From: a virus
DNA length: 64,000 bases
Strand: one strand, 5' to 3'
Virus record (IMG/VR): IMGVR_UViG_3300028895_000881
Span: 19,069-83,068 of that record
Shown: positions 1 through 64,000 of the stretch, in pieces
Layout of the letters: every line of letters begins with the position of its first letter
Numbering within the stretch: the stretch's first letter is position 1
Translations under genes and position numbers: made by a program
Notes under the pieces: generated by a model
What the model was told of the DNA's origin: nothing
The model's input: the letters and a program-made list of their open reading frames with translations, nothing else
The model's database searches: none

Positions 1-738
1 GGCCTGACGAAGCTGGTCTTCGTACCAGGCTCGCACAGTATCGACGTGCTTGCACTTGCTGGTGTACCGGAAGCCGTCGCAGTCACAGCCCCACTTACCG
101 TTCTTGTCGAGGGTGACGTGGTAGTTGCGAGTGCCATCCGAGCTCGGGAACTGCGTCTCGTACTCGTAGGGACTCTCCTCTTCCGGCTCAGGCTCCGGTG
201 CAGGAGGATCTTGTTGCTGGAAGTGGGCCGGCGCGTCTTCACCTTCAGGACGGGGAAGGTTCGGTTCTTCCTTGCCTCGGGCCTTGGCCAGCTTCTTGAC
301 GGCCTCGTCGAACTGATCGGTGGTGTCGGGAGCTGCGACCTTGTCGATGCCGTCCGTCGGTTGGTCGGGGATGCTCCAGTCCTGACGTTGTCGAGCGATC
401 TCCAGGCGCATCATCTTATGGCCGATGTCCTCGAAGGCTTGCTCGGCGATGTGCCTGTGATACTCACTTGTGAGATCAGAAAACTCGGGGTCGTTGAGCA
501 AGTAATCCACCTGCTCCGCCATGCGAGTGTGCCAAGGACTCACGGAACCCTTGGCACGAACACAGTCTGCGTTCTTGCAGATACGGCAGAAGGTCTTCTC
601 GAAAACGTGAGCGTCCGGGCGGAACCACTCTTTGCCGGGCTCGTTACACCCGGCAAAGAGATCCCGCTTTTCGCGGGGCGCCATCCCAATGACTCGGTCC
701 TCGGGACTGAGCTTGAGCCGTTTGGGTTTCTTGGGCAT
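1..738 (-). CDS. SWIM zinc-finger protein (3' end runs off the window; absent from the ORF track)
   Basis: ATG at 738 overlaps the TGA of the upstream gene (TGATG). The frame is open to position 1. Manual translation gives ...NYHVTLDKNGKWGCDCDGFRYTSKCKHV..., the SWIM CxCx(n)CxH pattern preceded by a typical YxVxL strand. Confidence 0.8.
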   Translation of the reverse strand, partial: MPKKPKRLKLSPEDRVIGMAPREKRDLFAGCNEPGKEWFRPDAHVFEKTFCRICKNADCVRAKGSVSPWHTRMAEQVDYLLNDPEFSDLTSEYHRHIAEQAFEDIGHKMMRLEIARQRQDWSIPDQPTDGIDKVAAPDTTDQFDEAVKKLAKARGKEEPNLPRPEGEDAPAHFQQQDPPAPEPEPEEESPYEYETQFPSSDGTRNYHVTLDKNGKWGCDCDGFRYTSKCKHVDTVRAWYEDQLRQA

Positions 739-1394
739 CAGTCTTCCGCAAGGGCATCGAGAAGATCATCCGCAAGGCCAGGAGCTTCCTTGACCTCTTC
801 CTCCTCGGGATCCTCTTCCAAGCCCAAATCGGCGGTGGCCGCGTCGAGATCTTCGGCGATGTACTCGTCCGGGTTCTCGAGTGCGTCCGTCAGCGGCTTG
901 ACCGTGGGCTCCGTGCTCGGAGGAGTATCCGGCTCGGAGTCCAGGATGCCGCTCTCGATCGCCTTCTCGGCAAGCTCCTGCTTCGACACCGGCTCGTGAC
1001 GAGCAGGCTCAGTGGGAGTGGGATCGACAGGAGTCTCTTGTTCGGCAAGAGGTTCGGGCGCGAGCTTGCCCGTCTTCATGTCGTCCCATCGCATTTGACG
1101 CTTGACCGGGAGCCATGGCTCCGTCTCGATGACATGCGGTCGTCCCGGTCGAGGGTTCTGCTTGAGAGCCAGCTTGCAGTCCAGACAACGCGGGCCCATC
1201 ACCATGAGCCCGCAGTTTTCCTGCCAGACCTTGAGGTGCTGGTGCTGGTTCTGATCGATGGCCCCCTGCTTCCACAGGTTGTCGATGTCGTCAGGCGTCG
1301 AGCCGTACATCTGCGGCGGCGGAAAAGTCTTCTTGTGGGTGCACTCGAGAGTGATCTCTCGGCCTTGATAGTTGACGGTCAGTGGTTTCAGCAT
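738..1394 (-). CDS. hypothetical protein, Cys-containing N-terminus and acidic low-complexity C-terminus
   Basis: 218-aa ORF directly downstream of polA and coupled to the next gene; CxxC (CLDC) motif. Confidence 0.7.
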   Translation of the reverse strand: MLKPLTVNYQGREITLECTHKKTFPPPQMYGSTPDDIDNLWKQGAIDQNQHQHLKVWQENCGLMVMGPRCLDCKLALKQNPRPGRPHVIETEPWLPVKRQMRWDDMKTGKLAPEPLAEQETPVDPTPTEPARHEPVSKQELAEKAIESGILDSEPDTPPSTEPTVKPLTDALENPDEYIAEDLDAATADLGLEEDPEEEEVKEAPGLADDLLDALAED

Positions 1395-1398
1395 TTGG

Positions 1399-4300
1399 TC
1401 AGATCCCGTGGTAGCTGGCTGCGGTTTCGAACTCGATGGGGTTGACCCGGATGGTTGCCCCCTCCCACAGAACCGACTCGCCCGTGGGTCCGATAACGTG
1501 CAGAGGATGAGACCCCCTGCCCTGACACTGTACGATCACTCGGGCCAGTTTTTCCGCCACACCCACACCAAGTTCACGAAGGCGGTACTGGAAGGTCTCT
1601 CCCTTCTCCAGGGTAGCCACAGACAGCCGTTGTGGGAGGGCCTCGGGTGCGGAGGGGGCCTCGGGTGCCGACGAGCCCAAAGACGCTGAGGGAGCTTCCT
1701 GTGGCTTCTCCGAGGCCGTCTCCTGCGGTTGAGGCGCAGTCGCCGCTTCGAGCAGCGGTGTTTCGGGCTCAGAAGGCTTATCTGTAAGCGGAAGAGGCTG
1801 CCAGTCCGGACCGAAGAACTTTTTACCTTCTTCTTCGGTCAGGTTTTCAACAACAGGCGCATACCCGTAGACCGGCCCGAAGATTTTCACGTATTCGGCA
1901 GGCCACTGCTTGGCCTTGAGCTTGCCTGTCTCCTTGTCCCGGAACAGGCGTCCCTTCTCGTCAGTCTGGAACCCGTCAGGACGTACGCGCTTGTACTTGA
2001 AGTCCTTGAGGTCGTAGGGGACCGTCCAGTCAGGACCAATCTCGCAGTCCGTGGTCAACGGCACACGCCACTTGAGGTTCAGTAGGGTCTTGTTCCGAGT
2101 CATGATCTGCTGGAACAACTCGAGAGCTTCAGCCGCGACGCTCTTGTGCACCTCAAAAACAAGCTCGTCGTGAATCGTGATGATCATGCGAACCTTGTCG
2201 AACCACTCACGCTTTTTCACCTCACGGTAGATGAGCGCCATCGCCAGCTTGGTGATGTCGGCACTCAACCCTTGGATTGGTCCGTTAGTCGCGTTGCGCT
2301 CAGCCTTCGCCTTGAACTTCCGGTTGAACTCCATGAAGCGACGCACGTCCGCATCGGTCGGAGGCTTCGCGTCCTTCCCCGCTGCCTTCTTTGCCTCGTA
2401 CTTCTCCTTGAGGCTTCGAGCCACATCACGCTGGCTCGTCGGCAATCGAATATCCGGCAACGGGTAGTGGCGACCAAAGGCCGTCGCCACGTAGCCGTGC
2501 TTGCGACCGAAGCTTTTGGTCTGGTCCCACCACGCCTTCAGCGTCCCGTAGGTCTCGTTGAAAGTCCGGTGGTGCCGTGCGGCTTCTTGGTCGGAACAGC
2601 CCTCGATGGCACGCATGATGGCGCTCGGGCCACCGCCATAAGCCATCGCAAAGTTGGCCGACTTCGCACCCTGGCGCAGGCCCTTGCCCTCCTTCGTTGC
2701 CATGCGTTCCTCACCGTAGAAGGTGATGGCCGTGAGCGTGTGGAGGTCACCGATACGGTCGTCACCGCATTTGGGACAATAGGCTGGAGGTGCTTCCGGG
2801 GTATAGGTGCCGTCGCCACTATCGAACTCGTGGCCACAGGTGCTGCACCGGAAATACTCAGCCAGCCACTTAGGCTCACCCGACAAGATGGTAGCGATGC
2901 GGAGCTCAACACCACCAAAGTCACAATTGTGAGCCAGAATCCCGCTCACTTGCAGCCGGTGACCGTCTGGAACGGATACGTCATAGACTTCCACAGTGCC
3001 ACTGTTCGTGACCTGTTTAACGGTGTCGAACAGAAGTGGGCCGTCCAGAAGAATCTCCATCCAATCGTCGTCTAGGTCTTCTGGACACGAGAGGGCGGCT
3101 TGCAAAAGCGCACGGCTGACACGACCTTTCCGACGCCCATTGGAATGAACCCGATTGGTTTCAGCGTGACGCTGCCGCACAACAGCTTTTTTGGCCAAAC
3201 CCAACGGGATGAATTCAGTCATATCCCGGTTGCGTCCTGCACGAAGCAAAAGATCGAGTTCCAGGGTTTTCCGGGGGCTTGCCATGCCGATCCGATCTCG
3301 GAACCGTTCCAGGTTTCGAATCCCTGTGATCGACATCTCCCACCCTTCGGCGCGGCCAAAATTTGTTTCCCGCTCTACCCAAACCCTTTTGGCCTGAACC
3401 CCATGCTGAAGCAGGAGAAGCTGAACTTGCTGTGCCATCCTGCTGGAAGAAATCCAGATACGGACCCCATCCCCTCCTCGGTTGCTAACACTTCCGTCAG
3501 CATCGAAAAGCCCACGCAAAAAGGCAGCCGTCACCTCTGGCCCACCTTGAAGAACACACTCAGGCACACTCAGATCGTGTACATCCGTGGCCGCTTTACC
3601 CGTAAGAGTATTGAGCCATCGACAAAGTGGTCGAGAGTTGATCGACACATCTCCGTTTGCGCGATGTGTGAACTCCCGATCGAAAAGAGACTTAGCAGCT
3701 CGGTTCACATGGGGAAGCACCGCATCAATGTCACTACCCAAAGCAAGATTTACCGCAACCATCTCACCTTTATCGTGGGAGATCGAACCGTCTCCCAAGA
3801 ACCGCCCGAGAAACTCTGCCAAGTCTTCAGACATGTGCCGAGGCACGCGAAGGGGGTACTTTTCCTCCTGGGCGCGGGCTCGAGCATTCTTCGACCAAGG
3901 AACATCGGGAAGTTGCGAACTAACCCCTTTTGCTGTTCCTGTGGCTTGACACACCCAGTCGCCGGGGACCAGGTCCCCGGCTTCTTTCCACTCAAAGCCA
4001 CCATCCCCGGCCACAAGGATCCGGTGGTCTCGAGTCACGCGAAGATGGAACCCTTTGTTTGTCCGTACTGTAACTGTGGGCTTGGTTCCGGTGTAGCCGG
4101 ACCATTTCACCTGTTTGTACCCGCTCTCGGTGAGAACTTGGTCAGTATCCGTCACGTCTTCGACTGGAATAAGACCACGAGCAGTCGAAACCAAACTACC
4201 CTTGGCAAAACAAGCGGCCATGATCCAGTCGGGGTCACGCACCATGATGGCCTCACGGATGCGGAGCAGACACTGGGGGCGCTTCTTCTGGTACGTGGCC

Positions 4301-5718
4301 GGCGTCCCGTGCATCGGATACTTCGTGCCGCCATCGATCTCGGGTCGCTTGGAGGAAGGCGTCGTGAAGCGACCCGTATCCGTGCCGAGCTGGTTGTAGT
4401 TGACACGCAGGGTTCCGTCAGGGCCCACGTCACGGTGCAGCGAAATCAAGTACGTGCCAAGAGCCTTTTGAAGCTCACCCAGGCGCTTGATCTTCGGAAG
4501 GAACGGGTAGCGGTGTCCGTACTTGTCGTTGAGCCGGTCGATCTCCGACTGCGTCGTCATGATCTGCTCGGACTTCTCGGTGCGGCGCAGGTCGGGGATC
4601 TTGAGCTCTTCGAACAGGTAGCCAAGCTGCTCGCGGCTGAGGATGTCGTACTTCTCGGCGTGCCCGCTGGCGGTCTTGACGTAGTGACCGTCGGTGTCGA
4701 GATCGTCCATCTTCTTGCGCAGAGCTTCGCCACGCAGGTCTTCGATCTGTTTGTTGATCGGGAAGGTGGCGTCGTCGGGGATGAAATTGTCCCGAAGGAG
4801 ACGCACCCATCCGGGCTCGATGTTGCGGCCGAGGGTCTTGTTGCAAAAGTCGTAGACCTCGGTGATGCACTCGAAGTACTCGATCTGCCCGATCTGGATC
4901 AGCTCGTTGACCTTCTTCGGATCGATCCAGACACGGCAACGCTCCATCCACCGAGTCGCCGGCAGGCACATCTTTTCCAGACGGTAGACGACTTCCTGCC
5001 CTCGAGCTCGGTTGCCCTCCGGCATCACCACCTGCGGCTGTAGGACTTTGAAGAGCTGGTAGGTGCAGATGGCATCGGAGCAGGCGTACCAGATACACGG
5101 GTCCCAGGACGGGTCGAGCTCGGCGAAGTTGATCTTGCCCTTGCGCTTCTTGACCTCGTCCTTGCCGAAGAGGTCTTCGAGCTCGATCATCTCCTTGTCG
5201 AGCTCCACCTTGCTCAGGTGCTTCAACCCCTTATTGCGTTCACGAGTGTTACGAAGCCATGCGAGAATGAGTGTGTCCTCAAATTTGAGCGGGTCGTCCC
5301 AGACACCCAAAGTCGTACCGGGGTTGTGCTGGAGAAACTCCTGGTCAAATTTGGCGTTGTGGAAGATGGCTGTGGCTTCGGATTCGATGAGTCGAGCCAT
5401 CTCTTTGTTGAAGAGGGAGAGCGGCAGGTTGTGCTTCTCACCTTTCATGTGACGGACGGGGATGTAGTAGCCCCGCTTGCCGTCCGGACTGAGACACGCG
5501 CCGACGATCTTGTCCTTCGTGCCCCCCATCTCGGAGAAGTAGCGATTGTCGAGGCCCGTCGTTTCGAGGTCGAGCGCATAGAGGCCAGCTTCGATGCACT
5601 CGTCGATCACACGTTCGATGGTCTCGGCCGTGACGAGCTCCATCGTCACGTTGTTCATCCAAGGTTTCTTGGTGATGTCTGGGCGGGTTGCTTCTTCCAG
5701 AGAGTCCAGAAAGTTCAT
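1399..5718 (-). CDS. polA: DNA polymerase family A with 3'-5' exonuclease domain, intein-containing
   Basis: Exo I DLETTG, Exo II HNAKFD, Exo III YACSDA; TGRFTT; motif A (after splicing) ACDFGGVELR; motif B RQGAKSANFAMAYG; motif C IHDELVFE. No 5'-3' exonuclease domain. Confidence 0.95.
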   Translation of the reverse strand: MNFLDSLEEATRPDITKKPWMNNVTMELVTAETIERVIDECIEAGLYALDLETTGLDNRYFSEMGGTKDKIVGACLSPDGKRGYYIPVRHMKGEKHNLPLSLFNKEMARLIESEATAIFHNAKFDQEFLQHNPGTTLGVWDDPLKFEDTLILAWLRNTRERNKGLKHLSKVELDKEMIELEDLFGKDEVKKRKGKINFAELDPSWDPCIWYACSDAICTYQLFKVLQPQVVMPEGNRARGQEVVYRLEKMCLPATRWMERCRVWIDPKKVNELIQIGQIEYFECITEVYDFCNKTLGRNIEPGWVRLLRDNFIPDDATFPINKQIEDLRGEALRKKMDDLDTDGHYVKTASGHAEKYDILSREQLGYLFEELKIPDLRRTEKSEQIMTTQSEIDRLNDKYGHRYPFLPKIKRLGELQKALGTYLISLHRDVGPDGTLRVNYNQLGTDTGRFTTPSSKRPEIDGGTKYPMHGTPATYQKKRPQCLLRIREAIMVRDPDWIMAACFAKGSLVSTARGLIPVEDVTDTDQVLTESGYKQVKWSGYTGTKPTVTVRTNKGFHLRVTRDHRILVAGDGGFEWKEAGDLVPGDWVCQATGTAKGVSSQLPDVPWSKNARARAQEEKYPLRVPRHMSEDLAEFLGRFLGDGSISHDKGEMVAVNLALGSDIDAVLPHVNRAAKSLFDREFTHRANGDVSINSRPLCRWLNTLTGKAATDVHDLSVPECVLQGGPEVTAAFLRGLFDADGSVSNRGGDGVRIWISSSRMAQQVQLLLLQHGVQAKRVWVERETNFGRAEGWEMSITGIRNLERFRDRIGMASPRKTLELDLLLRAGRNRDMTEFIPLGLAKKAVVRQRHAETNRVHSNGRRKGRVSRALLQAALSCPEDLDDDWMEILLDGPLLFDTVKQVTNSGTVEVYDVSVPDGHRLQVSGILAHNCDFGGVELRIATILSGEPKWLAEYFRCSTCGHEFDSGDGTYTPEAPPAYCPKCGDDRIGDLHTLTAITFYGEERMATKEGKGLRQGAKSANFAMAYGGGPSAIMRAIEGCSDQEAARHHRTFNETYGTLKAWWDQTKSFGRKHGYVATAFGRHYPLPDIRLPTSQRDVARSLKEKYEAKKAAGKDAKPPTDADVRRFMEFNRKFKAKAERNATNGPIQGLSADITKLAMALIYREVKKREWFDKVRMIITIHDELVFEVHKSVAAEALELFQQIMTRNKTLLNLKWRVPLTTDCEIGPDWTVPYDLKDFKYKRVRPDGFQTDEKGRLFRDKETGKLKAKQWPAEYVKIFGPVYGYAPVVENLTEEEGKKFFGPDWQPLPLTDKPSEPETPLLEAATAPQPQETASEKPQEAPSASLGSSAPEAPSAPEALPQRLSVATLEKGETFQYRLRELGVGVAEKLARVIVQCQGRGSHPLHVIGPTGESVLWEGATIRVNPIEFETAASYHGI
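2926..4212 (-). mobile_element. intein with LAGLIDADG homing endonuclease in polymerase motif A (429 aa)
   Basis: Starts CFAKGSLV, ends ILAHN followed by Cys+1; LAGLIDADG-type blocks FLGRFLGDGS and FLRGLFDADGS. Confidence 0.93.
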
Positions 5719-5752
5719 TCGTGCCTCGCTCCGGGGTTCTACGCCCCAGAAT

Positions 5753-6256
5753 TCAACGAAGCGTGAACTCGGGACCCTTCACCACGAAAACGTACCGGCC
5801 TTCGTCCCACGCTTGCCCGACAGCAACCGCAATCTGTCTAAGCGTGCGATCTTCGCAGGGTGCCAGGTAGCACTCTGGGAGCTTGCCTGACCCCGGGGTG
5901 CAATGAGATCCCGCCAGTTCACACGAGCCCTGCTGCGCCTCGAGGCACATGCGATCCTCCATCGTCAAACGCAAGGGACGACCTTTTGGCGGACGCCCCA
6001 ACATTTCAAGAAGCATGTCCGGGTGCCCATGCAGGGCATGGGAAAGCGCCTCACCGGTTACCGTAGGAACCTGCTCACCCCAACTCGTTCCCTTCAAAGG
6101 GAGCATGGCGCCCCACGGTTCGTGAGGAAGCGGAAGGGGGTAGAGCACAGGCACTCGACGGAACCGCACGGGGTCATCGATCATGGCGTATCGGAGACCG
6201 TCGAGGGGGTTGTCGAAAGTGCGTGGCCCTTTGCCCCTCACGACATCTCCTTGCAT
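5753..6256 (-). CDS. hypothetical protein with a Cys cluster
   Basis: 167-aa ORF overlapping the upstream gene end; CLEAQQGSC...HC...EC pattern; true start may be GTG at 6241. Confidence 0.65.
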   Translation of the reverse strand: MQGDVVRGKGPRTFDNPLDGLRYAMIDDPVRFRRVPVLYPLPLPHEPWGAMLPLKGTSWGEQVPTVTGEALSHALHGHPDMLLEMLGRPPKGRPLRLTMEDRMCLEAQQGSCELAGSHCTPGSGKLPECYLAPCEDRTLRQIAVAVGQAWDEGRYVFVVKGPEFTLR

Positions 6257-6825
6257 TTGTCTTTGGCCCGCTCAAGCAGTTTGAGCATGGCAACAGCGCC
6301 TTTCTTTTCAGGCCAGTTTTGTCGGGCTACACCGTAGTCGATACGGTCGTAGACCTCCCACAAAGAGAGCAACGTCGTGGCGTTCAAATCTCGATCCGAG
6401 GTCAAGCTCTGGAGGAACTTGCCCACCCGCTCCTTCTCACGCTCGAAGCTCGCGGTCTGTATCTCCATCGCCTCGATCTCATTGGCGACGTTGACCGGCT
6501 TGTTCTCTTCGTCGGACCAGGGCAGCGGTGGAAGCCCAAGCTTTTCCTCGAGCCGCTCGATGGCCTCACGAAAATTGACCAGCTCCTTCTCCATCACGTA
6601 GGAGATCGGATCACGGGTCTTCTGACACACCCAGCAGTAGGTCGTGTTGTTGTGCCCGTACAGGCGGGCGGAAGGCTTGTTATCGACACCGTGCAAGTCG
6701 CAGGCAAACTGCTGCTCACGGTGACGGTCGGGTACGACAGCGTAGCCGTACTCCTGCAAGAGCTGCCCGAGATCACACTCCTGTTTGACGCGCTCAGCTC
6801 GAGCCCGCATCCGTTCGAAGCTCAT
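6238..6825 (-). CDS. stand-alone primase-type CHC2 zinc-finger protein
   Basis: CDLHGVDNKPS...YCWVCQKTRDPISYVMEKELVNFREAIERL matches the DnaG N-terminal zinc-binding domain; no TOPRIM domain follows. Confidence 0.85.
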   Translation of the reverse strand: MSFERMRARAERVKQECDLGQLLQEYGYAVVPDRHREQQFACDLHGVDNKPSARLYGHNNTTYCWVCQKTRDPISYVMEKELVNFREAIERLEEKLGLPPLPWSDEENKPVNVANEIEAMEIQTASFEREKERVGKFLQSLTSDRDLNATTLLSLWEVYDRIDYGVARQNWPEKKGAVAMLKLLERAKDKCKEMS

Positions 6826-7511
6826 CGCTTGAACGCCTCTCGTACACGAAGCAGGCGAAGGATATCACTGAGATCCGTAGCCGCGTACGTCGTAGTGCTT
6901 GGCCCTTCAACAGTGATGGGGCATGTCGCCCGGTCGATAAGCTCGTTTTTACCGTTGTTGGTCAGGACACCAAGGAAGCGACCATCACGGTCGAAGGCCC
7001 TCCAGTTTTCGCCGGAAGGAACGACGCGACGGACGAGCCCGTAAGGTCCCGTGTTGCGATCCGCTTCCCACCCTTCGACTTCTTTCACCGCGTGGTCACA
7101 GAAGACGGCCCATGAATACCAAACGTGACCTCGAAGTCGTTCCGCATCACGGTCATGAGGCCAAAACCGTACACGCTCGAGATCCACGTTGAGATCCAGA
7201 TGCAGATCGATCCGGTTCAACCATTCACGGAGGTACCTCGCTTGGTCCGGTGACAGACACAGAACCAGGAACTGCGCAGGTGCGTGGAGTGGATTGCGCT
7301 GGTCCTCGTGCATGTCGAGGTAGAGCTCGATCAGCATGTGAGCCGACGTACCAATACCCCGAGGAAACGCCGGTGTAGGCCCCCTCCCGAGTGCGGATCG
7401 CTCGTAGGCCAGCGGCTCACCCCATTGGAGCTTCTGGTAGGCGTCGGCGAGTTTCATCCCCCTCTTGTACTCCCTCGGAGGGCGGCGCCCAACAGTCAGA
7501 AAGGAAGCCAC
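6822..7511 (-). CDS. hypothetical protein
   Basis: 229-aa ORF with ATGA overlap to the next gene. Confidence 0.65.
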   Translation of the reverse strand: MASFLTVGRRPPREYKRGMKLADAYQKLQWGEPLAYERSALGRGPTPAFPRGIGTSAHMLIELYLDMHEDQRNPLHAPAQFLVLCLSPDQARYLREWLNRIDLHLDLNVDLERVRFWPHDRDAERLRGHVWYSWAVFCDHAVKEVEGWEADRNTGPYGLVRRVVPSGENWRAFDRDGRFLGVLTNNGKNELIDRATCPITVEGPSTTTYAATDLSDILRLLRVREAFKR

Positions 7512-7570
7512 ACAGGAGGGCGCGCTATAGGCGGGGCAGCGTCCATTGTATTTTCACGAACGCGATCCCT

Positions 7571-7828
7571 TCAGTACATGTGGTCGATGAAACCGTTTTT
7601 GAGCTTGATCCCGTTCTCGGTGCAGAAGTTCACGAGCTTGTGGATGTCTTGGAATTCCAGCTTCTGACCGGCCGGGATGTTGTCCACGAATTGCATCGCG
7701 TCTTCTTCGTCGCTCCAAGAATCCCAGGTCTCTTTGGTCATGAGCGACGCGACGAGGTCACCACCCCCAAAAAGGGCGACGACGTACTGGAGGTCTTTGA
7801 CCGGAACTTCGAGCTTCTTCTTGGCCAT
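7571..7828 (-). CDS. hypothetical protein (85 aa)
   Basis: Start reassigned to ATG 7828 (MAKKKLEV), which overlaps the upstream TGA and has an AAGGAGA RBS. Confidence 0.7.
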   Translation of the reverse strand: MAKKKLEVPVKDLQYVVALFGGGDLVASLMTKETWDSWSDEEDAMQFVDNIPAGQKLEFQDIHKLVNFCTENGIKLKNGFIDHMY

Positions 7829-8286
7829 CACGTCTCCTTGTAGTCTGCTTCGATCTTCTCGAGCAGCTTGAATAGTCGCTTGTTGTTGCGGCTCACGGGG
7901 TAGATTTTCTCGCACGAGCCGTCCCCGCTCAGGTGCTCCCACTTCCCGGGCACTACCGTTCCATCCTCCAACTTCCGACCCCCTTCGACTTTACGATACT
8001 CGACGAGTGCACCACAACGGTCGCAAGTCGTAGGCTCGCTCTCTCGGAAAGGAACCGTGGAGTCTTCGATGGGGCCGAGGTCTTCCACCGGGCGCACCGT
8101 CCCGTGGGGAGGGCCGTTATCCCAGTGATGCTCCGTGAAGAGGAACAGGCGTCCAAACTTCTCGCGGATACCGATGAACCCGTTTTCTTTCTCAGGAACG
8201 AACAGCCCGAAAGCCAAGTTGCGAGACCGGACACGATAGATGTGCCCACGTTTGCAGTTCGCCAGAGCGATGTAGTCCTCGGTCAC
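7828..8286 (-). CDS. hypothetical phage protein with CxxC motif
   Basis: 152-aa ORF coupled on both sides; CDRC motif. Confidence 0.7.
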   Translation of the reverse strand: MTEDYIALANCKRGHIYRVRSRNLAFGLFVPEKENGFIGIREKFGRLFLFTEHHWDNGPPHGTVRPVEDLGPIEDSTVPFRESEPTTCDRCGALVEYRKVEGGRKLEDGTVVPGKWEHLSGDGSCEKIYPVSRNNKRLFKLLEKIEADYKET

Positions 8287-8753
8287 GACCCCAGCACCTT
8301 GAGCCGCACCTTGGAGCGACGCTCTTCGTCGAGGCGATCCACGAGCGCTTGAGCCTTGGTCATGAACGCGCTTGAGCCTTGGAGAGTACGGCTCCCATCG
8401 GCGTGGCAGATGTAGAGGTCGAGGCCGCTCTGGCGCAGCTTCTTCATCACCTGCTTGGCCTTGGGGTTCCGGTAACCGCCCAGCTTCGTCTCGTTGACCA
8501 CGATGATGTTCCCGAGCTCGGGGCTGTCCTCCGCGTGCACGAGGACGTTGCTGCGATCAGGACGGTGCCCATTGCTGCCGAACCCCTTGAGCCACAGGCA
8601 CTCGAAGGCGCGACACGAGGACGGACGCTGATTGTAGACGCTGCACCCCTCGGCGCCGAGCATCTCGCAGGTCGTCCCTCGAGGTTTGCCGAGCTCCTCA
8701 ACCTTCATGATGGTGCAGCACACCTTGCACTTCCCACAGCTTCGTTCCGTCAT
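8283..8753 (-). CDS. YkgJ-like CxxCxxCC metal/Fe-S-binding protein
   Basis: CGKCKVCC ... CEML ... CSVYNQRPSSCRAFEC is the family signature. Confidence 0.85.
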   Translation of the reverse strand: MTERSCGKCKVCCTIMKVEELGKPRGTTCEMLGAEGCSVYNQRPSSCRAFECLWLKGFGSNGHRPDRSNVLVHAEDSPELGNIIVVNETKLGGYRNPKAKQVMKKLRQSGLDLYICHADGSRTLQGSSAFMTKAQALVDRLDEERRSKVRLKVLGS

Positions 8754-9091
8754 CAGTCGTTCCTCAAATCTAGCGACTCCATGTCACCCTTCACAGCCTC
8801 CCAGATCTCACGATCATCGGGAGACAGGTCATCGGGTAGTGCCCGCTGGGATCGCGTGGGCTGCTTCGGAGGCTTGTCCATGATCATCCAGAGGATGGCG
8901 TAGAGGGGAAGCCCAACGCCCCACATGAGCGTCGTGAAGATGAAAGCGAGGCGCCACACGACCGTCGGGGTGCCGGTACGGATGGCGATACCCGAGCACA
9001 CACCACCCAGCTTGCCGCTCTCGAGGTCTCGGTAGAGCTTGTCCGGGCGGTCGAGCTCTCCCCGCTCGTATTTGGTCGGCAGGTTGCTCAC
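8753..9091 (-). CDS. pspC: PspC-domain membrane protein
   Basis: KLYRD...KLGGVCSGIA...VVWRLAF...LYAILWMIM is the PspC signature; start reassigned to GTG 9091, overlapping the upstream TGA. Confidence 0.85.
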   Translation of the reverse strand: MSNLPTKYERGELDRPDKLYRDLESGKLGGVCSGIAIRTGTPTVVWRLAFIFTTLMWGVGLPLYAILWMIMDKPPKQPTRSQRALPDDLSPDDREIWEAVKGDMESLDLRND

Positions 9092-9456
9092 AACACCACC
9101 ACCGTCTCGAGCCATGCAAGCACGCGGCTGAAGTCTCCGTGCGTGCGGATCACACGACCGTCCTCCATCACCATGATGGCCGGGTTGTTGACGAGGTGGG
9201 GCTTCGTGTCTTTGTAGCCCTCGGTCCAGTATTGGATACCGATTTCCAGGGCTTCGGTCTCGACACCACACTCGACCGTGATCTTGGTGAAGCGATCGTC
9301 CTGGACCTCTCGGACGATCTTCTTGTAGGGCCCCGGACCATCACACCGAGCGGAGAGGACCTCGTCACCTTCGGTCAGACACCACTCTCGTAGCTTGCGG
9401 TACTCCGCAAACCAACGAAGGTCCTCGGAGATGTGCTTGTGGTTCGTGTTGCTCAT
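9088..9456 (-). CDS. hypothetical protein
   Basis: 122-aa ORF with AGAGGA RBS and GTGA coupling to pspC. Confidence 0.7.
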   Translation of the reverse strand: MSNTNHKHISEDLRWFAEYRKLREWCLTEGDEVLSARCDGPGPYKKIVREVQDDRFTKITVECGVETEALEIGIQYWTEGYKDTKPHLVNNPAIMVMEDGRVIRTHGDFSRVLAWLETVVVL

Positions 9457-9467
9457 CTGACTATCCT

Positions 9468-9641
9468 CTACTCGAACAGCATTCCAAATTCGGGTTCAGG
9501 GAGCCCCAAACGCTTGGCCTCCGCGCGTTCCCGGCGCATGTAATCCTCGACCCACAGGTCTCAGTAGCGCTGCACCAGGAAGAGCACATGGCCCGTCCCC
9601 AGACTCCACAGGAGGCCGCAGAAAAAACCGGCCACGCTCAC
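9468..9641 (-). pseudogene. small membrane-protein gene with an internal TGA (pseudogene or readthrough)
   Basis: GTG start overlaps the ligA stop; reads MSVAGFFCGLLWSLGTGHVLFLVQRY*DLWVEDYMRRERAEAKRLGLPEPEFGMLFE*, filling the gap between ligA and the next gene. Confidence 0.4.
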
Positions 9642-11581
9642 AGCAGCGCCTTCGCTTCCTCGAGGCTGATCACCTCGACACCCAGGTCTCGAGCCTTCTT
9701 GGCCTTCCCGCTGGTGCTCTTGGGGTCCTTGGCGACGAGGTAGGTCAGCCCCTTCCCGACACTGCCCTTGACGGCACCCCCAGCGTCCTCGATCTCGGCC
9801 GCGAACGCCTTGTCTCGGATGCCGGTGAAGCAGAACGAGAGACCCGCCAGCTTGCCTCCAGACACGGGAGCCTTGACCTTGACGCCGGCCGCCAAGAGAT
9901 CGTCGATGACCTTCTTGCGGCGACGGAAACCGTCTACGAAGGCGACCGCCTTCGTCTCACCCACACCCGGGACTTGAGCGATGTCGCCCACGGAGGCGTC
10001 CTCCATCTTCTCGAGCGTGTCGATGCCTGCGTCTACGATGAACTTGCACATGGACTGTCCCCACAGGTCGATGCCCAGGGCTCCTACAAACTCATGTACG
10101 CGGAGCTCCATTTTCGCCCGAAGATTCTTCATGACCTTCTTGGCGGTGCTCTTGCCGACCTTCTTGCCGGAGAGCGTGACGGCGGCGAGCTTGTCCTCGT
10201 CGAGCCCGTAGAGGTCGGACACGGACTTGACCATGCCGTTCTCACACAGGGCCTCGATGAGAGTGTCGCCCCAGTCCTTGATGTCGAGCTTCTTGACCCA
10301 GCGCTTGATGGCGCCGCTCTGCTGTGCCGGGCAGCGAGCACTGTTGTCGCACAGCAGGTACTCGCCCTTCATCTTGAGGCGGTTGCCACAGGAGGGGCAA
10401 TCGTGGGGCACGGCGAAGCGGGCGTTCTTGGAAGGCGTCAGGACCTTCTCGACGTAGGGGATCACGTCGTTGCGACGGGACACCAGGATCTTGTCGCTGA
10501 GGCCCATCAGCTTCTGCGGGCTGTCGGCCGCGAGCCGGTGGATGTTGCTGACGTTGTGCAGCGACGCCTGACTCACGGAGGCACCCGCGAGCTCCACGGT
10601 GTCGAAGTAGGCCACCGGCGTCACGCGGCCGGAGTTGCCCACCTGCCACACGATCTCGCGGAGGCGAGTCGGCTGCTTCTCGTGGGGGAACTTGAACGCA
10701 CGAGCACCCTTGGGCCGACCGTCGTGCTCGCCCAGGTGCTCCATGACCGTGAGGTCGTCGTGCTCGACCACCAGACCGTCGATCTCGTAGTCGAGGCCGG
10801 CACGGGTGGTGTTGATGTAGTCCTGGTACATGGAAGCCACGCCCGAGGGCTTGACACGCTTCCAGTTGGGCACCGTGAAGCCCAGCGCCTTGAGCAGCTT
10901 GAACTCGACGCTCTTGGCCGTGATCGGATGCTGCCGGGAGAGCACCTGGTAGCAGACCACGGTGAGGTGCTTGCACGGATCGGCATCGGACTCGCGCTTG
11001 GCGATGCCGCTGGCTGCGTTGCGCGGGTTCTTGTACTCCGGAACGTGCTTCTGGTGGTCGGACTTCTTGAGGATGATCTCGCCACGGATGAAACCCGTCA
11101 GGTCACGGGCATCCTTGACGACGCCCTTCATCAGCAGGACGTTGCGGGTGATGTCCTCGCCCGTCTCACCGTCGCCGCGAGTGACCGCCTGGACCAGCTT
11201 GCCCTTCTCGTACTTGAGACTGATGCTGATACCGTCGAGCTTCTCGCTGACGACGAGATCGCGCTTGGCCTCCTCGAGATCACCGGCACGCTCGCCCTTG
11301 GCGATCTTGTCTTCGGTGTCCTTGGCCCACTTGTCGAACTCTTCCTGGTTCTGGACCTTGAGGAGGGAGCCCATCGGAGCGCCGTGCTTGACCTTCTTCC
11401 ACTTGGTCGTCTTGGTCTTGGCACCGACCTGCTTGAAGAAAGCGTTCTTGGGGTCCAGCTCCCGGAGCTCATCCTCGAGCGCGTCGTACTCGGCGTCCGA
11501 CATCACCGGGGCGTCGTTGTAGTAGGCGTCTCGGGCCTGCTGGAGCTGCTCTACAAGGTCTTGAATCTCACGGTCGCTCAT
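9638..11581 (-). CDS. ligA: NAD-dependent DNA ligase
   Basis: YYNDAPVMSDAEYD, EKLDG adenylation motif, TRGDG, RNAASG, DGLVV, WQVG..GRVTPVA, zinc finger CPSC...C...C, HhH repeats and C-terminal BRCT (FCFTG). Start could be 11596. Confidence 0.97.
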   Translation of the reverse strand: MSDREIQDLVEQLQQARDAYYNDAPVMSDAEYDALEDELRELDPKNAFFKQVGAKTKTTKWKKVKHGAPMGSLLKVQNQEEFDKWAKDTEDKIAKGERAGDLEEAKRDLVVSEKLDGISISLKYEKGKLVQAVTRGDGETGEDITRNVLLMKGVVKDARDLTGFIRGEIILKKSDHQKHVPEYKNPRNAASGIAKRESDADPCKHLTVVCYQVLSRQHPITAKSVEFKLLKALGFTVPNWKRVKPSGVASMYQDYINTTRAGLDYEIDGLVVEHDDLTVMEHLGEHDGRPKGARAFKFPHEKQPTRLREIVWQVGNSGRVTPVAYFDTVELAGASVSQASLHNVSNIHRLAADSPQKLMGLSDKILVSRRNDVIPYVEKVLTPSKNARFAVPHDCPSCGNRLKMKGEYLLCDNSARCPAQQSGAIKRWVKKLDIKDWGDTLIEALCENGMVKSVSDLYGLDEDKLAAVTLSGKKVGKSTAKKVMKNLRAKMELRVHEFVGALGIDLWGQSMCKFIVDAGIDTLEKMEDASVGDIAQVPGVGETKAVAFVDGFRRRKKVIDDLLAAGVKVKAPVSGGKLAGLSFCFTGIRDKAFAAEIEDAGGAVKGSVGKGLTYLVAKDPKSTSGKAKKARDLGVEVISLEEAKALL

Positions 11582-11689
11582 GGCTATCAGATGCACGGAC
11601 TCCCCGACCGTTTTACACAGCCAGGGGCAGAAATCGCCGAAAAGGCGGTTGGTCGCTGTTCTGGCCTCCGCGCTTTTTGCGCGGAAACG

Positions 11690-11977
11690 TCACTCTTCCA
11701 CAGGATCGGACAAGTTGGGTGTCGTCAGGTAAGACCCGTTACCGATGGTCCACGATACCTTGGTGAGCCATTCCTGGTCCTCGCAGGCGTTGAACAGGTC
11801 CTCCGACCGCAGGTAGTCGAAGACCTGGAGCCGCTCGGTACGAGCGGCCTGTTGCCACAGGCTGAAGAGCATCTCGACAACGGGCTGTTCTTTCTCGAGA
11901 GCCCGGTCGGTTCGCTCGGCACCAAAGACCTTGTCCAGCGCCTCGACGAATTTGTACGGGTAGTCAGACTCCGACAT
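11690..11977 (-). CDS. hypothetical protein
   Basis: 95-aa ORF overlapping the upstream gene end. Confidence 0.6.
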   Translation of the reverse strand: MSESDYPYKFVEALDKVFGAERTDRALEKEQPVVEMLFSLWQQAARTERLQVFDYLRSEDLFNACEDQEWLTKVSWTIGNGSYLTTPNLSDPVEE

Positions 11978-12554
11978 GTTCTGGTGGACTCTCCTTCACT
12001 GACGACTTCTCCGCGTCGTCCATGACCCACCAGTGCGTGTCCTGCTTGTCGAGGTTGTAGGGCGTGTGATTCTCATCATCGTCGTAGCTTCCATACCAGG
12101 GGCAGTTGCCGTTCACGGAGGTCTGGTTCCACCCCACGGCGCGCCAACCCTTCTCCTCGCGCTCCCCGTCGAGCTTGCGAAGGTAGTTGGCCTGCCGGTC
12201 GAGGTGGAAGACACGACCTTCGAGCGCAGGCTTGTACTCGGCGAAGAAAGTTTCCATCGCCTCGGCCACCTTGGCGAAGTTCTCGGCCTTCACCATCGCG
12301 CCATCACAGGTCGTCAAGAGCACGATGCGCTCCCAGGAGTTGAGGCGATCGGTCTTGAGCAGATCGAAGAGCTTCTTGTAGCCCTCCATCATGCCGCCAG
12401 TGCCGTCACCGTACTCGGGGACGTACTTGGCCGAGAGCGCCATCCACACGGCCATGCCACCGCCCCAAGAGTTAGAGATCTGGAAGACTTGATGGATGTC
12501 GCCATCGGCGCCCACGGGGAAGAGTTCAGTGTAGCTCACACCTTTTCTACCCAT
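11964..12554 (-). CDS. hypothetical protein
   Basis: 196-aa ORF with codon usage like its neighbours; alternative GTG start at 12539. Confidence 0.7.
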   Translation of the reverse strand: MGRKGVSYTELFPVGADGDIHQVFQISNSWGGGMAVWMALSAKYVPEYGDGTGGMMEGYKKLFDLLKTDRLNSWERIVLLTTCDGAMVKAENFAKVAEAMETFFAEYKPALEGRVFHLDRQANYLRKLDGEREEKGWRAVGWNQTSVNGNCPWYGSYDDDENHTPYNLDKQDTHWWVMDDAEKSSVKESPPEHVGV

Positions 12555-12599
12555 ATTTTTACGAAACGTAGAACAGGCCGTAGGAGGTGCCAGAGGAGC

Positions 12600-13127
12600 C
12601 TATTCGGACTGATCCCCGCCAAATTGCCGAAAGAACCGAGAGGCGCCCCCGGTGTCCCCGTAGGTGACCACAGGTGTGCCCTCTGGGCGGCTCTCGGCCC
12701 CGTAGGCCGACGCCCGGTTGCCCCCTTGGTCCTTCGAGCTCGAACGCTTCACGGCCCCTGTGCCGCTCGTGAGCTCGCCGCTCTGGCGGTCCAGGGACGC
12801 CACTGGACACTCAGGCTCGCACTCCCAGTCGGGGATGGTCCCCATGCCATCCTCATCGGCGTAGGTCATGTTGGGCATCGTCTTCTTCTCGGTCTCCGAG
12901 AAGATAGTCCGGCCGCCGCTGTTCTCTCGGTGCGCCGTCCCAGTGGGGACCTTCCGTTCGCCAACGATCTTGCACCCATCACGGTGCGTCAACATCACGT
13001 TCGGAGGCCATCTCTTCTTGTCCCCGATGCGGGCGGCATCAATGTTGAGCGCACCCGCTTCGTACTCCACGACGTTCCTCGTGGTGCTCCCCTTGAAGGG
13101 CTTTCGAGCGATGGTGATAACGCGCAT
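12600..13127 (-). CDS. stand-alone variable-region module of a phage amino-DNA methyltransferase (no catalytic or SAM motifs)
   Basis: ITIARKP...NVVEYEAGALNIDAARIG...RWPPNV...GASRFF matches the middle segment of phage N4/N6 MTases; paralogous to the N-terminus of 13127-14314. Confidence 0.75.
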   Translation of the reverse strand: MRVITIARKPFKGSTTRNVVEYEAGALNIDAARIGDKKRWPPNVMLTHRDGCKIVGERKVPTGTAHRENSGGRTIFSETEKKTMPNMTYADEDGMGTIPDWECEPECPVASLDRQSGELTSGTGAVKRSSSKDQGGNRASAYGAESRPEGTPVVTYGDTGGASRFFRQFGGDQSE

Positions 13128-14314
13128 CAGAGCTCGAACAAGTCCTCGACCCCGATGGGGCCTTCGTCCTCTTCTTCAGCCTTCACGTCGGAGACAATCT
13201 CGACCCCATCCCAAGCACACACAGCGCGGTCCCAATGCCGCACTCGCTGGTCCGCGATAGTCAAGTAGCTCTCGCTCTGCTCGATGCCGATGAAATCGTG
13301 CTTCGTGTGCAGGGCCGCGATACCCGTCGTCCCAGAGCCCAGGAAAGGATCGACCACCGGACCTTGATCCGTTGGGAGGTTTTGCAGGAGTGCTTGCATC
13401 ACCCCAACAGGCTTGACCGTCTCGTGGCTGTTCTGCACGAACCGACCCGTGGCTTCATCCTCATGCTGTTCGACTCCCGCGTGCCGTTCCTTACCCGAGG
13501 GCTTGGCGACGTAGTAGAAGTCATCCGGCTGATCGAGCAGCGCCACCGCGTCTCGGATCTCGTACCCGAAGTCCTCGACGGAGCACGCACCCGCGTAACC
13601 CGTGGGCTCATCTTCAGGAGAGATGAGAAGGAGGTGCGCTCCCGGACGAAGCACTCGGTCGAGCTCTTTCATGTAGGGTCCAGGGTCGCCCACCGTCACC
13701 ACCCCGTGCACGGTGCTGTCGTCGTACTCAGAGAAGCCCACGTCCTCGAGACTGTCTCCGACGATGAGCACGGGTTCGCAGCCGGGCGGCGGAGCGATGA
13801 GCGTATACAGGTAGTCCCAGAGCTCCTCGGGGAGATCGTTCATGGTGTTCCTCTGCGCTTGTTTGAAATACCGACCCTCGAGGGGGCCCAAGACCGTGTG
13901 CGGGCACCCTTCGGCGCACTCCCACATGAGGAGCTCCTCATCCGGGAACACTTCGGTCTCGAACTCATGACCAGCCCCCCCACCGAAAGGTTTGGCCCCA
14001 TCGACGAAACGGTTGATACTATAGCCCCCGATTGTTCGCGTTCCTCGAAGTTGACACCCAGGTCGGTGCATAAGGATCGCGTTCGCGGGCCAACGACCCC
14101 GTCGGTCACCGCCGCGAGGCCCGGGGGTTGCAGCGAAGTTGGTACTCCCACGCTCGGTGTACCGACGCGCCTGGCTCTCTTCCCCTTGACGTGATCCACC
14201 TTTGCCAGGGCGCAGCCTTGAGCCATCGATGTTCAACGCCCCAGCCTCGTACTCGACGACATTGTGCGTCGTCCCGCCTCGACACGGCTTGCGACTGACG
14301 GTGACGACCCTCAT
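13127..14314 (-). CDS. DNA methyltransferase SAM-binding subunit (variable module + degenerate catalytic half + intact motifs X/I)
   Basis: NSHETVKP and VVDPFLGSGTTG...FIGIEQ; degenerate motif IV (TVGDPGPY); RVLRPGAHLL and GYEIRD segments. Confidence 0.85.
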   Translation of the reverse strand: MRVVTVSRKPCRGGTTHNVVEYEAGALNIDGSRLRPGKGGSRQGEESQARRYTERGSTNFAATPGPRGGDRRGRWPANAILMHRPGCQLRGTRTIGGYSINRFVDGAKPFGGGAGHEFETEVFPDEELLMWECAEGCPHTVLGPLEGRYFKQAQRNTMNDLPEELWDYLYTLIAPPPGCEPVLIVGDSLEDVGFSEYDDSTVHGVVTVGDPGPYMKELDRVLRPGAHLLLISPEDEPTGYAGACSVEDFGYEIRDAVALLDQPDDFYYVAKPSGKERHAGVEQHEDEATGRFVQNSHETVKPVGVMQALLQNLPTDQGPVVDPFLGSGTTGIAALHTKHDFIGIEQSESYLTIADQRVRHWDRAVCAWDGVEIVSDVKAEEEDEGPIGVEDLFEL

Positions 14315-14532
14315 AGCCCCTTGATGCCCTCAAGGAACTCAGCCCGGTTGTAGCGGTTCCACAGGTCTTTCAAAACTTTGCCGCGCCAAACGATGATCTC
14401 GGAGTTTTGGACGATGCCGCCTGGAATGGGAGGCCACCCGTCAGCCGGCTGCACGTGAAGCGGAATGCCAGGGTCAGTCACTCGCCACGATCCACGAGCG
14501 CAGTAGTAGACGCGGTTGTCGTCCTCCATCAT
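14311..14532 (-). CDS. small hypothetical protein inside the MTase cluster
   Basis: ATG 14532 overlaps the upstream stop, and its own stop overlaps the next start (ATGA on both sides). Confidence 0.55.
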   Translation of the reverse strand: MMEDDNRVYYCARGSWRVTDPGIPLHVQPADGWPPIPGGIVQNSEIIVWRGKVLKDLWNRYNRAEFLEGIKGL

Positions 14533-16148
14533 GATGGCTTCCTCCCAACAACGACGGGCTCCCACGCGGGCTTGAGCGCAGTGCCGTACCCGTCCCAGAG
14601 TTTGGCTAGTTCCGTCGCCGGCACCGTGATCGGCACGTCCACCGCGACCTGCTTGGCCCCTGTGCCGTAGGCACCCACGCCCTTGCCACCTTCGTCGGTC
14701 GTCTTGCGGACATGCTTCTTGCCGCGCACGAGATCGTTGAGGTTGTCTCCTCCAACCCCACGCTTGTGGCCGATGACTTCTCGTGTGGCACCGGCTTGCT
14801 TGTCGATACGCTTCGAGATGTTCGTGGATTTTGGGAAGCCGCTGTTGCCGGTGATGAAAATACGACCATTACGCCGAGCGACGAAAGCACCCGTCGGAAC
14901 GCGCACACACCACACATTTCCTACGTATCGTTGCCGATCGTGTTTAGTAAGGTGACGCCGCTGAAGCTGTGTCTGTGGGTTCTCATGGAGACTCACACAG
15001 TTCTTCTTGTCATTGATACGTGCCTGCCAGCCCATCATGTGGACGAGGGTTTGATACCACTCCCGGTCTGCTGGATCTTTTTGATAGAACTGCTTGTTGA
15101 CTTCGGACCCATCCCCGCACAGGGCCGTCCACATGAACACGTCTTTCTCCTCCAGGGTCATGCGCCAGAGCAGGTCATAGGTGGGGTGTTTATTGGGAAG
15201 GTCCTTGCGCACACGATCGGCCACGTCACCCGTAAAGAACCACGTGTGCTCGACGTAAGGGCGCCCGCGATAGCTGCGCTCCCGGGTGTAATGCTTGTGT
15301 CCGGGCACGAGCCGTTTCAGGAGAGTATCGATCATGTCCACGTGTTCGTGACCTTCACCTCCGACGCGAGTGCTCTGGTAGATACGAACCCCGTTTCCAA
15401 TTTGGTCGAACCCACCTTCGGTCCAGATCCACGCGAGAAGTTCGGCGTAGTGCGGGGTCTCATCAAGACCCGGACCTTCGTGGTACCCCGATAAAGGAAG
15501 ATTAATGGGGTTCCATCTGTTGATCTCTGCGGCTTCTACCACCGACCAGCTAGGCTCAAAAAAAGCCACACGGATACCATCCTGCACCTGCCGGATACGG
15601 CTTCGTTTGTAGACCCGGTGGTTCGGCGTGAGCATCTGGTCCGTGTTGTCGTTCACGAAACACACCATTTCACCGTCAAAGGGCGCGAGCGTTTTCTCTT
15701 CCACGGGCATCAGTGTGAGGACCTCCGTGTTGGGGTCCCAGCACATAACACGTTCACCCTGTTGCACCTGAGTTCCGAGTTTCCACCCCATCTCAGTCAA
15801 GATTTCAGAAGACTCATCAAGGCACCCGTAGACCCATGCCTCGAGTCGCACATCCTCAAACTGAGCTTGCTTCACGGCTCGCACCATCTTGTGGAACGTG
15901 CGGGTCCCTCCAAAAGCTTTGATGATGCCGTCGGGTCGGAGCTTGGACTTGACCAGGTCCCAGAACTTCACATCGAAAGCAATTCCGGTCGCATCCCACT
16001 CCTTCCCCATGAACCCCTTGCCCGAGGACTGCGTGAGGTCGTAAGGAGGATCGCAAACAAAGGCGGCCACCGACCCGTCCTCGAGCTCTTCAAGCCGCTC
16101 GCGACAGTCTCCCAGCATCAGCCATACGTAGCGTTTCATGTCAGTCAT
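14529..16148 (-). CDS. DNA amino-methyltransferase catalytic N-terminal half, intein-containing
   Basis: LGDCRE, CDPPY (motif IV), FMGKEWD, AFGGTRTFH, WVYG/SGFPKS; ends GTALKPAWEPVVVGRKPS with no FxGxG motif. Confidence 0.9.
   Translation of the reverse strand: MTDMKRYVWLMLGDCRERLEELEDGSVAAFVCDPPYDLTQSSGKGFMGKEWDATGIAFDVKFWDLVKSKLRPDGIIKAFGGTRTFHKMVRAVKQAQFEDVRLEAWVYGCLDESSEILTEMGWKLGTQVQQGERVMCWDPNTEVLTLMPVEEKTLAPFDGEMVCFVNDNTDQMLTPNHRVYKRSRIRQVQDGIRVAFFEPSWSVVEAAEINRWNPINLPLSGYHEGPGLDETPHYAELLAWIWTEGGFDQIGNGVRIYQSTRVGGEGHEHVDMIDTLLKRLVPGHKHYTRERSYRGRPYVEHTWFFTGDVADRVRKDLPNKHPTYDLLWRMTLEEKDVFMWTALCGDGSEVNKQFYQKDPADREWYQTLVHMMGWQARINDKKNCVSLHENPQTQLQRRHLTKHDRQRYVGNVWCVRVPTGAFVARRNGRIFITGNSGFPKSTNISKRIDKQAGATREVIGHKRGVGGDNLNDLVRGKKHVRKTTDEGGKGVGAYGTGAKQVAVDVPITVPATELAKLWDGYGTALKPAWEPVVVGRKPS
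14844..15824 (-). mobile_element. intein in the methyltransferase (327 aa, divergent LAGLIDADG region)
   Basis: Starts CLDESSEILT, block B TPNHRV, ends FITGN followed by Ser+1; removing it restores WVYGSGFPKS. Confidence 0.9.
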
Positions 16149-17724
16149 TCAACCCCAGGTCAGGGACAGGCTGCTTGCTTTTCTTCTTCCACTTCTGCTT
16201 CTCATCGTCCTCACCGCCCTTCGCGTCCTTCACCTTCTGATCGATTTCCTCGATACTGGTGTTGTCAGTGAGCAGACGCCGGCAAGGGAATTCTACCCGC
16301 ACAGGGACGCGATCGAAGGGCTTTTGGTCGCGCGACTTGAGGCACTGGAAGATCGCGCGGTTGAGCTTGCGAAGTTCGTCGTCCACCCAGGACGATGTGA
16401 CGATGTCCGAGGAGCGCTCGGCCTCGTTCGCGTAGCTGAGGTGAGTGAGGTTGTACCGGCCGCCGTTCTTCTCGGCCGATCGGTAACCCTCACGACTGAT
16501 CTGAAAAAGCCCAACGACGGCGATGCCCATGCCTCGGTTGAAACCCATCGCCACCTGCTTGAGGTCCTTCATGACCTCGTTGAGCTTGTCGGTGGTGCTG
16601 CTGTACCGACCACGGGCATCCATCAGACCAAGGTGATCCACGAAGATGGTCGAGAACGGAGTCTTGGCGAACACGAGCTCGGCCTGCGATTGAAGGTCGT
16701 CAATCGTGAAATCCCGCTTGTCCGGGTTCTTGTTACGGATGTGGATGTCACCGTAGTCCTCTGCCTGCACCGCAGCAGGCCCTGTCGCCGGCACCGTAGT
16801 CTTCTTGTTGAAGTCGGGGACGACATATTCACGCAGGAACTGTTCTTCGGCAGGGCTGAGTGTCGCGGTCTTGATTTTGTCATAGTCGAGACCGATGTAG
16901 TCGATGCCAAGCTGCTTCCGAACGTCCCGGAACTTCTCATGCGCCGAGTGCATCGTGTAGATCAAGTTGCGCACCTGCACGTAGGGCATCTCGATCGAGA
17001 AGTAGACGGAACTCGAGCGGTAGTAGATGGCTTGCACGTAGGCCCAGTGAAGGGCGAAGGTAGACTTGAGGCCGCCGGTGTATGCGGTGTGCAGCCAGAG
17101 CTCATACTTCTTGGCACCCTTGAGCACCGAGTCGATCTGACTGATGCCGCACATCTGACCGATGCCGTAGAGAGGATCCGCCTTGATACGGTCGTAGCGG
17201 TCGAGGAAATCGTCCTCGTCCTGCATAAGGTTGCCGGACAACTTCGACCCCAAGGTAGGCGCGATGATGTCGTGGCTTCGGTCAAGAGCGTGACGCATCG
17301 CATCGATGGCGCCTTGGAGTTTTGTAGATTGCCCCTTGGTATCCTTGACTTCGATGCCCGTCTGGACGATCTGCGCCATCTCTTTGGCGAGGTCCATGAC
17401 GATGCGGTTGCGGCGGTCGGTCGCTTTCTCCTCGAGATAGGTGAGGAAGTCACCTCGCGTGCGAGGCTTGAGCTGCGCCACACGTTCGATGCGGTCCACG
17501 ACATCCACCTCGTGGACGGTCGTGAAGTGAGAGCGCACCGTTTGAACCTCGGGCACGTGCCCGTGGGACTTGAAGAAGTCCGTGATGAACTTCCAGATGA
17601 TGTTGTCCTCGGGGGTATCGAACCCAAGGCCGCTCTCGACGAGCGCGTGATAGTTTTGGGCAAAGAGCTCAGGCTGATCCGTCGTCGGGTCAGCCACAAA
17701 ACAGGACCGAAGAAGGTTCTTCAC
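16141..17724 (-). CDS. DnaB-like (SF4) replicative helicase
   Basis: Variant Walker A AYTGGLKST, YFSIEM, IFVDHLGLM, FQISRE, ERSSDIV. Confidence 0.88.
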   Translation of the reverse strand: MKNLLRSCFVADPTTDQPELFAQNYHALVESGLGFDTPEDNIIWKFITDFFKSHGHVPEVQTVRSHFTTVHEVDVVDRIERVAQLKPRTRGDFLTYLEEKATDRRNRIVMDLAKEMAQIVQTGIEVKDTKGQSTKLQGAIDAMRHALDRSHDIIAPTLGSKLSGNLMQDEDDFLDRYDRIKADPLYGIGQMCGISQIDSVLKGAKKYELWLHTAYTGGLKSTFALHWAYVQAIYYRSSSVYFSIEMPYVQVRNLIYTMHSAHEKFRDVRKQLGIDYIGLDYDKIKTATLSPAEEQFLREYVVPDFNKKTTVPATGPAAVQAEDYGDIHIRNKNPDKRDFTIDDLQSQAELVFAKTPFSTIFVDHLGLMDARGRYSSTTDKLNEVMKDLKQVAMGFNRGMGIAVVGLFQISREGYRSAEKNGGRYNLTHLSYANEAERSSDIVTSSWVDDELRKLNRAIFQCLKSRDQKPFDRVPVRVEFPCRRLLTDNTSIEEIDQKVKDAKGGEDDEKQKWKKKSKQPVPDLGLND

Positions 17725-18779
17725 TTGCGAAATCCTTTCTTCGCACCCCAGCTCCGTTTCTTCTTTTTGGACCCGTAGCGCTCTTTTTCAGCCGCCTTCT
17801 CTTCGTTAGCCATCAACGCCGCAAGCATGGGATCGGGCTCGTCCTCTTCCTCGTACTCCTCTTCCTCGTACTCCTCTTCCTCGGCGGCAGTAGTGGCGGC
17901 ACTGTCCTCACCCTCTGCACCCTCTTCCTCGTCAAGATCACTCAGCGCATTATCGATCTTCGTTTCGGCCTCGGGCTCCGTTTCGAGCAAATCGTCCGGA
18001 GACATATCCGAAACCATCTCCGGCTCTTCTTCGACCGCAGGACCGCTGAGCACTTTCACATGCACACCGGCAAGGCCGATGTGCCACCAGTGGCTCAAGA
18101 TGCTCTCGAGCTTTTCGCTGTACGCACGGTGCGACATGTCATCGATCCGCTGGTCAAGCTGGTCGATGATCCATGTAGGTTTCCCGATGTGCATCCGGGT
18201 CGTCACCGTCTCGAGCACACAGGAATAGAGCTCCTTGTTGGGCGTTTGCATCACGCCCAACTTGAGGATGAGCAGCTCAGGAGGCTCAACCAACTCGGCG
18301 ATATCCATCGCCATGAACTGGTTGTCATGGTTTTCGATCTCCGACTGATAGATCTTGTGCCCCTGCGCCTTAGCGGTCTTGAGCCAAGCGTCCGGCAGGT
18401 CTTTGTCCGTAATGACTCGAGCGTCCCACATCGTTGACTTCGAAAAAGCCAACGCTTTGAGGTGCGCGCGGAACACCACGTCTTTCGACGTAATCCAAAC
18501 GTTGTGGCCAACGAGGGGTTTCAGTGGAGGACGCTCACGCAGCCCAGGAATCTCCCGCGCTGCGGACAGTGACTTCCACATCCTCTCCATGTTCTGGAGC
18601 TTCAGTGCATCCATCATGCAGTGGCACGAGCGACCACCATCGAGCATGGACTCACCGTAGATAAAACCCAACCCGCCACAGTCCGGGCAGTTGGGGTCGG
18701 CGTACTCTCGGCTCACAACCCTTTTACCCTTCTCAAGCGTACTTGCGAGCGTCCGCTTGGAGGGCCGCGAAGATGTCAT
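17721..18779 (-). CDS. DnaC/DnaI-like helicase-loader-related protein with degenerate ATPase motifs and acidic tail
   Basis: N-terminal CPDC..CHC; ELLILKLG (Walker B-like), R...KPTWII; directly upstream of the helicase. Confidence 0.55.
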   Translation of the reverse strand: MTSSRPSKRTLASTLEKGKRVVSREYADPNCPDCGGLGFIYGESMLDGGRSCHCMMDALKLQNMERMWKSLSAAREIPGLRERPPLKPLVGHNVWITSKDVVFRAHLKALAFSKSTMWDARVITDKDLPDAWLKTAKAQGHKIYQSEIENHDNQFMAMDIAELVEPPELLILKLGVMQTPNKELYSCVLETVTTRMHIGKPTWIIDQLDQRIDDMSHRAYSEKLESILSHWWHIGLAGVHVKVLSGPAVEEEPEMVSDMSPDDLLETEPEAETKIDNALSDLDEEEGAEGEDSAATTAAEEEEYEEEEYEEEDEPDPMLAALMANEEKAAEKERYGSKKKKRSWGAKKGFRK

Positions 18780-21711
18780 CGATGCTGTTGTCCGAAGACA
18801 CCGTCACATCGCTCATACCTTCGCCCTTGAGGCGTTTGCCCATGACCGACTCGATCAGCTTCATCTTTGTACGAAGGACGCTCATCACCTTGGCGTCGAT
18901 GGTGCCACGTGCCACGAGGTGGATCGCATAGCAACGGTCATGGTCTGACCCGATGCGAATCATGCGGCCGAGAATCTGAAGGTAGTCTCCGGCCGACCAG
19001 GGGCTGTCGTAGAAGATGAGCGCCTTGGCCGCCTGGAGGTTGATCCCCTCCTTGGCAGCGTCCGTGATCCAGCAAATGCGCACGTCGGAGTCCGGTTTCT
19101 GGAACTCCTGCATCGCCGCCTTGCGCTGATTTTCGTCCTCGTCGCCAGTGATACGGACGGTCTTGAGTTTGTACTTCTTGCTGTGCGCGACTTCCTCGAG
19201 TTTGTCGATCATCTTGCGGAAACGACTGAAAACGATGACCTTCTCGTCCGCGAGATCCCCCTCGGTAAGGATCTCGAAAAGCTCCTTCATCTTGTCGCTG
19301 TCACCCTCGCAATCCACGAGCTCGGGGTGGTCCACGATCTGCTGGCAGTAGATCAACGAAGTCAGCTTCGTGGTCTCGACCTCCTCGTCCGTGCGATCCT
19401 TCTCCAGCAAACCCTCGAGCGCTTCACGGTACTTGGCCTCCTGCGCTTTCGTCATGCCGCAGTGATGCGTGTCGATCTGGAGCACCGGGAGCTCCTTGGC
19501 CACATCGAACTTCGCACGTGCCAAGAAGTAGGGGTCGATCTTGTCCTTGAACCGCGCGATCTGGTCCTTGCGGTATCCGATGATGACCGGGATTTGCCGG
19601 CGCGAGCCCGGGATGGGCTGCAAGCGCGTGAGACAGTACTCGTTCATGAACTTGCCCTTCGAGCTCGGAAAGAGCCCGGGGACGAGCAGCGAGTAGATGC
19701 CGTAGCCCTCGATTAGGTTGTTCTTGATCAGGGTTGCGGTGAGCGCCCAGAACCGGCTCGCGTTCCGAGACAGATGGCGCACCACCTTGTACGTCTGCGT
19801 GCTCGGGTTCTTGAATGCAGTGGCCTCGTCACACACGAGCACGAAGTCCTTCCAGTGCTGGAGGAACTTGATATCCCGACGTGCTGTCGCGTACCCCATG
19901 ATGAGGACGGTCGGCCCCTTGGCTGACTCGAACTCCTTGTAGATCTTCTCGCGCTTGGCCGGGGTGCCGACACAGGTGATGACGTTGATCTGGTCTGGCG
20001 TGCAGAACTTCTCGAACTCGAGTGCCCACTGACCGACGACCGACTTGTTGGTCAGGATGACGGCCTTCGCGTCGGGCTGCTTGGCCCACACGAAACACAG
20101 GGACGCGATGCTCTGAATCGTGTTGTGATTGACGAGCCCGTTACCCACAAAGGCGTGTCGAGGATCACGCACCTCCAAATCGAACACTTCTGCCCAACCA
20201 TCCTCGAGGGTTACGACTGGATCGTAGAACCACCGGCGTTCTAAAATTTCCTGAACCGCCGCGTACGCCGGGTTAAGCTCCGAAATCCCCACTTCGCGGG
20301 CAATCTCCAAAGCACGCTTCAAGTACTGGTACGTTGGATTGCGGCGACCGGCTCGGATGTGGCCCAGCGTGTTGTAGAACGCTGACCCCCACTTCTTGGC
20401 AATCCCTTCACCTTTGTAACCGTGACGTCCAGCGCGGGCGTAAATTTCGGCGCGAAGGTCTTCGATCTCCGCTTTGGCGTAGGGGACCACATCGAAATTC
20501 GGGTTGCTATTTTTCTCGACCAAAGAGGCCAGGGCCGAGATCTTGCGGCGAGAAACCAGGCCAATTTCACGCATGAGGCGACGAACGTCGTCTCCCTGAA
20601 TTTGAAGACGCCAGTAGACGTGGTCGTACCCCTCAACCATTTTTGGCAGCCTGCTCGTCACGATTCCAAAGGTCAGCAGCATCACCTGGATCTGACGCAG
20701 AAGTGTCTCCGATGCCGAGCTCACCTCCAAACCCAAACCGTTGGCATGTCCTTCCGCATCAAGATACCCCCGAAGGAATTGCCGCATGGAGGCCGGCGAA
20801 CTTTGAAGAACGGACCACGGCACTTCTTTGTCCTTGGCCACACCGGGCACCACTCCAATGGAGCGGAGAAACCGGATGACCTGAGTACTCGACAGCACGA
20901 ACCCAACATCTGTTGAGCGCATCTCGATCCCAAAAACTTGGGCCGCAAGGTCTGCCATGTCCGCGTAAACCTCGGGGTTCCGTTCAGCATGTTGACTCGG
21001 GCTGAAAAAATCGTGACGGCTGAACCAACTCTCGGCCACCAGATAACCCAGGAACCGAGCCAGCTCCGGAGACATTTTCACAGGAATCTGGTGTTTCTTT
21101 TCGTTAGAAGCGCCATGTCCCGGAGAAGGTAGAGCCGGCTCAGACCTGCCCTCCACCATCGCCGTCGATCCAGGGTCCCGATCCACGGCCACAAAATCTC
21201 CTTCTTGAAGATCCCGAAGACGCACCCACTGGTCCACCCCATCACGTCGCACCATGACAGGATGGATCTGAGACCCCTCCACTTCGTACCCACATCGCGT
21301 CACGACTCTGATGGTGGGTTTTTCTCCCCCGTAGTAGAAACGACCGATGTCGCACTGACTTTTCCCGAAATCGACCTGGAGATCTTCACTCATGGGAGCG
21401 AAGGTGTCGGGCTCATCAATGCCAGGGTTGAGATCCTTGATCGGGATCAAGCCACGCGAAGTCCGAATCAAAGTACTTCCAACGCAGCACTTCCCGATTC
21501 CGGTGTCGTCACCGAGCAGGAACCGGTTCATCGCCACCAGATGGAGGACACCCTGCACCTGGTAGTACCGAAGCTTGAAAGGCTTCTCTTCGCCGTCGAA
21601 CCCCGTGAAGGTCGTCTTGAGGAGCGGCGTGGGCTTCAGTGAAAGATCCGTGCGCTGGCGGATCTGCTTGAGCCGATCATGGGCTGCTTTGAGGCGCGGA
21701 TCTTGGGACAT
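18733..21711 (-). CDS. SNF2-family helicase/ATPase, intein-containing
   Basis: LRYYQ, LLGDDTGIGK/T, CDEAT, LTAT, KVIVFSRF, EGINLQ, YDSPW, QILGRMIRIG. Confidence 0.93.
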   Translation of the reverse strand: MSQDPRLKAAHDRLKQIRQRTDLSLKPTPLLKTTFTGFDGEEKPFKLRYYQVQGVLHLVAMNRFLLGDDTGIGKCCVGSTLIRTSRGLIPIKDLNPGIDEPDTFAPMSEDLQVDFGKSQCDIGRFYYGGEKPTIRVVTRCGYEVEGSQIHPVMVRRDGVDQWVRLRDLQEGDFVAVDRDPGSTAMVEGRSEPALPSPGHGASNEKKHQIPVKMSPELARFLGYLVAESWFSRHDFFSPSQHAERNPEVYADMADLAAQVFGIEMRSTDVGFVLSSTQVIRFLRSIGVVPGVAKDKEVPWSVLQSSPASMRQFLRGYLDAEGHANGLGLEVSSASETLLRQIQVMLLTFGIVTSRLPKMVEGYDHVYWRLQIQGDDVRRLMREIGLVSRRKISALASLVEKNSNPNFDVVPYAKAEIEDLRAEIYARAGRHGYKGEGIAKKWGSAFYNTLGHIRAGRRNPTYQYLKRALEIAREVGISELNPAYAAVQEILERRWFYDPVVTLEDGWAEVFDLEVRDPRHAFVGNGLVNHNTIQSIASLCFVWAKQPDAKAVILTNKSVVGQWALEFEKFCTPDQINVITCVGTPAKREKIYKEFESAKGPTVLIMGYATARRDIKFLQHWKDFVLVCDEATAFKNPSTQTYKVVRHLSRNASRFWALTATLIKNNLIEGYGIYSLLVPGLFPSSKGKFMNEYCLTRLQPIPGSRRQIPVIIGYRKDQIARFKDKIDPYFLARAKFDVAKELPVLQIDTHHCGMTKAQEAKYREALEGLLEKDRTDEEVETTKLTSLIYCQQIVDHPELVDCEGDSDKMKELFEILTEGDLADEKVIVFSRFRKMIDKLEEVAHSKKYKLKTVRITGDEDENQRKAAMQEFQKPDSDVRICWITDAAKEGINLQAAKALIFYDSPWSAGDYLQILGRMIRIGSDHDRCYAIHLVARGTIDAKVMSVLRTKMKLIESVMGKRLKGEGMSDVTVSSDNSIDDIFAALQADARKYA
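20122..21489 (-). mobile_element. intein with LAGLIDADG endonuclease in the SNF2 Walker A motif (456 aa)
   Basis: Starts CCVGSTLI after GIGK, ends LVNHN followed by Thr+1; FLGYLVAES and FLRGYLDAEG blocks. Confidence 0.93.
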
Positions 21712-21727
21712 GCGGGGCTTATACGCC

Positions 21728-22405
21728 TCACGAGAAGAGGTCTACGATTTCTTGAACCGCAGGCTTGGCTTGGAACCGATCAGCAACGAGACGCTTCTCG
21801 AAATTCCGCATCAGCATGACAGCCGCTTTGGGATCGCGAGGCGCGTTACCACCCCGGAACTGCTTCACAAGATCCTGGGACTGCTTCCAAACTTCACGAA
21901 CGTAGACGCGCTCGATCTTGGGCACCACGCTTCGCAAAAACCATTTGCCGAAATCTACAAGAGCTCGATCCCGGTCCCGGCTCTGTGACATGTCCGGGAT
22001 CTGCATGGTGTTCCAGTGCGCCGGCACAGCGCCGTACCAAAGGTACATGTTTTGAATCGCCCGAAGCGCCTTGTTGGCGTCGTTGGGCATCGGCGGCCAG
22101 TTCTTGCCGTTGACCAAGAACCAGTTGAAGTAGAGCGGGTCCAGGCCAGCTTTGCGCGCAAACTGCTGCTCCGCACGTTGGGTGGGGCCGATTTCCCTCT
22201 TGATCGTCGCCATCAGGACCTTCTTGGCAGCCTCATAGGCGTCCTCGATCGACTTCTCACGCGCTCGAGGGGTCATGTTGACCACAGGAGGCAGGTCGGC
22301 AGGCGCGGCGGGCTGAGGGCCCCTGGTGGACCGTTGGGTGCGCTGTATGAGGTTGTTGAGCCAAGCCCAAGCAACCTTCTCGTGATTTGCACTCAGTGTG
22401 GTCAT
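21728..22405 (-). CDS. hypothetical protein
   Basis: Start reassigned to ATG 22405 (ATGA overlap with the upstream gene). Confidence 0.65.
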   Translation of the reverse strand: MTTLSANHEKVAWAWLNNLIQRTQRSTRGPQPAAPADLPPVVNMTPRAREKSIEDAYEAAKKVLMATIKREIGPTQRAEQQFARKAGLDPLYFNWFLVNGKNWPPMPNDANKALRAIQNMYLWYGAVPAHWNTMQIPDMSQSRDRDRALVDFGKWFLRSVVPKIERVYVREVWKQSQDLVKQFRGGNAPRDPKAAVMLMRNFEKRLVADRFQAKPAVQEIVDLFS

Positions 22406-23226
22406 TTGGGTGGATCCCGAACGTCGATGACGACACGGCCGGGACCCGAGATGTGGAGGTTGGCCCCTTGAACGGTGCGCGTCGTACGTACCTGTCCATA
22501 GGGATGTATAGACCAATCAACGTCCGGCATCTCCAAGCGCCCCTGGATGTCCTTTTCGAGCGTCGTGGGCACGTGAGGCGCCTTTTTCACGATCTGCTTT
22601 GCGACATCCTTCATGGGCATCGAGTGCATCCCAGCCGCCCGGAGAGCTCCTTGAGTCTTGTTGCCCACGACACCGTCGATGGCACCAACGTTGAACCCGA
22701 TGCGATGCAAGTGGGTCTGCACAAGACGCTCCGTCATGCGAGGTCCCTCCCACTTACCGACATCGATCTGAGCGGCACAGCAGAACCCGGGCCACCCCGC
22801 CTCACCCCGTCCCGCGCCGAGGAGCTGGTCCATCATCGTCGTCCAGTCGCCGATGAAATGGAAGACCTCATCATGAGGGCCCGGCAACGGGTAGCGCGTG
22901 AACGGAGTGAACCCCAACGGAATCGCCATCCCCCACAACATGGCGAGCTCCCGCTCTCGACGGGATGCAGCCGAGCCTTCTTCGTCTTTCTTGATCGTCA
23001 GGCGCAGGTAGACTTCGCGCCCCGTGGGCACAGCACTCCACTCCGGAGGAAGTCCCGTAGGTCCTGGGTCTTCTCGGATGGAACCCCACCCCATCTCGAG
23101 CGCGGGACGTCCTTCGACTTTCAACGTGACGTTGAGCTTGGAGACCTGACGTTCGAGCTTCCGAAGCGCGTCGATCGTGTCAGGAGTGAAGACGCCGTTC
23201 TTGTGTTGGACGAGCTGATAGCGCAT
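22402..23226 (-). CDS. peptidoglycan-binding-domain protein, possible degenerate M15-type endolysin
   Basis: VQTHLHRIGFNVGAIDGVVGNKTQGALR matches a PG_binding_1-type motif; N-terminal part has M15-like spacing without the full Zn ligands. Confidence 0.65.
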   Translation of the reverse strand: MRYQLVQHKNGVFTPDTIDALRKLERQVSKLNVTLKVEGRPALEMGWGSIREDPGPTGLPPEWSAVPTGREVYLRLTIKKDEEGSAASRRERELAMLWGMAIPLGFTPFTRYPLPGPHDEVFHFIGDWTTMMDQLLGAGRGEAGWPGFCCAAQIDVGKWEGPRMTERLVQTHLHRIGFNVGAIDGVVGNKTQGALRAAGMHSMPMKDVAKQIVKKAPHVPTTLEKDIQGRLEMPDVDWSIHPYGQVRTTRTVQGANLHISGPGRVVIDVRDPPK

Positions 23227-23232
23227 GGCTTT

Positions 23233-24894
23233 TCACGAACCTGTCCGCGTGAGGGCAACCTCAGCGGTGAGAAGGGTGGACGCGGTCGAGATCGCAGTAA
23301 GCACAACGCTCTTCACGACAGCGAGTGGGTCACAGATGATGGGATCATGGCGCAGATCGCGAACTTCGTTGGTGCGGGCATCCCAACCCGTCTGCCAACC
23401 CGCCATCGGACGGGTCGCCCCAGGCTCCGTAGCAGCCTTCTGAACGCGCTCAAGGACAACCGCTCCCTCGTGCCCCGCATTCCGGGCAAGAACCCTCAGA
23501 GGCTCCTTCAGGGCCTCCACGAGAACCCTCGCGCCGAGCCCGGCGACGGCAAACTCAGGGACCTTCCGGGAAAAGCCGGCAGCCCCCTCCCAGAAATTGG
23601 AGAGCGCCAGGTATGCGATCCCACCTCCGGGGACCACCCCTTCTTCAAGCGCGACACGAACAGCCTCAAGCGCGTCTTCGATCCGTCCTCGTTTTTCACG
23701 AATCTCGGTGTCGGACCACCCACCCACCCGCATGACACAGAACCCTTCGGTGAGCTTCGCGATTCTCGTGCGCAGCTTTTCGGCGTCGTGGCTGAAATCG
23801 ATCTGCTCACGGTGGAGCTGGGACACCCGCTCATCGATGAGTGGGTACTTGTCTTCGAAGGCTACGAAGATCGCGGAGTCGCTCTTGATGGTCGCCGTCT
23901 GAGCTGAGCCAAACATCTCCGACCGAAATTCACTGAACGGCGTGACGAGAGGATCCATTACAGTGGCGCCCGTCAGCGCTGCTAGATCAGCTAAATGATG
24001 CCGCATGTGATCTACATGCCCAGGACAGCGCACAGCGCAGACTTGGAGTTTGCCCCCCGTTGGTAGTTCGAGCTTCTTGTCGTTGGCGACGAGCAGCTTC
24101 ACAGCTTCACCGAAACAGCCACGCGACACGATGATGAGCGGGTGCGGAAACTGAGTGGCTTCCTCCACGATCGGGCTGATGTCCTTGAGCGTCGTGAGTT
24201 CGGCGTCGATCAACGCCACGAGGGGCACATCCATGTGGCGAGGGCCGCCGTCAGGACCTGCAAGCTCACTGCTCTCCCAACCACGATCGATCTCCATGCC
24301 AGTCTTATGGTCGAGCTCGATGCCCCGACCTTTGCCTTCTTCGACCACGACCATGCCTTCGGAGCCAACACGACTAAACGCCTCGACGATGGCGTCTGCG
24401 ATCTCGAGGTCTCCGTTGCAAGCCGTGAGCGCGACGTGTCGCATCAACTCTTCGTCCTCGACCGGCTCGGGGCACATCACGTCCCACAAGTTCGCACCCT
24501 CGAAGTCTTCGGCAATCCGCTGAAGGTCTTGTGCAAGCAGAGCCGGGTGCGCCCCCGCAGCTACCCACTTGAGGCTCTCACGCAGGATGGCGTGTACCAG
24601 AATCGCGGTTGTCGTCGTACCGTCTCCGCACGCCTTGTTCACCTTGTGGCAGGCTTCTTGGAGCACCCTCGTACCAAGGCGTTGGACTCGATTCTCGGGC
24701 TCGACTTCCCAAGCCACGGACACCCCATCTTTGGTCGAGAGTAGACCGCCGGCACGATCAAGCATGACCGTACGTCCTCGAGGCCCGTATGTTGCCGAAA
24801 CGACCCGAGCCATCTCCTCGACACCAGCCAACATGTGGCGTCGAGCTTCGAGGCCCCGGTTAACCTGAACGGGTTGCTTCTTTCTTCGTCTCAC
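23233..24894 (-). CDS. groEL: GroEL-like chaperonin (phage-encoded)
   Basis: TYGPRGRTV, TKDGVSVA, GDGTTT, EKRGRIEDAL, GVVPGGG, DPLAVV; GTG 24894 best matches the GroEL N-terminus (track start 24942). Confidence 0.92.
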   Translation of the reverse strand: MRRRKKQPVQVNRGLEARRHMLAGVEEMARVVSATYGPRGRTVMLDRAGGLLSTKDGVSVAWEVEPENRVQRLGTRVLQEACHKVNKACGDGTTTTAILVHAILRESLKWVAAGAHPALLAQDLQRIAEDFEGANLWDVMCPEPVEDEELMRHVALTACNGDLEIADAIVEAFSRVGSEGMVVVEEGKGRGIELDHKTGMEIDRGWESSELAGPDGGPRHMDVPLVALIDAELTTLKDISPIVEEATQFPHPLIIVSRGCFGEAVKLLVANDKKLELPTGGKLQVCAVRCPGHVDHMRHHLADLAALTGATVMDPLVTPFSEFRSEMFGSAQTATIKSDSAIFVAFEDKYPLIDERVSQLHREQIDFSHDAEKLRTRIAKLTEGFCVMRVGGWSDTEIREKRGRIEDALEAVRVALEEGVVPGGGIAYLALSNFWEGAAGFSRKVPEFAVAGLGARVLVEALKEPLRVLARNAGHEGAVVLERVQKAATEPGATRPMAGWQTGWDARTNEVRDLRHDPIICDPLAVVKSVVLTAISTASTLLTAEVALTRTGS

Positions 24895-24945
24895 AGCGCA
24901 AAGAAGGGGGTTCGATCCCTCGTTGAGGGAGTTGCTATACAAGCA

Positions 24946-25182
24946 TCATCGAGGATTGAGGATGTAGTTCCGGACGAATTTGGCGAACTGGTCCCCATCA
25001 ACGTCAGCGTCGAGGTCTACGATCTTGACGTCCTCGGTTCCTGGTTTCGATGTGTGCCAGATGACTTCTTCGATCTGGAAGTTCGTCCAGATGAGGCGTT
25101 TGAGCTCTTCCCGACGCTCCTCATCCAGAAGGTTCGAGGCGTACCGGATCGTGACTTTCTCGTCCCTGGGAAACGCTTCCAT
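24946..25182 (-). CDS. small hypothetical protein
   Basis: ATG 25182 lies 7 nt downstream of a TAGAAT box and downstream of a terminator-like hairpin. Confidence 0.55.
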   Translation of the reverse strand: MEAFPRDEKVTIRYASNLLDEERREELKRLIWTNFQIEEVIWHTSKPGTEDVKIVDLDADVDGDQFAKFVRNYILNPR

Positions 25183-25189
25183 GTCTCGG

Positions 25190-25198
25190 ATTCTACCC
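25190..25198 (-). promoter_or_regulatory. candidate -10 element (GGG-TAGAAT)
   Basis: Similar G(C/T/G)G-TA(G/A/T)AA boxes lie upstream of the SNF2 gene (21718-21726), ligA (11610-11618) and polA (5736-5744). Confidence 0.4.
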
Positions 25199-25200
25199 CT

Positions 25201-25239
25201 TAAACGAACGAGGGCCCGACCGTTTGGCCGAGCCCTCGT
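25201..25239 (-). terminator. probable intrinsic terminator closing the structural/membrane-protein transcript
   Basis: 14-bp stem ACGAGGGCTCGGCC-AAAC-GGTCGGGCCCTCGT (G:U pairs on the minus strand) followed by TCGTTTA, about 20 nt after the stop at 25260. Confidence 0.6.
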
Positions 25240-25259
25240 ACACACAATGTCTTGTGTGG

Positions 25260-25853
25260 TTAGGCGTCACCCTCCGCAGCTTCCGCCTTGGCCGACAGGA
25301 AGTGCTTGAGGAGCATCTCCCACAGACCCACTGCGGTCGCGCCAGCCGTGGCACCACCGAGCAGCGCATCCGGGATGGAGGCGCCCTCTGCCATCAAAGC
25401 CGCAATGACGTAACTGAGCACACCGAATGCAGCGGTCACCCACGGGAGTGCCTTGCTGGGTACCTTGTTGAGGACTCCGGTGCGACGGAGCCCAAAGACG
25501 AGTAGGGAAAGGCCGAGACCCAGAGCGAGTGCCCATTGCTTCTGTTGAAGCGCGTTGTAGAGCCCCTTGGCAGTCTCAACGGCCTCCTCGTCACTCTCGA
25601 TCTCCTTGGCCGGAGCAAGCTCTTCGCCGCCAGTGGTGCCGGTATCGCCGTCCTTGGCATCGTCTGCCGGAAGGTCAGCCTTGGGAGCATCCTCGTCGGC
25701 AGCGGGAAGGTCAGCCTTGGGGGCCTCGCCGTCGTCCTTGTCACCGGCGCCGGTCTCGGCAGCAACGTCTCCTGCGGGAGGCGCGGCCAGGGCCGGGGCA
25801 CTGATGGCGAAAACGGCCAGGAAGGCCAGCAGCATCATGATCCGATTCTTCAT
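25260..25853 (-). CDS. membrane protein with signal peptide, acidic linker and about 3 TM helices (holin-like)
   Basis: MKNRIMMLLAFLAVFAISAPALA signal; duplicated APKADLPA; hydrophobic C-terminal helices. Confidence 0.7.
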   Translation of the reverse strand: MKNRIMMLLAFLAVFAISAPALAAPPAGDVAAETGAGDKDDGEAPKADLPAADEDAPKADLPADDAKDGDTGTTGGEELAPAKEIESDEEAVETAKGLYNALQQKQWALALGLGLSLLVFGLRRTGVLNKVPSKALPWVTAAFGVLSYVIAALMAEGASIPDALLGGATAGATAVGLWEMLLKHFLSAKAEAAEGDA

Positions 25854-26239
25854 CGTTCTTCTCCTTGAGTAGCGGTCAGAATCGTCTTCACGATCACCGC
25901 TTTGGTGTCACCAGGTTTGACTTCCAAACCCTTTTGCTGAGCGTAGAGGTATAGCTTCGCGTGCGGGATGGTCGAGAGATTCTCGAAATTCATCTCGTCG
26001 AGGTCGAGCTCGATCTCCACGGGAGGCATCGGGCCTGGGTCGATCGCCCCAGGAGGGGGCGATTCGTCTTCGAGGTACTCCTTGGGCTTGCCCAGCCTGT
26101 CCAACAACTGGAGCAGGAGCGTGCGCTCCTCGGCCCGGATACCGGGACGGCGCAATGCCTCCTTGAGTCTCTTCTCCTGCCGCTTCAGGTACGGCGCTCG
26201 AAGCTCAATGGAGATCATGTTCTGGGCAAGGTGTTTCAT
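25850..26239 (-). CDS. hypothetical protein with a possible C-terminal helix-extended-helix motif
   Basis: 129-aa ORF coupled on both sides; AKLYLYAQQKGLEV...TKAVIVKTIL. Confidence 0.6.
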   Translation of the reverse strand: MKHLAQNMISIELRAPYLKRQEKRLKEALRRPGIRAEERTLLLQLLDRLGKPKEYLEDESPPPGAIDPGPMPPVEIELDLDEMNFENLSTIPHAKLYLYAQQKGLEVKPGDTKAVIVKTILTATQGEER

Positions 26240-29200
26240 ACGATGTCGGTCTGGTCACGTCCGGGGAAGGGAGCCATCGGCACCGTCTCCGGGTCGGGCA
26301 CCACACGAGTGCGACCCACGTACATCGGCTTCCCAGTCAACCGGTAGCGATCCGAAGCAGCGTTCCCCTCACCGAAGCCCGTGGGGCTGATGATGCCGCC
26401 GATGGTGACGCCCGCCGAGCTCTGAGCCGCCTGTCCGACCTGGGCAAAGGTAAGAATCACCATCTGGATCTCATCACCATCCGTGGTCGTGTCATCCGTC
26501 GAGAAAGCCTCCTCAACGAAATTGCGAACCAGGAGAGCCTTGCAAGCGAGCAAGCCGCCCTTGAGCACCGGCATCAGCGACGGTGGGAAGGTGTCCGAGA
26601 ACCAGTCCACGACCCCGCCCGGGTTGCGACCACCGAGCACGAAGCTCGAGCCACCGCCACGGAACAGACGGAACCGCTTGCTACCGCCAGGGTTGGTGTT
26701 CTGATCAAACGCGGTGTACTGGAGGATCGCACCGTCCGAAGAAGCCAGAAGCTCTCCAGGCGATCCTGCGAACCGAGTGAACTCCTCACCGGCCGATGCG
26801 GTCAGAGGCAACAAACTCTGAACCGGACGGATACCACCGAAGAAGGTGTTGACGGCCGAGGCCGTGTCCCCCAGCGGGTTCTCACCGATGAAGTCAGAGT
26901 CCTGGACCAAGATGCCAAGCGGCAACCGCTCGGTCATGCCAGTCAGGGCGAGCTGAGTCGTCCCCGAACCCGCATTGAGTCGAAGGTCCTCACCTCCAAT
27001 GAGGTTGGTCGTGGTCAGAACGGCATCAAGACCCTGAAGCCCGCTGGTCGGAACTCGAATCAAGAAGTCATCCGTGTTGTTGATCTGGACCCGGACCTCA
27101 TTGCCCGCAGCCCCGACCTCGAACGCGACGAGCTCGATGCGAGGCGAGTCCGTGTCGTTGAAGGCCACGACGATGTTTTGGAGCTCCGTCCGAGCATTGA
27201 TCTTCGTGAAAAGCTCGGTCGCGATCACAGCTACGTCCGGTGACGAAGCGTCGAACTCATCCGCGTTGGCCGTAGCACCATTCACACCGGTGAAAGAGAC
27301 AGCCGTCCCGGTCGGAGTGAAGATGGTAACGGCCGAAGTTCCGTAGTCGAAGACGGGCACCGTGGCAGAGGAACCGGTGACCTCGAACGTGGCTCGGGCC
27401 CGATCCGTGTTATTGCGCGCCTGACCCTCTGTGAAGGCACGAGTCAGGATACGCCACGCCGGAGTGTCTCCCGTAGGCGGAATACGACCGGAAGCCGGCA
27501 GCGCGTCATTGGTGTAGCCCACATCCGTCACGGTGCCCGGGAACAGGCGACCGCCGATGTTGCCCGTGCCCATCGTCGTGTAGAAATCCACGGCGGCAAG
27601 CACCTGGAAAGACCTGGCGTTCGGACGCTGCGGGATCTGATCGCCGTTGTCGTCGAACTGCTGGATCGCGTTTGCCAGACCCACCGCGTCACCTTGACTG
27701 ACCTGACCGTATCGGTTCTCGTAGTCCGACGTGGTACGGGTCTCGCCCTGGCGAGTCATGTATGGGTCGCCCTGGTACACGGTGCGGTTGTAGGCCGTGT
27801 AGACACGGCTCGAGTCCGGAGCCGCGCTCGGGATGCACATGAACGCACCCGAAAGCTCCGGGTTGTCGATGTCCGCACGAAGCGTGCCTTGGCCGTTGTG
27901 GCGCCGGGCCATGACGTAGTTGTTCTCGTTGATCCAACCGTTGCTGAAACCGAAGGCCGTGAACTCGAGCACGTACTCGAGCTGCTCCGGGAGCTCGCCG
28001 TCCACAAAGTTCGGGGACTTCGTGATGTCGATGGCGTTGAACGGCACGATGTACGTGTGGTCCCCCCGCACGCCCGTGAGGTCGAAAGCACCGTCCTCGC
28101 AGATGAAGAGGGTCTGCTTGTCCTGATCGCGACGGAGCAGGTTGACGGCCGGGTTGGCTTCGGGGGTCACACGGTCCGCCTGGTAGGTGACACCACCCTT
28201 CGCGACAAAGTCACGACGGTCGTAGACACCGTAGAGGCGGGCGATGCCGAGGTACGGAGGCAACTGAATGCCCTTGAGACCCGCACCGAAATCGGAGCTC
28301 ACCGTGTTGGCAAGCTTCCGCGTGATTTCAGCCGCCTCGGAGCAAGCGTTCCCGATCTCAGTCGTCAGACGTCCCTGGTAACCCGGCTTGAGTGTACCAA
28401 GGATTGTGGCGAACTGGCCGTAGGCAAGACCGCCCGTCGCACCCGTTTGCAGGTACAGCGGAGTCACCTGAGCACCGCCGGTCATGTTGTCCTCACCACC
28501 GATGATGTCGAATACCGGGTTCGAAAGATTGGTGGTGTCGCAGAACAGGTGGTTGATCCCCTCCAAGAAGGTCCCCGTACCGAAGACAGGACCGTTGTCT
28601 TGGAAGTATGGGATGTCCTGGCGCCCGAACCGAGGCATGTACTGCGAGGGCACCGGGTACCCCATACGCAGACCGGTCGTGAAGATCTGCGCGTCGTCCT
28701 TGGGGCCGTCCCAACCGTTCAGGATGAGGGACGGGTTCGGGTACTCCGTTCCGTTGTTCGGGTTCCCCACGGTTGCAGCGCCCAACAACGTGTTGGTGTT
28801 TGCGGGGGGAAGCGACGTGGGGTCCGCCGTGTCCGTGATGATCGTGTAGCCCTGGAACGTCATCGCCTGACGCTGGAAGGGACGGAACAACAACGTCTTC
28901 GAACCGTTGTCGAAGAAGCTCTCGTTCTCGCGATCGATCTCTGAGCTCAACACCACGTTGCCACCGTAGTCGGGGGCTTGAGGCGCAGGAAGACCAAGGC
29001 TCGGAAGTCGGTTCCACGTTTGGATGTGCGTGGGACAGTAGTCCACCTCAGCCGGGTTGCTCGGAGCTCCCGTATCCGTCGGGAAGTTCGGGTCGAGCAC
29101 AGCACGACTCTGACGCAGAATTGTGCTCACCGGTGACTGGATAGTGATGCGGTTGATCTGGTCCGGAACACGAGCCATCGCACCGCGACCAGGGTGGTAC

Positions 29201-31935
29201 ATCATCGTGAGGTTGAGGACCGCCTTGAAGTCGAAAGGCGTCTGAAGCGAGTGCCCAGGCTTCGTGCCCGGGTTGATGTTGGCCTCATTCCAGGGGTTCG
29301 AAGCTCCGCCCGCGACCGCACGAAGGTCCGTGAGCGTGATCGTCATCGCAGCGGGACCGCCTGCCGAACCATTGCCGTCCTCAGCGTTGGTGATCTGCGA
29401 ACGAAGCTCAGCCGTGACCGTGTTGGTCGTACCAGCGTTGTTGAAATCGTCGATCCCCTGCGAGATGAACTCGACACGCAAACGGTTGCTCTGACTTGCC
29501 GGGTTGGTTGTGAGACCGCCATTAGCCGCCGTCGTGCCCGCGCCAATGACCCGGAACGCGCCGTTGTTCTCGATCGTGTCGTCGTCACCGAAAAGGATGA
29601 GATAGACCTCAGAAGACTTGCCGGTGATGTCGCGACCCCCATTGGTGAGCATGTCCCAGAGGGTTCGTTGCCCACGAAGCACCGGGAAGTTCAGGGTCGT
29701 GGGGTCGTTGTTGAACGCGCCGCCAGTACCCGACCACCAGTCTCCGGGGTTGTCGAAGTCGATACCCGGAAGAACAATCTCGCCCTCACCGAGCGGGATA
29801 GTGCCACCCGACAAGGTGAAGCCTTCGAGCTGTGTCGCAGCGTCGATGCCCGTGATCACCGAGGCACTGTTGAGCACGCCACCACAAACCAGGTAGGGCT
29901 TCTCGAAGTCGAGCGACTGAAGCGGGTACATCGGACCCGGGAACTCGGTCGGGTTTTGACCGGGACCAGCAGGGGACAGAGCTTGTAGACCCGCCCCCGC
30001 CGTCGCCGAGCCGGTGTTGAACTGGGTCGAGTTGACCCACAGCATCGTCACCGGGTTCTGCAACCCGGTATCGTCGTTGGGGAACTGAGTCTTCCAGTAC
30101 TCGAACGGAGAGACGAACCGCACCGCTCGAGTGCCTCCGTCACGGAAGGTCTTGCGAGCTCCATTGGTGCCGTCATCGCCACCGATGTAGAGGAAAATGG
30201 TGGTGCCGTCCGTGAACCCAGGGTTCGTGTTGTTCTGGTTGTTCATGAACGCAGCCGGCTTGAAGTCCGCGCCCACGTCCCAGTCCACCAAGTCATCCAG
30301 GGTCTGGATGAAGCCCGCGTTGATCGTACCGTCAGGGTTCAGCAGCAGAGTCACGTCACCCTGGATCGCCGCCGCGTCCGACCAGATCTGACGGATGCCG
30401 TCTGGACCGTCGAGCGCCTCCGTGCCCACAGGCTCGGCAGTGGCACCATCTTGCAGGAGGTAGTCCACTTCCTTGACTGTGACGCCCTGAGTGTCACCAC
30501 CGTCGTTGCCCGCCTGCTTCCAGGTCGTACGCATACGGCCACGGATCAGGTTGGAGACGTTGTGAAGCAAGATCCGCGTGTAGTCCCAGTCCCCGATGTT
30601 CGAGCCGCGTCGAAGATCGAGGATGTCGTCTTGAGAGATTTCGTCCGCGAACAACCCGTCATCGCGGGTGTTGAAAAAACTGATCGCTGCCCCGGAACCG
30701 ATCTCCCCACCAGCGTTGCGACCCGAGTGCACCACTGGGTCAGTGCCCCAACGACCACGACCGTTGGCGGGGATCGTGATGGTGTTGGGAGCCGCAACGG
30801 TATCCACGGCCGAGATGCCGATGATCTCACCGTCGATGACCATGAACGCCTTGCTCAGGTCGAGGTTCGGATCATCCCACCCAGAACCAATCAGGTTGTC
30901 TACCTCGATGATCGTGTCGAGCGTGAACTGCTCAGCCGGCATCTCGTTGATGAGCGACATGGTGGTCAGTCGCTTCACGCCATCTTGAGGGTTCGCCAGG
31001 GTTGCCGCTGACGGGTTGCGATCGAAAGCACCGTTCTGGTTGGGGCTCCCGCTGAGGTTCACAGCCACGTAGGGCTGGTTGTTGCGACGGAACACCGCGC
31101 ACATCGGAATGGCGTACGTGTAGCCATCCACAGTCCCGAGAGCGTTCTGAGAATCGCCATCACCAGCACGCCACAGCGAAGGGTCCCCCAACGCCGCGCG
31201 CATGTTCTCGAAGGTGAAACTCGTGACAGCCGTTTGGGGGCCCTGAGCAAACACGTTGGGATCACCGAGACCATCGGGATATACCGAGAGGTCCGGGCTC
31301 GAGCCAGCACCCGAACCGGAACCAACGACACGGATTCGGTACTGAAGCTGCACCCGCTCCGTGGTCTCGAACCCGATCGTCGGATCGGTGATGTCGTCAT
31401 CGAGGTTGGTGCCCCCGAATTCGACGTTGCCCCACTTCCAGATCTTGTTGGCGGCAGGCTTGTTTGCCGTGCTCGGGTTCGGAGCGACGTTGACGAGCCA
31501 CGCCTCCAAAAAGACGAAGTCGATGCGAGAGTCGCTCTCAGGGGGAGGGAACAGACGCACTTCGTTGGAGGTCGCACCCTCCGTCGTGATGTTGGAGCCA
31601 GACACCGGGATGATCCACCCGTTGACGTTGGCGTACATCACCGGAGCGAGCTCTTCCGGATCTCCAGCGTCATCGTCCTTCTGCTGTCCGAACTGGAAAA
31701 AGTTCGACCAGTTCTGCGAAGTGACGTAGTCATCCAGCGCCCGAGTGGGGTCCAGGAAGAATCCAGAGTGAGTCTCCACGCGGACAAGCTGAGCGAGCTG
31801 CTCAACCTGGTCCTGCTGAAGCAGGTTCAGCTCGGAGTCCAGGGGCGGCTTGCCTTCTTGGAAGACAACGGCCTGGAACTGCCGGGCGAAAGCATCGAGA
31901 GTACGAGAGACACCATTTCCGAAATCTTGGGACAT
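26236..31935 (-). CDS. very large virion (baseplate/fibre-associated) protein, 1899 aa
   Basis: N-terminal VVFQEGKPPLDSELN resembles DUF6519/DUF4815-type baseplate-associated starts; paralogous to 40207-43638; structural operon context. Confidence 0.7.
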   Translation of the reverse strand: MSQDFGNGVSRTLDAFARQFQAVVFQEGKPPLDSELNLLQQDQVEQLAQLVRVETHSGFFLDPTRALDDYVTSQNWSNFFQFGQQKDDDAGDPEELAPVMYANVNGWIIPVSGSNITTEGATSNEVRLFPPPESDSRIDFVFLEAWLVNVAPNPSTANKPAANKIWKWGNVEFGGTNLDDDITDPTIGFETTERVQLQYRIRVVGSGSGAGSSPDLSVYPDGLGDPNVFAQGPQTAVTSFTFENMRAALGDPSLWRAGDGDSQNALGTVDGYTYAIPMCAVFRRNNQPYVAVNLSGSPNQNGAFDRNPSAATLANPQDGVKRLTTMSLINEMPAEQFTLDTIIEVDNLIGSGWDDPNLDLSKAFMVIDGEIIGISAVDTVAAPNTITIPANGRGRWGTDPVVHSGRNAGGEIGSGAAISFFNTRDDGLFADEISQDDILDLRRGSNIGDWDYTRILLHNVSNLIRGRMRTTWKQAGNDGGDTQGVTVKEVDYLLQDGATAEPVGTEALDGPDGIRQIWSDAAAIQGDVTLLLNPDGTINAGFIQTLDDLVDWDVGADFKPAAFMNNQNNTNPGFTDGTTIFLYIGGDDGTNGARKTFRDGGTRAVRFVSPFEYWKTQFPNDDTGLQNPVTMLWVNSTQFNTGSATAGAGLQALSPAGPGQNPTEFPGPMYPLQSLDFEKPYLVCGGVLNSASVITGIDAATQLEGFTLSGGTIPLGEGEIVLPGIDFDNPGDWWSGTGGAFNNDPTTLNFPVLRGQRTLWDMLTNGGRDITGKSSEVYLILFGDDDTIENNGAFRVIGAGTTAANGGLTTNPASQSNRLRVEFISQGIDDFNNAGTTNTVTAELRSQITNAEDGNGSAGGPAAMTITLTDLRAVAGGASNPWNEANINPGTKPGHSLQTPFDFKAVLNLTMMYHPGRGAMARVPDQINRITIQSPVSTILRQSRAVLDPNFPTDTGAPSNPAEVDYCPTHIQTWNRLPSLGLPAPQAPDYGGNVVLSSEIDRENESFFDNGSKTLLFRPFQRQAMTFQGYTIITDTADPTSLPPANTNTLLGAATVGNPNNGTEYPNPSLILNGWDGPKDDAQIFTTGLRMGYPVPSQYMPRFGRQDIPYFQDNGPVFGTGTFLEGINHLFCDTTNLSNPVFDIIGGEDNMTGGAQVTPLYLQTGATGGLAYGQFATILGTLKPGYQGRLTTEIGNACSEAAEITRKLANTVSSDFGAGLKGIQLPPYLGIARLYGVYDRRDFVAKGGVTYQADRVTPEANPAVNLLRRDQDKQTLFICEDGAFDLTGVRGDHTYIVPFNAIDITKSPNFVDGELPEQLEYVLEFTAFGFSNGWINENNYVMARRHNGQGTLRADIDNPELSGAFMCIPSAAPDSSRVYTAYNRTVYQGDPYMTRQGETRTTSDYENRYGQVSQGDAVGLANAIQQFDDNGDQIPQRPNARSFQVLAAVDFYTTMGTGNIGGRLFPGTVTDVGYTNDALPASGRIPPTGDTPAWRILTRAFTEGQARNNTDRARATFEVTGSSATVPVFDYGTSAVTIFTPTGTAVSFTGVNGATANADEFDASSPDVAVIATELFTKINARTELQNIVVAFNDTDSPRIELVAFEVGAAGNEVRVQINNTDDFLIRVPTSGLQGLDAVLTTTNLIGGEDLRLNAGSGTTQLALTGMTERLPLGILVQDSDFIGENPLGDTASAVNTFFGGIRPVQSLLPLTASAGEEFTRFAGSPGELLASSDGAILQYTAFDQNTNPGGSKRFRLFRGGGSSFVLGGRNPGGVVDWFSDTFPPSLMPVLKGGLLACKALLVRNFVEEAFSTDDTTTDGDEIQMVILTFAQVGQAAQSSAGVTIGGIISPTGFGEGNAASDRYRLTGKPMYVGRTRVVPDPETVPMAPFPGRDQTDIV

Positions 31936-31938
31936 AGC

Positions 31939-32601
31939 TCAAAGCTCCATCGGGGCCCACTGGGAGCCTTTGGACAGGTTTACGGGAGCAGGCAGACACT
32001 GATGGTTTTCAGGGGCGAACGCCTTCTGGGGAGTCAGGGGGTCGGTCCAGTCAAAAGAGCTGAGAGGACGAATGTGGTCGATGTGCCACTCGGCACGGGG
32101 CCCAGGACATGGGCCGAGATGGTCCAGGATCGCTTGATAGTCGATCCCGTACTCGTCAGCCGTTTTTACTTTGCCGCCAGGGACATACACGTAAAAAGCG
32201 TGATGCAGCCGGGACCGGAGCCTTTGTTGCAAAGCAAAGGTTTCGTCTTCGGCACGACGTTTGTTGACGTACTTGCGTTGACAACGACGCCACGCATCTC
32301 GACCGTGGTCGGTCGCAAGATACCGGTCAAACGCCCTTTTGGTAGCGGCGTCCCCTTCGGGGGTTTTCCGGTATCTTTGGCGATAAGCCGCCAGCTTGGT
32401 TTTCCCTTGGGGACTACTCTCCCATTTTTTCCGTGAAAGTGCTTGGCACTGCACACAGGGACCCGTTCGGTTTTTCCCCCGATACCGCCAAGATTGGTTT
32501 GACCCCGGCTCTGACTCATGGCCACGACGACAGAGCGCTCCGAGCACATGCTTGGTTGCGTCAGGCTCGAAAACTCCGGTTTTTGATCGGAACGGGGACA
32601 T
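31939..32601 (-). CDS. free-standing HNH endonuclease (putative homing endonuclease)
   Basis: WHIDHIRPLSSFD...ENHQCL...NLSKGS; N-terminal CRRGHE...CVQC; basic protein sitting between acidic structural genes. Confidence 0.85.
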   Translation of the reverse strand: MSPFRSKTGVFEPDATKHVLGALCRRGHESEPGSNQSWRYRGKNRTGPCVQCQALSRKKWESSPQGKTKLAAYRQRYRKTPEGDAATKRAFDRYLATDHGRDAWRRCQRKYVNKRRAEDETFALQQRLRSRLHHAFYVYVPGGKVKTADEYGIDYQAILDHLGPCPGPRAEWHIDHIRPLSSFDWTDPLTPQKAFAPENHQCLPAPVNLSKGSQWAPMEL

Positions 32602-33389
32602 CAGAAAAGAAGACCGTAGTGGGCCAGGTAGTACTTGAAATCCGGATTCGTATTTTTGAACGCCAACCGGATCAACAGCCCTGGATTACAGAAGGCGATG
32701 GGAATAAGACGCCCAACGGGGAAAAAATTTGCACCGTCATTGATGGAGATGAAAACCTCGAAATCCGAAGGTTCTTGGTCCACTTCCAATGCCTGACGGA
32801 CTGCTGGAGTGTTGAGTCCCGCAGTGGCGCCAAAACTTGAACGGACATCGTTAGTGGTGGAAAAGCGATACACGTACCAGTAGACCGCAAATTCCATCGC
32901 CCCCACGCCCCCCGTGAGAGGGCCCACGTCGATGGTGTCGGTCACGAGGACGCCCGGACGCTCGAGCCCGAAACCGGGGGCGTCGTTTTGAGGGAGCACT
33001 GCCACCGAGTTTGCCGCGTTTCCAGTCGGCAGTGGGCCAGCGGTCCCACGGCCGAACTGGAATCGTGAAATGTGGGAGGCCGTGATGGGCGAGCCTTCGT
33101 TCAAAACCCCGGCCGGATCGAGATCGTCCATGTCCGCGCCCTCGATGAGAGGGTTGAACAGGATGTTCTCGTACTGAGGGAACTGGACCAGCAACCCTGC
33201 GAAGTTCCGGGCCACGACCGAGTTCGGAGCTCCGCTCGGGAGAATGAAGCTGTTCGGCTCGACGGCGACTTTGACCCCTTCCGCGATGGGGACCATGTAC
33301 TGGCCGTTCCGCGCAACGGGGGTTCCGTTGGGCGGATTCTTCTCCAACTGGATGATCTCGTTGGATTCGAGTGTGGCGACGATGCGCAT
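32601..33389 (-). CDS. putative virion structural protein
   Basis: 262-aa ORF in the baseplate operon, beta-rich composition. Confidence 0.6.
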   Translation of the reverse strand: MRIVATLESNEIIQLEKNPPNGTPVARNGQYMVPIAEGVKVAVEPNSFILPSGAPNSVVARNFAGLLVQFPQYENILFNPLIEGADMDDLDPAGVLNEGSPITASHISRFQFGRGTAGPLPTGNAANSVAVLPQNDAPGFGLERPGVLVTDTIDVGPLTGGVGAMEFAVYWYVYRFSTTNDVRSSFGATAGLNTPAVRQALEVDQEPSDFEVFISINDGANFFPVGRLIPIAFCNPGLLIRLAFKNTNPDFKYYLAHYGLLF

Positions 33390-33437
33390 CGAGCGTTCCT
33401 GTATGGGGCCGACCTATAAGCTGAAAAATGGCCGTTT

Positions 33438-36400
33438 CTACGGCAGCAGCGGGAGGTTGAAAGTGCCCAGATCCTTCTCCAGCACGACAGAAACGTGGTG
33501 GAAATTGAGGTCGAAAATGCCGGGATTGGCTGTTGCCGTACGACGAGCTCCTCCGCACACGAACATGCCCGTTCCGCTCGGAGTCGGGAGCAGGTCACCC
33601 TGCGTCACGTTGATGCTGTCGATGAGGTTCTTGTTCTGGTCGAAGACCCCCATTTTCACGATGTTGGAAAAGGGACCATTCTGAGGACCATACGGCTGAA
33701 CCTCGATCACGAAATAGTAGGCTTCGGAGACCAAGTTCACCGGGTTCGACGAAGCCGGGGTGGTCACCACGTTCTCGACTCCCGAAAGACCCCTCGTCCA
33801 GTAGCGCCAGTTCGGCCCTGCGGCGTTGTCAAGCTGGAACCCCACCACCGTGTACCGGAGCGGCAGACCCGGCTCAGCACCGCCCAGAGGGCCCTGAGTG
33901 ATGAAGTCCACGGTGGGGGCGAAGGGCGCTCCACCCTCATCTTGCACAAGCCCGACAAACGCTTTTCCGCTTTGCGTCGTCACCCGGTACTCCGTCGAAA
34001 TCTTGGCGACGAAGCGCAAGTTGTCCCGCATGTGGAACTGACCGTCACCAGCAGGGATGCCGCCCGGTGTGGTGATCCACCCTTGCCAGTCAACACCGGC
34101 ACCACCGTCGGTGCTCATCGGGATGGAAGGTCCGAACGGCGTGATGGTGAACCAGTTACCCGGTTTGGAGCCACGCGGGTCACCGAGCGGAACCTGGTAG
34201 TCCAGGTTCATCAGCAGACCCTCTTCGTCGTAGTAGTTTCGGAACGGGTCGACCAGGTTCACATCGCCGATGGGGTACAGCAACTTGGACGGCGTGATGC
34301 GTCCATAGGCACGATCCTGGAACCCAAAGTCAGGGAGGCGCCGGATCGTCATCGACCCGTCGATCTCAGGCCGCATCCGAGCGCCCTCAAAACGAAGAGT
34401 ATCGGCTCGAGTCGAACTACCGTAGTAGGTGTCCGATGGCGCAAAGTTCGAGACGAACGGGATCGAGAAGGACTCGCGACGGAACACCACTTCACGACGC
34501 AAGACCACAAAGCGAGACTGCGCACCCGGGAACAACGAAGGGTCCGGGTTCACAGAGTTGGCCTTGGCCGAAATGCCGCCCAGAGCAGTCCCAGCCCCAC
34601 CACCAGGAAGGACAACAGGAACTTTCGTCGTGTAGCCCCAAAGCCCAAGCGCCGCGCTTTGGCCAGAACCCGTCTGGATGGTGATGACACCCGTCTCCGG
34701 CCCATCCCAAACACGATCGAGGACGATGTCTACGTTGCCTGTCAGGGCCGAGACGCCGATGTACGGGTTGGTCGGAACGAAGGTCGTGTTGACCAGATCG
34801 ATTTTGGCCGAAACCTCTTCGCTATAGGCGTCGTGGTCCTTGAGACCGTCCGCGTCGTGCGTCGTGACGCGCAGGCCCGTTCCGAGTTGCGAGTCCTCCA
34901 TCGAGTACGGCACGCAGGCCGCAAACAGGACAACTTCGCCACGCGGGTTGTTGCCGGTCAGACCCGTGATGCCGTTCGGGATCACGTCACTCGGTGCGAG
35001 CGGAACGTTGGCTCGAGACTGCGGAGGCGGATGACTCAAGCGCACCACACCAGACGAGTAGTCGATGTCGACGTACTGCTTCTCGTTGATCGAACCGTCA
35101 ATCACGAGCTCGCGGCCCGTGATGGGACGGTCGAAATCCGGAATCGTCTGCGTCGGGTCGAGAGGGCTCTCCTTGGCCGGGAAAAGCACCATGCGGAACC
35201 CGAGATCCATCATGTTGCCGGGGTTCTCGATGTTGCGGATGGGGCCCCCAGCCGCGACAGAGCGCGTATCGAAAATGGCGCGGTCAGGGCGACCCGGGCC
35301 CGAACCCGGCGGCGGTGCGGGCTGGCCACCCGTCAGCAGCGGATCGGCGATCTGTTTCTCGAAACGCCCGACCCACTGAGGATCGATGAGCGTCTTGAGG
35401 CGAGAGGACTCGACGTTGTCGAGGTTGAACTCGTTTTGCCACAAAGACGAGATCGACTGATGCAGGTTGAACAGCAACCCCACCTCTTGACCGGCAAATA
35501 TGTTGCTGACGAAAGGACCAGGGCCCCAGTAAGTGAGACCCGTCTGCGGGTCGGTCTCGGGCACCCGGTTGAGCAAAAGACGGTCGGGACCCACCAAAAG
35601 GTCCACCATGTCGAACCACCCGAAACAACTTTCGATCGTGCCGAAAGACAGCCCCGGGAGATCGTCATCACGCTGGGTGACCGACACATTGACGATGGGA
35701 TATTCGGAGGTGAAGAGCCCCGTCGTGTACGTGGTGGGGTCCGTGATGTCGATGATCCACTGGCCCACCGAAGACCCGAGCGCGAAAGCACTCTCCACCG
35801 TGCCTGCCGCTTCTCGTACGGGGTTGGGGACAGGCAGGCGTACACGGCCGCCATAGGCAGCGGGAGCCCCTCCAACAACGAAAGAACCTCCTCGAGAACT
35901 TGTGAACCCACCTTGCAACCAGGTGCCGTCTCCAGGAGTGCCACCGTCATACGGTGGGAAATTGTCGCCGCCCGCAGCGCGCTCGGGAGAAATGACCACG
36001 AAGGTCTGCTCGCGTCCCGAGGTGGACATCCCGTCGTTACCGCCCGCCGCACCAGATTGCGGAATCGCCTGGAGGCGCGTGACGTAGGGACGAAGCAAGG
36101 TGATGGCACGGATGCTCAGCGTAGGAGCACCCGAAACATCGAAGTAGTCCTGCAATCGCTTGTCAGGGTGGAGCTCGATGCGAAAGGGCAGACCGATGCC
36201 CACCAAAGGAATCGCCGACACACGGAAGAGCTCAAAACGAGCCGTGTCTGCGTTGAGGTCCAACGCGGGCATCGGCGTACGCCCCGCAGGGATGCTGCCC
36301 GGGTTGAAACCATCGTCCGTGATGACCACGTACAAGCCACCGTTAGGCTCAGCCGGGTCGCCAATAGTCCAGCCGCCGCCTCCTCCAGGACCGTAGGCAC

Positions 36401-36965
36401 TGAGCAAGTTGCCGGAGTACGGCTGCATCACGTTCGGGTTGCCGTCAGGGCGCACGTCCATGATGAGAAGGTCGCCGCCGTTGGGGCCAGCACCCAACGA
36501 GACCTGCCACGTCCAGTCCATGAACGGAGATTTGAGAGTCGGTCCGATGACCTCGAAACCGATGGGGTGCCCCACCAAACTCGGGCCCTTCTTGCCGAAG
36601 GTGTTCGTGCGCCAGTTGTAAGGCACGAAGTTGATCTCCGGAGCGCCGCGATACCCGAGTTTGCTGATCTTGCTCCGGATGGGAACGGGAGGCCCTTGAG
36701 GATCGACCCCGGCCACGGGCTCGCTGACCAGGTTTCCCGTGGGGTTGATGGTCGATCCCATCCCGAACTTGTACTGGGCCGCCCAAGACCCCGAGAACCC
36801 TTCGATGATCTTGGCCGCCGCCGACGCTCGGTTCGCGTTGACGGTTGCGTCACGGTCAATGAGCTCCTGCCACGGCTCGAGCTCCGAACGTGTTTTGGCG
36901 TCGCGCTCAAACCCCTTGCGGAGCTTGTCGAGGAGTTCCTTATCCTGATCAGTAAAATCGGCCAT
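33438..36965 (-). CDS. large putative virion structural protein (1175 aa)
   Basis: Gly/Pro-rich; VDIDYSSGVVRL resembles beta-hairpins common in baseplate/tail proteins. Confidence 0.65.
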   Translation of the reverse strand: MADFTDQDKELLDKLRKGFERDAKTRSELEPWQELIDRDATVNANRASAAAKIIEGFSGSWAAQYKFGMGSTINPTGNLVSEPVAGVDPQGPPVPIRSKISKLGYRGAPEINFVPYNWRTNTFGKKGPSLVGHPIGFEVIGPTLKSPFMDWTWQVSLGAGPNGGDLLIMDVRPDGNPNVMQPYSGNLLSAYGPGGGGGWTIGDPAEPNGGLYVVITDDGFNPGSIPAGRTPMPALDLNADTARFELFRVSAIPLVGIGLPFRIELHPDKRLQDYFDVSGAPTLSIRAITLLRPYVTRLQAIPQSGAAGGNDGMSTSGREQTFVVISPERAAGGDNFPPYDGGTPGDGTWLQGGFTSSRGGSFVVGGAPAAYGGRVRLPVPNPVREAAGTVESAFALGSSVGQWIIDITDPTTYTTGLFTSEYPIVNVSVTQRDDDLPGLSFGTIESCFGWFDMVDLLVGPDRLLLNRVPETDPQTGLTYWGPGPFVSNIFAGQEVGLLFNLHQSISSLWQNEFNLDNVESSRLKTLIDPQWVGRFEKQIADPLLTGGQPAPPPGSGPGRPDRAIFDTRSVAAGGPIRNIENPGNMMDLGFRMVLFPAKESPLDPTQTIPDFDRPITGRELVIDGSINEKQYVDIDYSSGVVRLSHPPPQSRANVPLAPSDVIPNGITGLTGNNPRGEVVLFAACVPYSMEDSQLGTGLRVTTHDADGLKDHDAYSEEVSAKIDLVNTTFVPTNPYIGVSALTGNVDIVLDRVWDGPETGVITIQTGSGQSAALGLWGYTTKVPVVLPGGGAGTALGGISAKANSVNPDPSLFPGAQSRFVVLRREVVFRRESFSIPFVSNFAPSDTYYGSSTRADTLRFEGARMRPEIDGSMTIRRLPDFGFQDRAYGRITPSKLLYPIGDVNLVDPFRNYYDEEGLLMNLDYQVPLGDPRGSKPGNWFTITPFGPSIPMSTDGGAGVDWQGWITTPGGIPAGDGQFHMRDNLRFVAKISTEYRVTTQSGKAFVGLVQDEGGAPFAPTVDFITQGPLGGAEPGLPLRYTVVGFQLDNAAGPNWRYWTRGLSGVENVVTTPASSNPVNLVSEAYYFVIEVQPYGPQNGPFSNIVKMGVFDQNKNLIDSINVTQGDLLPTPSGTGMFVCGGARRTATANPGIFDLNFHHVSVVLEKDLGTFNLPLLP

Positions 36966-36975
36966 CGTTCATTCC

Positions 36976-39900
36976 TTACGGGAAGGGAGGCGGCCCGAAA
37001 GGAGTCGCATCGTTGGGGCCCAGACCCGTGCTGTGTCGAAGCACAGTCACACCGGTCAAAGCGCGGGGGACATCAGAGGTGGCGTTAGGACCTCCCTGAG
37101 TGAAGTTGAGGGCCTGGCCCTCCATGTTCGACCGAATCCGAGCGCGGAAGAACACCGGAGCCACTCCGATGAAGGCTCCCGAGTTCGCGAAGATGTTGAC
37201 AGCCGGACCCACGTTCACACGCACCTGACAGAACACAGTACCCGTCACGGCGTCACGCCCGTTGAAGGTCACGGTCGGGTCGATGATCTGACAACCAGCA
37301 CCGTCGAGCAGAGGGTCCTGCTTTGAGGGGCCGTCCATGTCCGCGCGGCCGATGTCCATCCACGTGGTCAAGCCAGGGATCTTGATCTCGAGCGCGATGC
37401 CCAAGCCACCGGGACCGGGAGGCAAGTACGCAAAATCTTCGAGCTCGAGGCCATCGATACGAAGCGTCAGGAAAGGCTGACCCACAACGGTGGGCTCAGG
37501 AGTCGCATCATTGCTGTAGGCCGCGTCGAAGATGCGGTAGTAGAAACGGTCGTTCCCAGCCGCAGGCGCCCCCGAGTAGTCGAACTGCGCCGAAGTGATG
37601 TCACCCGCTACCAGCGACGGCCGGAACCCGGTTGAGTAGTCGATCTGCGGGTAGATGACCATGCCGCTGAACGGCTGCGGGTTCATGACGCCATCCGTAG
37701 CCGGAGGGTCGCGATCAGGGAGTCCGCTGACCTGAAGTTCGTTTTGAACCAAACCGTCCGTTTGCAGGTCACGGACGTAGTAGTCGGCACGCAAAGAGGA
37801 GGCGCCTCCCAAGGTAGCGAAGGGCTCACTTGCGATACGCACCGGCAACTCGATGGGGCCCAGGGGTCCAAAAGGTAGACCCGGGCCCTCGAGGTTGCCG
37901 AGAAGAAGACCCGCGTTGAACGTGGGGTCGATGCCCGGCAGCGTCACCTCTGCGTACCGGTAGACCTCATCGTAGAAACGCTCTTCCACGTCTTTGCGAG
38001 AACTCTCGAGGCCCGCACGCGGAGGCGAGTCTCCCACACCGGTCTTGAAGTTGCCGTACGCCCCTGCGCCCACGAAAGAGGGCGAATGGGACGTGGTGTG
38101 CATGAGGAGCTGGTCCCCGGTAGGACTCGGGAACAAGAACGTCGTGCTCGTGACCGAAGCGTCCTGCTGACCTTGGGGTTTGCGAGCAAAGAGCCGTACT
38201 TGACCATCGAAGGTGAAGTGACACTGGGAGTCGTCACCCGCGAAAGAGATGGGAGTGTCGCCACCCAACAGGATGATGTCGGCCGAGCTGAGCACGGTCG
38301 GACCTGTCGCCAGATCGAACGGACCACTTACGGAATCCACGTCCGTGTACTGGAAATCGACGCGCTGGTACGTGGCGGTTCCCGTGTAGCCAACACCAGC
38401 TCCGTTGATGATGTTGAAATCAGCGGTTCCGATGCCCAGGTACAGGATGGCAGGGTCGCGGTGCCATAGGCCCGCAGTTTCCTCCGCCGGAGGCAAGCTG
38501 GGACCACCCAAGAGGTAGGTGGGAGAAAACAGACCCGCAGCGCCCCAAGCCAACGTGTTGATCTGCCAGTTGGTGCCAAGACCACTTCCGTTGGGGAGGA
38601 AGTACTGGATGCCCGAGACGAACATCGTCTCGTCCACCTCACTCGTGAACGTGTAGCTCAGAGCGTTGGTGAGCAGAGGGTCGTTGGTGTCGGTAAGAAC
38701 CGCCGAGCGGTGGAGATGGTAGGCCCCGGAAGTAACCGGCGGAGATACCGGATCAACCAGGTTGTCGACGCTCTCCGGGTTGATGTAGTTCGACATGTCT
38801 GCGCTCCACAGCTCATAGCCGAGCGACAAGTCGTCAGGCATGATGCCGTCTCGAGCGAAGGCTTCGAAGTCCCCTTCGCGGCGGAAGTGCAGCAGGATGT
38901 ACGAGCCGTTGTCGGGATCGCCGAACACGGAACGGTCGAACTGGTGACGGTAGCGAGCGACCTGGTACGTCCAGTAGTCCTTCGAGAAGTTCGCGTAGTC
39001 ACCGGCTTGCGTCAGATCCACGAGCGGATCGAGCGCAACAGCAGGTTTCGTGAAGTACCGAGGCTTCTGTACGTCAGGGGTGAACTTGAGCCCCGTGGCC
39101 GACGTGTAGTCATCGAGGTGTGGCAGGCGGTAGCCGAAGAAGTTGTTGTCGTTACCGCCACCCGTGGCCGCCGTGGTGCCGCCGAGAACCGGGATGCCCC
39201 CGGGCACGATGGGAACACCGGCCGCCGGGTCAGATCCCAGACGAACTTGTCCGGCACTGGGATCTGCACCGCCAGGGAGGGCTGCTCCCGTCTCACTGTC
39301 GATGCCCAGGTGGAGCTCCACCAGGTTGTACTGGCCCGTGGCGCGTCCCGGGAAAGCGTACACATCCGGGTCGCCTTCCGAAAAAATGCCGCCGGGATCG
39401 CCATCGCAATCCCCGTTGAGACCTTGGCCACACAGGATGGCCGCGATGACACGCTCGGTCAGGGGTTGCGCCAAGAACTCAGCGACACCTCCGGCTGCCG
39501 GCCAGTGAAACAGAGCGATGACCCCTCGGTCTGCCGGATACACGGCGCCAGAGATGACCACGTTCGTCGTGCCTACCCCCGCGTTGAGGGTTCGGGCAGT
39601 TTCCACGATGGGCACCGTGCGTGTGAAACCGCCGTGATGCGTGAAGCCAGGGCCACCGCCGGTGTAGCCCACGTCCGCGATGTTGAAAGTCGGGTCCGTG
39701 TCGGGGTCGTTACCCGGGATGGTGAAAACCACACCACCAGGGTTGTCGGCAAAAGCGGTCGAGAAGATGTTCTGTGTCTCGTACGGAGGGAAGAACCACT
39801 CGTTGTAGACCCAGAAGTCGTTGTTCGGGTTCGACGGGTCCGGGCTCGTCACATCACCGCGCGTGATGAACCCACCGTCACGCAGCTTGAGGACACCCCA

Positions 39901-40203
39901 GTCCGTGATGCCCGTGAAGGTCAACGCATTGGAGAAGTTACCGATCGTCGGAGGACGAGCCGGGATCAGACCCGCAAGCTCGTCCAGGTTCTCCTGCACG
40001 TTGTCACCCGTGTAAGCCCCGTTCGAAGTCGTCGTCGAGATCGCCGAGGCCGGGTGTGCGTCCTCGGGGTCGTTGATGTGCGCCTCGAGCCCCTTGTTCT
40101 GGCCCTCGATGACTTCGTCCGTGAACGAATTGGAGTCCACCGAGTCCTGGTTTGCGAGACCAGAACCCTTCAGGATGGTGCCGGGATCTACTTCACGAGG
40201 CAT
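36976..40203 (-). CDS. large putative virion structural protein (1075 aa)
   Basis: N-terminal HINDPEDAHPASAIS...NVQENLDEL, a motif type seen in tail fibre/baseplate proteins. Confidence 0.65.
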   Translation of the reverse strand: MPREVDPGTILKGSGLANQDSVDSNSFTDEVIEGQNKGLEAHINDPEDAHPASAISTTTSNGAYTGDNVQENLDELAGLIPARPPTIGNFSNALTFTGITDWGVLKLRDGGFITRGDVTSPDPSNPNNDFWVYNEWFFPPYETQNIFSTAFADNPGGVVFTIPGNDPDTDPTFNIADVGYTGGGPGFTHHGGFTRTVPIVETARTLNAGVGTTNVVISGAVYPADRGVIALFHWPAAGGVAEFLAQPLTERVIAAILCGQGLNGDCDGDPGGIFSEGDPDVYAFPGRATGQYNLVELHLGIDSETGAALPGGADPSAGQVRLGSDPAAGVPIVPGGIPVLGGTTAATGGGNDNNFFGYRLPHLDDYTSATGLKFTPDVQKPRYFTKPAVALDPLVDLTQAGDYANFSKDYWTYQVARYRHQFDRSVFGDPDNGSYILLHFRREGDFEAFARDGIMPDDLSLGYELWSADMSNYINPESVDNLVDPVSPPVTSGAYHLHRSAVLTDTNDPLLTNALSYTFTSEVDETMFVSGIQYFLPNGSGLGTNWQINTLAWGAAGLFSPTYLLGGPSLPPAEETAGLWHRDPAILYLGIGTADFNIINGAGVGYTGTATYQRVDFQYTDVDSVSGPFDLATGPTVLSSADIILLGGDTPISFAGDDSQCHFTFDGQVRLFARKPQGQQDASVTSTTFLFPSPTGDQLLMHTTSHSPSFVGAGAYGNFKTGVGDSPPRAGLESSRKDVEERFYDEVYRYAEVTLPGIDPTFNAGLLLGNLEGPGLPFGPLGPIELPVRIASEPFATLGGASSLRADYYVRDLQTDGLVQNELQVSGLPDRDPPATDGVMNPQPFSGMVIYPQIDYSTGFRPSLVAGDITSAQFDYSGAPAAGNDRFYYRIFDAAYSNDATPEPTVVGQPFLTLRIDGLELEDFAYLPPGPGGLGIALEIKIPGLTTWMDIGRADMDGPSKQDPLLDGAGCQIIDPTVTFNGRDAVTGTVFCQVRVNVGPAVNIFANSGAFIGVAPVFFRARIRSNMEGQALNFTQGGPNATSDVPRALTGVTVLRHSTGLGPNDATPFGPPPFP

Positions 40204-40206
40204 CGT

Positions 40207-43200
40207 TTACTCCTGGTTCCCCGCGACCATCAGCAGATTCTTCGTTCGGAACACGCCGACACCGGTGTTGCCTCCAGCGTCTGCAAAGCTCAGGTCGTTG
40301 TTCGCGTCCAGAACAGCCCAGCGCGTGATCACGAGCAGAAGAAGCTCATCCTTACGGAACAGCACGCTGTCCTGTCGGGCGCGAACGAGCGCGGGCATGA
40401 AGACCTTGTGACGCACGACGTTGCTCATGCCCTGAGCCATGGCCGTCGGGCGGTGGCCCGAACGGTTGATGACCGGGTACACGGCACGGAATTCGGTGTC
40501 CTTGAACGGCTCGTCCGTCGTCGGCGTACCACCAAGCGTCCAATCGATCGAACCTTCGGCCGGCACCAATGAGTGCAGAGCGAGCGTGCCCACCTCGGCA
40601 TCGAAGTCATCGATGCTGATGTTGGCCGTGGCCGCGAAGTAGTACTCGCCAGGGAACGTGTCCGGAGCCGGCGGGATCTCGGTACGGCCGTCGTTGACCG
40701 GAAGCTGATCGAGCGGGGCAAAGTGCGGGAACGGGAGTTCCACGCTGCCCATACCGACCTGGCCCGACCACACATTTTGACTGACGTACAGGGGTTCAAC
40801 CTCGAGGGTGGCAGGCAGGGCGCCCCCAGCTCCCGTATACGGGAAATCGGTAACCGTGGTGCTGAGCACACCCTCTTTGGTGCCCACCGTCTGCGGCGCG
40901 TTGGTCCGGTAGTAGATCGTCTGTTGGTAACCGGCACCGGCGGGACCGAAGTTGGGGACCGCATCCTGAGCAAAGAACCGGACCTCACACAGAGTTTGGC
41001 CAGCACCCGAAAGCGGTACCGCCGGAGGGATACCGGTGTTGTTCAGCACGACGAGGCGAGTCGATGAACCGAACTCCGAAGCCGTGTCGTCCACGTCGCG
41101 CGGGTTGCCATCATCGAGGTCGGTCACCGACACACTGTTCATCGCGTCTCCCCAGAAACGGCGAGGGAGCACGATGTTTGTGGGGTTACGGCTGACCACC
41201 GTCTCCGGGGTAAGCGTGCCGATCGGGATGCCGGCGTTGCCTCCTCCCGCAGTGGGGTCGTTGGCGACGTACTCGATCATGACCTCACGGAAACCGGGTC
41301 GGAAAGAGGGCGCCAACCGGTCTTCCATGTCGGTGGGACGCTGGTCAGGACCCGTGGGGAGCCAGTTCTCCAACATCGCCGCGTAGGGGTACGGCGGGTT
41401 GTCGGGCGTGAGCTCGAGATCAGGAGTATCCGTCAGCCCGACACCCAGCGGGTAGGTGACCTCGAGCTCGATAAAGATGCGTCGAGGGGACCCCACATCG
41501 CCCGTGATGTTGGTTCCGACCATGTCGGTCGCCGCAGCGTTCAGACCACCCGTCACCTGCGTCGGATTGATGTCGAGCGTGATCTGAACGTTGGGCGTGC
41601 CCAAACCCACAATGGTCGTGGCCTTGACCGTCTGATCGACTGCGAAGTTCCAGTTCCCATCATCGTGGAACATGGACAGCACATCTGTCACGATGGTCCC
41701 AGGGGGCACCAGAGACGCCAGGACGGCTGCCGGAACCGGCCAGGACTCTACGTTGGTCGGGTCGAAATCGCCGAGGGTGGAGGCGTTCAGGAGCGTCAGA
41801 TCGATGTTGATCTCGTCGCCTTCAGCCCACCCTGCGAATCCTGCGGCGTAACCAGGTCGCACAACGTATTTGCCAGGGTTTCCGGCCGGAGTGTCTCCGG
41901 GGAAGAACCCAAGAACCACGCGCTCGACGACGGGCTGGTCACCGAACCTTCGAGCGAAGTGATCAAAGTTTCGGATGGTGACGCCACGAGTCGTGTCTCC
42001 TGACAACGGCGCAACACCACCAGAAGCCGCCGTACGCCCCACCTCATTGGCCACCAGATTCTGCGTGGAAACGTCACCCGAACCGGAGCCGAGCACTTGC
42101 TTCGACGCGGTGTCGATTGCCCAGGTTCGCATGGTGCCGTCTTGCAGCACCTGCATCTGGTACTGACATTCAGCCGCCAGATCTTGTCCTGTGAATCGGA
42201 TGTGGCGACGCAAGTCCATCACATCCGTCACACCGATGGCATCTGCAAAGGCGCCATCGGGACGGCTTGATTCGCCCACCCCGACCGGAGACAGGAAGAG
42301 GTTGGGGTTCACCGTGGCCGGGTGGTTGTGGAGAAGAGCACCGTTGGTGTTGGTCTGGGGATCGAACCCGACCCCAGCCGAGTTGTCGTTCTTGCGGAAG
42401 ACAAACGCGAGGGGAATCGCGTAGACGAAACCATCCACGGTCCCAAGATCTGAAGCCGAGGTCGCAGTCCCGTTGCCGGCAATCCACAAGCCATTGTCGA
42501 GAATGCCGTATCCGATGTTGGTACCCGCAACACCGTCTCGAGCATCGCTGTTGTCGATGACGGTCTTGAGGTCCGCAGGAACGAATGGGTACATCGGAAC
42601 TGGGGCCGTCTCCGATCCCTGAGCCAAGACGTTGGGGTTGCTGAACCCATCCGCTTGGAGCTTGAAGTCGATGCCTTCCGCTTCACCCGTGTGCCGGATG
42701 CGGTATTGAACTTGAACGCGCTTGGTCGTCTCGGCCGCAACATCCGGATCTTCGATGTCGTCCGCCAGAGCCACGGAGGCCGGTGACAACACGTTGCCGT
42801 GTCGATAGATCGAATCCTGCGTCGGCTTGTTTGGCGTATCCGCACCACCCGTCAGGAAACCGCCCGAAGGAAGGATAGCCGCCGGGTTGCTACTGCCCAG
42901 CGTGATGGCATTGCCCGCCGCCCCCGAAACGTTGGCCGTGATCTGCACGATGTTGGCGTTCGAGGTTGCGACGACGGTGCCGACCGCGATGTTGATCGCC
43001 GAAGCGATGTTGGCCGCTGTGCTGACCGGGTTACCGGGGATGATCTGGAACTGAAGCGGCCCAGGAGGGACAAGAATGCCCGTGAGAACGATGCCATCCA
43101 CGGTGACCGTGTCACCCACACTGATGGTTACAGGGTCTGCAACGGTAAGTGTTCCTCGGGCCGAGGGGCTGTCGCTGACGAGAGCAAGCCAAACCTCGAG

Positions 43201-43638
43201 GAACACGAAGTCAGTCCGTTTGAATACCGGCGGAGCTCCGGGAGGGCTCGGAGCATCGAGAACGATCAGGTTGTCGCCCTTGACGTCGGTGTTGGTGTAC
43301 TCGATGTCGAGTAGCATCCCGGCGACAAGCGCCTGGACCTTCTGCATGTGGAAGGCGTTGGCGACGAAGTCAGGATTGAGTGCTGGACCTGGGAGCCACG
43401 GATCATCGAAACTAAACTCGTTGAACGCATCGCCACGAGTCTGGCCACGAACCCAACCAGAAGGCACCGACCGTGCCTGCTCCTTGATGCGCTGGAGATC
43501 GCGGATGTCCTGCTCGAGGTTCTTCTCGGAGTCGAGGACGAGTTTGCCCTTCTGAGACACAACAGTGTCCCAGCTCCGCTCCTTGGGATCCAGGTACCGG
43601 CTTACAGAGGCCGGATAGAACTTGGGACGGGTGGGCAT
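40207..43638 (-). CDS. large virion protein (1143 aa), paralogue of 26236-31935
   Basis: Shared blocks: VSRxLD, LDSExNLxQ, DFVFLExWL, ETTxRVQxQYRIR, LGTVDGxxYAIP, DGxFADxI...DLRR. Confidence 0.7.
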   Translation of the reverse strand: MPTRPKFYPASVSRYLDPKERSWDTVVSQKGKLVLDSEKNLEQDIRDLQRIKEQARSVPSGWVRGQTRGDAFNEFSFDDPWLPGPALNPDFVANAFHMQKVQALVAGMLLDIEYTNTDVKGDNLIVLDAPSPPGAPPVFKRTDFVFLEVWLALVSDSPSARGTLTVADPVTISVGDTVTVDGIVLTGILVPPGPLQFQIIPGNPVSTAANIASAINIAVGTVVATSNANIVQITANVSGAAGNAITLGSSNPAAILPSGGFLTGGADTPNKPTQDSIYRHGNVLSPASVALADDIEDPDVAAETTKRVQVQYRIRHTGEAEGIDFKLQADGFSNPNVLAQGSETAPVPMYPFVPADLKTVIDNSDARDGVAGTNIGYGILDNGLWIAGNGTATSASDLGTVDGFVYAIPLAFVFRKNDNSAGVGFDPQTNTNGALLHNHPATVNPNLFLSPVGVGESSRPDGAFADAIGVTDVMDLRRHIRFTGQDLAAECQYQMQVLQDGTMRTWAIDTASKQVLGSGSGDVSTQNLVANEVGRTAASGGVAPLSGDTTRGVTIRNFDHFARRFGDQPVVERVVLGFFPGDTPAGNPGKYVVRPGYAAGFAGWAEGDEINIDLTLLNASTLGDFDPTNVESWPVPAAVLASLVPPGTIVTDVLSMFHDDGNWNFAVDQTVKATTIVGLGTPNVQITLDINPTQVTGGLNAAATDMVGTNITGDVGSPRRIFIELEVTYPLGVGLTDTPDLELTPDNPPYPYAAMLENWLPTGPDQRPTDMEDRLAPSFRPGFREVMIEYVANDPTAGGGNAGIPIGTLTPETVVSRNPTNIVLPRRFWGDAMNSVSVTDLDDGNPRDVDDTASEFGSSTRLVVLNNTGIPPAVPLSGAGQTLCEVRFFAQDAVPNFGPAGAGYQQTIYYRTNAPQTVGTKEGVLSTTVTDFPYTGAGGALPATLEVEPLYVSQNVWSGQVGMGSVELPFPHFAPLDQLPVNDGRTEIPPAPDTFPGEYYFAATANISIDDFDAEVGTLALHSLVPAEGSIDWTLGGTPTTDEPFKDTEFRAVYPVINRSGHRPTAMAQGMSNVVRHKVFMPALVRARQDSVLFRKDELLLLVITRWAVLDANNDLSFADAGGNTGVGVFRTKNLLMVAGNQE

Positions 43639-43648
43639 GGGAGAGCAC

Positions 43649-44302
43649 CTAGAAGGTGAGACGCCAGGTGATGGTCAGGATCGAAGTGGCAGGCTTGGAG
43701 ATCACGCTGAACGTCAGGTAGTTGACGAGCATGTCGTAGTTGGTGACATCGATCGCGGGGTCGTAGGCTTGACCGCCCTGTCCCGCAAAGTTCGGGTTGT
43801 TGTTCCGAATCGTCGTGTTGTTGGAGATCGTCGAAAGCAACCCCATCTCATTGAGAGGGCCGACAGCCTCCGACTCACCGTAGATGGTGGTGAAGTCCAC
43901 GACGTTGGTCGGGATCTCAACCGCCGCACCGTTCGCGTCTCGGAAGGTAGTCTCCGAAAACGGCTTACGAGTAATCTCGTTGTTGAGACGACGCTGCTGG
44001 TTGGTGGGCGCGTCGGGGTTCAACACGGCGCCGAGTGCTCCGGTTCCGACCCCGAGCATGTTGATACCGTGGGCCGGCTCCTGGGGATCCTTCATCAGCC
44101 GAGCAACGAGTAGGCCCGCGTCGAGCGTCACCACGTTCTTCTTGTCACGCTGAAGCTGGAGCTCGTTCGTTTGAGCATCCCGCATTTCGAAAAAGACGTG
44201 ACCCTCGACGGTCAGCAGGGAAGGCTCGCTGTAGCGGTGTCCCATGCCGACCTTGTAGCCGGAGCGGGCCTTCTTTAGGTTTTCACGAATGATTGTGGGC
44301 AT
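43649..44302 (-). CDS. tail-collar/baseplate protein
   Basis: KNVVT...MLGVGTG...LNNEITRK...EAVGPLNEMGL...ITWRLTF pattern typical of collar-fibre/baseplate proteins. Confidence 0.65.
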   Translation of the reverse strand: MPTIIRENLKKARSGYKVGMGHRYSEPSLLTVEGHVFFEMRDAQTNELQLQRDKKNVVTLDAGLLVARLMKDPQEPAHGINMLGVGTGALGAVLNPDAPTNQQRRLNNEITRKPFSETTFRDANGAAVEIPTNVVDFTTIYGESEAVGPLNEMGLLSTISNNTTIRNNNPNFAGQGGQAYDPAIDVTNYDMLVNYLTFSVISKPATSILTITWRLTF

Positions 44303-44342
44303 GGGATCTCCCTGTTAGTGCCTTCCGATAGGATGAAAACCG

Positions 44343-47300
44343 CTACGGAGCCGGGGTTCCAGTCCCGAAGTAGAGGTTGGTCGTCGTGTTGGTGAGGGTG
44401 TCGTAGAGCTGTCCGAACACGCTCCAACCCACAGTACCGTCGGCGCCTTGGAACGGTGGTGTCCCCGGCCCCAACGGCGTGAACAAGATGGCTCCTTGAA
44501 GCACACCCCCTGGCGGTGCGTCGCCGCCGCTTGCTTTGAGAAACTCGGTGCTCGTGACTTGGCCAAACCCGTTGGCCGGGCCATCTGAGAAGGTGATCGG
44601 CTCTGTTTCTGTGAAACTAAGACCGCCAAACCCGATGCCGATCAGACCGTTGCCGATGTCGCCAGGGTCGTTGCCAGGGCTGCCTGCTTCAGCCGCACCA
44701 GGAACGCTGTCATCGCAGAAAGGTGAGAGGCGACACTCTTCACCTTCCGAGACTTCGCAGAAATCGATCTCCTCGTACTGCGTCTTCGGGTCCGATCGAA
44801 AATCTCGGAACCGGAACGGATCGTTGAGGATGAAGTCGGGGTCGGTGTTGAGGAGGTCGTTAGGATCGTTGATCCTCGAACCCCAAGCCAAGAACCCCTC
44901 GTCCTTCATCACCTGTGTTGTCTGGTACGGAGGCGTCCCCTCGTTGAGCAACGTGGTGCCGTCAAGCAGAGGTTGCGAACACAGGTACGTCTTCGTCAAC
45001 GGCTTGCCCGGTGCGAAGTTGACAGTGACCGTAGCCTGGACATCGACGTTGTAGGCGTTGTCGTCAAACTCGTCGAACAGAGGCTCGTTTGGATCGAGGA
45101 AAACCTCGGGCGGGTACGGCCAAGTTTCTGACTCGTTCAAACTCGGATTGACGACGAAGGGATCTTCTTCGTCCGGCACATCGAGCGACGGGTAGTAGCC
45201 CAGATTCTGGGATGACGTGATCGTGATAACTTGAGTAGCCTGGTCAAACTCGAATGAACCAGGGTTGTAGACGACCTCTTCACCCGCATCGTTGACGTAA
45301 ACGAGGTTGAAGATACGATCCGCCGTGATGTTGGTCTGAGAGAGCTCGATCGTGGTGCTGTTGGTAGACACCACTTCCACGGACTCCACGGTCACGTCAG
45401 TCGTGAATTCGCCACTCGTGATGACGTTGTACTGGTTCAGCACCATGTGCGGCGGCATGATGAAATCCTCGCTCGCGTACCGGTAAACGCGGTAGCGGAC
45501 TTCATCAATGCGCGTCTGACTGATGGAACGAGGATCCAGAGCGCCGAAAGAGACAAACCCGAGCGAATCCGAGGTCCGAGGAAGGTGCCGGTACTCGACA
45601 TTGATCCAACCCGCACTCGGTTCGGTGAACTGTGTAGCGAAGTTGCCCGTGAACCCGGGAGGCGGCGGGAGATCCGGCCGCAAGATCGTGACGCCCCAAC
45701 CCGGGTCTCGGTGAATTCGAGCTCGAATCCTCGAGCGCCAATCCATCTCCTCCACTACTGCTGACAGGTCAGAGTTCGGCACGTCCAGGGTGTCCGTGCG
45801 CGGGATCTCCCACTCGTTGATGTCGTCAACATCACCACCAAGCCAGACGCCCAACGTACGCTTGGCCGTGCTCGGGGGGAGTACCACGACAGAGAAGTCC
45901 TCGACTTCGACTTGCGCGTCCGTTGTCGTCGAAGCAAAGCCGAGCGTGGCTTCGGTGTCCGTAGAAGAGAACGAGAACAGTGTGAGGTCCGCAGTGCCCA
46001 GCACCACGTCATCCACGATCACGGAGACAACGTCCACGTCTGTGTCTGCGATGACGCGATACGTGTGGAGCTCTCCGTCATTCCAAGCCACATCGAACGC
46101 GACAACTTCGATGCCTGTCTCGAGAGAGAACAAAGAAACCTGGTCCGGGTTACCCCCGGCAGCGACTCGAAGTTGAAGCCCCACACCTCGTGCTGCTCCG
46201 ATGGGGCCTACGTCTGTTCCGATGAAGATCCCCGTGTCTCCAACAGGGTCCAAAGCACCAATGCTTGACACCTTGATACGAGATTCGAAGATGCGACCAT
46301 CGCCAGCCAAAGAGGTCGCGGGGGGTTGAAGCAAGACGAGCGTGTAGAGCAAGGTCTCGCCAACCACCTGCGTAAACTGAAGGCGTTGGCCTTGAACCTG
46401 TTCGAGCGTGAGCTGACCTGTCTTGAGCCACCCCTGCTGGTCTGGAAGCAAGAGTCCAGAGAGCGAAAGATTCTCAAGGTTGAGGAGCGAACGCTCGGTC
46501 CCGTTTTCGACGTAAAGGAGAGTGCCGAGACGAACTTCTCGTGTCCCATCCTTCACGCTGTAGAGCAGGTCACCTCCCCCAAGAACGCCGCTGTCGATCT
46601 GGAAAGTCGTGTCCACATCGATCGCCAAACGCCGCGTCAAGAAAGGCTCGATGCGTGCGTACCCGATCGTGAGATCCTGACCCTCAACCCCTGCCTGGTT
46701 GTCGGCCGAGGTGGCTTTCAGCAGAATCTGGTCTCCAGTTGAATCGATGATGCGAGACCCGAATTCCTGAGTTAGGAACCAGATGTTGTTGGGGTCGTCT
46801 TCCGGCAGATCGTTCATCTCTGCCGCGACCACAATCTGTCGGAAGTTCTGAGTCGTGACCCCCGGGTCCACTCCGTACCGGAAGAAGTGCCAGTTGCTCA
46901 GGTTGCTCGCACGCCGATCCAGAGATCCCCAGAAGACCTCTCCGTCCTCACCCGTCGGGTACATCAGGACACCATCTGGGGGGATCGCGAAAGGAGGGGC
47001 ACCCTCGAGGGTGAGCGAAGACCCCGAGAAGGAGCTCCCAACGAAAAGCTCCGCGAGTCCATCAGGGAGCAGCTTGATGTCGTTCTTGACGACAAGCCGG
47101 TACGTTACGGGGCGGTTGGTATCACCGTCACCGTCCCATCGTGCCTCGAACACGATCGTGAAATCACGGTTGCCGAAAATCTGCGGATCAGCCGGGAACG
47201 GTGAGTCTGGATCGATGGAGACGGTGCTCGTGCCGTCTGTCTGATCGACGATCTCGATGACCTCGTAGATGCCCGCCTGAGTTCCGTCGAAGATCTGAAA

Positions 47301-48377
47301 ACGAACAAGGTCGTCGGCGATGAGTCGCTCTCGAATACGCTGTGGAAGAGCATCCGACGCCGTCGAGAAGGACGTGCTGTCCAGGATCTCAACAGGGGTT
47401 TGGTACGCGAGCTCCCACGATTCCGCGAGTTCAGGGAACGCGGGCTCGACCAACATCCCAACATGCTGGATGTCGTTGATGACCAGACAACCGACAAGGT
47501 AGAGATGGTTGTTCGTGTGGCAACCGAAACCCACTCCAGTGAAGACACCGTCTGGGTCTGGAAGCGTCGTAGTGGAGTCCGTAGTTTCCGAAGGAGGAAC
47601 CTGGAACCGCGCAACGATGATGATCGAGGACGTGTAATCTGTCTCAATCGCCTGCGTGTAGTAGGCAACCGATCCTGTCCCAAAAGGCCCGCTGGTCTCC
47701 TTGAAAATCTGATAAACACCGCCCTCGAACTGCTCCTCATTCACGTTCAAAGGCGGGTCAGGGCTGAAGTCGATGATGTCCGGAAGTACGAACTCGTTCT
47801 CGCCGACCTCTGTCCAGGGAGGTGTCGTTCCCGAGGGGTCAACGTCACCCTCATAGAAGACCACAACACCCTCGAGATCTCGTTGCTCGTTCTCCAACGC
47901 AACCTGGTGCGGATTGCGGTTCAAGAGCAGCGTCGTTGGACTGTTCAAAGAAGCCGTGTACGGCTTCTGGAACGCCACAAAACGCGGACTTCGAAGAAGT
48001 GGCTTGCGACTGTTCGGGCCCGCAGGGCCCAAAACGATCCCCATCGGGAAACGTGAGAACTCGATCCCATTCGTACCGCCGCCGGGCAGTCCCACACCGC
48101 TCGAGTTACCTCCCGTGGGGCACAACGGCTTGCAGTCGAACTTGTTGAGCACCAAACCCAGCGTGTTCAAACCCGCCATCGCCATGATGGGAGACGGAAA
48201 CCAGATGTAATCCACCGTCACGTCCATCGTGCCCGGAGGCATCAGAGGGATCGGAATGGTGGGGAAGATCTTTCCGTAGTACGGGTTGACGACATCGACC
48301 TCAACAGGGACTCCGTTGACGTACAGGACTACGTCTTCCTTGGTGGCCGGCGTCGCGTTCCCCCACCCCTTCACCAA
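44343..48377 (-). CDS. large virion protein, C-terminal part of a probably frameshifted/deleted gene
   Basis: TTG start without a clear RBS; the frame stays open and protein-like upstream (AANTKDFLLTAKGPL) until TAG at 48456-48458, overlapping the end of 48371-49741. Confidence 0.6.
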   Translation of the reverse strand: MVKGWGNATPATKEDVVLYVNGVPVEVDVVNPYYGKIFPTIPIPLMPPGTMDVTVDYIWFPSPIMAMAGLNTLGLVLNKFDCKPLCPTGGNSSGVGLPGGGTNGIEFSRFPMGIVLGPAGPNSRKPLLRSPRFVAFQKPYTASLNSPTTLLLNRNPHQVALENEQRDLEGVVVFYEGDVDPSGTTPPWTEVGENEFVLPDIIDFSPDPPLNVNEEQFEGGVYQIFKETSGPFGTGSVAYYTQAIETDYTSSIIIVARFQVPPSETTDSTTTLPDPDGVFTGVGFGCHTNNHLYLVGCLVINDIQHVGMLVEPAFPELAESWELAYQTPVEILDSTSFSTASDALPQRIRERLIADDLVRFQIFDGTQAGIYEVIEIVDQTDGTSTVSIDPDSPFPADPQIFGNRDFTIVFEARWDGDGDTNRPVTYRLVVKNDIKLLPDGLAELFVGSSFSGSSLTLEGAPPFAIPPDGVLMYPTGEDGEVFWGSLDRRASNLSNWHFFRYGVDPGVTTQNFRQIVVAAEMNDLPEDDPNNIWFLTQEFGSRIIDSTGDQILLKATSADNQAGVEGQDLTIGYARIEPFLTRRLAIDVDTTFQIDSGVLGGGDLLYSVKDGTREVRLGTLLYVENGTERSLLNLENLSLSGLLLPDQQGWLKTGQLTLEQVQGQRLQFTQVVGETLLYTLVLLQPPATSLAGDGRIFESRIKVSSIGALDPVGDTGIFIGTDVGPIGAARGVGLQLRVAAGGNPDQVSLFSLETGIEVVAFDVAWNDGELHTYRVIADTDVDVVSVIVDDVVLGTADLTLFSFSSTDTEATLGFASTTTDAQVEVEDFSVVVLPPSTAKRTLGVWLGGDVDDINEWEIPRTDTLDVPNSDLSAVVEEMDWRSRIRARIHRDPGWGVTILRPDLPPPPGFTGNFATQFTEPSAGWINVEYRHLPRTSDSLGFVSFGALDPRSISQTRIDEVRYRVYRYASEDFIMPPHMVLNQYNVITSGEFTTDVTVESVEVVSTNSTTIELSQTNITADRIFNLVYVNDAGEEVVYNPGSFEFDQATQVITITSSQNLGYYPSLDVPDEEDPFVVNPSLNESETWPYPPEVFLDPNEPLFDEFDDNAYNVDVQATVTVNFAPGKPLTKTYLCSQPLLDGTTLLNEGTPPYQTTQVMKDEGFLAWGSRINDPNDLLNTDPDFILNDPFRFRDFRSDPKTQYEEIDFCEVSEGEECRLSPFCDDSVPGAAEAGSPGNDPGDIGNGLIGIGFGGLSFTETEPITFSDGPANGFGQVTSTEFLKASGGDAPPGGVLQGAILFTPLGPGTPPFQGADGTVGWSVFGQLYDTLTNTTTNLYFGTGTPAP

Positions 48378-49741
48378 AGGACCCTTCGCCGTGAGAAGGA
48401 AGTCCTTGGTGTTGGCAGCCGAATACCGGCCGGGAACCCAGGAGGCGCCGTGAAACTAGCCGTCAACCCAGCCACAATGGGTTCGCCATTCACGACCACC
48501 GTGTACGTGTCAGCCCGCTGGTTCCGGACCAGGGACACGGTGACCTGTTGGCTCGTCCAGTCGATACTCGAGCTCGCCGTAAACAAGCCCGAGTTGATCT
48601 CCAACGTGTCGATGCCTGCCACGCGCTTGAACGCGAGCTCCACCTGGACTGAGCTGTCATTGATCAGAATCAGCAGGACTGTGTCGGAGTCCGGGGGAGG
48701 ATCGATCTGCCCCGCCGCCGAAGCATCGAACGTAACGTCCGCTCGGTAGCTCGAGTTTGGAAGGAGTTTCCCGCTCGTATCGAGGAAACGCCAACCGTAA
48801 GCGAAACCTACTGGCACGGAGAGCAAGACCTCATCGGTGCCCTGCACCGTGCTTCCGGTTCCGAGTTCTTGAGACAGGAAATCTGCCTGCGGATCGTTTG
48901 GAAGGAAGGTCGCGTCGTAGTCGATCGCCGTTGCCGGACTAACCACGCCCGTGTACTGGGCGGAAGTCATGCCGATCACGTCAACCTTCACCTGCTTGAG
49001 GTCAGCGTTGAACGGGTGCGTGACCGTCTGAGGGATGATGTTCTGCGGGTACGTCGTCTCGTAGCCGTAGGCATCCGGCTGCAAGATGCCAGGGGTGAAC
49101 CCTGCCTCTGTCAGCATGTCCTGCTCGAAGTCGTAGCGAAGCTCCGACCCCGAGATGGGCGTGATCGTGAAGGGAGGTGGCTCACCTTTGCAGAGAACCT
49201 CTGCCTGGTTCAGAGGGGCATACGCCGCGATGGCGGTACCACCGATGTCTCGAGGACCAGAGACGATAACCCGGTACAGGCCGCCCAGTGTCGTGCCCGT
49301 GTGGTTGAGCAGCACGGAGGTCGGACCCCAGACACCATCGACTCCGGTTTGGACGCTCAGCACCGTGACCGGAGCGGCACCGGTGATGTCCATGATCGTG
49401 TAACTTGCCGGATCGAACAGGTCGGCGTCCGGTGACATCTCATTCGAGAAAAACACCTCGATGATGAAGCCCGTAACCGACACCGCCGAGATGACCTCGG
49501 GTGGGTTCGCAAGACCGTCGATGCAGCCGTAAGGGCCCGTGCCATACGCACACCCACCGTAACCTCCGGTGATGGCGATCGATGGCTTGCCGAACCCACC
49601 AAGAGCACCGTAGGGGCTCGTGCCGTACGCATAGCCACCGTAACCTCCGATAGGAGGCACGGTGGGGGGAAGCATGACGCCTCCGAGCCCCCCATAGGGG
49701 CCAGTCCCGTAGGGCTCAAGTCCGTAGCCGAAGACGCTCAT
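48371..49741 (-). CDS. virion protein with N-terminal GYG..YGT.PYG repeats and Ig-like domain (N-terminal part of the same broken gene)
   Basis: Three GYGxxxYGTxPYG repeats; last ~14 residues (LPTPRTSFSRRRVLW) look off-frame. Confidence 0.65.
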   Translation of the reverse strand: MSVFGYGLEPYGTGPYGGLGGVMLPPTVPPIGGYGGYAYGTSPYGALGGFGKPSIAITGGYGGCAYGTGPYGCIDGLANPPEVISAVSVTGFIIEVFFSNEMSPDADLFDPASYTIMDITGAAPVTVLSVQTGVDGVWGPTSVLLNHTGTTLGGLYRVIVSGPRDIGGTAIAAYAPLNQAEVLCKGEPPPFTITPISGSELRYDFEQDMLTEAGFTPGILQPDAYGYETTYPQNIIPQTVTHPFNADLKQVKVDVIGMTSAQYTGVVSPATAIDYDATFLPNDPQADFLSQELGTGSTVQGTDEVLLSVPVGFAYGWRFLDTSGKLLPNSSYRADVTFDASAAGQIDPPPDSDTVLLILINDSSVQVELAFKRVAGIDTLEINSGLFTASSSIDWTSQQVTVSLVRNQRADTYTVVVNGEPIVAGLTASFTAPPGFPAGIRLPTPRTSFSRRRVLW

Positions 49742-49768
49742 CTACCACAGCGCAAAGTTGGGGTTCGG

Positions 49769-52096
49769 TTACACAGTACCGGTGAGAGACAGGGTCAGTC
49801 CGTCCGTTCCAGCCGGCTGAACTGCCGGGTAGGTGACTTCGAAGAGCAACATGTGCGGAACACCCGGGGGCACCACGAACCCGAGCTGTGCGAGAGGTTG
49901 AACGATGAACGCGCCGACCGGGACGCCGGGGGCGATGGGGCCACCGAGTGTGCTCAAGTCGAAACCGGCCGGGCTGTAGCCCGCGCCGCCGAGGGGATCG
50001 ATGATGGGCACCACAGGGCCACCCAGAGGACCGAGGTAGACCTGCACGAAAGTGCCGGCGGTGAAGGGACCACCGACCGCCCAGAAGAGCTGGAGGGGTC
50101 CTGGGCTGCCTGGAGGGCCTGCCGGGGCCGGAGCCACCGTGAAACCCGTCGTGCTGTTGATGACATCGAACTCCTGAACGATGAGCGGAGGCACGATGAT
50201 CGCCGGAGGCGTCGGCACCAACATCTGCCTCGAGTAGGTGTCTTCGACTACCCCACTGGCAGCCAGGGTGATACGACCCTGAGCGTCAATCGTCAGATCA
50301 GTCCGCGTGTAGGATCCGGGCGCAACGCCCGTAGCCGTAAGGTCCACGCTGACAGCACCGTCATCGACACCAGAGTTGGTGATCGAGGTGCCCACACCTG
50401 CCGAGAGGACCCGGTTGTCGGTGAGGCCAGCAGCCACGGCGTGCGTGATGAACGGGGCCGTGCTCGGGGCCGCACCACCACCGCCACCACCAGCGATCTC
50501 GTCGATGGCGTCCTGGACGTTCTCGGAGACAAGACCAGAGACCGTGTTGTCGTAGAACAGCGACGTACCGATGGTCAGCGCCTGACGAGTGACGGAGCCG
50601 ATCTGCGTGATGGTGCCGTACTCCGAGGAACCGAGGCGCAGGAAAGCAGTGCCGACGACACCTGTGCTGTCGATCGAGAACCCGAGGAATCCCGGGGCTC
50701 CCGTCGTCGTATCTCCCAGAAGTGTGCGTCGCAGGGTCAGCGACAGATCGCCAGGCACCGCCGCAGCCGTCGGGTTGAGCTCGATAGCTTGTGTGACAAC
50801 ACCACCGGGATCAACCGTGATGACGCACCCGTTGTCGAAAATGAGGTCTTCGGACCACGAACGAATTGAGAAGCAACCGGGGCCAACACCCACCTGCTCG
50901 AAACGACAATGGTTGAACATCGCCGTGACGCCACCAAAGGCAGGCACCGTGGAGTCCACCGTGCCGAGCGACGGTCCGAGAAAGAAGCAGTCCTTGGCGA
51001 TGAGTGCTGAAGTGCCAGCCGCAGCAAAAACGTCAAACGCCAGAGAGTCGTCACTGAACGTATCGGTCTGAATGACGCGAGTGTTGTCCAGGAAGGCTCG
51101 TCCCCGCTCGACAGAGATGCCCGCACCCTGGTTCGCTGCACCACCGCCATTCTGAAGCAGTTCGGTGTTCACCAAGTAGACATCGCCCTCACCGATCTTG
51201 CGGAGCAGCGCGTTGGTGGTCGCACCAACGTTCTCGAGGACGAGGTTCGAGATGTAGCAGTACTCACCGAGGTTCGGCAGGTTGGCCGTGAACGTGAGCG
51301 CAGGAACACCACCACCGTTGGCGGCGCGGACGTTCACGCTGCGATCGAAGTCAGGGTGCTCCCCGTTGCCACCGCCCGAGCTCGGCCACCCGATGACGTG
51401 AACGTAGGGTTTGAACTCCACGTCCTCTTCGTAGAGACCCGGGCGAACGGCTACGATCATCGGTTGCGTCGCACTCGGAGCGATACCACCGTTGAAATCG
51501 GCGTTGGTCTCAGCGGCCAAGATGGCCTCAGAGATTGTCGAGAAATCCGCGAACCCTTCCGCAACCGCCGGATCGTTCGGGGCCTGGAGGTTGTCCTTGC
51601 CCCGGTTGGCATCGACGTAGATGATGCGACCGCTGGCGCTGACATGCTGGACCAGGCAGAGAAGCCGGTTCAAGTTGAAGTTTTGGTCGTTGGCCCAACC
51701 CTCCGCAGAGATATCCACGGGGATGATGCCGGTGCCATCCCGGCGCTCACCAGCAGCGACAAGCTTGAGGTCACCAAAGAAGGTGTCGTAGCGAAGACGA
51801 ACGTACTGCTCATCTTGTGTCGGGAGGCCCGCGTCGATGACGAGGCGAATGAGGTACGGACCCTCGTTGTCCACCGTAAAGGTGACGGGACCCGGTCCGA
51901 AGATGTTGCCGACCAGGGTGGCGGCCGACGGGTTTCGGTCTTTATCCTCGGGAGCGAAGGCGATCGACCAGGCGTAGCTGGTCGCCGGGCCTCCGACTTG
52001 GTCGAGCTGCACCACGTCCCCAGCACGGAGATCGTCGCGGCTCGCCCCGACCACCGGATTGATACCGTTGACGAGACTTTGGATCAGTGCGGGCAT
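49769..52096 (-). CDS. tailspike/tail-fibre-like protein with a probable beta-helix domain
   Basis: IIYVDA...FSTISEAI...VRPGLYEEDV..KPYVHVIG (beta-helix cap), NVQDAIDEI and the fibre repeat GVAPGSYT...IDAQGRIT. Confidence 0.65.
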   Translation of the reverse strand: MPALIQSLVNGINPVVGASRDDLRAGDVVQLDQVGGPATSYAWSIAFAPEDKDRNPSAATLVGNIFGPGPVTFTVDNEGPYLIRLVIDAGLPTQDEQYVRLRYDTFFGDLKLVAAGERRDGTGIIPVDISAEGWANDQNFNLNRLLCLVQHVSASGRIIYVDANRGKDNLQAPNDPAVAEGFADFSTISEAILAAETNADFNGGIAPSATQPMIVAVRPGLYEEDVEFKPYVHVIGWPSSGGGNGEHPDFDRSVNVRAANGGGVPALTFTANLPNLGEYCYISNLVLENVGATTNALLRKIGEGDVYLVNTELLQNGGGAANQGAGISVERGRAFLDNTRVIQTDTFSDDSLAFDVFAAAGTSALIAKDCFFLGPSLGTVDSTVPAFGGVTAMFNHCRFEQVGVGPGCFSIRSWSEDLIFDNGCVITVDPGGVVTQAIELNPTAAAVPGDLSLTLRRTLLGDTTTGAPGFLGFSIDSTGVVGTAFLRLGSSEYGTITQIGSVTRQALTIGTSLFYDNTVSGLVSENVQDAIDEIAGGGGGGAAPSTAPFITHAVAAGLTDNRVLSAGVGTSITNSGVDDGAVSVDLTATGVAPGSYTRTDLTIDAQGRITLAASGVVEDTYSRQMLVPTPPAIIVPPLIVQEFDVINSTTGFTVAPAPAGPPGSPGPLQLFWAVGGPFTAGTFVQVYLGPLGGPVVPIIDPLGGAGYSPAGFDLSTLGGPIAPGVPVGAFIVQPLAQLGFVVPPGVPHMLLFEVTYPAVQPAGTDGLTLSLTGTV

Positions 52097-52165
52097 GTTG
52101 CTTCCTCGGCCGGAGAGATCGGCGGTTCTATCCTTGGGGCCCCTATAGGCCCGCCACCGAGGGAG

Positions 52166-53590
52166 CTAGATGAAGAATTGAGACGAAACGTCCTCGCCCA
52201 GCACCGTAAATGGCGTTCGAACGCCCAGACGCTCCACCGTCAGGCGGTAAGACTGTCCTGTGGCCTCCTGGGGCATCCTCGTGGCAATTTGGAGCGTGCT
52301 CGGCGCGACACGCACACCGGTCGCGAAAGATCCCGCAGGCACCAAACCGACAGGACCGCCGTTGTTGCCGAGCAAAGTCTCGAGACGATAGTCTCCCGCG
52401 TTCTGCCCTTCGAGAAAAGTTAGAGTTTCACCTTCAACGGCGTTCGAGAAATCCTGGTTTGGATCCTCGATTTCACCATCCGCGTTAATGGTGGCCGTCC
52501 CCGTCAGCCCGGTAGGGCTTGTCGTGTACGGGTTCGCCACGAGGTCGCCGTTCTCATCTTCATCAAGAGCTCCGACGAGGCGTAGCAGGCCCACGACTCG
52601 GTAGCGTCCCAATGTCGCGGCATCTTCTCCTCCGCTCGTCGGCTTCGTGTTGGGGCCGTCGAGAATCTCGAGCACCGCTCCGGGGCACACCGCACGGAAA
52701 TCCAAAGTCACGTCCTGAAAGAGCTGACGCCCGGGAAGAGTGACTCCCTGCGTCCCCACAATTTCTTTCATGCCGCAACAGAACTTGCGGAAGTCCTCGT
52801 AGTACCACGAGTCCAGATCGATCATGGGCTCGGCAGTGAACAGGTCGCCGAACGTATCCAGGAACAGATGCCGGTACTCGTAGAGGGCCTTAGCCGGCTT
52901 GAGCGCTCGCAGGATCCGGACGTTGTTTCGGAACACACGGAAAGGGTCCACAGGGAACCCAGTCCCAAGCTCTCCTCGAATCAGGTCACCGGTCGTCGGG
53001 TCCGTGAATACGGTCCGGCATAGAACGTTGACCTCGAACTCGTGCTGCTCCCCAAGACCCCAAGCCGTGTTGGGATCAGTCGAGAAGTCGACCTTGGCCA
53101 GCACATCCACTACGGCTTCAGTCAGCAGGTTGAGGCCCTCCTCGACCACGTCCTCGGTTGCTCCTTGAAGGAGCAGCAGGATCATGCGGCGCAAGAACTC
53201 ACGGTACGTGAGGTCGCCGTCGATCTCCGGAACGCCTCGAGGCGTCTTGTCCGTGTCCGGAAAAACGAGCGTACCGATCATCTGCCAGAGATACTCGGGC
53301 CGCGCGAAATCTACGTCCGACTCGAGCGTCACGTCCTCGAGCTCGAGTTGAATCTTGGCGAGCTGTTCGGCGATGGCCTGGAACTGCAAGACGTAGAAAG
53401 GCCCAGGCACCTCCGCCACGTAGTTGGACGGAAGCACGTCCTGAAACGTCCGAAGGATCGAGTTGGTGATGTCGCGAAGTGAGCGACTTCCCTGCTGCCC
53501 TGCCGTAGAGACCGGCGCCGGGTTCTGCTCGCGCTGAAACGGCAGGTACGGCGTCTTGGGAAGAATGAGGGGCTTGTCTTCGTCAGACAC
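52166..53590 (-). CDS. baseplate wedge protein (gpI/gp7-like by position)
   Basis: Directly downstream of the J-like gene; LPSNY, YREFLRR, LRALKPAK motifs; start reassigned to GTG 53590. Confidence 0.6.
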   Translation of the reverse strand: MSDEDKPLILPKTPYLPFQREQNPAPVSTAGQQGSRSLRDITNSILRTFQDVLPSNYVAEVPGPFYVLQFQAIAEQLAKIQLELEDVTLESDVDFARPEYLWQMIGTLVFPDTDKTPRGVPEIDGDLTYREFLRRMILLLLQGATEDVVEEGLNLLTEAVVDVLAKVDFSTDPNTAWGLGEQHEFEVNVLCRTVFTDPTTGDLIRGELGTGFPVDPFRVFRNNVRILRALKPAKALYEYRHLFLDTFGDLFTAEPMIDLDSWYYEDFRKFCCGMKEIVGTQGVTLPGRQLFQDVTLDFRAVCPGAVLEILDGPNTKPTSGGEDAATLGRYRVVGLLRLVGALDEDENGDLVANPYTTSPTGLTGTATINADGEIEDPNQDFSNAVEGETLTFLEGQNAGDYRLETLLGNNGGPVGLVPAGSFATGVRVAPSTLQIATRMPQEATGQSYRLTVERLGVRTPFTVLGEDVSSQFFI

Positions 53591-56500
53591 CGCGCGTGTC
53601 CTCCACGAAGGTGAAGATGAAATTGCCCACGTCAAAGAACTCGATGGTGCCGGCTTCGATGTCCTGCACCCGCGCCTCCACGAACGCAACCGTGTAAGTC
53701 ACCGTGAACGCATGGAGCTCCGGACGGTCATCCGCTGCCAAGGAGACGAGAACTCGGTTGGCTGTAAGCTGCTCGCGAATCGCCTGAATCTCCGCCGCAG
53801 TGTTCGCCGCCGGGTTGTTGTTTTCGATGGTCTCGTCATCGCTGAACCCAGGAATGACGAGCCCGTCGTTGCCGATGATGAACGCCTGGTCTGCTTGTTC
53901 TCGAAGCACTGTCGGGTCCGTCGTGACCAGCGAGAGTTGCTGGTCATCCTTGAACACACCAGTGAACTGAGTCCCATCGCCACCCCCATCCGTGGTGGGA
54001 TTGTCCAGCGGGTTCTCGAGGAGCCAGGTCTTTACCGTGTCGGTCGAGTACGGGATCGCCTTCGTCCCGAGAATGACCTCCACATCGCCTGCCTCAGAGG
54101 GCACCGACTCGCGCACGACCAAGCTGTTCTGGCTTCGAGCCAACTTCCGAATCGGACTCTCCACGTACGAGACGCCGGTCGTGTTGTCGATGACCGCGAC
54201 GATGTCCGACTGTCGTACCGCCGCCCCCAACGGGAGAGCTCGCAGGAAGGTCGTCAGGTTGGTCCGCACGTTCGTGTCAGCAGTCGAAGTACGGAAGCCG
54301 TTTTGAGTGACGATCGTAGCCGTGATATCTACCGGGATCGGCACGGCCTCCTTCGCCAACACATCAGCAGTCAAGTGCTTCTGGGCATCCAGGCTTGCCT
54401 GCGCGCTGGGGATGACGAAGTTCGTCTGGTACGTGACCGTGAAGTTCTCCGCATGGTCGTAGTCCACCAACACGCTCTGTCCGCTGCGGATCTGGCTGTT
54501 AGGCGTACGACGGATACTGAGCGCCGTAGTCTGCGTACCCGGCACGATCACGTAGTCTGAAACACCGCTCGGGTCCTGGGGACCACGGTACTGAACCGTG
54601 CGCTCCGTGTTGAACACCGCGACCGTCAATGGGTTCGCACCAAGGTTGTCAACGAACTCATCGAACTCGCCGAGAAGAATACGTTCCTCGTTCGTCACGG
54701 AGATGCTCTCACCACTCGGAACCCCGTTGACCTGGATGATGTTCAGGAACGCTTGCGCGTCCTCTGAACGACCGAGCAGAAGCGGATCATCCAGGCGCAC
54801 GAACTCAAAGTTCTCCTCCGGAAGCTGCCCAGACACCTGACCCGAAACACTGACCACTGAATTCACGGGCTGTCGGGTAAAGACGAACCGTGTGCTCGTC
54901 AGGTAGCGGTAGTCGCCCAACACGATGTCGCCGAAGGCCACGGTGGGCTGACTGCCCGTGTTGGTGAGCTGGATAGTGCGGTAGTCCAGGATCTCCACAT
55001 CAGCCAGGTTGAAGAAGGTGCCCTGAGTCGCATTGCGCAAACCCAGACCCAAGGTGGGGTCGTCAAGCAGTTCCGCGATCGGGTTCGACGGCGACAGGTT
55101 CGTGTCCAGAGCTCGGAACTGAAGTGCAAGCGGGTTGCCGATGATCTGGAACTGCACGTCGAACGCAGTCTCAAACGTAAAGGCAAAGGTGTCGGTGACG
55201 TTGCCGACCGACGCACCTCGAAGCCACACGTCTACCTTGCCGCCGACATGCTTGTTGAAATCGGTGTCGAAGTCCCGCTGCATTAGATCGTTGCCCGCAG
55301 CCACGACCGACACCTCTTGGACTCCGGCAACATCCGCCGCTACTTGGAAGGTCCCCTGCTCGGTGCCCGAATCCACCGAGGCCAGCGCGTTGCGGGTACG
55401 GGTAGCGAGAAGCAGATTGGTCTCCTGGTTCGAACCTCCAAATGTCGGGTTGTTGTTGGTGACCGACAGGCCCGGAAGCGACGTTACGATAGTCCGGATC
55501 TGACCCGCCCCCAGGTTGCCGGCGGTACCTGGAGATTCTGCCTCGATGGGGAGCTGAATCTGGTAGGTGTTCGTCGTCGGGTTGAAGAAGGATGCGACGT
55601 TGTTGATGGGAATGGATCCGTCCGTCGTTGTCACGAAGCGCACAGCACCGCTGGCGATGCGAGTACCCAACGGGATGAACAACGTAGACGAAGGTCGCGT
55701 TCGAGTGAAGAACGTGGCGAACCCTCGAGCTCGAGTACCCGAACGGCGGAAGACGCCATTGCGGGACGCAAGCTGATCAAACGACTGGTCGAACAGGGCC
55801 TGCGTGTCGGCCGGGTTCTGGAGCTCGAACACCTGCTGAAGCGCCTGCTTGTACGGGCTCTGTGCGACCGGGGTAGGAGTACCATTAGCCTCGATGCCAT
55901 CCACCTGGAGCAGCGTGTCCACAGACTGAACGCGGTAGCTCCAGTCCACGAGGAAACGCAATCGAACGGCCTCATTGGCGGCTGGGTCTACGACCGTGTC
56001 ACGAATGACGGATCCCGGCTGCACCGCGATCTGCGGAGTTGTCCGCGAGATGGCCGTCAGCGTGTCTTCAACGATCTCGAGCCGTGACGGGGCCGGGAAC
56101 GTTCCGACATTCTCCCGGATGATCGTCGGTCGTCCCGACACCTCGGGGGAAAACGCAGACTCCACCTCAAGCTGTGTCGCCGAATTGTAGAACACCGCCG
56201 TCGCAACGTAGAACAGAGGTTCGGTCAGGTCGGTGGCCGCAAACTCAGCAATAGGCACCGTGGGAGGCACGCTTCCCGGCCCAGCCTGGCGATTGTGCCG
56301 GAACGTGTAGAACGACCGGCTAACCAAAGACTGCACGCTGTACGTGCTCCGGATAGTCCTCGTGGTCTCCGGCACCTCGAAAGTCTCCACGAAGTCCGTA
56401 CGGAGAAGCGCAGACCGTTCCTGGATGGTGATGGCAGCGGCGAGTTCGGGAGTCAGTGGGATGCTCTCGAGGTTCTGGATCACGTCGTTACTGCTCGTCT

Positions 56501-57128
56501 GCGTCTCCGTGATTTTGACGTAGAGAGGGTCGGCAGCCGGAGTACCATCAGGGTTGGTCGCAACCGGGTTGTCCACCTGAAGGCTGCCGATCGTCGTCGT
56601 CTCCTGCACCGTCGTCACATCCGACAACGTGTTCAGATTGACGCGCTGGTAGCCTGTGGAACCGCCACCAGTAAACCTCGAAGCGTAGAAGTTGATCCCA
56701 CGAAAAGTGGAGTTGGCCACTCCCTCGATGCGAATCTCTACCTCGTCGTCGAACTGCTCGACGCTGATGTTGCTCGGGACCGTTCCGATGAGAGCGATGT
56801 CCGCCTCTTGAACCAGCGTCACTTCGACGCGAGCCGAAGCCGACACGGCACCAGAAAAGGAGACAGAACGCACCTCGATAATGTTGAGGCCAGCAGCGAG
56901 CTCGAGGCCGTCCGGGAACACAGACGGGTTCGGGAAGGAAAAGGTCGTCCCCTCGAACAGAATGAAGTCGGGATCGGAAGTGAAAGCCCCGCCACGGATC
57001 GAAATCTGCATGTCGATCGTGTCGGCATCCATGGTTCCTTGGAAGAACCTGGAGGTCATCGTCGTAGAAAAGATGGTGGTCTCTCGAGCGACGCCATCCG
57101 GGCCAATGATTTGTGGAGTCGATGCCAT
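53583..57128 (-). CDS. baseplate J/gp6-like wedge protein, enlarged
   Basis: GSVIRD...LASRNGVFRRSGTRARG...IPLGTRI...IEAESPGTAGN...VTNNNPTFGGSNQET...R pattern of Baseplate_J. Confidence 0.85.
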   Translation of the reverse strand: MASTPQIIGPDGVARETTIFSTTMTSRFFQGTMDADTIDMQISIRGGAFTSDPDFILFEGTTFSFPNPSVFPDGLELAAGLNIIEVRSVSFSGAVSASARVEVTLVQEADIALIGTVPSNISVEQFDDEVEIRIEGVANSTFRGINFYASRFTGGGSTGYQRVNLNTLSDVTTVQETTTIGSLQVDNPVATNPDGTPAADPLYVKITETQTSSNDVIQNLESIPLTPELAAAITIQERSALLRTDFVETFEVPETTRTIRSTYSVQSLVSRSFYTFRHNRQAGPGSVPPTVPIAEFAATDLTEPLFYVATAVFYNSATQLEVESAFSPEVSGRPTIIRENVGTFPAPSRLEIVEDTLTAISRTTPQIAVQPGSVIRDTVVDPAANEAVRLRFLVDWSYRVQSVDTLLQVDGIEANGTPTPVAQSPYKQALQQVFELQNPADTQALFDQSFDQLASRNGVFRRSGTRARGFATFFTRTRPSSTLFIPLGTRIASGAVRFVTTTDGSIPINNVASFFNPTTNTYQIQLPIEAESPGTAGNLGAGQIRTIVTSLPGLSVTNNNPTFGGSNQETNLLLATRTRNALASVDSGTEQGTFQVAADVAGVQEVSVVAAGNDLMQRDFDTDFNKHVGGKVDVWLRGASVGNVTDTFAFTFETAFDVQFQIIGNPLALQFRALDTNLSPSNPIAELLDDPTLGLGLRNATQGTFFNLADVEILDYRTIQLTNTGSQPTVAFGDIVLGDYRYLTSTRFVFTRQPVNSVVSVSGQVSGQLPEENFEFVRLDDPLLLGRSEDAQAFLNIIQVNGVPSGESISVTNEERILLGEFDEFVDNLGANPLTVAVFNTERTVQYRGPQDPSGVSDYVIVPGTQTTALSIRRTPNSQIRSGQSVLVDYDHAENFTVTYQTNFVIPSAQASLDAQKHLTADVLAKEAVPIPVDITATIVTQNGFRTSTADTNVRTNLTTFLRALPLGAAVRQSDIVAVIDNTTGVSYVESPIRKLARSQNSLVVRESVPSEAGDVEVILGTKAIPYSTDTVKTWLLENPLDNPTTDGGGDGTQFTGVFKDDQQLSLVTTDPTVLREQADQAFIIGNDGLVIPGFSDDETIENNNPAANTAAEIQAIREQLTANRVLVSLAADDRPELHAFTVTYTVAFVEARVQDIEAGTIEFFDVGNFIFTFVEDTRGV

Positions 57129-58312
57129 CAGGTGATTCCTCCTGGCGGCGCAATGCCAGGAATGGTGCCGGTCCGACGATCAAGACCGAAGCCACCAAGA
57201 CCGAGCGAAAGGCCGTTGGTACCGGCAAGTGCCGCTGTGCCCGGAGCCGCGAAAACTGTGGAAACGACCACCGGCACGTTGGAAGCGTTCGCTGCGATGA
57301 TCTGCACCTCGAACACCGTCGGGTCGAACTCAGAGGGCAGCGTGTTGATCGCGATGACGTTGGCCAGACGCTGGCGAGCCGTGACCTCTTGGTAGCGACC
57401 GGCGAACTCTTGAAGTCGCTGGAAGACCGTCAGCGCGTTGATCACGTCCTCGTTGACGGAGGCCAAGCCCGTACCTGTCGCCTTGGTGCCGATGCGTGTG
57501 AGCAACGTGGTCCCATACTCGGGGTGAAAGGGGTTGGAGCCCTTGATCGTGCTCAGCACCTTGAGCACGTCCTGGTTCAACAGATCCTCGTTGACGACCG
57601 TGAAAGGAGTGCCGTCAGCAGAGATGAGGTAGTCGTTCTCGATACCGAATCCCTGGCAGCGCCGACAGTAGCGTTGGTACGTCGTGTAGGAGACCTTGAA
57701 GACCGGGTTGCCTTTTACCGGCTGCGTGAACTGAGGAAAACGAACCGTGACTCGACGGATGTTCGCCACACCAGGCGTGGTAGCGATCTCTGGACGCTCT
57801 GCGAACCGCCACGGCGGGTAAACCATCCGTCCTCGAGCTCGAGTCTGGTTCACAAAACCGAGTTGGGGAGCACCATCCCCAGTCACGATGACCTGCGAGC
57901 GCGTCCCCTGGTCACTTAAATCCGTCAGCCGCAAATAGCCGTTGAGATTCTGAGCGACGATGGTGACCTGCCCATTCCGGAACGCTGCGTTTAGAAGACC
58001 GACGACCCGGTCTGTCGTGATGCGGGCCCCAACCGGAAGCTCGTAGTTCTCGATCGACTGAGTGCGGTTCCGGATCGAGATCGTGTTCTCGTTCTGGATG
58101 ACGCGGAAAGGACCACTGACCGAACCGTAGAGCTGAGCTCGGCTATGGAGCCCATCTCTCGGCACCGAAAGCTGGTCGTTCGCAGTGATGCGGATGCTGT
58201 TCGAAGCAACAGGCTGCCGGGTGACCAACGACCTCCGGTCGTCGCCCAAAACCACTTCCTCCTCCACCGTGAGGTGGGGGCACGCATGGGCGATCTGGAA
58301 GTCGAAACTCAT
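57128..58312 (-). CDS. gp25/GPW-like baseplate (sheath initiator) protein with N-terminal extension
   Basis: LNQDVLKVLSTIKGSNPFHPEYGTTL matches the gp25-like motif; directly upstream of the J-like gene. Confidence 0.8.
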   Translation of the reverse strand: MSFDFQIAHACPHLTVEEEVVLGDDRRSLVTRQPVASNSIRITANDQLSVPRDGLHSRAQLYGSVSGPFRVIQNENTISIRNRTQSIENYELPVGARITTDRVVGLLNAAFRNGQVTIVAQNLNGYLRLTDLSDQGTRSQVIVTGDGAPQLGFVNQTRARGRMVYPPWRFAERPEIATTPGVANIRRVTVRFPQFTQPVKGNPVFKVSYTTYQRYCRRCQGFGIENDYLISADGTPFTVVNEDLLNQDVLKVLSTIKGSNPFHPEYGTTLLTRIGTKATGTGLASVNEDVINALTVFQRLQEFAGRYQEVTARQRLANVIAINTLPSEFDPTVFEVQIIAANASNVPVVVSTVFAAPGTAALAGTNGLSLGLGGFGLDRRTGTIPGIAPPGGIT

Positions 58313-58342
58313 GGCTCACTCAGGGAAGGGCTATAGGCAAAT

Positions 58343-59341
58343 TCACACGGCAAACGGGTCTGTACCGTCTGGATCCTCCAAAAGCGTGTCGTAGAAGGCG
58401 ATACCGCTCGGGTCCACCTGGCCGCTTTCGGCGTTGATGTCGTTGCTCGCTTCGGATAGTGAAGTTCCATCCGCACGGCGACCGAGGTTGATACGTGTAA
58501 AGTCAGGCTCGCCGTTCTCATCCGTTTCGTAAAAAGTCCTGTCCATCTGGTTCACGATGTCGGTCAGATGAAGGTTTCGAGCGAAACGGTTGGCGTCCGG
58601 AGGCACTGGATAGTCAGGCACCGAGCCGCCTACAGCTTGCTGGATCAGAGAGTCGCGCTCTTCCATGAGCTGCTCACGTAAGTCCATCAGCTTGACAATC
58701 TTCTCCTCGAGCTGAGTGAGCTCCGCAAGTTCTTGCCGTACCCACCGGCGAGCCCAGTCCATCTTGATCGCGACCTTCGCCCCCGCAGTAGCCTCTTCCA
58801 CGTACCGACCTGCGTTGCGCGTCAAGTCAGTCAGCTTGACGGACAGCCCGCCAGGGTACCGACCCCCCACGTCATACGAGTCCGCGCTCGTCACCGAAAT
58901 CACGCCACCGTAAGGCTGATCGAACGGGGTGGACTCGAACCCGGCTTGGGTGACGACCTCGTTGGGGTTGTCGTCGTCGTCATCCTGGGGATCTTCATCG
59001 GTCGTGAACTGCACCTCATCAGGCTGCAACCACAACGAGATCGACATCGGGTTGCCCCCTTGGGCGATATACGCCTGCACGAGCTTCTCGAGCGACGACC
59101 CCGGGGAAACGACGAACCGAGTGCGTTCCTCCGTCACCGTCGTGACCTCTCGCTCGGCACCGGTCTCGGTCTGCACCACGTCAGTCCGCGACCGATAAAA
59201 AACGGTGATGCGTCCGATACGGTTGAGCTCAGCGTTGATGACCTGCAAGCGACCCCGAACAGCACGCCGCTCGTTCAGCGTCCAGTCACGAAAAGCCTTC
59301 CATTGGCAGGCTCGCATGGTTCCGAGGAAGTTGAAGGGCAT
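58343..59341 (-). CDS. hypothetical protein with coiled-coil segment
   Basis: 332-aa ORF, TGATG-coupled. Confidence 0.7.
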   Translation of the reverse strand: MPFNFLGTMRACQWKAFRDWTLNERRAVRGRLQVINAELNRIGRITVFYRSRTDVVQTETGAEREVTTVTEERTRFVVSPGSSLEKLVQAYIAQGGNPMSISLWLQPDEVQFTTDEDPQDDDDDNPNEVVTQAGFESTPFDQPYGGVISVTSADSYDVGGRYPGGLSVKLTDLTRNAGRYVEEATAGAKVAIKMDWARRWVRQELAELTQLEEKIVKLMDLREQLMEERDSLIQQAVGGSVPDYPVPPDANRFARNLHLTDIVNQMDRTFYETDENGEPDFTRINLGRRADGTSLSEASNDINAESGQVDPSGIAFYDTLLEDPDGTDPFAV

Positions 59342-62028
59342 CAGGTGTCTCCACTGAAAAGGGCCCGGAAAATGTCGATGGCCAAATTGGGGATGCCGCC
59401 TGCAAACAGGACGATGCCTCCGCCGTACGCATCAGCTTCAGGGTTCTCGGGTTGGATAGGTTTGTTGGTCGAACCGACGAGGGCCGTCGTCACCCCATCG
59501 GTGCCGGGCGCGACGACCACGAGCCCCGCCGCCGGGGTGATGGAGAAGAAGAAACGGAGCAATCGTTGAATGAGCGCGTTGATACGATTGAGGAATGCTT
59601 GAAGCTCCCGGATTCGACTCTGAAGGAACTCGATGTAGCGACGGATGGTTTCCGCGATGCTCTCGATGGCTGCCTGAATGGAGCGCAGAAGCGCGAGGAT
59701 CTGGTCGAAGAAACGGTCGATCGAGGGAATGCCCTGCGGGAACACACGGAAGGCAATCCACCCACGCTCTTGGGGGCGCACCGCAGGACCGGCCGCAACT
59801 TGAAGCACGAACGCAGCACCCTCGTAGACACTGTCGGGCACAAGGTTGCGGAAGAAGTCTACGTTGTTGAGCCGGTTATTCGTCCGGTTGTAGACGACAG
59901 GAGCCTCATCAAACGAGCCCCGACCCGCGCCCGGGATCAACGACTCTTCAGGGGAGGCAAAGAAGAAATGAGGGTCTCGAGCGAGCACGGTCTCATTCCC
60001 CATCTCACCACGGATACGGTCGGCTGCTCGACCCCCAGGAACCCCAATCGAGTAGGGGTTCGGACCAATGCCCTTCTGGAGGTTGGTGTCTTGAAGGAGC
60101 TCGAGAGGCGTTCCCCCAGGAAGACCCTCGAAGAGCTGCGTGAGGTTGGGATCAACCGAAGTAAAGTAGTTCGTCTCTCCAAAGATGATCTGGAAGTTGA
60201 GCAAGTCCTCAGCACGCTCGACCGCAAGCTGACGAGCAGGAAGCGGAGGCAGGTTCTGAGTCAGCAGGCGGTTCGTGTAGTTGATGCAGTTGATGAACAG
60301 CTTCTTCCGGAACTTGGCCGGGTTCGAGTCTGCCTTCTCGAAGAACTTCTTGATTTGCCGACGACCAACAATCTGCGGCAACATGAACTGAGCAATCTGC
60401 TCAAGCTGCGTCGCCTTGTTGGCGCTGCCTTGGTAGGTGTCCCAGTACGGAGGCTTTGAACCATCTTTGAGAGGCCCACTCGGCGGGAACCCAACAGAGA
60501 CGTTTCCCTTACCGAGAAGCACAGGAATGTCCGCACGGCTCAAAGCCATGATGGCCAGAGCTTCGGCTACAGCCCGCAGGTAGAGCTGCGTGCTGGCATC
60601 TGGGAAGAGGATGCGCGTCACGTCCGAAGGTGGTCCCGCATCGTTGAAATCAATGAGGTTGTCCGGATCCGAGCCGGGAGCCACGTTGACCGTAGGGCCT
60701 TTACGATCTCGAAGCGTCTGTTGGTCGAGAACGAACTGGTAGTCCTCGGGTCCTCGAACCGAACGGTTGACGGCGCGGACCCGAACGAAGAACTGGTCGG
60801 GCTGCCGGTTGTCGTTCGTGCGCTTGACTCGTCCCCCACCAGACAAGCTCGTGTTGAGATCAAAGTCTGCCTGGAAAGGCATGTCTTCGAAGCGGAAAGA
60901 AGCGCCGTACCCCTTTCCGGGGAAGAACAGATTCTGGGCGAAGGGGACGAAGAAGGTTCGTTGCAGGAAGAATTTGTCGCCCTCCTGGAGAAGACCCAAA
61001 TCCACCGGAGACTGGTCACCGATACCCCGCACACCGTAAACACGCACGGCGTCAGATTTGAACTCCCCCCGGATGTCGACGGCATCGTTGAAGTTGATGC
61101 GTCCATTGATCTGGAGCTGCTGGATGCCGCCACGAATCGCCAACGGCTGACCGTCAGGATCGAGGAGCTCAACCACCTCGGTTTTCGCCGGCTGATTGTT
61201 CAGATCCATATCCTGGGCGGAGCCTTCGATAACACGCTCGGCCACGAGCTTAAGCGGCTGTTCGCGCGTTGAAAACTCGACCAAGAACCCGGCCGGCGGT
61301 GCAATCGGCACATCCGGGAAAGGAGCTCCTGGAATCGGAGCCATCTCCCACGTCAAGTTCACCGCGTTGTACGGGTTGTTGATGTTGTCGTCTGGACTCT
61401 CCTTGTTGAAGATCTCGCTACGGAAGAACCCTCGGTTGAAGGAGAAGATCGTGGCGCCGTCGTATCCATAGGTTGCCTGGATGTTCACGACCCGGTTCTG
61501 CATCCGAGGTAGCGGATACTGCCGGCTGAACAGAGCCAAGATCGACTTAATGAGTTGGATGATCCGGTTGATGCCACGGATGTCCGCCTGCACGAACAGG
61601 AAAACAGCGATACACGTGGAGAACTCACTGATGTCCGGGCGGTTGGGATCCTGCGTGTCTTGCAGGCGTCCAACCATTCGACCCTCATACTGCGGGTAGC
61701 CACCACGGAGCGCGGCGAAGTCCGGACCCTCGAGCGCGTAGAAATCACCGTGGATGTAGATGCCGAGCTGGCGAATGTCGTTGAGAAGCGCCTCAATCAG
61801 GTTCCGAATCGCTTCGATGAGAGCGATGAGAGGATCAAGTAGACCCGTGGCAAAAACTTTGAGGATCTCCAACACCGCGAGAAGGATGTTGAGGATCTGG
61901 ATGAGGAACGAGAAGAAGGCATCGATCGCCTGACGAACAGGCTCGAGGAAATCCGGGATAGTGAGCGAGATCGTCTGCCACTGACCGATTACGCCCTGTT
62001 GTTGCGGTCCCTGTTCTGGGTTCGACAT
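59341..62028 (-). CDS. hypothetical protein (895 aa) with long amphipathic helices at both ends
   Basis: Hydrophobic heptad-like tracts at the N- and C-termini; TGATG-coupled on both sides. Confidence 0.7.
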   Translation of the reverse strand: MSNPEQGPQQQGVIGQWQTISLTIPDFLEPVRQAIDAFFSFLIQILNILLAVLEILKVFATGLLDPLIALIEAIRNLIEALLNDIRQLGIYIHGDFYALEGPDFAALRGGYPQYEGRMVGRLQDTQDPNRPDISEFSTCIAVFLFVQADIRGINRIIQLIKSILALFSRQYPLPRMQNRVVNIQATYGYDGATIFSFNRGFFRSEIFNKESPDDNINNPYNAVNLTWEMAPIPGAPFPDVPIAPPAGFLVEFSTREQPLKLVAERVIEGSAQDMDLNNQPAKTEVVELLDPDGQPLAIRGGIQQLQINGRINFNDAVDIRGEFKSDAVRVYGVRGIGDQSPVDLGLLQEGDKFFLQRTFFVPFAQNLFFPGKGYGASFRFEDMPFQADFDLNTSLSGGGRVKRTNDNRQPDQFFVRVRAVNRSVRGPEDYQFVLDQQTLRDRKGPTVNVAPGSDPDNLIDFNDAGPPSDVTRILFPDASTQLYLRAVAEALAIMALSRADIPVLLGKGNVSVGFPPSGPLKDGSKPPYWDTYQGSANKATQLEQIAQFMLPQIVGRRQIKKFFEKADSNPAKFRKKLFINCINYTNRLLTQNLPPLPARQLAVERAEDLLNFQIIFGETNYFTSVDPNLTQLFEGLPGGTPLELLQDTNLQKGIGPNPYSIGVPGGRAADRIRGEMGNETVLARDPHFFFASPEESLIPGAGRGSFDEAPVVYNRTNNRLNNVDFFRNLVPDSVYEGAAFVLQVAAGPAVRPQERGWIAFRVFPQGIPSIDRFFDQILALLRSIQAAIESIAETIRRYIEFLQSRIRELQAFLNRINALIQRLLRFFFSITPAAGLVVVAPGTDGVTTALVGSTNKPIQPENPEADAYGGGIVLFAGGIPNLAIDIFRALFSGDT

Positions 62029-62327
62029 CAGGCACCTCCTCCCTTCTTGAGGCGCCGCAGCTTCACATTGAGCATGTCGATCTCGTTGAGATCACGGTCC
62101 ACCTGTGTCTGACAGATGTCGCGGATTTGCGTGAGCATCTCTGCGTAGAGTTTGAAGGTAGGGATTTGAGCCTTGTCCCCGTCCTTCACACGGCCGTAGT
62201 TGTCGGTCCACTCACCAGCTTCGATCCCCATGGCACGGAGACGCTCCTTAGCCTCCTCCACGGACATCTTGGAGAGGTCGAAGTCAAACGGCGACCGGTA
62301 CTTGTACTTTTCCTTGGGGTCAGCCAT
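62028..62327 (-). CDS. small hypothetical protein
   Basis: ATG 62327 overlaps the upstream TGA; GGAGG RBS. Confidence 0.7.
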   Translation of the reverse strand: MADPKEKYKYRSPFDFDLSKMSVEEAKERLRAMGIEAGEWTDNYGRVKDGDKAQIPTFKLYAEMLTQIRDICQTQVDRDLNEIDMLNVKLRRLKKGGGA

Positions 62328-64000
62328 CAACTACCTCCCGAGATGGAGTTGGTGATCGGGTTGATCGCTCCCCCCACCGCATCGGTGATCGAGGTGGTCA
62401 GGCGCTGGAGACGGCCTCGAGCACTGTCGAAGCGTTCCAACGCACGGAGGAACCGGTTGCGGGTCGGGATCGTCCCGTCTTCACGTTGAACTCGGAAATC
62501 GAGCCATGCGAACCGGAGCTGCCGGAGCTGATCATTGTCGTCCAGGATTTCGTCGATCCTGTCCGTCAAAACCGGACGACCATCACCCACATCAGCCGAG
62601 GGGTTGTTCGCGTTGCTTTCCAGAGTCGAGTAGCTCGGGATCCCCGCGCCCGAGCCCGGCGGGAACTCAGCGTCCAGACGGAAGTCGTTGACCCAGAAGC
62701 GCCGATCCAGCACTCCCAGCGAGTCCGTAGTGTTGGCGAACGGGCTGATGTTCACCAGACCTCGCACCCCGTCGATGAGCTCGTTACTCATGACCCCCTT
62801 ACCTTCATCGGGAATCAAGGGGTTACCGAGATCGGCGATGTGGTCGTCTCGCTGGAAGACGAAGTAATTCCCGAACTTATCTTCACGGAAGAAAAGGTCA
62901 AACTCTTCGAGGAAACTGAACGTACGCTCGCGCATGAGCAGAACGAGATCGATCGCCTCCGTCGAGAACAGGTTGTTTGGACGGATGATCTTGTAGGAGA
63001 AGGGCGCGATGCTGAACAGGTTCCCCGCGTAGGAGTTCGCGATCGATCCCGACTCACCCGCGAAAGCGGTGGGGCGAAGATCAAGCTGACCTTCCACACC
63101 CGGACCACCCGGGGGGTCTGCGAACGGGGCCGTCGAACCCGAGACTGTCGGAAGCACGGCGTACTCGGCATCGATGCCGAAGGTCACGTTGCCTCCTCCA
63201 GGGCTGGCGCTGAACTCCGTGTCGCTCTCGACGAGCACCGCGTCTCCGAGGATCTCAGTGATGCGATACCAGCCTCGGTTGTCATCGAACTCGGACGGAG
63301 CACCCGCGATGAAAGGCACCTCCTGGCCCGTCTGAGCCGTCGTGCGTCCGGGGACACTCCGGTCGCCAAAGGGACGGCTCGCCCGCTCCTGGCCCGTCGT
63401 GGGGATTCCTGTGGGGCCTGAAAGCAGACCCGACGAGTCGATCACCACGATGTCCCCAACTTCGATGCCGAGGTTGGCGAAGTTGAGGTCCGTATCCGTG
63501 TCTCGAAGCCGGCGTTGGTCGGTCGGGCTGCCTTCCACCGGAACCCAGCCCCCCGACTGTGCGGTGAAGTCCGCAGTGCGCTCGAAGACGACCCGGTCGG
63601 TGATCTGTGAGAAGAGCTGCGCGTTGCTCTGCTCATGAGGCACGGGTGGCTGGCTCAGGTAGATCTCGTACGGCTTGCCGGCTACATCAGCAGCACTCAG
63701 CACCGTGATGCCAGGCTCCTTGAGCCAGATCTGTGTGGCCGACTCGATGCCCGCAATCTCCACCTCTTCGAGCAGTGTGACCCCATCATCGTCGAACAGA
63801 CGGAACATGTCGCCCGGGTTGATGTTGACGAACTCGTCGTTGAAGGGACCCAAATTGGTCCCTGTGAACGAGGTCACCACGTAAGGGTAGTTGAACCCTT
63901 CAGAGCCCACCGGCGCCGCACCGAACACGTCCACGGTACCGCGACGGATTTGGTAGACGTAGCGCAGAGGCCCGAGGAGCTCGCCCACGTTCTGGAGCAC
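62327..64000 (-). CDS. large putative virion protein, 5' end outside the window
   Basis: Frame open to the window edge; composition like the other structural proteins. Confidence 0.7.
   Translation of the reverse strand: MLQNVGELLGPLRYVYQIRRGTVDVFGAAPVGSEGFNYPYVVTSFTGTNLGPFNDEFVNINPGDMFRLFDDDGVTLLEEVEIAGIESATQIWLKEPGITVLSAADVAGKPYEIYLSQPPVPHEQSNAQLFSQITDRVVFERTADFTAQSGGWVPVEGSPTDQRRLRDTDTDLNFANLGIEVGDIVVIDSSGLLSGPTGIPTTGQERASRPFGDRSVPGRTTAQTGQEVPFIAGAPSEFDDNRGWYRITEILGDAVLVESDTEFSASPGGGNVTFGIDAEYAVLPTVSGSTAPFADPPGGPGVEGQLDLRPTAFAGESGSIANSYAGNLFSIAPFSYKIIRPNNLFSTEAIDLVLLMRERTFSFLEEFDLFFREDKFGNYFVFQRDDHIADLGNPLIPDEGKGVMSNELIDGVRGLVNISPFANTTDSLGVLDRRFWVNDFRLDAEFPPGSGAGIPSYSTLESNANNPSADVGDGRPVLTDRIDEILDDNDQLRQLRFAWLDFRVQREDGTIPTRNRFLRALERFDSARGRLQRLTTSITDAVGGAINPITNSISGGS

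What the first reader, a model, noticed from the sequence alone, without database searches (positions are those of the whole stretch)
12600..16148. Three-gene split DNA methyltransferase with two alternative variable modules
Seen: gene A (14529-16148) has the catalytic DPPY motif but stops at ...EPVVVGRKPS with no SAM-binding motif. Genes B (13127-14314) and C (12600-13127) both begin at that same landmark (MRVVTVSRKP / MRVITIARKP) and continue with NVVEYEAGALNID...RWPxN...HxxGC...WECxxxCP...R(Y/F)F. Only B has HETVKP and DPFLGSGTT. All junctions are clean translational couplings, not frameshift debris. Established: in this common phage beta-class N4/N6 MTase family these segments lie in one polypeptide, and the middle segment is the variable, target-recognition-containing region. 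Inference: a multi-subunit MTase with a catalytic half, a SAM-binding half and two interchangeable, possibly Zn-binding (H/C/C/C) specificity modules. This could be a modular anti-restriction system, and the intein in A could add a splicing-dependent control.
Basis: partly seen in the sequence, partly recalled or inferred. Interest (0 to 1): 0.8.

Follow-up and report, generated by a model that had tools for sequence, protein, structure and literature searches.

The report
Split phage DNA methylase kit
A giant uncultured phage encodes one DNA methyltransferase as separate, conserved genes (a catalytic piece, a cofactor-binding hub with a dead copy of the catalytic core, and two different DNA-reading pieces), a build-from-parts design that may let one enzyme mark several DNA motifs.

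Summary
It missed a fourth gene: a conserved 73-aa ORF (X) between A and B.

- **A** is the N-half of a beta-class MTase (DPPY). It carries a 327-aa intein of the published Dorothy_75 family, at the same site.
- **B** is more than a SAM-binding half. It holds a TRD (T), a degenerate copy of the N-half core without DPPY (M), and the SAM-binding C-half (C).
- **C** is a free TRD.

The same parts recur as separate genes on 19 other phage contigs. Each fetched stretch has one M-bearing hub gene, 1-5 N genes and up to 6 free T genes. Among 310 fetched relatives with a C-half, M and a cis N-half almost exclude each other (159 M only, 136 N only, 9 both, 6 neither). dN/dS is 0.10-0.43 for every piece.

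Of 12 T-M-C genes, 9 keep a Met at the T/M joint, and all 9 have a Shine-Dalgarno core before it (background 16%). Exactly those 9 records hold free T genes; the 3 without the Met hold none. This suggests an internal start that makes a T-less hub for the alternative TRD.

Best reading: a multi-subunit, probably multi-specific MTase. The scan noted this kit before on at least 8 other genomes. I found no paper describing it.

The parts
15825..16148 (-). Gene A, N-extein (residues 1-108). It holds the N-half core of a beta-class MTase with GDC...DPPY (motif IV), up to ...EAWVYG. The start overlaps the dnaB stop by 8 nt.
   Evidence: The N model matches. PHROG 67 and 6025 'DNA methyltransferase' match residues 7-107. 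The PDB profile of N hits M.RsrI and CcrM at E about 7e-13.
14844..15824 (-). Intein in A (residues 109-435, 327 aa). It has Cys1, TPNH (block B), two LAGLIDADG-like motifs, and ends ...ITGN followed by Ser.
   Evidence: One search gives the coordinates. tblastn finds 122 phage records, 109 of them covering at least 80%; the best is 49% identity over 327 of 327 aa, E 1e-96, to Dorothy gp75. The insertion site is the same..YG|C...TGN|SGFPKS. The orthologues in L009, L089 and L169 have no intein. Pfam and PDB gave no hit.
14529..14843 (-). Gene A, C-extein. It runs SGFPKS..., then a variable stretch, then ...GTALKPAWEPVVVGRKPS and the stop.
   Evidence: It is 70-78% identical to the orthologues, with dN/dS 0.10-0.17.
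14311..14532 (-). Gene X, a 73-aa conserved protein of unknown function. It is translationally coupled on both sides (ATGA overlaps) and has GGGAGGAAG 5 nt before its ATG.
   Evidence: There are 17 homologues, 56-85% identical and 72-84 aa long, with 20 invariant columns. X lies directly before the T-M-C gene in 3 of 3 loci that hold it (WIN, L252, L253). Pfam and PHROGs gave no hit.
13862..14314 (-). Gene B, T part: an RKP strand plus a target-recognition module of the 'fused' lineage (residues 1-151).
   Evidence: It is 41% identical to Dorothy_75 residues 652-766. The fused T modules form one clan, 9 of 9 rows, support 95/99.
13841..13854 (-). Candidate internal ribosome-binding site (AGAGGA) and the ATG of Met158 inside B. 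Use of this start would give a 238-aa T-less M-C hub.
   Evidence: This is inferred, not shown.
13505..13843 (-). Gene B, M part (residues 158-270). It is a degenerate copy of the N-half core (RVLRPGAHLLL...EDFGYEIRDA) without a conserved DPPY.
   Evidence: BLASTP matches B 214-260 to Dorothy_75 134-178 (its N-half), 40% identity, E 9e-7. hhalign of M against N gives probability 80%, E 1.4e-5 over 36 columns. The motif-IV position is not conserved across 15 M domains.
13127..13504 (-). Gene B, C part: FYYVAKPSGKER, HETVKP (motif X), DPFLGSGTT (motif I), FIGIE, and a tail.
   Evidence: Pfam PF01555 matches residues 282-354 at 58 bits against a cut-off of 26.7. PDB hits cover only this part. Invariant residues are listed.
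12600..13127 (-). Gene C, a free T module (175 aa). It has the RKP strand and TRD and ends after GGASRFF. The TGATG overlap couples it to B.
   Evidence: It is 69-70% identical to the free T of L169, with dN/dS 0.19-0.43.

Best explanation
The locus encodes a beta-class (DPPY, so probably N6-adenine) DNA methyltransferase made from separate proteins.

- **A**, after its selfish intein splices out, gives the catalytic N-half (motifs IV to VIII).
- **B** gives the SAM-binding C-half (motifs X and I). This is held in a folded 'hub' by M, a stripped copy of the N-half core, and B also carries one recognition module (T).
- **C** is a second, different recognition module.

**Shown:** the parts, their homology to one single-chain enzyme family, their conservation as separate genes, and one hub per fetched kit stretch.

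**Inferred:**
- N, T and the hub assemble into an active enzyme.
- B's own T and the free T of C give two target specificities.
- An internal start at Met158 of B makes a T-less hub that C can occupy.
- The product protects phage DNA from host restriction.

How N reaches the SAM site while M sits next to the C-half is not known.
For: 1. **Complementary motifs.** A has DPPY and no motif I. B has motifs X and I and no conserved motif IV.
2. **Homology to a single chain.** Dorothy_75 carries N, T and C in one polypeptide. B matches it out of order: T at 652-766, M at 134-178, C at 794-879.
3. **Recurrence.** All 20 contigs with the kit (window included; L234 is the same contig as L009) have exactly one M-bearing hub gene in the fetched stretch. 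N genes number 1-5 and free T genes 0-6.
4. **M replaces a cis N.** Of 310 proteins with a C-half, 159 have M and no N, 136 have N and no M, 9 have both and 6 have neither.
5. **Fusions.** T-M-C 128, N-T 9, N-T-M-C 7, and one each of M-C-N and N-T-N-T-M-C among 380 proteins.
6. **Selection.** In the 22 comparisons where dS could be computed (of 23), dN/dS was 0.10-0.43.
7. **Free T family.** 58 of 380 fetched proteins are T-only. The search with C gave 5062 representatives at E <= 1e-3.
8. **Internal start.** Met is present in 9 of 12 T-M-C genes, and an SD core in 9 of those 9, against 540 of 3431 background codon positions. Free T genes occur in 9 of 9 records with the Met and 0 of 3 without, including the sister contrasts WIN/L253 against L252 and L244 against L229. 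Of 80 T-M-C proteins, 58 have Met within 3 columns of this position.
9. **Fold lead.** The Atlas model of a free M-C homologue aligns to whole MTase models over residues 12-236. This is a weak lead.
Against:
- If M packs against the C-half as an N-half would, it occupies the place that A's DPPY strand needs. No mechanism for displacement or sharing is shown.
- M and N coexist in one chain in 9 proteins, so M is not simply a stand-in.
- The counts come from searches seeded with B, C and a fused relative, and the rows are related to each other. The 159/136 split and the 9/9 against 0/3 split are therefore not independent samples.
- The free T genes of L010's record are only short T-like ORFs (111 and 155 aa, model positions 2-78).
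- Two of the three records that lack both the Met and free T genes are fragments (9% and 16% complete).
- The SD cores lie in Glu/Gln-rich codons, which favour GAG and AGG.
- No listed run holding this DNA is on record as RNA.
Confidence: 0.62

Rival explanations
1. This is a genes-in-pieces enzyme with one specificity. Selfish elements (homing endonuclease genes, inteins) cut a single-chain methylase, and the pieces merely reassemble into the old enzyme. C and the other free T genes are spare or drifting copies with no separate role.
For: - The family is a hot spot for selfish elements. The window has the Dorothy-type intein.
- Inteins or insertions sit at the same N site in L010, L173, L193 and L181, and in the C-half of L009, L215 and L229.
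- An HNH endonuclease gene lies between N and the hub in L009 (PHROG 3322, E 6.5e-29).
- The genes between N and the hub vary from 0 to 3.
Against: - Free T genes are conserved (dN/dS 0.19-0.43; 12 invariant columns over 24 diverse rows).
- They form a lineage apart from the fused T, support 95/99.
- They occur in arrays of up to 6 beside a single hub.
- Their presence tracks the internal Met and SD of the hub gene.
Confidence: 0.15
2. The proteins do not form a methyltransferase. B is a pseudo-enzyme, a complete but catalytically dead fold that binds SAM and DNA. The free T proteins and A act as DNA-binding or anti-restriction decoys, or as regulators, without methyl transfer.
For: - M lacks a conserved motif IV and probably completes the fold of the C-half. 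B alone therefore looks like a dead enzyme.
- Degenerate partners are known in the class: MettL14 and MTA9, from passages of PMC7544214.
Against: - DPPY is invariant in 13 of 13 free N proteins, and motif I is invariant in the hub (D322, F324, G326, S327, G328 in 99 rows). This is hard to explain if no catalysis takes place.
- N and hub genes co-occur on all 20 kit contigs, apart from the N/T array L195, whose hub, if any, is out of range.
Confidence: 0.13
3. The locus is decaying debris of duplicated methylase genes.
For: The strand ending in RKP is present three times (end of A, start of B, start of C). Pfam sees a domain only in B.
Against: - All frames are open and coupled.
- The same break points recur at 40-78% protein identity with dN/dS well under 1.
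- X, N, T and M-C each form conserved families.
Confidence: 0.03

Closest known systems
Single-chain actinophage orphan DNA methylases of the Dorothy_75 / PopTart_63 family (Gosselin et al. 2023, PMC9957025). I read the outline, results section 3 part 1, and passages.
   Same: The N, T and C segments are homologous (top tblastn hits). The intein is of the same 327-aa family at the same ..YG|C...TGN|SGFPKS site. Both families are hot spots for inteins and homing endonucleases.
   Different: Dorothy_75 is one polypeptide in the order N-T-C, with no M domain and no free T genes. Here N, T-M-C and T are separate genes. M is not the paper's 202-aa ShiLan domain: tblastn of M against the phage collection found 1 uncultured record and nothing in phage ShiLan, whereas the intein query did hit ShiLan.
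Beta-class amino-MTases that work as dimers with division of labour, or with an eroded partner: CcrM, M.EcoP15I Mod2, MettL3-MettL14, MTA1-MTA9 (Woodcock et al. 2020, PMC7544214; passages only).
   Same: The fold and motif order IV-TRD-I are the same. One partner carries an eroded motif IV, as M does here.
   Different: In those enzymes each chain is a whole fold, and the active chain holds both motif IV and motif I. Here motif IV and motif I lie on different proteins, and the recognition part can be a third protein.
Type I restriction-modification methylases with a separate specificity subunit (EcoKI M2S1). I saw the abstract of PMC3510504 in a search listing; the rest is recalled.
   Same: A separate, exchangeable specificity protein, with translational coupling of neighbouring genes.
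   Different: HsdM is a complete gamma-class enzyme and HsdS is unrelated in sequence. Here the recognition module is the excised TRD of the enzyme itself, and the catalytic fold is also divided. Homology to HsdS was not tested.
Naturally split or multispecific C5-MTases: M.AquI, M.EcoHK31I, and the Bacillus phage multispecific enzymes. The first two names appeared in papers listed; the details are recalled, not read.
   Same: One methylase made of two polypeptides, or several TRDs serving one catalytic core.
   Different: These belong to another class (C5) and have two fixed pieces or TRDs in one chain. None has a hub with a dead half-domain or arrays of free TRD genes.
Phage genes in pieces cut by homing endonuclease genes (Aeromonas phage Aeh1 nrdA-a/mobE/nrdA-b). 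Recalled; also named in earlier scan note e1-5808752.
   Same: In relative L009 an HNH endonuclease gene sits between N and the hub.
   Different: The window has no nuclease gene at the break. X matches no nuclease family. The break points are old and shared by many lineages.

Membership tests
Beta-class N6A/N4C DNA methyltransferase (Pfam PF01555 N6_N4_Mtase) | Motif IV (D/N/S)PP(Y/F) | tested here: met
   VCDPPYD in A. It is invariant in 13 of 13 free N proteins.
Beta-class N6A/N4C DNA methyltransferase (Pfam PF01555 N6_N4_Mtase) | Motif I FxGxG preceded by motif X (HPTxKP-like) | tested here: met
   HETVKP and DPFLGSGTT in B. PF01555 scores 58 bits against a cut-off of 26.7.
Beta-class N6A/N4C DNA methyltransferase (Pfam PF01555 N6_N4_Mtase) | Motifs IV, TRD and I in that order in one polypeptide | tested here: not met
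   Motif IV is in A and motif I is in B, with gene X between them. A alone has no Pfam hit at E <= 0.1.
Beta-class N6A/N4C DNA methyltransferase (Pfam PF01555 N6_N4_Mtase) | SAM-dependent methylation of DNA | not testable with these tools
   Needs expression and methylome reading.
Dorothy_75-type actinophage methylase family (PMC9957025) | Sequence homology of the N, T and C segments | tested here: met
   BLASTP of B against Dorothy_75 gives E 1e-19 (T), 5e-12 (C) and 9e-7 (M against the N-half).
Dorothy_75-type actinophage methylase family (PMC9957025) | Collinear single-chain architecture | tested here: not met
   The order in B is T, then an N-half-like segment, then C. A and C are separate genes.
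Intein with LAGLIDADG homing endonuclease (the Dorothy_75 intein) | Cys or Ser at position 1, TxxH block B, C-terminal Asn, and a nucleophile at +1 | tested here: met
   C109, TPNH, N435 and S436.
Intein with LAGLIDADG homing endonuclease (the Dorothy_75 intein) | Penultimate His | tested here: not met
   The intein ends ...ITGN. Dorothy's intein also ends ...ITGN, so this is a trait of the family.
Intein with LAGLIDADG homing endonuclease (the Dorothy_75 intein) | Homology to a described intein, at the same insertion site, and absent from some orthologues | tested here: met
   49% identity over 327 of 327 aa, E 1e-96. The site is the same. The N genes of L009, L089 and L169 have no intein. 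Pfam and PDB sequence searches found nothing.
Intein with LAGLIDADG homing endonuclease (the Dorothy_75 intein) | Protein splicing | not testable with these tools
   No experiment was possible.
Genes in pieces made by a homing endonuclease gene | A free-standing nuclease gene at the break | tested here: not met
   In the window, X has no Pfam or PHROG hit. The feature is met only in relative L009 (PHROG 3322).
Modular split MTase kit (N / T / M-C) as defined here | Free N ending in the RKP strand; T starting with the RKP strand and ending at SRFF; one hub with M before the C-half | tested here: met
   The window reads N | X | T-M-C | T. The same parts occur on 19 other contigs.
Type I R-M specificity subunit (HsdS) | Homology to HsdS TRDs | not tested
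   Offered only as a functional analogy.

The most novel reading that the evidence does not exclude
This is a hub-and-spoke, combinatorial DNA methyltransferase. One SAM-binding hub, kept soluble by a dead copy of the catalytic core, accepts exchangeable catalytic halves and exchangeable DNA-reading modules. In this phage a conserved internal translation start inside B (Met158 with its own Shine-Dalgarno) makes the empty hub, so that two specificities (B's own T and C) come from one operon. Relatives with up to 6 free T genes and 5 N genes would then methylate many motifs with a single cofactor-binding protein.
Probability: 0.35. Interest if true: 0.85.

Novelty: new variant of a known kind. 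Interest (0 to 1): 0.74.

Why it matters
DNA methyltransferases of this class are treated as single chains or as dimers of whole chains. An enzyme whose catalytic loop, cofactor site and DNA reader sit on separate, exchangeable proteins would be a new way for phages to widen their protection against restriction systems. It would also be a natural scaffold for building methylases with chosen specificities.

The dead half-domain in the hub poses a clear structural question: how is an active site shared between chains? The kit is common in large uncultured phages, and I found no description of it in four literature searches. The internal-start prediction can be tested with simple constructs.

Tried and rejected
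**Searches that found nothing useful**
- Megablast of 12000-17000 against phage records: no match.
- Pfam on A, C, X and the intein: no family at the thresholds used.
- PDB sequence searches: none for the T profile or for the intein. The M profile hit only designed alpha/beta proteins and weak class-I MTase stretches.
- Promoter and terminator scan of 11500-19000: no more sites than shuffles give.
- Sequencing runs: no RNA holder listed.

**Weak or uninformative results**
- Atlas neighbours of the T-M-C homologue P0315 were uninformative.
- Contigs of 4 runs laid on 11900-16400 showed identical low-depth pieces. One short joint (14244 to 14546, side 24, contigs with 6 mismatches in 44) probably comes from a single-chain relative in another organism. 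I draw nothing from it.

**Ideas considered and dropped**
- M as the ShiLan domain of PMC9957025: rejected (lengths 113 against 202 aa).
- M as a working variant of motif IV (G[DN]PxP[HY] in close relatives): rejected, because the position is not conserved in 15 wider M domains.
- Simple circular permutation by tandem duplication as the origin of T-M-C: this would give T-C-N, not T-M-C, so I left it open.
- A mirror-tree test of N against the hub: not run, because linked genes share history anyway.

**Limits**
- dS is near saturation, so the dN/dS values are rough; one of the 23 comparisons could not be computed.
- I did not ask for supplementary files. The alignments of PMC9957025 may show more on insertion sites.

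Full report
**What is in the window**

The window is part of an 83,068-bp IMG/VR virus record that CheckV rates 16% complete, so it is a fragment of a very large phage. Five genes on the minus strand follow each other with overlaps:

| Gene | Coordinates | Size | Notes |
|---|---|---|---|
| dnaB | 16141-17724 | 527 aa | overlaps the start of A by 8 nt |
| A | 14529-16148 | 539 aa | |
| X | 14311-14532 | 73 aa | ATGA overlaps with A and with B |
| B | 13127-14314 | 395 aa | |
| C | 12600-13127 | 175 aa | TGATG overlap with B |

A has DPPY, ends EPVVVGRKPS and has no motif I. B and C start MRVVTVSRKP and MRVITIARKP and share the NID / RWPxN / H..C / C...C / RFF framework. Only B has HETVKP and DPFLGSGTT.

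It lies directly before the B-type gene in all 3 loci that hold it (window, L252, L253). No library names it.

**The intein**

Residues 109-435 of A (nt 14844-15824) are an insertion relative to the orthologues in L009, L089 and L169. It starts with Cys, has TPNH and two LAGLIDADG-like motifs, and ends ...ITGN before Ser.

- Pfam and PDB sequence searches were blank.
- tblastn against phage records found 122 records, 109 covering at least 80% of it. The best hit is 49% identical over all 327 residues (E 1e-96), in gp75 of Mycobacterium phage Dorothy.
- That is the 327-aa intein described by Gosselin et al. 2023 (PMC9957025; I read the outline, results part 1 and passages).
- Dorothy gp75 has it at the same site..WLYG|C...ITGN|SGFPKS.

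The intein is a known selfish element with a patchy distribution. I see no sign of a control function.

**What B is**

Single-chain phage methylases match B in two pieces, residues 4-125 and 236-358, and skip the middle. Of 571 phage records, none covers 80% of B. A search of 5.8 billion proteins gave a large family that covers 99% of B and always starts at the same MR(V/I)VT..RKP.

Aligned with Dorothy gp75, B is out of order:

| B residues | Dorothy gp75 residues | Segment | Identity, E |
|---|---|---|---|
| 4-113 | 652-766 | TRD | 41%, 1e-19 |
| 266-358 | 794-879 | C-half | 35%, 5e-12 |
| 214-260 | 134-178 | N-half core, just before the intein site | 40%, 9e-7 |

A profile comparison of 15 such middle domains (M) with 13 free N-halves agrees: probability 80%, E 1.4e-5 over 36 columns. 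So B consists of T, then M, then C. M is a copy of the N-half core. The DPPY position in M is not conserved: GDPGPY here, but GEPTDE, GTKADE and RGVGDA in others. M also lacks the SGFPKS...EP....RKP second part of N.

Stand-alone M-C proteins exist (31 of 380 fetched). Most of them start, after 0-5 leading residues, at the point of B's Met158.

**The family picture**

I scanned the six-frame ORFs of the 248 loci then held plus the window, loci L252 and L253, and the 380 proteins then held.

Proteins by architecture (380 in all):

| Architecture | Count |
|---|---|
| N-T-C | 129 |
| T-M-C | 128 |
| T | 58 |
| M-C | 31 |
| N-T | 9 |
| N-T-M-C | 7 |
| T-N-T-C | 6 |
| T-C | 6 |
| T-M | 2 |
| T-N-C, T-N-T, N-T-N-T-M-C, M-C-N | 1 each |

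Among the 310 proteins with a C-half, 159 have M and no N, 136 have N and no M, 9 have both and 6 have neither.

Of the 80 viral loci found with the T alignment (L169-L248):
- 57 hold a single-chain N-T-C gene;
- 15 hold an M-bearing hub with separate N and/or T genes;
- 8 are other forms, such as an N/T array without a hub in range (L195) or N | T-C (L199).

Together with L009, L010, L089, L252, L253 and the window, 20 different contigs carry the kit. L234 is the same contig as L009, and the pairs L176/L177, L182/L186 and L188/L189 have identical layouts. Each contig has one hub gene in the fetched stretch.

Example layouts:
- L188: N | T | M-C
- L182: T | N | T | N | N | T | N | M-C
- L215: six T, then M-C, then two N
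- L089: N, T-M-C, then five T
- Window: N | X | T-M-C | T

The window's layout, N followed by T-M-C followed by free T, is shared by L009, L089, L169, L193, L244 and L253. The genes between N and the hub vary: none, X, an HNH endonuclease (L009; PHROG 3322, E 6.5e-29), or a conserved ORF with a TAT-like signal.

A fused N-T-M-C exists in one clade (L010 and P0270-P0275) and in P0119. The L010 form keeps both RKP strands and the joint Met, so it looks like a secondary fusion.

**Are the pieces in use?**

NG86 dN/dS against the orthologues in L009, L089, L169, L193 and L244:

| Piece | dN/dS |
|---|---|
| B's T | 0.15-0.27 |
| M | 0.18-0.30 |
| C-half | 0.14-0.43 |
| Gene C | 0.19-0.43 |
| A's C-extein | 0.10-0.17 |

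This covers 22 of 23 comparisons. One had no computable dS, and dS is near saturation throughout.

Free T proteins from 24 different clusters share a fixed start, a fixed end and 12 invariant columns, including H, C, C, C. In a tree of 23 T modules, the 9 fused ones form one clan (support 95/99). The window's C sits among the 14 free ones, nearest the free T of L169 (69% identity), not next to B's own T. B's T and C are therefore old paralogues kept side by side.

**A possible internal start**

B has Met158 at the T/M joint, preceded by AGAGGA with a 5-nt spacer.
- Of 12 T-M-C genes in hand, 9 keep a Met there.
- All 9 have GGAG, GAGG or AGGA at -16 to -4, although the peptides differ. The background is 540 of 3431 other in-frame positions, 16%.
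- Of 80 T-M-C proteins in alignment A5, 58 have Met within 3 columns; the overall Met frequency is 2.2%.
- The 9 loci with the Met all have free T genes. For L010 these are two short T-like ORFs 8-12 kb away.
- The 3 without the Met (L187, L229, L252) have no free T anywhere in their records, one of which is 619 kb and 92% complete.
- Two of these contrasts are between close relatives: WIN/L253 against L252, and L244 against L229.

I read this as a hint that a T-less hub is translated from inside B and takes C as its reader. It is a correlation among related sequences, not a proof.

**How it may work, and what is open**

Motif IV is on one protein and motifs X and I are on another, and both are invariant in their families. 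An active site therefore needs A and the C-half of B together.

M most likely completes the fold of the C-half in cis:
- it is almost exclusive with a cis N;
- it is homologous to the N-half core;
- the Atlas model of a free M-C homologue aligns to whole methylase models over residues 12-236, 150 aligned, TM 0.43-0.49. This is a weak lead.

That leaves unexplained how A's DPPY strand gets next to the SAM site. Two ideas are that A displaces M, or that the assembly resembles a swapped dimer.

Beta-class enzymes are known to work as dimers with division of labour or with an eroded partner (PMC7544214, passages). In those cases, however, each chain is a whole fold.

**Comparison and novelty**

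The closest described family is the single-chain Dorothy_75 group. It shares the segments and the intein but not the split, the M domain or the free T genes.

Four full-text searches found no paper on a beta-class methylase divided in this way. The library misses most subscription journals.

Earlier notes of this scan describe the same kit on at least 8 other genomes, and two notes cover this same stretch. I reached the module picture before reading them.

I class the finding as a new variant of a known kind of enzyme.

Noticed in passing
G000:C1 about 15600-16496, outside the window (L251:970-1866, minus strand): A second, complete single-chain beta-class methylase of 298 aa (VVTDPAY ... DPFAGSGS) lies about 2.6 kb before the window's start. 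It is unrelated to the split kit.
   Followed up: partly
window 18733-21711 (-): The 992-aa SNF2-type helicase ORF seems to carry an intein-like insertion: GKC|CVGST... to ...VNHN|TIQS in the translation.
   Followed up: no
L009:5672-6196 and L009:7001-9559: In this 213-kb relative an HNH endonuclease gene (PHROG 3322) sits between N and the hub. The hub gene itself holds an intein inside the HP|TCKP motif X.
   Followed up: partly
L009:6206-6997, L252:5007-5720, L253:5278-5994: A conserved 237-263-aa ORF with a twin-arginine-like N-terminus (M..RR.FLQMLG.GG) lies between N and the hub in three relatives. It is absent from the window. The only family match is a weak TAT_signal hit.
   Followed up: partly
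L089:7507-10103; L215:5001-7785; L182:5001-9179: Large arrays occur beside a single hub: five free T genes after the hub (L089), six before it (L215), and three T interleaved with four N (L182). The N copies differ most in the stretch between SGFPKS and the final RKP strand.
   Followed up: partly
L010:3974-5029: Inside the intein-bearing N gene of L010, a 351-aa ORF in another frame has Cys-rich repeats and an HNH-like end. It may be a nested nuclease gene.
   Followed up: no
window 11964-12554 (-): The 196-aa gene after C (PHROG 19610, unknown function) keeps its place after the free T gene in L009 as well (10241-11242).
   Followed up: no
window 13127-14314 (-): The protein collection holds a 266-aa product of this same DNA that starts at Met130 of B (P0001). 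Gene callers therefore disagree on B's start. I did not treat this as evidence.
   Followed up: no
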